A DNA stretch of 24,000 nt from Vibrio aquaticus (GCF_003970385.1 NZ_RXZH01000001.1:849300-873299); one strand, 5' to 3'; shown: positions 1 through 24,000, numbered from the stretch's first letter. The notes: generated by a model from the sequence alone, not told the origin. Program-made: numbers and translations.

Positions 1-1
1 G

Positions 2-394
2 CCGATTAAACCTAGAGTCTTACTAGCGCGGCTGCGTATGCTGCTTCGCAGACAGGCGCAGACGAGTGAGAACGAAGGTACGTCAAAAGCCCTAGTCTTT
101 GGCCAGCTCAAACTTAACCCTCAGAGAAAAATATGTGAGCTAGCAGGAAAGGAGGTCACCATGACCGACAGTGAATTTAACCTGTTGTGGATACTGGCTA
201 GCTCTCCCGATGAAGTACTTTCTCGAGAAGCCCTGACGTTTGCACTCCGGGGTATTGAGTATGATGGGCTTGACCGAACCGTTGACAACAAAATCGTTAA
301 CTTAAGAAAAAAGATCGGCGACAACTCATCGACCCCCAAACGCATCATCACAGTACGTGGGAAAGGCTACCTGTTTATACCAGATAGCTGGTAA
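2..394 (+). CDS. OmpR/PhoB-family response regulator, C-terminal part (5' end lies upstream of the window)
   Basis: The frame is open from the window edge (PIKPRVLLARLRMLLRR...) into listed ORF 38..394. Winged-helix output-domain signatures are present (LTxSEFNLLWIL, DRTVDNKIVNLRKKI, ITVRGKGY). The kinase gene starts 23 nt downstream. Confidence 0.9.
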   Translation, partial: PIKPRVLLARLRMLLRRQAQTSENEGTSKALVFGQLKLNPQRKICELAGKEVTMTDSEFNLLWILASSPDEVLSREALTFALRGIEYDGLDRTVDNKIVNLRKKIGDNSSTPKRIITVRGKGYLFIPDSW

Positions 395-417
395 CAACCT
401 ATAGAATTGAGGTCCTT

Positions 418-1707
418 ATGCGTCGAATCTACGTTGAGTCATTTGTTGGCTTGTTTGTACTCTTTGTTCTAAGCATGTATGCGTATAAAGTCATTGTCTT
501 TGAAATGAACCCAAATTATGAGTATATGCTCGCAAGACATGAAGGTGCTGCCCTCCGCGAACTGATCACTGAAATATCCGCAGATCAAGGCCAAGAAAAA
601 GCACTGAGTATGCTAAACCGATATGCCAAACATACCGCGCATACTTTGGCAATAGTCGACTATGTTAACCTTCCTCAGCAAGTGAAAGCATACTTCGACG
701 CCCCCCATGAAGAACACCCCCATACCTATTTTGATCACGAACACCACCTGTGGATGCAAACGGCGGATCATAGTCTTTACTATCACTTACATGATGATGA
801 TTCTACAGAGCTGAGACAAGCGATATATCGAGATGACAATCTTGTTTGGGGATTTATCAGCGCAGGCTTTTTTATCTATTCAGGAGGCCTTATTTGGTTT
901 TTAAATCGAAGGGTTCGTAAGCTAGAACGCGCCACGTTAAAGTTTGCTGCGGGAGACTTAACCGCTCGAGCACCTGAAAGAAGTAAGGACCAAGTAGGCA
1001 CACTCAACAAAAGCTTTAACTATATGGCGAAGAAAATAGCCGACTTAATCACCAGTAACCGCTCACTGACGAATGCGGTCGCCCATGATTTAAGAACTCC
1101 AATATTCCGAATTCAATGGCAAGCCGAGATTCTACAAGATGAAACGTTGACCAAAGAGCAGCACAGTAAGATTGTTAGTATTATCGAAGATACAGAAGAA
1201 ATGGAGGCAATGATCAATGATCTTCTCCATTTCGCCAAATTAGAACAACCGGAAACTCAAGTCCAGAGTGAAGCCTTTAACTTGAATCAGGTGTTGTCTA
1301 CTGTCTCGAGCACAAGAAATGAAGGCTTAGATATCACCGTAAATACCCTTAAGGACGGCTATGTCATCATTGCAGACAAGGCATTAGTTCAACGCTCAGT
1401 CGACAACCTCCTATCGAATGCGAACCGATACGCTAAGTCTTCGATTCAGGTTTCTACCCACTGCTCCAAAGAGAATATCTCAATAATCGTAGAAGATGAT
1501 GGAGAGGGGATTGATCCAGAGCACTGGCCACAGATTTTCGATGCTTTTTATAGTGCCGACCCTGCACGAAACAAAGCAACATCAGGTTCGGGGTTAGGTC
1601 TTGCGATCGTTAAAATGATTGCAGAAAAGCATCAAGGTAGCGTTCAAGTGGGGAGCAGTTCCCTCGGCGGCGCCAAATTTACTCTCACTTTTCCTCGAGT
1701 GTCATAA
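418..1707 (+). CDS. Two-component sensor histidine kinase (2 TM segments, HAMP, HisKA H-box, HATPase_c)
   Basis: 429-aa ORF. H-box is AVAHDLRTPI; N-box LLSNANRYA; G-boxes EDDGEGI and GSGLGLAIV. Hydrophobic segments lie at aa ~8-28 and ~143-163. It is paired with the upstream response regulator. Confidence 0.92.
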   Translation: MRRIYVESFVGLFVLFVLSMYAYKVIVFEMNPNYEYMLARHEGAALRELITEISADQGQEKALSMLNRYAKHTAHTLAIVDYVNLPQQVKAYFDAPHEEHPHTYFDHEHHLWMQTADHSLYYHLHDDDSTELRQAIYRDDNLVWGFISAGFFIYSGGLIWFLNRRVRKLERATLKFAAGDLTARAPERSKDQVGTLNKSFNYMAKKIADLITSNRSLTNAVAHDLRTPIFRIQWQAEILQDETLTKEQHSKIVSIIEDTEEMEAMINDLLHFAKLEQPETQVQSEAFNLNQVLSTVSSTRNEGLDITVNTLKDGYVIIADKALVQRSVDNLLSNANRYAKSSIQVSTHCSKENISIIVEDDGEGIDPEHWPQIFDAFYSADPARNKATSGSGLGLAIVKMIAEKHQGSVQVGSSSLGGAKFTLTFPRVS

Positions 1708-1733
1708 AGCCCTGACATGAATTGACAATTCAT

Positions 1734-1760
1734 CGACAAACCCACGATATTGTCGTTTTT
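1734..1760 (+). terminator. Weak intrinsic terminator after the kinase gene
   Basis: CGACAA (1734-1739) pairs with TTGTCG (1750-1755), with a 10-nt loop, followed by T5 (1756-1760). The stem is short. Confidence 0.4.
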
Positions 1761-1842
1761 AGGACCCCCTGTGTCCTCAATCAGCGGAACGCCGAATTAA
1801 AAATGTCTCCCCCCTTAACAAGTAAAAAGCCCGACTCCGTAG

Positions 1843-1887
1843 AAAAAAAGATGCCTAGGCGATGAAGTCCGGGGGAGCCTAGGCATC
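1843..1887 (-). terminator. Strong minus-strand intrinsic terminator
   Basis: Perfect 11-bp stem GATGCCTAGGC (1850-1860) / GCCTAGGCATC (1877-1887) with a 16-nt loop. On the minus strand it is followed by T7 (complement of A7 at 1843-1849). The plus strand has no T-run after the hairpin. Confidence 0.75.
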
Positions 1888-2077
1888 AAACGTAACGTAA
1901 GTAAAATGTGCTTGCACATAAGGTAGAGGAAACAAACCTGCATTAAGCCAAGACTACAAGTTCAATATATACTCCCAACCTACTTAACGTTTACGTGGGC
2001 TCGGTCAAGCAAACAATGGTTGGCACAGTACCACCGCCCTTGCTTAACACAAGAATGAGGTTAGCAAGAGTGACACC
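1843..2077 (-). ncRNA. Candidate ~235-nt structured small RNA, divergent from the ibrA-like gene (5' end inferred from a predicted promoter)
   Basis: Bounded by a sigma70-like promoter (2084-2111) and the terminator at 1843-1887. There is no ORF with a ribosome-binding site inside. Several nested complementary segments are present (2039-2048/2060-2068, 1981-1996/1890-1903, 1972-1981/1921-1930, 1906-1919). Confidence 0.4.
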
Positions 2078-2083
2078 CTTGCC

Positions 2084-2111
2084 ATAATAATTGATGGTTT
2101 ATTAATGTTAA
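2084..2111 (-). promoter_or_regulatory. Predicted sigma70 promoter on the minus strand
   Basis: The minus strand reads TTAACA (2111-2106), a 16-nt spacer, then TATTAT (2089-2084). Each hexamer matches its consensus at 5/6. The context is AT-rich, so a chance match is possible. Confidence 0.4.
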
Positions 2112-2384
2112 TTCTCCGAATTTTTTGGGAGAGTAATGTCAGTAGCCAAAGTCTTACCAGGCTCTTGCGTCATCGAAATGCCTTCATTCAATTCCAGCAC
2201 TACTAGCTCAGAAAACTCAGCTCTACCCACCAAGTCTTCCATAAATTGAACATAAATTACTGTTGGAAAAAATTCTTTAGTTTAACCTCCGCACTAGGTT
2301 AGAGCGCTAGAGCGAGGCTCCTAACTTTTAGGGCTGGTTCCTAATTTTTCCTCATTCATGAGGGTGTAATACGGAGGGGTAACG

Positions 2385-3620
2385 GTGAAATCCGGTAGAA
2401 AAAAACAGCTAAAAGAGGATGTTTTCACAGCAGCAAAACGCCGTATTTCTTACATTTTTGACCACTTTGATCATCTCTATATTTCTGTTTCTGGGGGAAA
2501 AGATTCAGCCGTTTTACTCAATTTGGCTATCCGAGAAGCAGAGATACGGGGACGACTTCCCTTAGATATCTTGATTGTTGACTTTGAAGCTCAATTTGAG
2601 CAAACCGCTGCCTTTCTAGAACGTATCGTCTTAACTGGCAAGGTCAACCCTTACTGGATCTGTTTGCCGATCAGCTTAAGAAACTCAGTTTCACAGTTTC
2701 AACCTAAATGGGTGTGTTGGGATCCAAAAGAAAAGCATCGTTGGGTGAGGTCACTGCCTAACGTCAAGGGCGTGATCAGTGACGAACAGACGCTGCCATT
2801 TTTCGAGCCAGGCGTAGAGTTTGAGGATTTTGTTTGTCAATTTGCCCACTGGTATCAGCAGGCAAAAGGTACACAAATCGCCATTTTAATTGGCATTCGA
2901 GCGGATGAGTCACTCAATCGATATAAGACAATAAAAAACATCAAGAAAGCTAAGTTTAACGATCGAGCTTGGACAACCCAGATGCTAGACGATGTCTACA
3001 TGGCCTACCCCATTTATGATTGGAACACCGAGGATATTTGGATCGCAAACGGTAAGTTTAAGTGGGACTACAACCGAGTATACGATCTTATGCACCAAGC
3101 AGGAGTAAAACTCTCCCTCCAAAGGCTCTGTCAGCCGTTTGGAGATGAACAAAGAAAAAGCCTGTGGCTGTACCAGAAATTAGAACCGGATACTTGGCAG
3201 AAATTAGTAGAACGAGTGGAAGGGTGTAACTTTGGGGCCAGATACACTAAAGATCAGGGTCGAATACTCGGCTATTACCGTTTCACATTGCCCGATGGAC
3301 TGACGTATCGTCAGTACAGCAAACTATTACTCAAAACGATGCCCCCAGAGCTTGAGCTGCATTATCGACAACGCATTTTCAAGTTCCTGCAATGGTGGAG
3401 AAAAAATGGCCCACCGAGAGGGGTACATCGCATCCCAGACTTTGCAGACTCCAAGCTAGAAACGAAAAAGAAGGTTCCGAGTTGGCGACGGATATGTAGG
3501 GTATTGATTAAAAATGATTACTGGTGTCGCGGGTTATCTTTTGGTTATAACCAATCTTCCGCCCGAACCCTTCAACACCTCACGAAGCCTTTCAAAGAAG
3601 GAAAAAGTCCTGATGGATAA
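2385..3620 (+). CDS. ibrA: IbrA-like PP-loop ATPase / PAPS-reductase-fold protein with a long C-terminal extension (DUF3440-type architecture)
   Basis: 411-aa ORF with a GTG start preceded by GGAGGGG (2373-2379). The PP-loop motif SGGKDS is at aa 36-41. It is followed by an overlapping ParB-fold gene, which is the IbrA/IbrB architecture. Confidence 0.85.
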   Translation: MKSGRKKQLKEDVFTAAKRRISYIFDHFDHLYISVSGGKDSAVLLNLAIREAEIRGRLPLDILIVDFEAQFEQTAAFLERIVLTGKVNPYWICLPISLRNSVSQFQPKWVCWDPKEKHRWVRSLPNVKGVISDEQTLPFFEPGVEFEDFVCQFAHWYQQAKGTQIAILIGIRADESLNRYKTIKNIKKAKFNDRAWTTQMLDDVYMAYPIYDWNTEDIWIANGKFKWDYNRVYDLMHQAGVKLSLQRLCQPFGDEQRKSLWLYQKLEPDTWQKLVERVEGCNFGARYTKDQGRILGYYRFTLPDGLTYRQYSKLLLKTMPPELELHYRQRIFKFLQWWRKNGPPRGVHRIPDFADSKLETKKKVPSWRRICRVLIKNDYWCRGLSFGYNQSSARTLQHLTKPFKEGKSPDG

Positions 3621-4284
3621 GACCATTGAAAAAACAAAGCAATTATTTCGTGCGCTCTCTCAATCAACTCAAAGGCGGCCTAAGAAAGCCATATTTGATA
3701 ACAATGAGACGACTTCCTCCACCGACACTCTTGGCTGGATATCAACCTACAACCAATTAACTGACCTCGTACTCAAACAGTTTCCTCTTCTCCCTCCTAT
3801 TTGCTCCATCAAGCTACTGCCCCTCAATAAAATCAGCGCCAATGACTACAACCCAAATAAAATGGCAAAGCCAGAAGGTAAGCTACTGTTGCACTCTCTT
3901 GAGCAGGATGGGCTGACGCTGCCCATACTTGTCAATCTACAAAGCCACCATGACCTATACACCATCATTGATGGGTTTCACCGTTATGAACTGATAAAGA
4001 AGCACTCTCACCTACAAACAGTCAAAGGCTATATCCCCGCGATTGTCCTATCCAAATCCAAAGGCGAAGCCATGTCGTCCTCAATAAGGCACAACATCGC
4101 TAGAGGTGTCCACCAAGTCGAATTGACCGCTAATATGGTCATCGCACTCAAGCAAATGAATTGGAGCAATGAAGAAATAGGGAGAGAACTAGGGATGGAT
4201 AAAGATGAAGTTCTAAGAATGCAGCAAATCACAGGATTAGCCGACGCTTTTAAAGATCAGGACTTTTCAACCGCCTGGGAATAA
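3613..4284 (+). CDS. ibrB: IbrB-like ParB/sulfiredoxin-fold protein with an HTH-like C-terminal segment
   Basis: The ATG at 3613 lies inside the last codons of the upstream gene (8-nt overlap). The ParB-fold motif YTIIDGFHRYE is present. The listed ORF start at 3514 would overlap the upstream gene by 107 nt, so I rejected it. Confidence 0.8.
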   Translation: MDKTIEKTKQLFRALSQSTQRRPKKAIFDNNETTSSTDTLGWISTYNQLTDLVLKQFPLLPPICSIKLLPLNKISANDYNPNKMAKPEGKLLLHSLEQDGLTLPILVNLQSHHDLYTIIDGFHRYELIKKHSHLQTVKGYIPAIVLSKSKGEAMSSSIRHNIARGVHQVELTANMVIALKQMNWSNEEIGRELGMDKDEVLRMQQITGLADAFKDQDFSTAWE

Positions 4285-4430
4285 CGCCTCAAATACTGTT
4301 TATTATTTACTCATTAATAACATTACATCTCGTATTTCGAACGACTAAATTCTCTTGGCGTTTAACGCTTACCACGTACTCAAATGTACTTACTTAAAAC
4401 TTGGCGTATTTTATTGCTAGGAGAAATTTC

Positions 4431-5699
4431 ATGAACTTATCCTCTGATACTACTCTAAATCAGACTAAACCTTCATTGTGCAGCGGGGCCAGTATTGTTG
4501 CCTGCGTTTGTATTGGTGCAGGAATGCTTGGCCTTCCTACCGCAGGTGCTGGCTCTTGGACGATATGGTCTTCACTGACATTGATTGTGACCATGCTCAT
4601 TATGACCGCAAGTGGCTGCTTACTGTTAGAAAGCTTTAAGTCTTACCCATTTCGCTCTTCTTTTAGCACCGTGACACGCGATTTGTTGGGCCCGAGAATT
4701 GCCACAGTAAACAACTTAGCTGTCTATTTTGTCGGTGCGATTCTACTTTACGCCTACACCACCTCATCGGGGCTGATTATTGAGCAATACACCTCAGTTA
4801 ATGCCTCGACTGGCTCGATCTTTTTTGTGTTGTTGTTCTCCGCTTTCGTCTGGCACTCAACCCAAGCTGTTAGTAAGATTTCAATCGTGCTGTTACTCTT
4901 TATGTCGTTCAGCTTTATCTTCTCAATTCTAGGGCTGCTGACGTCGCTAGACCCAATCAATCTATTTGGCGACTTTCAGATGTCAAACAGCGTCTATGTA
5001 TTTTCTTTGTTACCCATCGCCCTGACTTCTTTCGGATTTCACCATACTGTTTCTTCTTTAAGGGACTACTATGTGGATGAGTTTCGAGCAGAAAAAGCGA
5101 TGGTGTTAGGTACTGGGTTAGCGCTGTTCGTCTACTTAATCTGGCAAATCAGCGTTTATGGTAATCTCACTCGCAGCAGCTTCATTGAAGTCAGGGAGCT
5201 TGGAGGCAATGTCGATGCATTAATGTCTCTCATGACAAATGGCTTAAAGAAAGAAACCCTGTCGACGATCTTAAATGCATTCTCTTCTGCCGCTATTCTG
5301 TCGAGCTTTATCGGAGTGGGCTTGGGGGTATTTGACTTTCTTACCGATGCTTTTCAATTCGAGAATAACCGTTCAGGGCGATTCAAAGCATGGTTGGTCA
5401 CCTTTCTTCCTCCGTTGCTCTTTTCCTATTTTCTCCCGTTCGGTTTTCTAGCGACAATTGGCTACGCCTCTCTCTTTGCTGCTATTTGGGCGTGTATCAT
5501 TCCAGCTCTATTAGTAAAAAAAGTTCGCGAAGAGGAATCAAATAATACGCTCGAGCCCTGCTCTACCTCTTGGAAACCCAGCAGCTATACCACACCTGGC
5601 GGTGATTTAACGCTCATCGCGGTGTTTTTATTTGGCATCATCATTATAGTAATCAGAATCCTAGAACCTCTGGGTTTCGTTCCCAATTTTGGTCGATAG
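4431..5699 (+). CDS. Aromatic amino acid permease of the Mtr/TnaB/TyrP (HAAAP) family, probably a tryptophan permease
   Basis: Polytopic membrane protein with the N-terminal IGAGMLGLP motif. AGGAG (4419-4423) lies 7 nt before ATG 4431, whereas the listed TTG at 4401 has no ribosome-binding site. It sits immediately upstream of tnaA. Confidence 0.85.
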   Translation: MNLSSDTTLNQTKPSLCSGASIVACVCIGAGMLGLPTAGAGSWTIWSSLTLIVTMLIMTASGCLLLESFKSYPFRSSFSTVTRDLLGPRIATVNNLAVYFVGAILLYAYTTSSGLIIEQYTSVNASTGSIFFVLLFSAFVWHSTQAVSKISIVLLLFMSFSFIFSILGLLTSLDPINLFGDFQMSNSVYVFSLLPIALTSFGFHHTVSSLRDYYVDEFRAEKAMVLGTGLALFVYLIWQISVYGNLTRSSFIEVRELGGNVDALMSLMTNGLKKETLSTILNAFSSAAILSSFIGVGLGVFDFLTDAFQFENNRSGRFKAWLVTFLPPLLFSYFLPFGFLATIGYASLFAAIWACIIPALLVKKVREEESNNTLEPCSTSWKPSSYTTPGGDLTLIAVFLFGIIIIVIRILEPLGFVPNFGR

Positions 5700-5729
5700 T
5701 CCTCACTTACCCCTCAAAAACATTGGCCT

Positions 5730-5766
5730 CTTATTGAATTAATTATACATATATTAATTCAATAAG
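5730..5766. repeat. AT-rich perfect inverted repeat between the permease gene and tnaA
   Basis: CTTATTGAATTAAT (5730-5743) and ATTAATTCAATAAG (5753-5766) are perfect 14-bp arms with a 9-nt spacer. No T-run follows on either strand. Confidence 0.6.
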
Positions 5767-5853
5767 ATCTCCGCCAGTGTTCTCCTAATAAGCCACTGCA
5801 CACATATTGCATTGGGTCTACCTTAAAGAAAACAATTAGAAAAGGAAACGCAA

Positions 5854-7323
5854 ATGGAAAGTTCGAATAATGCTTTTTCGCAGAATAATCAGGCAAAGGA
5901 TTTAAGCTCTGCTATGAGGTATATCGCCGAACCATATAGGATCAGAGTAATCGAACCGATTGGCCAAACGACCCGCTCGCAAAGGGAAGAGGCGCTGGCA
6001 AAGGTGGGATTTAATCCTTTTCTTCTGCACAGCAAAGATGTATTCATTGACTTACTTACGGACAGCGGTACTGGCGCAGTAACGCAATCTATGCAAGCTG
6101 CCATGTTGATGGGAGATGAAGCTTACAGTGGCAGCCGCAGTTACTTTGGTTTGAAAGAGGCGGTGGAAGACATTTTCGGCTATCAAACCACTATTCCAAC
6201 ACACCAAGGAAGAGGAGCGGAACAGCTGTATGTACCAAGTTTGATCAAGAAGCGAGAACGTGAAAAAGGCTTGTCCAGAGACAAAATGACGGTCATATCC
6301 AATTTCTTCTTCGATACAACGCAAGGACACTCGCAATGGCACGGATGCAAAATTGTTAATGTCCCTGTTCCAGCTGCATTTGATACTAAGGTCAAAGCCG
6401 ACTTCAAAGGGAATTTTGACCTCGACTTGCTTGAAAAGACAATTGAAGACATTGGCCCTAAACATATCCCATATATTGTCAGCACCATTACGTGTAACTC
6501 CGCTGGTGGTCAACCGGTCTCTGTGACCAACTTGAAAGAGGTGTATCGAATCGCTAAGCAATACGATATTCCCGTAGTGATGGACTGCGCTCGATTTGCT
6601 GAGAATGCTTACTTTGTTAAACAACGTGAACCTGGATTCAGCCATATGAGCATTGAAGAGATCACTCACCTTTCGTTTCAATATGCCGATGTCTTGGCGA
6701 TGTCTGCGAAAAAAGACGCCATGGTGCCAATCGGTGGACTGCTCGCTTTTAAAGACGACTCCTTAGATGATGTGTACCAAGAATGTCGAACATTGTGTGT
6801 ACTCCTAGAAGGTTTCCCGACCTACGGCGGACTTGAAGGAGGGGCAATGGAACGATTGGCCGTCGGGCTCTATGAAGCGATGAGAGAAGAGTGGCTTGAA
6901 TCTCGTATCGGGCAAATTCAGTATCTCGTCGATGGACTCGAAGCCATTGGGGTGCAATGCCAACAAGCAGGTGGCCACGCGGTCTTTATTGATGCGGGTG
7001 CAATACTGCCTCATATCCCGAAAGATCAATTCCCGGGTCATGTGTTAGCGTGTGAATTGTATCGTGTCGCGGGGATCCGCAGTGCGGAAATCGGTTCACT
7101 TTTGATTGGGCGCGATCCATCGAGTGGTGTCCAGCTACCCGCTCCTGCAGAGCTGTTGCGTTTAGCGATACCTAGAGCAACTTATACTCAAGCCCATCTT
7201 GACTACGTCATTGCAGCCTTTCAGCTAGTAATGAATGGGTGTCAAAACCTCAAAGGTTTGACGTTCACCTACGAACCACCGGTGTTAAGACACTTCAATG
7301 CACAATTTGTCGAAGTGGCTTGA
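5854..7323 (+). CDS. tnaA: Tryptophanase (tryptophan indole-lyase, PLP-dependent beta-eliminating lyase)
   Basis: Long blocks are collinear with my recollection of E. coli TnaA: [97 protein letters not shown] and KGLTFTYEP. Confidence 0.95.
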
Positions 7324-7324
7324 T

Positions 7325-7355
7325 AAAAGAGAGCCAGCAATAAATGCTGGCTCTC
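7325..7355. terminator. Hairpin between convergent genes, probably a bidirectional terminator
   Basis: GAGAGCCAGCA (7329-7339) pairs with TGCTGGCTCTC (7345-7355): an 11-bp perfect stem with a 5-nt loop. An A-run upstream gives a T-run on the minus strand, directly after the stop of the minus-strand gene at 7358. Confidence 0.65.
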
Positions 7356-7357
7356 AA

Positions 7358-7852
7358 TTAGTTGCCCACTATAATTTCTGGTCTAGACGTCATACCCCAG
7401 AAATCCATAAAGCCTTCAATTTTTCCTTTGTGGATGTAATTGTGAGGGAACGTCTGAAGCAAGTATATGCCGTCATTCTCACGAACTATGTGGTAGAATA
7501 AAAATGTATAACCTGAAGAAATTTGGTTAAACCTATCATTGCTGTCTTCTTTTGTATTCGTGATCAAAGGCACTCGAGAATAAACAAAATAGACCGCTTG
7601 ATTACCGAAACGAAACTGACGAGCTTCCACTTTCCACTTAGAAATAATTCTACCATCCGATGCAGTTTTAGTCTGTAAGGCAACAACCTTTCCACGATAG
7701 CAAGTGAGCGAGACGTCTCGTTTATCCTCAGGCACATGAAGTGATATGGAATATTGGCATGTAGCCCCCACTAAAAAGCCATACATGACAACACTGCTCA
7801 AGATCCCTGTGACAATGAGAGATAAAACAATCAGCTTACGACCTAGAGCCAT
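7358..7852 (-). CDS. ToxS/VtrC-like single-pass periplasmic partner protein (function inferred from context)
   Basis: 164-aa ORF with one N-terminal hydrophobic helix (LIVLSLIVTGILSSVVMYGFLVGA), then a soluble domain. Its start overlaps the stop of the upstream ToxR-like gene by 17 nt. Confidence 0.6.
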   Translation of the reverse strand: MALGRKLIVLSLIVTGILSSVVMYGFLVGATCQYSISLHVPEDKRDVSLTCYRGKVVALQTKTASDGRIISKWKVEARQFRFGNQAVYFVYSRVPLITNTKEDSNDRFNQISSGYTFLFYHIVRENDGIYLLQTFPHNYIHKGKIEGFMDFWGMTSRPEIIVGN

Positions 7853-8471
7853 GACTCACCTCCATCAGACCACTTTGGTCGGAATAATAAAAACGCCCCG
7901 CCTTTCCCACAACTTGCTCTCGACTCGGTTGTTCCCCTTGAATACTGCAGATCGTAGCCTCTCCATATTGTTGGCATTCGACTTTCACCCATGAAAATGT
8001 CGTGTAAATGGCAGCATAGGCGGAGAATAACAGGGTAAGCAGGGCCCCGTATACTTTCACTTGTTCTAAGCCATGATTTCGTTGCTCTAGGGGGGCGAGC
8101 GCCACATGTTCTCTCGTAGGCTCCACATCAGCGACCTCTTCAGCCTCCGGAATGTCTATCTTGTATCCCCTACGAGGCACATTAGTAATCTTAATATTCG
8201 AAATCTCTAGGACCTTACGTAAATTCGTGATGGCCACGGGCAAAGAGTTCGAACCTATAATTTCAGGTCTTCCCCAAGCCGCAACAATCAGATCATGCTT
8301 AGTGATGACCTCTCCTTTATTTTCAGAAAGCTTTTGCAAAATACAACTTTCCGGCAATGTAATTGAAAATGCTTTCTCGTTTTCAAGTATCACTTGAGCC
8401 CCACTCTCACTCCGCTCTAATCTGCAACTTCCTATTGGCAAACTTAACTCATCTATCATTTTCTTCATCAC
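7836..8471 (-). CDS. ToxR/CadC-like membrane-bound transcriptional activator (N-terminal OmpR-type winged helix, one TM segment, short periplasmic tail)
   Basis: 211-aa ORF. The winged-helix segment is LPVAITNLRKVL...VPRRGYKI. The TM segment is VYGALLTLLFSAYAAIYTTFSWV. The ~50-aa C-terminal tail has two Cys. There is no receiver domain. Confidence 0.8.
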   Translation of the reverse strand: MMKKMIDELSLPIGSCRLERSESGAQVILENEKAFSITLPESCILQKLSENKGEVITKHDLIVAAWGRPEIIGSNSLPVAITNLRKVLEISNIKITNVPRRGYKIDIPEAEEVADVEPTREHVALAPLEQRNHGLEQVKVYGALLTLLFSAYAAIYTTFSWVKVECQQYGEATICSIQGEQPSREQVVGKAGRFYYSDQSGLMEVSHGSRS

Positions 8472-9039
8472 TTATACCTAAATTACAGTTTCCTATTTCG
8501 TCAATAAATTAATAACTGATTAGATATTTTTTGCGCCTGAACTGTTAATTAATAATCAATAATTAATCACTTTTGTATAATGTTGATGGAAGTTATATCG
8601 AGTTGGGAAGTCAGTGTCAGTAAGGGTTTGTCACACTCTGTCATTGTGGAGCGACAATCAGGACAAACGTTAACGAATTCTCATGGTAGGTATCATTAAA
8701 TTATGGTCTTAAATGCCCCCCGAATCGAGCTTGATCGGTGAAACTAAGCTGGCTCCCTCCCTTTTCGCCGAAATAATCCACCATCCATTGCGTACTTCCC
8801 TCGATGTAAAATGTGCAATGCACCGAGGCTCCTTCAATAAGATTGTTATCACACAAGTCGATAAAGGATTGGATAGAACGGCAAATAATAGTGTCCATAG
8901 AATTGAGCCTTTTTATTGTTTTTGACTCATGTAGTGTGTGTTCAAAAAGCTCAATCTGATATTAAAATATTTATATATTAATGAATAACTTACCCCAAAA
9001 TATACAAATATAAACAAGCAACCACGTGAATATTGTATC

Positions 9040-9052
9040 TTTACACTGTAAA
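9040..9052. promoter_or_regulatory. parS2-type centromere site TTTACACTGTAAA
   Basis: Exact match to the palindromic chromosome 2 parS consensus TTTACAnTGTAAA. It overlaps the stop codon and last codons of the LysR gene. Confidence 0.7.
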
Positions 9053-9973
9053 GCGTGTCGGTCCTGGCATATTTTTGACCCCATTAAGTAAAGCCTCAAC
9101 CACCAAGGTTAGTGCACGAGGTTGGTATTTACGCTCCTTATACACCAAGTAAGCTTGTCTATCACTGCGAGAGTATTCAGGCATCAGAGGAACAAGGTCG
9201 GTCCCCTTGACCATATTCTGCGGTATTGAAGCAACGCCTACTCCCCTTTCGACCACTGCCATCAATTGATGGATTTCATTTAGAATTAGACGCGGCTTGA
9301 TATTGATGACGTGAGCGAGCTTATCGTCTCGGTACAAGTTGATTTTTCTATCCTGGTCTACACACAGCCATTGGCAACGCTCTAACTCTGTTAGCGTACT
9401 CGGCATACCGTGTCGAGCGATATACTCTTTGCTGGCGTAGAAACCATGCCGAGAAGTGAACAACGGTCGCGCAATCATGTCGTCCATATTGGAGATATCA
9501 AAAGTCATGATCAAGTCGCGCTCCGTCGCAGGAAGCATTCCACTTTCTTGATTGAGCTGCAGCTCGATGTTGAGCTTAGGGTGCTGTTTTAAAAGCTGCT
9601 CGACAATTTGTGCGACAAAACCCGAATAGAAGCTGTGCGGGCAACTTAACCTAATCGTCCCTTCAACATCGTTCTGTTGGCGACGTAGTTGCTGGTAAGC
9701 GACTTCAATTTGCTCCATCTCACTACGAAAAGACTCATAGACTCGCCAGCCAGATTCCGTTGCGACCAGCTCACGCCCTTGTTTGTGCAACAAACGCATA
9801 TTGAGTCGTTCTTCCAAAGCAGAAAGACGACGAGACATGGTCGAGACTGGCAGTTCTAAACGTTTTGATGCAGCTAGCAACGAACCTTGTTCGACGACAG
9901 TGCAAAACAGAAAGAGATCATCAATATTTCCAAATGTGGAATCCACACTTCCATTCCTTACTATTTTTATCAA
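9041..9973 (-). CDS. LysR-family transcriptional regulator
   Basis: 310-aa ORF with an N-terminal HTH (FCTVVEQGSLLAASKRLELPVSTMSRRLSALEERL) and a LysR substrate-binding-like C-terminal domain. It is divergent from a small membrane protein gene. Confidence 0.9.
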   Translation of the reverse strand: MIKIVRNGSVDSTFGNIDDLFLFCTVVEQGSLLAASKRLELPVSTMSRRLSALEERLNMRLLHKQGRELVATESGWRVYESFRSEMEQIEVAYQQLRRQQNDVEGTIRLSCPHSFYSGFVAQIVEQLLKQHPKLNIELQLNQESGMLPATERDLIMTFDISNMDDMIARPLFTSRHGFYASKEYIARHGMPSTLTELERCQWLCVDQDRKINLYRDDKLAHVINIKPRLILNEIHQLMAVVERGVGVASIPQNMVKGTDLVPLMPEYSRSDRQAYLVYKERKYQPRALTLVVEALLNGVKNMPGPTRFTV

Positions 9974-10037
9974 TTTCGATAAGTTTTATATTAATCACAA
10001 CAAAACACAACAAAACACAACAACTAGGAGAAGAATT

Positions 10038-10376
10038 ATGACAAGAACACAGTTTTGGATTACATCCGTACTTTCTTCGTTTTCTATGGCAGTGCTGATG
10101 TCTGGCATCATCACTGCTTCTAAAGTTGGCTTTAATGATTTGTGGCCAGCGGCTTGGTTGAGCAGCCTGATTATTGCGTGGCCTTGTGCATTACTGCTAA
10201 ACTTCACCATTCTGCCGAAAATCAAAATGTTTTCGGAATGGCTAGCGACAAAGGTCAGCGCAACAAAATCAACAAACAGCGAGATAAAAACAATGAAAGT
10301 CGGCTTTAGGGGTTTCTCAAGCGCCAAGGTCAGCGCCTACCCTCCACGCGTTGTTTACAATCGCCATCTGCACTAA
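10038..10376 (+). CDS. DUF2798-like small membrane protein
   Basis: AGGAG (10026-10030) lies 7 nt before ATG 10038. The TM-rich sequence carries an AWP motif (LIIAWPCALLL) typical of DUF2798 as I recall it. The listed start at 9783 would run through the divergent LysR gene, so I rejected it. Confidence 0.7.
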   Translation: MTRTQFWITSVLSSFSMAVLMSGIITASKVGFNDLWPAAWLSSLIIAWPCALLLNFTILPKIKMFSEWLATKVSATKSTNSEIKTMKVGFRGFSSAKVSAYPPRVVYNRHLH

Positions 10377-10384
10377 TAACAGAC

Positions 10385-10418
10385 ATAAAAAAACCGAGCA
10401 CTCAGGCTCGGTTTTCTA
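10385..10418. terminator. Bidirectional intrinsic terminator between convergent genes
   Basis: AAACCGAGC (10391-10399) pairs with GCTCGGTTT (10406-10414), with loop ACTCAG. It is flanked by an A-run upstream and a T-run downstream. Confidence 0.8.
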
Positions 10419-10433
10419 ATTTTCGGCTATGAA

Positions 10434-11150
10434 TTATAGCTCAGCGTTGTGGTAAACCTGCTGAACATCATCACAATCATCCAGCATGTCTAGGAACTTC
10501 TGGAATTTTTCTGCATCTTCGCCAGCCACTGGAGTGTGAGTTTGAGGTACGAACGTAATCTCTTCCACATCCATTGTTAGGTCAGGATAAGCGGTGTTCA
10601 ACGCAGTCTTCGTTTTGAAGAATTCAGTGTGCGGAGCGAATACAGTGATAACACCATCTTCAAGCTCAACGTCAGTCACATCAACGTCTTCCATCATTAG
10701 CGTTTCAAGAATCACTTCGTCATCTTCGCCTTTGAACTGGAATACCGCCTGGTGATCGAACATGTGAGATACAGCACCTTCAACACCAATCTTCGCGCCA
10801 CATTTAACAAAACATTGGCGAACATCTTGGAAAGTACGGTTGCCATTGTCAGTTAGACAGTCAACAATCACGCTCGTGCCACCTGGGCCAAAACCTTCGT
10901 AACGTGCTGGTGCATAATCTTCACCACCGCCGCCGTTAGCTTTATCGAGCGCTTTGTCGATAACGTGTGCTGGAACTTGGTCTTTTTTCGCTTTAGTGAT
11001 CAGGTGCTTTAGCGACAAGTTCATGTCTGGATCACCGCCACCGTTTTTCGCACACATGTAAATTTCTTTACCGTATTTGGAATAAACTTTAATTTTTGCG
11101 CCTGCAGTTTTTGCCATTGAGGCTTTGCGCACTTCAAAACTTCTTCCCAT
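10434..11150 (-). CDS. YebC/PmpR-family DNA-binding regulatory protein
   Basis: 238-aa ORF with family-typical blocks [43 protein letters not shown] and [19 protein letters not shown]. Confidence 0.92.
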
Positions 11151-11243
11151 CGGGATGTTCTCTCTAATTCAATTTGTTGCGAAGGATTTTAGCAAAAAGT
11201 GGAATCTTTTCAATTTCTCACCCTTGCAGAGAAAATGAGCTCG

Positions 11244-11453
11244 TTATGCAACACCCATTACTCGTTTATATTTATCTACAGAGTTTAAAAATGAAGCCTT
11301 TTCTTCTTCATCGATAATCTTAGCGGCCTCTTGATCAATTTCATCAGGGCCTGCTTTGGCTTCACGCAATTTCCAAACCAAAAAAGAAGCTTGCTTATCA
11401 AGTTCAATCTTGTTTTTTTCACTCGCTGGAAGCGTTGATAGGTTGATCGACAT
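11244..11453 (-). CDS. Small acidic hypothetical protein (69 aa from the ATG; the listed ORF uses an upstream TTG)
   Basis: The ORF has helical, charged composition (KIIDEEEKASFLNSVDKYKR). It is a separate unit downstream of the terminator at 11549-11588. No family was recognised. Confidence 0.5.
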   Translation of the reverse strand: MSINLSTLPASEKNKIELDKQASFLVWKLREAKAGPDEIDQEAAKIIDEEEKASFLNSVDKYKRVMGVA

Positions 11454-11548
11454 ACTCAGGCTCAAATCTGTAAAAATATGGCTTGGGAATATACCACACC
11501 GCGAGGAAATGTAGACAGGGAAACCTTGCTATAGAGCCCGATTCGATC

Positions 11549-11588
11549 AAAAAAAGTAAAAATAAAGGGCGGCACTCCTGTGCCCCCC
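11549..11588 (-). terminator. Minus-strand intrinsic terminator after the 65-aa gene
   Basis: On the minus strand, GGGGGGCAC-AGGA-GTGCCGCCC pairs at 8 of 9 positions and is followed by TTTATTTTTACTTTTTTT. Confidence 0.7.
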
Positions 11589-11615
11589 TTATGGAGTCGT
11601 TGTTGTTGCAGAAAA

Positions 11616-11813
11616 TTAGTGAAGTAAACCGAGTTCTTTCGCTTCTTCAATGCTTAACCCGCTTTCACGTATTTCTCTTAAGGCTTCAATACGGCGACGT
11701 GCTTCCACCGATTTAGAACTCTTAGTAGGCGCTTGTGATTCAACTTCTTCCGTGAAGTCCCACTTACCTGCAATCTTACTCATTTCATCATGGTCAATAG
11801 AATTAATGGACAT
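11616..11813 (-). CDS. Small hypothetical protein (65 aa) with an acidic N-terminus and an RRRIEALREIRE basic helix
   Basis: GGAGG (complement of 11819-11823) lies 5 nt before ATG 11813 (MSINSIDHDE...). It has its own terminator. The listed start at 11834 has no ribosome-binding site. Confidence 0.65.
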   Translation of the reverse strand: MSINSIDHDEMSKIAGKWDFTEEVESQAPTKSSKSVEARRRIEALREIRESGLSIEEAKELGLLH

Positions 11814-12133
11814 AAAAACCTCCGAACAAACCATGCAAGGGACGAGGTAATCTGTAGCAAAACTCTTCCCCTCTTGTTAAGAATTTTTGGCCCAGAATGT
11901 GATACTGCTAATAGTTCAGAAAGTCTTACTGTTTTTTGTATAAATAAGTTTTGCGTAGCCCCAAAGTGCGAAGTACATTTAAGAGATTGCCCCCGAATAA
12001 ATGAGCGAGATCGCCGTCTCATTTTTGCCCCCTGAGTCGCCTCTTCCATTGCGACATTTACATTACAAACCACTCATTTCTTCGACTGACTTCACCCTTT
12101 TGCTCGCTACTTCTTTTCTCTTTCAAAATAACA

Positions 12134-12152
12134 ATTAATGATAATCATTATC
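12134..12152. promoter_or_regulatory. Fur box
   Basis: ATTAATGATAATCATTATC matches the 19-bp Fur consensus GATAATGATAATCATTATC at 17/19. It ends 28 nt upstream of the first ABC ATPase start codon. Confidence 0.8.
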
Positions 12153-12180
12153 CTTTGCATTTAAATTTTGAGTAAGAGTT

Positions 12181-13029
12181 ATGAGTGAATTAATAAACCA
12201 GCACGCATTTCATCCAGACCCTGTCATTCAGATTAGGGATCTCTGCGTTGACTACATTACCGACAACGGCGATTTTCACGCGGTAAAGTCTGTCAGCTTT
12301 GACATTGGTAAAGGTGAGATTTTTGGTCTCGCAGGCGAATCAGGGTGTGGTAAAAGCACCATTGCATTCGCCATCAATCGCCTACATAAGCCACCGGCGT
12401 TCATTTCTGGCGGCCAAATCCATTTCCAAGGCCAAGACCTGCTTCGCTTGTCAGATGAGCAGATAGGCGCGATACGCTGGAGTGAAATCGCGATGGTGTT
12501 CCAAAGTGCCATGAATTCACTCAACCCTGTTTTGCCTATTCAAGAGCAGTTTGCCGACGTACTTCGCCATCACCGTGGGCTGACCGACGCGCAAGCGAAA
12601 GACCGCGCTGAAAAACTTCTCGACCTGGTCAATATTCCCCGTGAGCGTTTGACCGAGTACCCACACCAATTTAGCGGTGGCATGCGTCAACGTTTGGTCA
12701 TCGCTATCGCCCTTTCTCTTAATCCGAAAGTGATCATTATGGACGAACCCACCACCGCACTGGACGTGGTTGTTCAACGTGAAATCTTGCAACAAATCTA
12801 TCAGTTGCGTGAAGAGTTTGGTTTTTCTGTTCTGTTCATCACCCATGATCTCGCCCTAATGAGCCAACTCTGTGACCGTATTGCCATCATGAGAAACGGC
12901 GAATTGGTTGAAGTGAATCAAGCCAAGCAGATTCGTAATCATCCCCAACACGCTTACACACAAAAGTTATGGGCTTCTTTCCCTAATATCCATGAAGGCA
13001 AACACCAACAGCAAGGAGCGACCGCATGA
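12181..13029 (+). CDS. ABC transporter ATP-binding protein, DppD/OppD type
   Basis: Walker A is GESGCGKST, the signature is FSGGMRQR, and Walker B is IIMDEPTTALD. An oligopeptide-type C-terminal segment (HPQHAYTQKL) is present. Confidence 0.92.
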   Translation: MSELINQHAFHPDPVIQIRDLCVDYITDNGDFHAVKSVSFDIGKGEIFGLAGESGCGKSTIAFAINRLHKPPAFISGGQIHFQGQDLLRLSDEQIGAIRWSEIAMVFQSAMNSLNPVLPIQEQFADVLRHHRGLTDAQAKDRAEKLLDLVNIPRERLTEYPHQFSGGMRQRLVIAIALSLNPKVIIMDEPTTALDVVVQREILQQIYQLREEFGFSVLFITHDLALMSQLCDRIAIMRNGELVEVNQAKQIRNHPQHAYTQKLWASFPNIHEGKHQQQGATA

Positions 13030-13958
13030 GTGAACCAATTATCCAACTGAATGACGTAGTTAAAGAGTTCACTATTGGCGGTGGTTTTGCGTCAGAGGAG
13101 AAATTCAAAGCTCTGCAAGGGATCAACTTAAACTTACACAAAGGCCGCACACTGGCGTTAGTCGGCGAGTCGGGATGTGGCAAGAGTACCTGCGCAAGAC
13201 TGATCACTAAAGTACATCCAGCGACGTCTGGCGAGATCCTTTTCAATGGCCGTAATATCAATGAGATCACCAGTCGAAAAGATCTTCAAGAGTATCGCAG
13301 TAAAGTTCAAATGGTGTTTCAAGACCCGTTTGGCTCACTTAATCCAACCCAAACCATTGCTCATCACCTAACTCGCCCATTAAAAATACACAATCAAGTC
13401 GCCAGCAAAAAAGACATTCCTGCTAAGTTACAAGAACTTATCCAGATGGTTGAGCTTGCACCTGATACGTTAGAAAAGTTTCCTCATGAGCTCAGTGGCG
13501 GCCAGCGTCAGCGCGTCAACTTAGCCAGAGCTCTCGCCGTTGGTGCAGAAGTCATTTTAGCGGATGAGCCAACTTCAATGTTGGACGTATCAATCCGATT
13601 GGGCGTACTGAACCTTATGCAACGCATGAAGAAAGAGCTTGGTATCGGCTTCCTGTACATTACTCATGACCTAGCGACAGCCCACTACATCGCAGAAGAA
13701 ACGGCCGTCATGTACAAAGGGCAAATTGTTGAATGGGGGGATACCCAAGCGATCTTAACCGATCCGCAACATCCGTATACCAAGCTGCTGATCTCTGCCG
13801 TTCCCGATCCGGATCTGCCATTTGGTCAATTGGTAGAAAGTGAGCCAAACTATTCAGTAGAAGCAGACCAAGTTCGTCAGGACAGCGCGATTGTTCAAGA
13901 AGGTTTTGATCAAGTCGGCGCCAACCACTTTGTAAAACATTGGATTAAAGCGGCATGA
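13026..13958 (+). CDS. ABC transporter ATP-binding protein, DppF/OppF type
   Basis: Walker A is GESGCGKST, the signature is LSGGQRQR, and Walker B is ILADEPTSMLD. The tail carries DPQHPYTKLL. An ATGA overlap joins it to the upstream gene. Confidence 0.92.
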   Translation: MSEPIIQLNDVVKEFTIGGGFASEEKFKALQGINLNLHKGRTLALVGESGCGKSTCARLITKVHPATSGEILFNGRNINEITSRKDLQEYRSKVQMVFQDPFGSLNPTQTIAHHLTRPLKIHNQVASKKDIPAKLQELIQMVELAPDTLEKFPHELSGGQRQRVNLARALAVGAEVILADEPTSMLDVSIRLGVLNLMQRMKKELGIGFLYITHDLATAHYIAEETAVMYKGQIVEWGDTQAILTDPQHPYTKLLISAVPDPDLPFGQLVESEPNYSVEADQVRQDSAIVQEGFDQVGANHFVKHWIKAA

Positions 13959-14434
13959 ATCAACTAGATACGTGGGTTAATCAGATCAGTCAGTGGTATC
14001 ACACTCGAAAGCATGATCAAGGAGTACAACTGGAATCATTGATCTTATCAGCGCCAGAAGATGTGTGGGGACCGATGATCACCGAAACTCAAAGCAAAGC
14101 GATCGCCTGCTGGCTGGATGGTTGCCTACGTATCTTTCAGCATTCTCGTTATGAACAACCAAGCAAAGCCTATCAATACTTACAACTCGCCTATAGCAAG
14201 CTGCAATGGGTGGTGACTAGACCATCTAGCGAATTGGATCTGAAAGATTGGTGCATGAAGCGGATGCAGCATTTAGCCGTTCTTAGTTTAGAGTTCTGTA
14301 ATCAGCAATCTGATGACCATTGGCAGCATGAGTCGCATCTATTGATTGAAACTCATGTCCAGTTCATGGCGAGTCAACGGTGGAATGAAGATCCACACTG
14401 GAACAATGATCAAGGTAATCCATCGTATCACTAA
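13955..14434 (+). CDS. Hypothetical Trp/His/Gln-rich soluble protein, translationally coupled to the ABC ATPases
   Basis: 159-aa ORF whose ATGA overlaps the upstream stop. No TM segment or recognisable motif. Confidence 0.6.
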   Translation: MNQLDTWVNQISQWYHTRKHDQGVQLESLILSAPEDVWGPMITETQSKAIACWLDGCLRIFQHSRYEQPSKAYQYLQLAYSKLQWVVTRPSSELDLKDWCMKRMQHLAVLSLEFCNQQSDDHWQHESHLLIETHVQFMASQRWNEDPHWNNDQGNPSYH

Positions 14435-14444
14435 ATTTTACGGA

Positions 14445-14494
14445 AAAGCCCGGATCAATGATCAAGGAAACTCTTGATCATTGATCCGGGCTTT
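14445..14494. repeat. Perfect 22-bp inverted repeat carrying two iteron-like ATGATCA motifs and four GATC sites
   Basis: AAAGCCCGGATCAATGATCAAG (14445-14466), loop GAAACT, CTTGATCATTGATCCGGGCTTT (14473-14494). It may also act as the terminator of the ABC operon. Confidence 0.8.
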
Positions 14495-14565
14495 CGTTGT
14501 AATGGCTGAGCGAAATGGTGAGGCGAGAGATAAAGAAAAGGGAAGTAAGGTGCTGAATTTTGGAC

Positions 14566-14592
14566 AAAAAAAAGCGAGTTCAGAGAACTCGC
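14566..14592 (-). terminator. Minus-strand intrinsic terminator in the gap downstream of rctB
   Basis: GCGAGTTC (14574-14581) pairs with GAACTCGC (14585-14592), with a 3-nt loop. An A8 on the plus strand immediately upstream (14566-14573) gives a T8 after the hairpin on the minus strand. Confidence 0.6.
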
Positions 14593-14799
14593 AAAAATAT
14601 TCAGAATGAATGTAACAATATGAGCCAATCTATAGGAACCATTCGATTCCTCATTCATCAGAAAGGACAAAAGGTTGTCTATTCGGGATAAATATTATCC
14701 AACTCCCCCTACCCCAATGTCAGTTAACTGTCAGGGGAATGTAGTAGCTCTGTCTTAATCATCCAAGACTGTAACAAGGTATTTTTGTTGGTAACGAAA

Positions 14800-14831
14800 C
14801 AAAAAAACCAGCCAAAATCGGCTGGTTTTTT
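14800..14831. terminator. Bidirectional terminator immediately after the rctB stop
   Basis: CCAGCC (14808-14813) pairs with GGCTGG (14820-14825), with loop AAAATC. It is flanked by A8 upstream and T6 downstream. The rctB stop codon is at 14848-14850. Confidence 0.75.
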
Positions 14832-14847
14832 CATTGTATTGGAGTAA

Positions 14848-16818
14848 TTAAACGGCCACTTCATCCAAAGCGCGGAACACACTTTCATCGAGGTGCCCTT
14901 CTAACACCTGTTTACACACTTTTCTTCTGACTGCGAGTCCTGCGATAAGACGCTCGATTGATAAGTGTTTGTTTTCACTTTGTGCGTTGTACAGCTCGAT
15001 CATCTTGCTTAATGTCTCATAAGGCACCACCTGTTCGCCAACTCTGAGAAAGTCGAGCTTGTCTATGAGCTCCAGACACTCTTCTTGGATTGAGGCATGG
15101 GAATGCCCTGTCATAGCCGCTAAAGCCGTTATAGAGCGTTCTAGAGCCTCTGTAGAGGTGTATTTGGACAAGGTTATGGTAATTTCATCCGCATTGATCT
15201 CTACCAAGTGTTTACGCTGCTTCACTCGACGGCCCAAATTGCCTTTTGGTGAGCGTTCTTTGCGTTGAATAGGCTCAAACTCACCATCGATGATTTGTGA
15301 CATCTCCTCAAGCTGCTTTTTCGACACCATTTCGTTACGCAGTGGGTTTGGTAACGTCGGCGCCATGTTGCGCTTGCCAGCGTTGGTCGTACGAGCACGA
15401 GAGTAGCGTAGAACCTCTTCCGCATCACACTTAATATCAAACTGGTAATCTTTGATCTTTCCATTTTCAGACTGTGTTGAGATCGTTAAGTGATAACCCC
15501 AAAGATTCACCACAAACAGATCTTCCGTCCCTTTCTCGTCTGACAGTTTCTTCAACTCGCGGATCAAATCCATTGAGAACCGGCGCCATTCGATATTTCG
15601 AGCTAATTTTTGGTTCAGTTCACTCAACAACATCACATCACTGTGTCTGCGCGACATGCGGCTACGGAAGTAACTGTACAGCTGGAAAACCAACGTGTGC
15701 TGCTTCAGGATTTCTGGCGGGAACAAGAAGAAATAATCGCGGGTAAGAAGCTCTTCGTAGAAAGATGGCTCCCAGACAAGGATATACAGGTTCGGTTTTA
15801 TGCGTATTTCGCCGTCAGCGCCCTCTGTAGGCGCTTCTTCCGATGCAGTGATGGTACGGGCCAAAAATCTGAAACGGTCGCTCTTGAAGCCTTCTGGCAT
15901 GTTTTCGCTTAACCAACGACCGGTGAGTTCGTGAAGTTGGAAATCGGTAAACTCAATGCGGTCGATACTGTCACGGATTGAGTCACGCGCAGGGCCGCTG
16001 TCTTTCTTGCCTCGAAGCGACAAAATATCCGTTATGTACAACGGTGTCTTGTTTGGAACGTGCGTACCATCCAGCTGATATTGGTGCTGGTGGTGCTCGT
16101 GGTATTGAACGGTCAATGTGAACAACGCAAATAGCGTCATCAAATCATCGACTGTCATGATGTTTTTTGATGATCGTGTCTCGATCACTGCACGAGTTCC
16201 AGAGATTGAAACCATGCTTTTTTGATAATTTTTACGCGTACGTGGTGGGGCAAGAGCCTGATCGATGATCCCAGCCCAGTTTGTTGGTGAAACCACAAAC
16301 TGCTCCGCTTCGTCTTTCATCGCAGGAGGCGTATTGAGGCCATATTCGTTCAATAAGCGTTTGTTGACTTGTGTCTGAGCTAGGGCTTTTGATCGTTTCT
16401 GCTTGGCGTTTTGTTTTACAGTTTCAGTCACTAGGCTGGTGGCACCAAGTACAGAGATCAACTGATTCGGGTTAACGAAACGGTGCAACATCGTTTTGCC
16501 TGCCAGGCCCTCTTCAAAACGAACTGGGACTTGTTGGAACAATCCAATATTTACCGCAGCACGCAAACGTTGCTGAATCGCTGCACGAGTAACTTGGCCA
16601 TCAGTCGCATCAATCAGTTCAGTGGTAGAGACTAATCCATCCCGACTGCTAAAGCCTCTAAGAGAGATTAGGTTTAACAGCTCTACGATGCTTTTCGTAA
16701 CGCCTTTGAAGTGTTGGTATTGTTCAATCCAGTTGACTGCCATTTCAGACACTTCAAACAGGTGTCCATCTTTGTGGCTTCTGGGCGCTTTGATCAGCAG
16801 TTTATCTTCTGAGCTCAT
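14848..16818 (-). CDS. rctB: Chromosome 2 replication initiator RctB
   Basis: 656-aa ORF, with an N-terminus (MSSEDKLLIKAPRSHKDGHLFEVSE...VELLNLISLRG) that matches my recollection of V. cholerae RctB. It is adjacent to the iteron-rich origin and divergent from parA2-parB2, which is the diagnostic synteny. Confidence 0.93.
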   Translation of the reverse strand: MSSEDKLLIKAPRSHKDGHLFEVSEMAVNWIEQYQHFKGVTKSIVELLNLISLRGFSSRDGLVSTTELIDATDGQVTRAAIQQRLRAAVNIGLFQQVPVRFEEGLAGKTMLHRFVNPNQLISVLGATSLVTETVKQNAKQKRSKALAQTQVNKRLLNEYGLNTPPAMKDEAEQFVVSPTNWAGIIDQALAPPRTRKNYQKSMVSISGTRAVIETRSSKNIMTVDDLMTLFALFTLTVQYHEHHQHQYQLDGTHVPNKTPLYITDILSLRGKKDSGPARDSIRDSIDRIEFTDFQLHELTGRWLSENMPEGFKSDRFRFLARTITASEEAPTEGADGEIRIKPNLYILVWEPSFYEELLTRDYFFLFPPEILKQHTLVFQLYSYFRSRMSRRHSDVMLLSELNQKLARNIEWRRFSMDLIRELKKLSDEKGTEDLFVVNLWGYHLTISTQSENGKIKDYQFDIKCDAEEVLRYSRARTTNAGKRNMAPTLPNPLRNEMVSKKQLEEMSQIIDGEFEPIQRKERSPKGNLGRRVKQRKHLVEINADEITITLSKYTSTEALERSITALAAMTGHSHASIQEECLELIDKLDFLRVGEQVVPYETLSKMIELYNAQSENKHLSIERLIAGLAVRRKVCKQVLEGHLDESVFRALDEVAV

Positions 16819-17024
16819 TATTAGATCCGTGTCACACTAGCCGTAACATTGCTATAGTTCCGAGAGAATAAAGAAAAAAAGATCATAAATAAAGAAAAAA
16901 TTATGGCTTTTAAATAACTGATCTTTCTGATTAATATGATCTTAAATGATTATATGATCTATTGATCAGGCAAGGAAAAGGCTTGTAACGTTTTGTTTTT
17001 AATAAGTAAAAAAAATAACGCTTC

Positions 17025-17151
17025 GAAAGCATGATCATAGAAACGCTGAAAGCATGATCATTAACTTATTGAAAGCATGATCAAAAATCCTAAGAACGAT
17101 GATCATCGCTTGGCCGAAACAATGATCAATGTAACCCTGAAAACATGATCA
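17025..17151 (+). repeat. Array of six direct RctB-type iterons
   Basis: 13-mers start at 17025, 17048, 17071, 17093, 17116 and 17139: GAAAGCATGATCA x3, AGAACGATGATCA, GAAACAATGATCA and GAAAACATGATCA. Spacing is 22-23 bp and each contains GATC. Confidence 0.9.
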
Positions 17152-17166
17152 TCACTCCTACACACT

Positions 17167-17175
17167 TTATCCACA
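17167..17175 (+). promoter_or_regulatory. DnaA box (perfect TTATCCACA)
   Basis: Exact 9-mer consensus, 16 bp after the last iteron of the array. Confidence 0.85.
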
Positions 17176-17237
17176 AGCAGAATTGGCATAATCACCATTG
17201 TAACGTCTATTGACCTTGTGGCTGAGCCCTTTTTCAC

Positions 17238-17656
17238 GAAACGATGATCAAGGAGACGATTTGTTTTTTCTATTGTTGTTTAATTATTAAACGAACTTGA
17301 AATTCAAATGACAGTTTGCAGATATTATCCACAACGGGTTTAATAGGAGTATCGGTCCGAAAGCATGATCATGAAAAGTGGCGTTTGATGTCTGTTCTTT
17401 GTATTGGCGTCTCGATGCACATACAACCCCCCTTATTGCCCGGTATTTCCCACTGCATCTACATTCCTCCGTAATTTGGACTCATTTTTTCATGCTTCCG
17501 AAGCATACATGCACTTGATCATTGTTCCGATCTTGGATCTTCTGTTTTTCGCTGGTTTTACATCAAGCTTCTGATCGAAATTACCTTGATCATCGTTCCT
17601 GTATTCATGATTAAGGTCGGAAGCATGATCACCATGCTTATCTTGATCATGTTTCC
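17238..17656. repeat. Six dispersed iterons in both orientations (incII-like region)
   Basis: Forward copies are at 17238-17250 (GAAACGATGATCA), 17359-17371 (GAAAGCATGATCA) and 17619-17631 (GGAAGCATGATCA). Reverse copies are at 17516-17528 (TGATCATTGTTCC), 17587-17599 (TGATCATCGTTCC) and 17644-17656 (TGATCATGTTTCC). Confidence 0.85.
17325..17333 (+). promoter_or_regulatory. Second DnaA box (perfect TTATCCACA)
   Basis: Exact 9-mer consensus at the end of the AT-rich tract 17255-17320, in the same orientation as the first box. Confidence 0.8.
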
Positions 17657-17822
17657 ATAAATATCGGTTGGTTGGGTTTAGGAGATTGCCTTAAGCCAAT
17701 GATCGATAAGCGTGTAGCTGACTCATAATCGGTCAATTAAAAATCAAAATGACACCATCCGTAAAATAGTCGCCTTTCTTAATCGTTCCGAGTGAACGCT
17801 TCGAGTGTTTTTACGAGTTACC

Positions 17823-17835
17823 TTTACATTGTAAA
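17823..17835. promoter_or_regulatory. parS2-type site TTTACATTGTAAA inside the origin region
   Basis: Exact match to TTTACAnTGTAAA. It lies between the dispersed iterons and parA2. Confidence 0.8.
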
Positions 17836-18055
17836 TAAGTGACACTGTAATTCTTTTAAAGTTTTGGCTTTTATCGGTTACATTCCATGTCTAATCTAGG
17901 CCAAATATGCGTATTTTCTACGCGAAACATTCAATTTCTTGTAAAATCTCTATTTAATGTGATTAGCATCTATAATTGAATGTTCAGCTTTTTATTGTTT
18001 GATATCGTAAATGCTGTACAATTGGTTTCAGGTCATTAATAACGGAATTTGGCAA

Positions 18056-19273
18056 ATGAAACGAGAACACACCATTGAGAGTCTCATTCAACTGGCAGAA
18101 AAGACGGCTCAGGTACAAGCTGATCGTATTGAAATTGTATTAGAAGAACGCAGCGATGAGCACTTTCCTCCAATGTCGAAAGCATTGATGGAAACACGCT
18201 CAGGTTTAACTCGCCGTAAATTAGACGATGCGATTACTAAGCTTGAAGCAACGGGCCATCAGTTTACAAAAAACAATGCAAATCATTACTCTATTTCGTT
18301 AGAAGAAGCGCATATGCTGATGGATGCCGCTGGCATCCCTAAGTTCCATGAACGCAAGAAACATGGTGACAACAAACCATGGATTGTGAATGTTCAGAAC
18401 CAAAAAGGCGGCACGGGTAAATCAATGACCGCTGTGCATCTAGCGGCTTGTTTAGCACTTAACCTAGATAAGCGTTACCGTATTTGTCTTATCGATTTGG
18501 ATCCACAAGGTTCACTTCGTCTTTTTCTAAACCCACAAATCAGTATTACTGATCACGACAACATCTACTCAGCTGTTGATGTGATGCTTGATAACGTTCC
18601 TGATGGGGTAGAGGTTGATAATGAATTCCTGCACAAAAATGTGCTATTACCAACTCAATACCCGAATTTGAAGACGGTATCGGCATTCCCTGAAGATGCA
18701 ATGTTTAACGCTGAAGCATGGCAGCATCTCTCTCAGAACCAGTCTCTTGATATCGTAAAATTGCTGAAAGAGAAGCTGATCGACAAGATTGCTGATGACT
18801 TCGACATTGTGATGATCGATACCGGTCCACACGTTGACCCATTGGTTTGGAATGCAATGTATGCGTCAAACGCTTTGCTGATTCCTTGTGCGGCGAAGCG
18901 TTTAGATTGGGCTTCTACGGTTAACTTCTTCCAGCACCTTCCAACAGTTTACGAGATGTTCCCAGAAGACTGGCAAGGGCTTGAGTTTGTACGTTTGATG
19001 CCAACCATGTTTGAAGACGACAATAAGAAGCAAGTGGCCGTGCTGACTGAAATGAACTACTTGTTGGGTGATCAAGTCATGATGGCAACGATTCCACGTA
19101 GTCGTGCATTTGAAACCTGTGCCGATACCTACAGCACCGTATTTGACTTAACGACCGGTGATTTTGAAGGCGGTAAGAAAACGCTCGCAACAGCTCAAGA
19201 TGCTGTACAAAAGAGTTCACTAGAATTAGAACGTGTCCTGCATAGTCACTGGACATCATTAAATCAGGGGTAA
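18056..19273 (+). CDS. parA2: Chromosome 2 partitioning ATPase ParA2
   Basis: Deviant Walker A is NQKGGTGKSMT, with blocks LIDLDPQGS and MIDTGPH. Starting at MKREHTIE gives 405 aa, which is the length I recall for V. cholerae ParA2. The listed start at 18011 adds 15 unsupported residues. Confidence 0.9.
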   Translation: MKREHTIESLIQLAEKTAQVQADRIEIVLEERSDEHFPPMSKALMETRSGLTRRKLDDAITKLEATGHQFTKNNANHYSISLEEAHMLMDAAGIPKFHERKKHGDNKPWIVNVQNQKGGTGKSMTAVHLAACLALNLDKRYRICLIDLDPQGSLRLFLNPQISITDHDNIYSAVDVMLDNVPDGVEVDNEFLHKNVLLPTQYPNLKTVSAFPEDAMFNAEAWQHLSQNQSLDIVKLLKEKLIDKIADDFDIVMIDTGPHVDPLVWNAMYASNALLIPCAAKRLDWASTVNFFQHLPTVYEMFPEDWQGLEFVRLMPTMFEDDNKKQVAVLTEMNYLLGDQVMMATIPRSRAFETCADTYSTVFDLTTGDFEGGKKTLATAQDAVQKSSLELERVLHSHWTSLNQG

Positions 19274-19281
19274 TATAGAAG

Positions 19282-20253
19282 ATGGCAATTAAAACTTCAG
19301 ATTTAAACGCTCGACTATTTGGTAAGGCAAATAAACGCCATGTAACGACACCGCAAGAAGCGCAGCAGGCAGCAAAAGAACAGGCTCAAGTCATCGAGCT
19401 ATCTGTTGCCGGTGAAGAGAAGGTTCAGTTTGAGCTGATACGTATTCCTGCGGATAAAGTCAGCGAGCAAACGGTCGTTTTTGCAGAGAACGCTCGTGAG
19501 CAATCGTTTCTAAATGAGCATGCGCTTTCTGATGTCCTAGTGACATTAAAAGAGCGTGGTCAGCAATACCCAGCCGTTGGCCGCAAGCGTGAAGATGGCA
19601 AGATCGAGGTTCTTGATGGTAGCCGCCGTCGTATGTCGTGTATTCTGGCTGACAAAGAGTTTCTAATCTATGTGGGTGAGAACATTAGCACTGAACATGC
19701 TAAGTTCCTATCTGACGTAGCAAACGCTCATAAGCCTTTATCGCTATACGAAAAAGGCAAAGAGATGCTGGCGAAGCTAGAAAGCGGTGAAGCAGAAGAC
19801 CAAAAAGCGTTAGCGAAAATGTTCCAGTGCAGCGAAGCGCTAGTGAGTGGTGCGTTGAAAGCGGCGGATTTACCACTGCAACTTCTGCAAGCGTACCCGA
19901 ATGTGGCTGAGCTTGGCCGACCAACCATCGTTAAGCTACATAAGCAATACAATGCGCTAGACCAACAAAAGCGTTCTGAATTACTGGATAAATGTCGCTC
20001 AGATGAAGGGTTTGTTTGGCAACGTAGCCAGTCTCAAGGTGTGGCTCGCATCACTAAAGAAGTCACTGAAACGATTGAAGCTTGGGTGGAAGAACTCGCA
20101 CCAACCAAGACATCGACGCCAGCGAAAAAAGACCTAGTGAAAGGCCGCGCAAACTATACTCGTAAGGGAACAAACTTAACGTTAAACCTTAAGAAAGTAG
20201 ATGATGCGTTGATGCAAGAGATCTTGGATTTAGTCGCAAGCAAGTTAAACTAA
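19282..20253 (+). CDS. parB2: Chromosome 2 partitioning protein ParB2
   Basis: 323-aa ORF 8 nt after parA2. The ParB-box-like segment VLDGSRRR is present. Cognate TTTACAnTGTAAA sites lie nearby. Confidence 0.9.
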   Translation: MAIKTSDLNARLFGKANKRHVTTPQEAQQAAKEQAQVIELSVAGEEKVQFELIRIPADKVSEQTVVFAENAREQSFLNEHALSDVLVTLKERGQQYPAVGRKREDGKIEVLDGSRRRMSCILADKEFLIYVGENISTEHAKFLSDVANAHKPLSLYEKGKEMLAKLESGEAEDQKALAKMFQCSEALVSGALKAADLPLQLLQAYPNVAELGRPTIVKLHKQYNALDQQKRSELLDKCRSDEGFVWQRSQSQGVARITKEVTETIEAWVEELAPTKTSTPAKKDLVKGRANYTRKGTNLTLNLKKVDDALMQEILDLVASKLN

Positions 20254-20271
20254 TCTAAATCACACGATACG

Positions 20272-20297
20272 AAGCCGCTTAATTGCGGCTTTTTTTA
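20272..20297 (+). terminator. Intrinsic terminator after parB2
   Basis: AAGCCGC (20272-20278) pairs with GCGGCTT (20285-20291), with loop TTAATT, followed by a T-run to 20297. Confidence 0.8.
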
Positions 20298-20341
20298 TGT
20301 CATAATATTGGACTTGCAACCACTTCAGGCGACCCTCAATT

Positions 20342-22345
20342 ATGGCTGTCATCTCTCAATACTTTACTCAACTCCTACAAGCTGCTCAGCAAGCGAATCA
20401 TCGTTTTGGCGTGGTATTGGCAGGGGAGGGGGATTGGCAACTTCATACCGTTCAACAAATCTGTCAGCTCGTAGATGAAAACCGTATCTACCTTTTGGGT
20501 GATGAGCTAACGCTACCAGCTTCAAAGCAAGTTAAATTCAATAAAGGTCAGCAGCTTCTCGGGCAGGAGTGCAAACTGCTTGTTTGTGATTTCCGCTCTG
20601 GTTTTGACATCAACAGTTTCAGTGCCGCTTTGGGCTGCGTAAAAGGCGGTGGCCTAGTGGTCGTTTTGGCTGCCGCTCAATGCGCGTCAGATACGCTTGA
20701 CAAGCAATGGTTGGATAATTGTTTGGCTCAGTTATTGGTAGTCAAACAAGGACAAGCTCTTCCGGCACTACCCTTGTCAGAGTATCAAACCGAAGAAGGG
20801 TATATTCAGCAACAAGCTGCGATTGAGAAAATCGTAAAGGTTGTAGAAGGACATCGAAAGCGTCCTCTTGTTATGACCGCAGACAGAGGCCGAGGAAAGA
20901 GTAGTGCACTTGGCATGGCAGCCGCTCACTTAATGCAGCAACGCTCGATGAAAATTTTGCTCACAGCACCAACTTTGGCAACGGTTCAACCTGTGTTTGA
21001 ACACGCATCCCGATTGCTGCCAGGTGCCACTCAGACGAAAAACACAGTTGAGTGGCGGGGAAGTACCTTAGAGTTTATTGCCCCAGATGAGTTACTAAGA
21101 AGTGATAGTAGCAGTGACCTATTGTTGGTTGATGAAGCCTCTGCGATTCCGATTCCTTTGCTTAAGCGAATGGTTGAACGCCATCATCGAGCTGTCTTCT
21201 CAACCACGATTCATGGTTATGAAGGCTGTGGCCGTGGCTTTACTCTTAAATTCCAAACGTGGTTAAAACAGCAAAGACCAGGTTCTGTTTTCTATCATCT
21301 TGACCAACCTATTCGCTGGGCTAAAAGCGATCCGCTAGAACGCTGGCTGTTTGATAGCTTTCTTCTCAATGCTGAATTGTCGCCGCTAAGTGACAAACCA
21401 AGGTCATGTCGATTGGAGAGTATCGACAAAGCAATGTTGCTGGCGAATTCCAACTTGCTGCGTGAGTGTTTCGCTTTGTTGGTCAACGCGCATTATCAGA
21501 CGTCACCGAATGATTTGATGTTACTGCTTAATGACCCTCAGATTCGTCTCTTTGCTTGGTTTGAAGATGAAGTTTGTTTAGGTTGTATTTTGACAGTTGA
21601 TGAAGGACATCTGTCAGCCGAGCTCATTGAAGATATTCAGTTAGGCAAGCGTCGACCGCGTGGGCATTTGGTTCCGGTTATGTTAGCGAATCAATTGGGC
21701 ATTCACGCTGCTGCCGAGCAATCGAGTTTACGTATCATGCGTATTGCCGTTCATCCACATTTGCAAGGTCAGGGAGTTGGTCAGAACATGCTGGCACAGT
21801 TGCAGCAGCAAACAGACCATGACTTTTACTCCACCAGCTTTGGGGCTACATCAGAGTTGTTGGCATTTTGGCGTTACTGTGGATTTGTTCCGGTTAAGCT
21901 CGGTAGCCAACGTGACCAAGCGAGTGGAACTCATTCGTTGGTAATGGTAAAAACGGAACAAGATTGGTTAGCGCAAGCTCATGTGTGTTACCAACTTTCA
22001 TTGCACTACAGCGTGGCTCAATCGTTCTCGCAACTTGAGATTGAGCTTGTCCGTAGTTTGTTTGAAGAAAATGATGCTTCCGTTGATAAACCTAGCTTCA
22101 TCGAACTTATTCAGGCTTATGCAAAGGGTGGGGCGAGCTACGATAGTGTCGCTCCCTTCCTCGACCTGTGGTGGAAACGCTCTCCGAAACTATTGGCGCT
22201 GGCGAGTGATCTTTTTGTTCGCAAAGTCGTACAAAGGAGGTCTTGGAGTGAGTGTGCCGAGATACTCGATTATCCTGGTCGTAAACAAGTTGAGCATGCG
22301 TTTAGAGGTCAGCTTGACTTGTTACTGTCACAACTGGATAGCTGA
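20342..22345 (+). CDS. tmcA: tRNA(Met) cytidine acetyltransferase TmcA (helicase-like ATPase plus GNAT domains)
   Basis: 667 aa. Blocks collinear with my recollection of E. coli TmcA: ADRGRGKSSALG, VDEASAIPIPLL, IHGYEGCGRGFTLKF, QPIRWAKSDPLE, AHYQTSPNDL, RRPRGHLV, RIAVHP and FWRYCGFVPVKLG. Confidence 0.93.
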   Translation: MAVISQYFTQLLQAAQQANHRFGVVLAGEGDWQLHTVQQICQLVDENRIYLLGDELTLPASKQVKFNKGQQLLGQECKLLVCDFRSGFDINSFSAALGCVKGGGLVVVLAAAQCASDTLDKQWLDNCLAQLLVVKQGQALPALPLSEYQTEEGYIQQQAAIEKIVKVVEGHRKRPLVMTADRGRGKSSALGMAAAHLMQQRSMKILLTAPTLATVQPVFEHASRLLPGATQTKNTVEWRGSTLEFIAPDELLRSDSSSDLLLVDEASAIPIPLLKRMVERHHRAVFSTTIHGYEGCGRGFTLKFQTWLKQQRPGSVFYHLDQPIRWAKSDPLERWLFDSFLLNAELSPLSDKPRSCRLESIDKAMLLANSNLLRECFALLVNAHYQTSPNDLMLLLNDPQIRLFAWFEDEVCLGCILTVDEGHLSAELIEDIQLGKRRPRGHLVPVMLANQLGIHAAAEQSSLRIMRIAVHPHLQGQGVGQNMLAQLQQQTDHDFYSTSFGATSELLAFWRYCGFVPVKLGSQRDQASGTHSLVMVKTEQDWLAQAHVCYQLSLHYSVAQSFSQLEIELVRSLFEENDASVDKPSFIELIQAYAKGGASYDSVAPFLDLWWKRSPKLLALASDLFVRKVVQRRSWSECAEILDYPGRKQVEHAFRGQLDLLLSQLDS

Positions 22346-22424
22346 TTTACACTGTAAAATCACAACCGCTTAGATTCCTATTGTAGATTTACAGTGTAAA
22401 ACGAAATGAGTTTTACACTGTAAA
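22346..22424. repeat. Cluster of three parS2-type sites
   Basis: TTTACACTGTAAA (22346-22358), TTTACAGTGTAAA (22388-22400) and TTTACACTGTAAA (22412-22424). The first starts at the base after the tmcA stop codon. Confidence 0.85.
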
Positions 22425-22676
22425 TCAATTTTCTTTTTCTATTGTATTCACCCTTCTTTAAATACCCATACATAAAATAAAGTTTTTTCGTTAAATGCTT
22501 GGTTTTCTAAGTGCCTAAAAAATAAAACGAATATCCTTGAAACTAAATTCAAAAATCTTCCATTCATACTAAATCTGTATATTTCGAACTTGCTTAATAG
22601 TCATTCCTTTCTACACTCATTTTTAAGCAACTTGCTTAATATTGGCTAGGAATAATTAAAACAAAAAGGTTAGAAC

Positions 22677-22946
22677 ATGGACTGTTTACTGCCTGAGTCA
22701 CTGGATATTTCAACGGTACTCGACACAACAATCGAATATAGAAATTGGTTGGTTCAACAAACATCCCTTCATATAGATGGCTCTCATGTTCATCGTGTAG
22801 ATGCCGCTGGTTTGCAAGCTTTAGCCGCTTTGTTTCTTTCTGCCAAAAACAACCAGATAAACATTCAACTGATGAACCCGACTCAGCCGGTGATTGATGG
22901 TGCGACCATTTTAGGACTGGCTGAAACGTTTGATCTCAATAGTTAA
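22677..22946 (+). CDS. STAS-domain protein (anti-sigma-factor-antagonist fold), first gene of a chemotaxis cluster
   Basis: 89-aa ORF with a STAS-like pattern (VDAAGLQALAALFLSAK). It lies directly upstream of cheY and cheA. Confidence 0.65.
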   Translation: MDCLLPESLDISTVLDTTIEYRNWLVQQTSLHIDGSHVHRVDAAGLQALAALFLSAKNNQINIQLMNPTQPVIDGATILGLAETFDLNS

Positions 22947-22961
22947 GTTGGAGAGAGACTG

Positions 22962-23321
22962 ATGACAAGAATTTTGGCTGTAGATGATTCCGTTTCAATT
23001 CGCCAGATGGTGAGCCACACGTTGAAAGACGCTGGTTACGATGTAGAAACCGCCAATGATGGCAGAGATGCGTTAAGCAAGGTCACTAGTGGCAAGTTCG
23101 ATGTGGTGATCTCTGATGTCAACATGCCGAACATGGGTGGCTTCGAATTGGTCAAAGCATTGCGAGAAAAGCCGCAATACAAATTTATTCCCATTCTTAT
23201 GCTAACCACGGAAACAAGCACCGACAAAAAACAGCAGGGAAAATCTGCAGGTGCGACCGGTTGGTTAGTGAAACCGTTTAATCCAGATACGCTACTAAAA
23301 ACACTAAAACGCGTTATTTAA
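22962..23321 (+). CDS. cheY: CheY-like single-domain response regulator
   Basis: 119 aa. Receiver signature is ILAVDDS...VISDVNMPNMGG...LTTE...GWLVKPF. It is followed by cheA. Confidence 0.88.
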   Translation: MTRILAVDDSVSIRQMVSHTLKDAGYDVETANDGRDALSKVTSGKFDVVISDVNMPNMGGFELVKALREKPQYKFIPILMLTTETSTDKKQQGKSAGATGWLVKPFNPDTLLKTLKRVI

Positions 23322-23366
23322 ACGGATTCAAACTCACACGACAACGTCTTAAGGTGAGGGCAATGT

Positions 23367-24000
23367 ATGGCTTTAGACATGGAACAGCTGCGCAAGATGT
23401 TTTACGAGGAATGTCGTGAAAATCTTGAAGTTCTCGAAGAGGTGTTACTCAATCTTGATGTCACCAATATCGAAGAGGAGTCAATAAATACCATATTCCG
23501 AGCGGCTCACTCGATAAAAGGGGGCGCTGGGACATTTAATCTGATGGACATCAGTGAGTTTACTCACAACGTTGAGGCCTATCTTGATTTAGTGAGAAAC
23601 AACGAGCGAACGTTGACTCCTGATTCCATTGATTTGCTGTTGAAAAGTGGAGACTGCATACACAGCATGCTAGAAGGGCATGAACTGGGCAGTGAAGTGA
23701 ACGATGCGCTCAAAAAAGAAGTCAGTGAAAGACTGGCTGTTTTGCTCGACGATTCGAATCAATCAGACAATCAATCTACCACTAGCAGCGAACCTGATTC
23801 TGACACCACCGATCTCGAAGGTGATTGGGCGATTCGCTTTATCCCCCATAAAGAGATGTTCTTCAGTGGTAATGACCCATTAAGAATTTTGCGAGAACTC
23901 AAAGACCTCGATCCTTCTTGTGAGATTTCCGTTGATGCATCAAACCTACCAGACATTGACCAGATTGAATCTGAGCTGTGTTATTTGTCATGGAATGCGA
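23367..24000 (+). CDS. cheA: Chemotaxis histidine kinase CheA, N-terminal part (continues beyond the window)
   Basis: Open frame from ATG 23367 to the window end. It is absent from the ORF track because it has no stop. It translates to MALDMEQLRKMFYEECRENLEVLE...FRAAHSIKGGAGTF, the Hpt phosphorylation motif. Confidence 0.85.
   Translation, partial: MALDMEQLRKMFYEECRENLEVLEEVLLNLDVTNIEEESINTIFRAAHSIKGGAGTFNLMDISEFTHNVEAYLDLVRNNERTLTPDSIDLLLKSGDCIHSMLEGHELGSEVNDALKKEVSERLAVLLDDSNQSDNQSTTSSEPDSDTTDLEGDWAIRFIPHKEMFFSGNDPLRILRELKDLDPSCEISVDASNLPDIDQIESELCYLSWNA

Follow-up and report, generated by a model that had tools for sequence, protein, structure and literature searches.

The spacer upstream of an ibrA-like gene in Vibrio aquaticus has the appearance of a non-coding transcription unit on the minus strand, closed by an intrinsic-terminator hairpin. 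It is plausibly a lineage-specific sRNA gene or a divergent by-product transcript and not, as an earlier reading made from the sequence alone (the sequence-only reading) had proposed, a structured partner RNA of the adjacent IbrAB pair.

The window, by which we mean the whole 24-kb stretch of DNA that was analyzed, carries the spacer between a histidine kinase gene and ibrA (Table 1). Three loci are closest to it, L081, L082 and L083, and these share the gene order RR-HK-MipA-X-ibrA-ibrB-permease-tryptophanase, in which X is a 350-425-aa lipoprotein with an LxGC lipobox and weak matches to the Lcl_C and InvE adhesion domains. In this Vibrio group X (350-390 aa in L081-L083) adjoins ibrAB on the upstream side, and in L081, L082, L083 and L087 the kinase gene is separated from ibrA by mipA and X. 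Positions 1-1754 of the window align with L081 1485-3238 and positions 1843-1891 with L081 5391-5438; as the match runs to 1754 and resumes at 1843, mipA and X have been lost from the window. No protein-level remnant of either gene was found in the gap by tblastn or blastn-short, and a degraded mipA or X pseudogene was ruled out as the source of the spacer on these searches, in which matches were at chance level. An origin from a mobile element, phage or plasmid was also ruled out, as blastn gave no match in plasmid and phage collections. The nearest homologue of the window's IbrA is 83% identical to it, and IbrA homologues are otherwise very widespread.

Table 1. Coordinates of genes and sequence elements in the window, and of gene X in related loci (positions of those loci)
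Feature	Position	Strand	Remarks
OmpR-type response regulator gene, 3' part	38-394	+	
Histidine kinase gene	418-1707	+	HAMP/HisKA/HATPase
Gap between kinase gene and ibrA	1708-2384		677 bp
Junction left by loss of mipA and X	1755-1842	none	88 nt; ~2.15 kb in relatives (L081 3238-5391)
U7 tract directly 3' of hairpin	1843-1849	-	A7 on plus strand; read directly
Intrinsic-terminator hairpin	1850-1887	-	11-bp perfect stem, 16-nt loop CUCCCCCGGACUUCAU
Predicted non-coding RNA body	1888-2077	-	~190 nt; ends inferred from promoter-like site and terminator
Rightward promoter-like site	2061-2088	+	TTAGCA, 16 nt, TGcCATAAT; predicted start ~2095
Leftward promoter-like site	2084-2111	-	TTAACA (2111-2106), 16 nt, TATTAT (2089-2084); predicted start G 2077
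Conserved block upstream of ibrA, outside proposed RNA	2229-2293	none	65 bp
ibrA-like gene	2385-3620	+	PAPS_reduct + DUF3440
ibrB-like gene	3514-4284	+	ParB_N
Trp/Tyr permease gene	4401-5699	+	
Tryptophanase gene	5854-7323	+	
Gene X, L081	4333-5391		
Gene X, L082	4359-5537		
Gene X, L083	4611-5666		
Gene X, L001	2327-3604		
Gene X, L005	2356-3534		
Gene X, L085	1356-2624		

Two observations concern the genes downstream of the spacer. Read from its first ATG, the ibrB ORF overlaps ibrA by 107 nt (window 3514-3620), and the ibrB gene calls of relatives begin at or just past the ibrA stop codon. In many Vibrio loci (window 2385-7323; L001-L008, L017 and L084-L086) the order ibrA-ibrB-Trp/Tyr permease is repeated, often with tryptophanase next in line, and the order ibrA-ibrB-permease is also found on plasmids (L004 and L006). 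This recurring gene order suggests that IbrAB may be functionally linked to tryptophan or indole metabolism.

The sequence-only reading had reported a perfect 11-bp stem followed by T7, and this element is present. On the minus strand the stem arms GATGCCTAGGC and GCCTAGGCATC (1887-1877 and 1860-1850) pair throughout, with seven G-C pairs among the 11, and T7 follows at 1849-1843. The hairpin with its U-run has an energy of -19.7 kcal/mol, a value reached in none of 150 dinucleotide shuffles of the gap; -15 kcal/mol was reached in one of the 150. The claim of orientation specificity also held, as the U7 tract lies on the minus strand only and the plus-strand continuation past the hairpin, AAACGTAACG, has no T-run. 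The hairpin sequence is present as a single copy in the 24-kb window and is not a repeat. A consensus terminator scan reported no terminators; it allows loops of up to 8 nt, and so misses this hairpin with its loop of 16 nt. That loop falls outside the 3-8 nt typical of terminators, a short loop being a usual feature and not a strict requirement. All other strong terminators in the window follow ORFs, which makes the hairpin at 1850-1887 the only strong one without an ORF in front of it. A second apparent orphan (11565-11590) was rejected, since a 72-aa ORF (11616-11834, minus strand) precedes it. The apparent 1-kb gap around that terminator contains two small minus-strand ORFs, the one just mentioned and another of 73 aa (11244-11465). 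Among the features noted from the sequence alone, the terminator at 1850-1887 is the only one that exceeds chance.

A minus-oriented hairpin with a U-run occupies the same place in eight related loci (L081, L087, L082, L083, L001, L005, L084 and L085), either at the stop codon of X or within ~85 nt of it. L083 is from V. brasiliensis, L001 from V. europaeus and L084 from a V. neptunius-like species, while L087, a metagenome contig, belongs to the species of L081; together, the X-group loci represent six diverged lineages. In all eight, the plus strand reads X, A-run, GC hairpin, and the minus strand reads hairpin followed by 6-11 U; a plus-strand T-run beside the hairpin is absent from every one, with A-runs in its stead. 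The stems exist in at least five versions, GGUGCCUAGGC, UGGGGUG, CGGGGGC, UGGGGUGGC and UGGGGUGA, each of them perfectly paired. Loops are 4-6 nt long in six of the relatives (L082, L083, L001, L005, L084 and L085) and large in the window and L081. The window hairpin (1843-1891) is 84% identical, loop included, to its L081 counterpart (5391-5438), which lies directly past the X stop codon, and a single A-U to G-C double change distinguishes the two stems. The terminator region of L001 is 79% identical to that of L085, versus 25-57% for the remaining spacer. No closer relatives of the window were found, and the databases searched yielded no intermediates for the other lineages.

These comparisons establish the terminator, its orientation and its upkeep across relatives. 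An orphan terminator that opposes two co-directional genes and remains intact despite such divergence argues that leftward transcription is real and that stopping it matters. Leftward transcription from the region upstream of ibrA is thus probably real and selected for. The hairpin might instead be a relic, left behind as the terminator of a minus-strand gene since lost or as a 3' stabilizer of the X mRNA, with no transcription into it at present. The 2.15-kb deletion directly beside the hairpin in the window would suit such an origin, but perfect pairing, changed stems and an intact U-run are maintained in six diverged lineages while the flanking spacer has been randomized. A plus-strand mRNA stabilizer would also leave the conserved plus-strand A-run unexplained, and a remnant of a minus-strand gene was looked for and none was found. 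We consider a relic highly improbable.

The X-ibrA spacer itself is an indel hot spot, with two insertions that separate L087 from L081 within one species: one of 333 bp with an ORF fragment (L087 8059-8391; L081 5834/5835) and one of 26 bp (L087 ~7840; L081 ~5656). The motif GGTTAG, which was chosen post hoc, is present in eight copies in X-ibrA spacers versus 1.4 expected, a count not reached in any of 500 shuffles. The sites are at 2059 and 2297 in the window, at 5549, 5772, 5936 and 5580 (minus strand) in L081, at 5643 in L082 and at 5763 in L083; all eight thus fall within the four RR-HK-MipA-type loci, and all but one are plus-strand sites. The motif could serve as one arm of a hairpin or bind a protein.

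The presence of ibrAB was confirmed in 213 stretches, and 80 loci, all from other genomes, were kept for comparison. Neither blastn (word size 7) nor nhmmer detected spacer similarity at these 80 loci. Of the 24 loci outside the X group whose upstream gap is at least 250 nt, three have a minus-oriented terminator-like hairpin; among the enterobacterial ibrA loci (L060-L079) such a hairpin was found only in L067 and L073, and no similar spacer was found in any of them. A terminator at the corresponding position was confined to the eight loci of the X-ibrA Vibrio group. With the terminator in eight X-group loci and no spacer similarity at the 80, the element is bound to a lineage and not to ibrAB. 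As far as the compared sequences go, it tracks a narrow Vibrio lineage in which X precedes ibrA, and not ibrAB as such.

This distribution bears on the proposal that a structured RNA works with, or regulates, the IbrA/IbrB pair within its module. The predicted RNA does adjoin ibrA in divergent orientation, and its positional counterparts are found in eight loci that all have ibrAB. However, ibrAB is widespread without this spacer, and the minus-strand terminator is rare among long-gap loci outside the X group; moreover, there is no excess folding energy, no significant covariation and no Rfam family. The sequence-only reading had itself named conservation and covariation of the spacers upstream of ibrA-like genes as the check on a regulator or RNA partner of the two-gene module. 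The spacers are not conserved and show no significant covariation, and so the partner idea fails by its own measure. By distribution, this reading appears to be largely refuted, and we give it almost no credence. Literature searches for IbrAB and DUF3440 yielded nothing on an associated RNA.

The existence of the RNA, its start site and its size are inferred, as is any regulatory activity, and its ends are placed only by the promoter-like site and the terminator; as predicted, the whole RNA would measure ~232-235 nt, from 2077 to ~1845. The lack of coding potential is established. As had been noted earlier, the gap contains no ORF of at least 60 aa, the largest being 47 aa (plus strand, 1722-1865) and 44 aa (minus strand, 2108-2242), and Pfam gave no match to five small gap ORFs. 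A small protein gene was considered and rejected: the reading frame of a 42-aa minus-strand ORF crosses the terminator, a Shine-Dalgarno sequence is missing from the 44-aa ORF, and in a stretch conserved in L081, CTAGTAGTG, the frames differ between the window and L081. No conserved or recognizable ORF was found in front of the terminator. Searches for tRNA and tmRNA were negative. That the sequence-only reading did not recognize it as any named Vibrio sRNA agrees with an Rfam scan, which matched no RNA family: Rfam 15 gave no matches in the whole window at the gathering threshold, and at a permissive threshold the best matches in 1700-2400 were to unrelated eukaryotic families (at most 18.5 bits, E at least 0.6).

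Folding of the RNA body provided no sign of a structured RNA. On the minus strand, 1888-2077 has a predicted energy of -49.8 kcal/mol versus -47.2 +/- 4.1 kcal/mol in shuffles (z -0.63), with 47 of 200 shuffles folding as well; the plus strand of the body gave z -0.58. The longer segment 1836-2080 (245 nt) gave z -2.0, a value due to the terminator that it includes. Across the eight positional counterparts, body z-scores ranged from +0.62 to -2.09. The claim of a structured RNA was thus not supported by folding energy. As for the nested complementarity that had been described within the RNA, the pairings exist and several are part of the minimum free energy fold, but they do not go beyond chance given the body z-score.

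The spacer at 1892-2228, which includes the body, is at random level relative to L081, the nearest relative (identity 0.29 versus 0.26 +/- 0.055 for shuffles), with ibrA being 70-82% identical between the same two loci. Only the hairpin and a 65-bp block near ibrA stand out in the gap between the window and L081, and no conserved block was found within the body in that comparison. Between lineages, the terminator alone is recognizable, and cross-lineage alignment is unreliable outside of it. In all eight relatives the body is moderately GC-rich, 110-235 nt long and located behind an AT-rich block. UUUCC is present in seven of the eight bodies, although this motif was picked post hoc.

Among L005, L084 and L085, identity is 60-97% over the 170-200 nt that precede the terminator. 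Between L005 and L085 this stretch is 83-97% identical, versus 74-88% for the 3' end of X and 62-79% for the ibrA-proximal spacer; between L084 and L085 it is 60-78% identical, versus 45-71% for the ibrA-proximal spacer. An 8-nt indel within the conserved body sets L084 apart from L005 and L085, which rules out a shared reading frame. RNAalifold predicted a 17-bp helix in these three sequences that survives five of six substitutions and that is rich in G-U pairs, making it stable on the minus strand only. Covariation in this internal helix amounts to one double change, matched by 166 of 500 shuffles in an alignment limited to three alignable sequences. The evidence for constraint on the RNA body is mixed.

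The promoter-like TTAACA-16-TATTAT reported on the minus strand by the sequence-only reading is present, scoring 10/12; it is plausible as a promoter, on weak evidence. Its rightward-facing counterpart scores 9/12, has an extended -10 TG and implies an ibrA leader of 290 nt. The two -10 hexamers, CATAAT on the plus strand (2083-2088) and TATTAT on the minus strand (2089-2084), lie 1 nt out of register, which pairs -7T and -11A reciprocally and puts 18 bp between the predicted starts at 2095 and 2077. PMC10268837, in its summary of Warman et al. 2021, describes this geometry, with coinciding -7T/-11A and starts 18 bp apart, as the commonest bacterial bidirectional promoter type. On its sequence, the leftward site is thus half of a putative symmetric bidirectional sigma-70 site, the other half of which would face ibrA. 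A promoter scan of 1400-2700 returned six promoter-like matches versus 1.9 expected. No aligned minus-strand promoter scoring at least 9/12 was found in the relatives; a relaxed scan gave only 8/12 matches in the AT-rich block, none of them clearly aligned, which would give RNAs of ~165-235 nt. That AT-rich block precedes the body in all eight relatives.

Nearer to ibrA, the 65-bp block (2229-2293) is 82% identical to L081 5867-5928 and L087 8425-8485, with the flanking spacer at random level, and it contains ACAT-N6-ATGT and GTTTAACCTCC. This block is probably the ibrA control region, either a promoter or an operator. Folding of the plus strand over 2095-2400, the putative ibrA leader, gave no sign of structure (z -0.12). 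The leader would hold a 37-aa upstream ORF (2136-2249, plus strand) with GGGAG 4-5 nt before its ATG; this ORF has no Pfam match and is not conserved in L081. Four short GGTTAG/CCTAAC-type segments at 2299-2349 (plus strand) could pair alternately, the last pair, TTAGG/CCTAA with T5, forming a weak attenuator-like hairpin (-10.3 kcal/mol) 44 nt before ibrA. This arrangement is also not conserved in L081.

The symmetric promoter raises the possibility that the RNA is a by-product without function, arising from an ibrA promoter that fires both ways, with selection acting only on the insulating terminator. The 1-nt offset of the -10 hexamers is the canonical bidirectional geometry (PMC10268837), conservation between lineages is limited to the terminator, and the body is unstructured and has no conserved seed. 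The spacer also tolerates large indels, as in the 333-bp and 26-bp insertions of L087 relative to L081. Against this, the ibrA-proximal spacer of L005, L084 and L085 is less conserved than the body, which between L005 and L085 also surpasses the 3' end of X. In addition, the symmetric promoter was not seen at an aligned position in relatives, and the true ibrA promoter may lie in the 2229-2293 block. We regard a functionless by-product as rather unlikely, though as an alternative to be taken seriously.

It has also been considered that the RNA acts in cis as an antisense RNA, pairing perfectly with plus-strand transcripts that cross the spacer and modulating ibrAB expression through RNase III cleavage or transcriptional interference. 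The proposed partners are X-ibrAB read-through transcripts in the relatives and, in the window, a long ibrA leader or read-through from the kinase gene. X-group loci have no plus-strand terminator between X or the kinase gene and ibrA, with the one exception of the window's weak hairpin 44 nt before ibrA, and several promoter-like sites on the plus strand are located within the RNA region or on its left side. Such pairing would not need sequence conservation, in keeping with the rapid divergence of the body. If ibrA transcription starts at ~2095 or in the 2229-2293 block, however, the ibrA transcript and the RNA would not overlap, and an antisense role in cis appears improbable to us.

We tentatively favor, at somewhat less than an even chance, a fast-evolving non-coding RNA gene of ~235 nt that shares a bidirectional promoter with ibrAB and ends at a conserved, shielding terminator. 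RNA polymerase would start at the AT-rich site at 2084-2111, one face of a bidirectional sigma-70 promoter whose other face would direct transcription into ibrAB. Leftward transcription would proceed for ~235 nt and be released at the hairpin at 1850-1887 and its U7. The product would be a fast-evolving sRNA with the 3' module customary among base-pairing sRNAs, in which a U/A-rich stretch precedes a GC hairpin and a long U tail. If active, it would most likely base-pair, either in trans or on plus-strand transcripts crossing the spacer. The terminator would block an antisense run into the convergent gene, which is X in the relatives and the histidine kinase gene in the window. A more specific proposal is that the spacers form a positionally orthologous sRNA family in which antisense or anti-Shine-Dalgarno pairing couples or uncouples expression of X and IbrAB. 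The candidate does carry a CU-rich anti-Shine-Dalgarno stretch, UUUCCUCU (1932-1925), and predicted duplexes with the translation-initiation regions of X and ibrA were no better than shuffles (z -1.8 to +1.6). We rate this coupling as doubtful at best.

Hfq-type base-pairing sRNA genes are well known in the gamma-proteobacteria, for instance those of the Vibrio Qrr, VrrA and MicX class. Like these genes, the candidate is intergenic, has a putative sigma-70-like promoter, would fall in the 150-250 nt length range and has no ORF. Its 3' end, consisting of the U/A-rich stretch UUUUACUUACGUUACGUUU, a GC hairpin and U7, also resembles theirs, a layout that is the same in all eight counterparts, as does rapid sequence turnover outside of the terminator. 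Unlike them, it has no Rfam homology, no conserved seed or target was found, and its terminator has an unusually large loop (16 nt), both in the window and in L081. The terminator is similar to canonical Rho-independent terminators in its GC-rich perfect stem, immediate U7, orientation specificity and high stability, but it follows no gene in the window and opposes two co-directional plus-strand genes. Beyond this generic terminator module, the candidate has none of the defining features of named RNA families.

With the transcripts of bidirectional promoters (Warman et al. 2021), as they are described in PMC10268837, the window shares opposed -10 hexamers in which -7T and -11A coincide, together with predicted starts 18 bp apart that would lead to a gene in one direction and a non-coding RNA in the other. 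It differs from them, as described there, in that a dedicated intrinsic terminator, maintained in evolution, would close its non-coding arm, and in that the symmetric arrangement is not visibly conserved in its relatives. Taken from sequence, the predicted anatomy matches that of ordinary Hfq-type sRNA genes and of divergent promoter transcripts.

The surrounding genes offer a further comparison. In E. coli, IbrA and IbrB reportedly activate eib surface-protein genes. The window has the same domain pair as the E. coli IbrAB island, PAPS_reduct+DUF3440 and ParB_N, and the surface lipoprotein gene X directly upstream of ibrAB in relatives recalls the link between IbrAB and Eib. We know of no RNA element described for the E. 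coli island.

An orphan terminator that is intact and correctly oriented amid randomized surroundings is good evidence of non-coding transcription that would otherwise be invisible, while it provides no evidence for a structured or module-specific RNA. This methodological point is sturdier than the sRNA claim, and the RNA itself is an ordinary candidate sRNA. Should the RNA prove real, a Vibrio sRNA specific to this lineage and not described before would lie at the control region of ibrAB, a widespread gene pair, and would offer a handle on the regulation of that island. Were the coupling of X and IbrAB to prove true, it would add an RNA layer of control to an IbrAB island.

Follow-up and report, generated by a model that had tools for sequence, protein, structure and literature searches.

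A translationally coupled ibrA/ibrB-type gene pair heads a mobile tryptophanase block in Vibrio aquaticus

Results

An ibrA/ibrB-type operon in V. aquaticus

Within the 24,000-nt stretch of the Vibrio aquaticus genome analysed here (the window), two overlapping genes are supported by their sequences as a translationally coupled operon of the ibrA/ibrB (ybdN/ybdM) family. Comparison of gene order across related loci shows that the pair opens a mobile block of six genes, in which a variant tryptophan permease and tryptophanase locus and a ToxR-like regulator follow. Within its two-gene family, which is very widespread, the V. aquaticus pair is unremarkable and does not represent a new kind of system. 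Its main features are as follows.

2373-2379, plus strand: Shine-Dalgarno sequence GGAGGGG of ibrA, 5 nt upstream of the GTG at 2385, read directly from the sequence
2385-3620, plus strand: ibrA/ybdN-like gene (ORF1), GTG start, 411 aa; predicted PP-loop ATP pyrophosphatase with a PAPS-reductase fold and a helical C-terminal DUF3440 region
2490-2507, plus strand: PP-loop SGGKDS, IbrA residues 36-41, from the translation and homolog alignments
3613-3620, plus strand: 8-nt overlap of the ibrA stop and the ibrB start (ATGGATAA), read from the sequence
3613-4284, plus strand: ibrB/ybdM-like gene (ORF2), ATG start, 223 aa; variable helical N-terminus, predicted ParB/Noc/KorB-type nucleotide-binding domain and helix-turn-helix (HTH)
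3970-3984, plus strand: DGFHR motif, IbrB residues 120-124, aligned to the GERR arginine patch of ParB/Noc
4168-4230, plus strand: HTH region, IbrB residues 186-206, with modelled helices at 186-193 and 197-206; aligns to the Noc HTH

All of the elements that the original prediction had listed for the two reading frames are present: for ORF1 the start codon, the protein length, the ribosome-binding sequence and the PP-loop, and for ORF2 the overlap, the start, the length, the sequence IIDGFHRYE (aa 118-126) and the stretch NEEIGRELGMDKDEVLRMQ (aa 186-204). The ibrA gene ends with TAA at 3618-3620, inside ibrB. A mechanical ORF list extends ibrB upstream to an ATG at 3514; the ATG at 3613 is preferred, and the identical V. 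aquaticus protein is publicly annotated as 223 aa as well. A protein identical to IbrA is also on public record from V. aquaticus. The translational coupling that had been proposed gains support from other genomes: gene ends that overlap or abut recur in phages, in E. coli K-12 and in plasmids of Klebsiella and Vibrio. Genes of the IbrA and IbrB types stand side by side in every one of the 30 complete loci inspected, whether chromosomal, plasmid-borne or phage-borne.

Assignment to the IbrA/IbrB family, also made originally, agrees with full-length homology to both E. coli proteins and with the public names of relatives, which include IbrA, IbrB-like domain-containing protein and "immunoglobulin-binding regulator". 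IbrA is 39% identical to K-12 YbdN over aa 6-391 (E 1e-96) and IbrB is 43% identical to YbdM (E 1e-48); these figures refer to the K-12 proteins and not to ECOR-9 IbrA/IbrB. The K-12 ybdN/ybdM genes have the same order and overlap, and both they and the IbrAB island of ECOR-9 and O157:H7 encode, like V. aquaticus, a PAPS_reduct plus DUF3440 protein followed by a ParB_N plus HTH protein, with overlapping ends. The settings differ: the E. coli pair lies beside citR or in the IbrAB island, whereas the V. aquaticus pair heads a tnaB-tnaA block. Vibrio IbrB also has a longer and variable N-terminal helical extension compared with YbdM. A DNA search of E. coli with the Vibrio pair as query gave no match. 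One 2.3-kb "phage" fragment from an O157 host, considered as a candidate ibrAB, turned out to be the region orthologous to ybdNM-ybdL.

IbrA is predicted to be an adenylylating PP-loop enzyme

As anticipated, profile searches of ORF1 found both expected domains above their Pfam cut-offs: PAPS_reduct (PF01507; E 1.4e-11, 45.2 bits against a cut-off of 22.5) and, following the PP-loop domain, DUF3440 (PF11922; E 1.4e-33, 116.6 bits against 25). The AF2 model of IbrA matches the folds of CysH, FMN adenylyltransferase and CysD over about 230 aa. The SGGKDS motif does not vary among 57 close and 13 distant homologs, and in the broad alignment of the latter 13 sequences, which includes phage and Gram-positive homologs, an R-x-x-E-S-x-x-R motif is invariant together with the PP-loop. 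Proteins with this PAPS-reductase/CysD/FMN-adenylyltransferase type of fold convert ATP to AMP and PPi with adenylylation of a substrate. On the basis of this known chemistry, IbrA would be expected to do likewise, binding ATP and using it to adenylylate some substrate. No cysteine is invariant in the 13-sequence alignment (C249 is replaced by Ala or Ser, and C111 is variable), which speaks against a core activity based on sulfur or Fe-S chemistry. Seven unusually long IbrA homologs (493-631 aa) contain only PAPS_reduct and DUF3440, and none of them is an IbrA-IbrB fusion.

The PAPS_reduct match, together with weak matches to CysD and CysH and some public records that read "phosphoadenosine phosphosulfate reductase", would suit a pair made of an assimilatory sulfate-reduction enzyme (CysH or CysD) and a partition-type ParB. 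The curated scores of IbrA, however, are far under the cut-offs, at 26.6 bits against 195 for CysD, 16.4 against 165.1 for CysH and 17.1 against 254.2 for PAPS_reductase; the catalytic C-terminal Cys of CysH is not conserved, and no cys genes occur near the pair. Nor is IbrB a ParABS-type ParB: it scores 20.5 bits against the 58.45 required by TIGR00180 (parB_part), has no adjacent ParA and lacks a dimerisation domain, and the genuine partition pair of the window, ParA2/ParB2, lies elsewhere, at 18011-20253. A role in sulfate assimilation, which the original prediction had already held to be less likely, is effectively refuted, and we give it almost no weight.

IbrB resembles ParB-family proteins in predicted fold, with changes at the putative nucleotide pocket

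Domain searches of ORF2 also came out as foreseen, with ParB_N just over its Pfam cut-off (E 3.8e-6, 27.3 bits against 26.3) and with the HTH supported by the AF2 model. The best Foldseek matches of this model are ParB, Noc and KorB (E 4e-8), and both the N-terminal domain and the HTH are covered. In the homolog alignment D120, G121, H123 and R124 of the DGFHR motif are invariant, as are G194, M195, E199, L201, R202 and Q205 in the HTH. Mapping of alignment columns to Noc and ParB indicates that IbrB keeps the G-x-x-R, Asn and Arg of the ParB pocket (G121, R124, N161 and R164).

Over the N-terminal domain and HTH, the predicted fold is like those of ParB, Noc and KorB. KorB (RK2), Noc and VirB (Shigella) are ParB-family CTP-switch clamps that serve in transcription control, and several features set IbrB apart from such clamps. 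The E and R of GERR are replaced by F122 and H123, giving DGFHR, and the Glu of E-N-L-Q-R is replaced by H160, so that His substitutes at two acidic/basic catalytic positions of the pocket. The model ends directly after the HTH, without the C-terminal dimerisation domain of ParB. Unlike KorB, Noc and VirB, moreover, IbrB requires an enzyme partner or at the least is never found apart from one. VirB activates silent horizontally acquired genes, and by analogy a role of IbrB in activating silent acquired genes would be alike.

The ParB/Srx fold is also common to IbrB and the SbnI and SerK proteins, and this likeness bears on whether the pair could be a small-molecule enzyme system, in which a SerK/SbnI-type ParB/Srx-fold kinase and an adenylyltransferase would produce some metabolite or convert it to an active form, with a link to tryptophan or indole metabolism in Vibrio and with feedback through the HTH as in SbnI. 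Sub-threshold matches to SerK recur in 35 of 53 IbrB homologs and matches to SbnI in 23 of the 53; the IbrB model matches free serine kinase, SbnI and sulfiredoxin structurally; FMN adenylyltransferase and CysD, both similar to IbrA, have small molecules as their adenylylation substrates; and the Vibrio pair is tightly linked to a Trp permease and a tryptophanase. SbnI, by its NCBIfam name, provides a precedent for an enzyme and a DNA-binding regulator in one protein. The similarity to SbnI/SerK nevertheless amounts to 16 bits against a cut-off of 350, and only a core of about 85 residues superposes, while the DNA-binding proteins ParB, Noc and KorB match better structurally, HTH included. Many contexts, phages among them, have no metabolic neighbours, and no further biosynthetic genes are conserved with the pair. 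We therefore consider a small-molecule pathway improbable.

The pair travels with a variant tryptophanase locus

Downstream of ibrB, and at greater distance in the window, the following features define the setting of the pair.

4431-5699, plus strand: tnaB-like Trp/Tyr permease, with a likely ATG at 4431 after AGGAG; Pfam Trp_Tyr_perm, 6e-108, and synteny
5854-7323, plus strand: tnaA tryptophanase; Pfam Beta_elim_lyase, 6e-74, and identity pattern
7358-8471, minus strand: 164-aa ORF and ToxR-like winged-helix regulator, the conserved far end of the block by synteny
14848-16818: RctB, chromosome-2 origin context
17023-17631: eight GAAAGCATGATCA iterons, chromosome-2 origin context
18011-20253: ParA2/ParB2 partition pair, with ParA2 at 18011

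The six genes of the block (ibrA, ibrB, tnaB, tnaA, the 164-aa ORF and the ToxR-like gene) recur as a unit in a minimum of eight further Vibrio lineages, and the block can occupy either chromosome or a plasmid, for example pVDT1. In every block-carrying relative tnaB is directly downstream of the pair, at no fewer than 12 loci including plasmids, and a rearrangement in a Pseudomonadales MAG has put the tna genes on the opposite side of ibrA/ibrB. Canonical Vibrio tna loci are without the pair, and the tnaA of the block is, judging by its identity pattern, a separate tryptophanase lineage that travels with the block. The ORF list places the tnaB start at TTG 4401; the ATG at 4431 is likelier. 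No terminator is predicted between ibrB and tnaB (4285-4430). A 16-aa Trp-containing ORF that overlaps the tnaB start was considered as a TnaC-like leader peptide and, being absent in 15 relatives, was treated as chance.

The original prediction regarded the pair as an accessory insertion between a two-component system and the tna genes. The flanking genes are indeed these, but the unit is a different one: because the pair moves with tnaB, tnaA, the 164-aa ORF and the ToxR-like gene as a single block, it was not inserted beside a tna locus, and there is no compositional signature of insertion, with a GC content of 0.41-0.45 across the pair and its flanks. Proximity to the chromosome 2 origin was correctly recognised from the sequence; RctB, ParA2 and the iterons were all found, at a distance of about 12.7 kb where about 12.5 kb had been claimed.

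On its upstream side the pair is preceded by a spacer with one conspicuous structure.

1708-2384, plus strand: ORF-free region upstream of ibrA, 677 nt; deletion scar and probable promoter region
1850-1887, plus strand: hairpin whose perfect stem of 11 bp encloses a 16-nt loop, dG -21.3 kcal/mol, z -3.0; the only notable structure in the spacer

The 0.68-kb spacer described originally is real, in that an ORF scan of 1708-2384 found no ORF of 50 aa or more. The closest relative (locus L002) keeps mipA and a gene for a 352-aa protein between the kinase gene and ibrA, and the spacer matches that locus only at 1843-1891 and 2229-2290. The spacer is a deletion scar, left behind when V. aquaticus lost these two genes. 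The hairpin region aligns to L002 positions 7391-7438, directly past the stop codon of the 352-aa gene, and the hairpin itself, with one copy in the window and none in the other loci compared, is a relic of the 3' flank of the lost gene. An Rfam scan of the whole window at gathering level gave 0 matches. For these reasons the candidate ncRNA that had been placed in the spacer was rejected. An alignment of seven relatives brought out no conserved operator or promoter motif ahead of ibrA, only a short patch common to V. aquaticus and the closest of them.

Distribution and genomic neighbours of the family

The IbrA/IbrB family occurs on chromosomes, in 729 plasmid records (many of them conjugative) and in 224 phage records. 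A search of protein representatives (clusters at 50% identity) returned 363 clusters at E ≤ 1e-30 and 1063 at E ≤ 1e-10. Of 5426 complete E. coli genomes, 5379 carry ybdNM, and the pair belongs to the core genome both of this species and of Listeria sensu stricto. We found no published biochemical characterisation of the family (ybdN/ybdM, DUF3440, COG3969) in the literature. In E. coli, ybdNM is tightly repressed by the adjacent LysR regulator CitR (PMC9068703).

Genes for surface proteins recur beside the pair. YadA_anchor genes lie directly downstream and co-oriented in V. mimicus and Aliivibrio loci, and in locus L023 such a gene begins before ibrB has ended. On a V. maritimus plasmid the pair is divergent from the gene for a giant Ig-like adhesin, which has an OmpA-family partner; chaperone-usher fimbrial genes adjoin it in Shewanella, and an OprB porin and a small OMP barrel flank it in other Vibrio. 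Eib proteins belong to the YadA family, and Sandt and colleagues reportedly observed in 2002 that ibrAB activates eib genes in E. coli, the sole genetic phenotype known for the family. The adhesin and outer-membrane neighbours agree with these Eib genetics, but genes of such kinds abound in variable islands, which weighs against reading much into the adjacency.

As a compact unit of two overlapping genes carried on plasmids, the pair also recalls a toxin-antitoxin or addiction module, with IbrB as antitoxin and IbrA as toxin, and the TASmania guilt-by-association list includes Listeria lmo1309/lmo1310. That assignment, however, is by adjacency only, the proteins are large and enzyme-like with no known toxin fold, and core status in E. 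coli and Listeria sensu stricto speaks against it; we hold an addiction module to be very unlikely.

Relationship to DNA modification systems

The pair could instead be a nucleic-acid modification module for inter-genome conflict, serving defence or the anti-defence and self-protection of mobile elements, with IbrB directing the pair to DNA and IbrA altering a base or the backbone after an adenylylation step. Several observations point in this direction: (i) IbrA has a fold akin to that of DndC, SspD and BrxP and gives weak matches to them. (ii) ParB-fold partners occur in the Dnd and Dpd systems. (iii) The family is abundant on phages and plasmids. (iv) Neighbours of the pair include AcrIIA5, two genes away, in S. 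thermophilus phage D4276, and McrBC, type I R-M and LeoABC-like genes in Aliivibrio; in Listeria the pair adjoins an SNF2 protein and in mycobacteriophages the terminase.

DndB is a ParB/Srx-fold protein with a D-G-x-H-R type motif. In the combination of such a protein with a PAPS-reductase-fold PP-loop ATPase, DndB-DndC is like the IbrA/IbrB pair, and DndB next to DndC is a closer analogy than DpdB, the ParB-fold parallel drawn in the original prediction, with DndB giving no significant match here. The two systems differ in that the pair is without DndA, DndD and DndE partners and without conserved Fe-S/persulfide cysteines, and DndC is without DUF3440. Identification of IbrA as DndC, SspD or BrxP was rejected, as the matches are short and the PADLOC and NCBIfam scores are about ten-fold under the family cut-offs: IbrA reaches 28.7 bits against 290.4 for DndC TIGR03183, over aa 158-220 only, E 9e-8 over 76 aa for the PADLOC DndC, E 7e-4 over 25 residues for BrxP (PADLOC) and E 3.6e-4 for SspD. 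There are no BREX or Ssp genes in the window, and the neighbours of the pair are the two-component system, tnaB and tnaA.

Further points weigh against a modification module. Defence genes are near the pair in only some of the loci examined, and none of these loci revealed a restriction or effector gene consistently linked to it. With no family-wide cysteine, sulfur insertion of the Dnd/Ssp type is unlikely. The near-universal carriage of ybdNM in E. coli is unlike that of a typical defence island gene, and in V. aquaticus the pair belongs to a metabolic and regulatory block whose GC content is that of its flanks. We judge such a module rather unlikely, and the minimal nucleic-acid modification or phage/plasmid-directed module of the original prediction is not supported in that form.

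Discussion

We tentatively propose, with somewhat less than even confidence, that the pair is a DNA-tethered, ATP-dependent co-activator of adjacent genes. IbrA and IbrB would act as one DNA-bound unit, in which IbrB would provide site recognition, or nucleotide-switched DNA clamping like that of ParB, KorB and VirB, and IbrA would contribute an ATP-dependent adenylylation step. Horizontally acquired genes nearby would in this way be switched on or released from silencing. The targets in V. aquaticus would be tnaB and tnaA, and the pair would thereby control tryptophan uptake and indole production; in relatives they would be genes for surface proteins, namely YadA-type and Ig-like adhesins, fimbriae and porins. 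The reported eib activation, the YadA-type neighbours, the linkage to tna and the lack of a predicted ibrB-tnaB terminator all suggest such a role.

Other considerations run counter to a co-activator. The ToxR-like regulator of the block could control tna alone. A strictly conserved PP-loop is hard to explain in a mere transcription factor, and the strict conservation of this catalytic element suggests that the true activity is a covalent modification. Given how often the family is found on phages and plasmids, a role in inter-genome conflict would suit at least as well. Finally, neither an IbrA-IbrB fusion nor an operator-like motif upstream of ibrA was observed.

A bolder form of the co-activator proposal, which we think unlikely, envisages a new class of gene-activating machine. 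In it, a nucleotide-switched ParB-fold protein would recruit a PP-loop adenylyltransferase, and the covalent product, on DNA, a nucleoid protein or RNA polymerase, would activate adjacent silent genes; the machine would be wired to a mobile second tryptophanase locus, and thus to indole, in one Vibrio lineage and to adhesins elsewhere. If true, it would explain the old Eib observation in E. coli through control of YadA-type and Ig-like adhesins.

The IbrA/IbrB family is among the more widespread bacterial two-gene units for which no biochemical function was found in the literature. The absence of a family-wide cysteine steers the expected chemistry away from Dnd/Ssp-like sulfur insertion and PAPS reduction and toward plain adenylyl transfer, and the recurrence of the pair beside adhesin and outer-membrane genes agrees with Eib activation. 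One Vibrio clade has the pair firmly tied to a mobile, variant tnaB-tnaA locus, and indole production would therefore offer a cheap readout of what the pair does.

The gene pair and its family

The sequence features listed in the original prediction for ORF1 and ORF2, from the coordinates and the PP-loop to the 8-nt overlap, were all found.

Features of the gene pair
2385–3620, plus strand: ORF1 (ibrA), GTG start, 411 aa
5 nt before the ORF1 GTG, plus strand: GGAGGGG, read from the sequence
Residues 36–41 of ORF1, plus strand: SGGKDS, the PP-loop, read from the sequence
3613–4284, plus strand: ORF2 (ibrB), ATG start, 223 aa

The overlap runs to the ibrA stop codon at 3618–3620, and ORF2 has the length at which the identical protein of Vibrio aquaticus is publicly annotated. 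The expected Pfam domains were recovered: PAPS_reduct (1.4e-11) and DUF3440 (1.4e-33) in ORF1, and ParB_N (3.8e-6, narrowly over the cut-off) in ORF2. The assignment to the IbrA/IbrB family is borne out by full-length homology to E. coli K-12 YbdN (39% identity, E 1e-96) and YbdM (43% identity, E 1e-48), by the same order of the two genes in K-12, where they overlap by 28 nt, and by the public names of relatives ('IbrA', 'immunoglobulin-binding regulator', 'IbrB-like domain-containing protein'). The exact IbrA-like protein is already recorded as 'DUF3440 domain-containing protein [Vibrio aquaticus]'. The pair is an addition to a known, named family without biochemical characterisation, and the V. 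aquaticus copy is an ordinary one. That two such overlapping genes form a toxin–antitoxin module seems to us very unlikely.

More than 6392 IbrA homologs were found at E ≤ 1e-5 among 8000 candidates scored, and the family forms 363 clusters at 50% identity at E ≤ 1e-30 (1063 at E ≤ 1e-10). Plasmids contribute homologs in 729 records, those of Klebsiella (IncFIB/FII), E. coli, Ralstonia and Vibrio among them, and phages in 224 records, with examples from Flavobacterium, Mycobacterium, Streptococcus and Lactobacillus phages. The pairing is obligate: a ParB-fold gene adjoins ibrA in all loci inspected, mostly downstream, and upstream in two Shewanella loci and a Microcystis phage. The two Shewanella species (L019 7350–9200; L020 102–1952) have the reversed order, ibrB then ibrA, 4 nt apart. 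Two long IbrA homologs, P0357 (631 aa) and P0361 (611 aa), carry ~380 residues between the PP-loop segment and DUF3440; this insert matched no Pfam family and may represent an intein or an additional domain.

Conserved residues and predicted structures

Against the NCBIfam models, ORF1 falls roughly ten-fold short of the cut-offs for DndC (28.7 bits vs 290), CysD (26.6 vs 195), CysH (16.4 vs 165) and PAPS reductase (17.1 vs 254), and these identities were rejected. In PADLOC, its matches to DndC, SspD and BrxP were short and weak, and ORF2 had no match. A partition ParB was likewise rejected for IbrB, which scores 20.5 bits against a parB_part cut-off of 58.45, has no adjacent ParA and lacks the C-terminal domain.

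In a broad IbrA alignment (the Vibrio protein, YbdN, and Klebsiella plasmid, Neisseria, Lelliottia, Clostridioides and five phage copies), the PP-loop, D66/E68, R172-x-x-E175-S176-x-x-R179, D212-W213, D217, R247 and P251 are invariant. No cysteine is invariant in this alignment: C249 is replaced by Ala or Ser, and C111 is variable. Together with the missed CysD, CysH and PAPS reductase cut-offs, this agrees with the earlier view that the pair is unlikely to be a sulfate-assimilation enzyme, a role whose probability we place close to nil. The lack of an invariant cysteine also argues against CysH-type thiol chemistry and DndC-type Fe–S/persulfide chemistry, both of which appear unlikely as the core reaction of the family. 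We infer that the conserved IbrA activity would be plain ATP-dependent adenylyl transfer, given its canonical PP-loop and the reactions that CysD and FMN adenylyltransferase are known to carry out.

Sequence searches returned no close solved structure for either protein, and AlphaFold2 models were obtained with a mean pLDDT of ~80 each. In the model of IbrA, the first ~230 residues match CysH, APS reductase, FMN adenylyltransferase and CysD at 12–19% identity, and the DUF3440 part had no structural match in the model search. For the predicted IbrB structure, Foldseek ranks ParB, Noc and KorB as the top PDB matches (E 4e-8 to 1e-6), with alignments that extend over the HTH as well as the N-terminal nucleotide-binding domain; for sulfiredoxin, free serine kinase and SbnI the match is confined to a core of ~85 residues. 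Reading the pair as a small-molecule kinase plus adenylyltransferase is, in our judgement, improbable. In profile alignments, DGFHR of IbrB maps onto GERR of Noc/ParB, and R-H-N-x-A-R-G onto (I)-E-N-L-Q-R-E. Relative to the ParB pocket, the glycine, second arginine, asparagine and arginine are retained in IbrB, whereas two catalytic/contact residues are His; the retained residues make nucleotide binding plausible.

Genomic context and mobility

The predicted chromosome 2 origin context was recognised from RctB (14848–16818), ParA2 (at 18011) and the iterons.

Features of the origin region
17023–17631: eight copies of the iteron GAAAGCATGATCA, between rctB and parA2; the chromosome 2 origin
20342–22345: TmcA/NAT10-type tRNA cytidine acetyltransferase homolog, 667 aa, directly after parAB2, near the origin

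Every iteron copy holds a GATC site, and several are spaced 23 nt. The presumed ParB2 (19282–20253, 323 aa, downstream of ParA2) matched no Pfam family at E ≤ 1e-3 and gave just weak PDB sequence matches, to Spo0J (1e-3) and SopB (5e-3).

The pair belongs to a six-gene block (2385–8471) of ibrA, ibrB, a Trp/Tyr permease gene (tnaB) and tnaA, followed on the other strand by a 157–166-aa ORF and a ToxR-like gene.

Further features of the block
5854–7323: tnaA, the block tryptophanase
7358–8471, minus strand: 164-aa ORF and 211-aa ToxR-like winged-helix gene, overlapping

The same order is found in the closest relative (L002; IbrA identity 83%), in V. brasiliensis, V. vulnificus and V. thalassae, and on pVDT1, a 46-kb plasmid of Vibrio sp. 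16 (L039 5974–12006); several Vibrio species carry the block, whether on a plasmid or on one or the other chromosome (L001, L002, L003, L012, L039). In V. europaeus, V. ostreicida and Vibrio sp. RE88, tnaB is separated from tnaA by an inserted two-component system; splendidus-clade plasmids carry porin-ibrA-ibrB-tnaB adjoining the plasmid parAB, and in a Pseudomonadales MAG tnaA and a permease gene are found instead on the upstream side of the pair. The upstream flank of the block differs among species.

The block TnaA reaches 73% identity or more only with TnaA of named species that are themselves block carriers, compared with ~70% to V. cholerae, ~70–71% to V. parahaemolyticus and 71% to E. 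coli, and it seems to form a tryptophanase lineage of its own that moves horizontally. In the block tnaB precedes tnaA, opposite to the canonical Vibrio and E. coli loci; the order is tnaA then tnaB in V. cholerae and V. parahaemolyticus, and V. crassostreae has tnaA alone. The tna loci of these three Vibrio species all lack ibrAB. Because of (i) the shared order across species and plasmids, (ii) the distinct TnaA lineage and (iii) canonical tna loci without ibrAB, the mobile unit is the whole block, not the pair alone. The proposed accessory insertion of the pair is corrected accordingly. GC content matches that of the flanks.

The 677-nt spacer upstream of ibrA (1708–2384), which had been thought to hold a candidate ncRNA, is explained by the closest relative, where mipA and a 352-aa gene without a Pfam match lie between the histidine kinase gene and ibrA (L002 5294–7391). 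V. aquaticus keeps just two short patches of this region, including a hairpin at 1850–1887, and compared with this relative has lost both genes; the hairpin is a remnant of the 3' flank of the 352-aa gene. An Rfam scan of the window gave no match, and the ncRNA is not upheld.

The 164-aa ORF, which has no Pfam match, and the ToxR-like gene are kept with tnaA in all block carriers. Their layout recalls ToxR/ToxS, and they may be the actual tna regulator. A 16-aa ORF, MYLLKTWRILLLGEIS (4384–4434), whose stop codon overlaps the tnaB ATG, was rejected as a TnaC-type leader peptide; it is not conserved in 15 relatives.

Neighbouring genes and proposed function

In V. mimicus and Aliivibrio loci, YadA_anchor genes lie directly downstream of ibrB and are co-oriented with it; in L023 (Aliivibrio), the gene start overlaps the ibrB end.

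YadA_anchor (trimeric autotransporter) genes, by locus
L004: 10034–10792
L021: 1953–2828
L022: 9832–10251
L023: 9832–11295

Other neighbours include a giant Ig-like adhesin and an OmpA-family gene, in divergent orientation (V. maritimus plasmid), a chaperone-usher fimbrial cluster (Shewanella), an upstream TcfC-like gene (pVDT1), and an OprB-family porin or small OMP barrel (other Vibrio). Eib proteins are YadA-type autotransporters. The eib genes are reportedly activated by ibrAB (Sandt et al. 2002), to our knowledge the family's sole genetic phenotype. The YadA_anchor genes of V. mimicus and Aliivibrio parallel this E. coli link, and because eib activation is the only such phenotype, the association with surface-protein genes in the loci examined is suggestive.

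The Aliivibrio surroundings are variable islands containing defence-system genes, in which LeoABC-like dynamin GTPase genes lie on one side of the pair and either McrBC or type I R-M genes on the other.

Aliivibrio island genes flanking the pair
L022: 3313–7196 and 10623–13679
L023: 2401–5643 and 11358–14368

Elsewhere, the pair is found two genes from AcrIIA5 (S. thermophilus phage D4276), directly beside the large terminase gene (mycobacteriophage Athena) and next to an SNF2 gene (Listeria). The main rival explanation, that the pair modifies nucleic acids as part of inter-genome conflict, is favoured by the invariance of the catalytic loop and by how common the pair is on phages and plasmids; however, no effector is linked to the pair and ybdNM is near-universal in E. 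coli (5379 of 5426 complete genomes), and we regard it as rather unlikely.

We tentatively favour a regulatory function, as a distinct possibility, in which the pair would act as one DNA-bound unit. IbrB, through its ParB fold and HTH, would place the putative PP-loop adenylyltransferase IbrA on DNA, and neighbouring genes would be activated or de-repressed, in V. aquaticus tnaB and tnaA. The analysis reveals no new type of system; it provides modest leads on this family, namely the lack of any conserved cysteine, an adhesin and outer-membrane neighbourhood, and a fixed link to a mobile variant tna locus.
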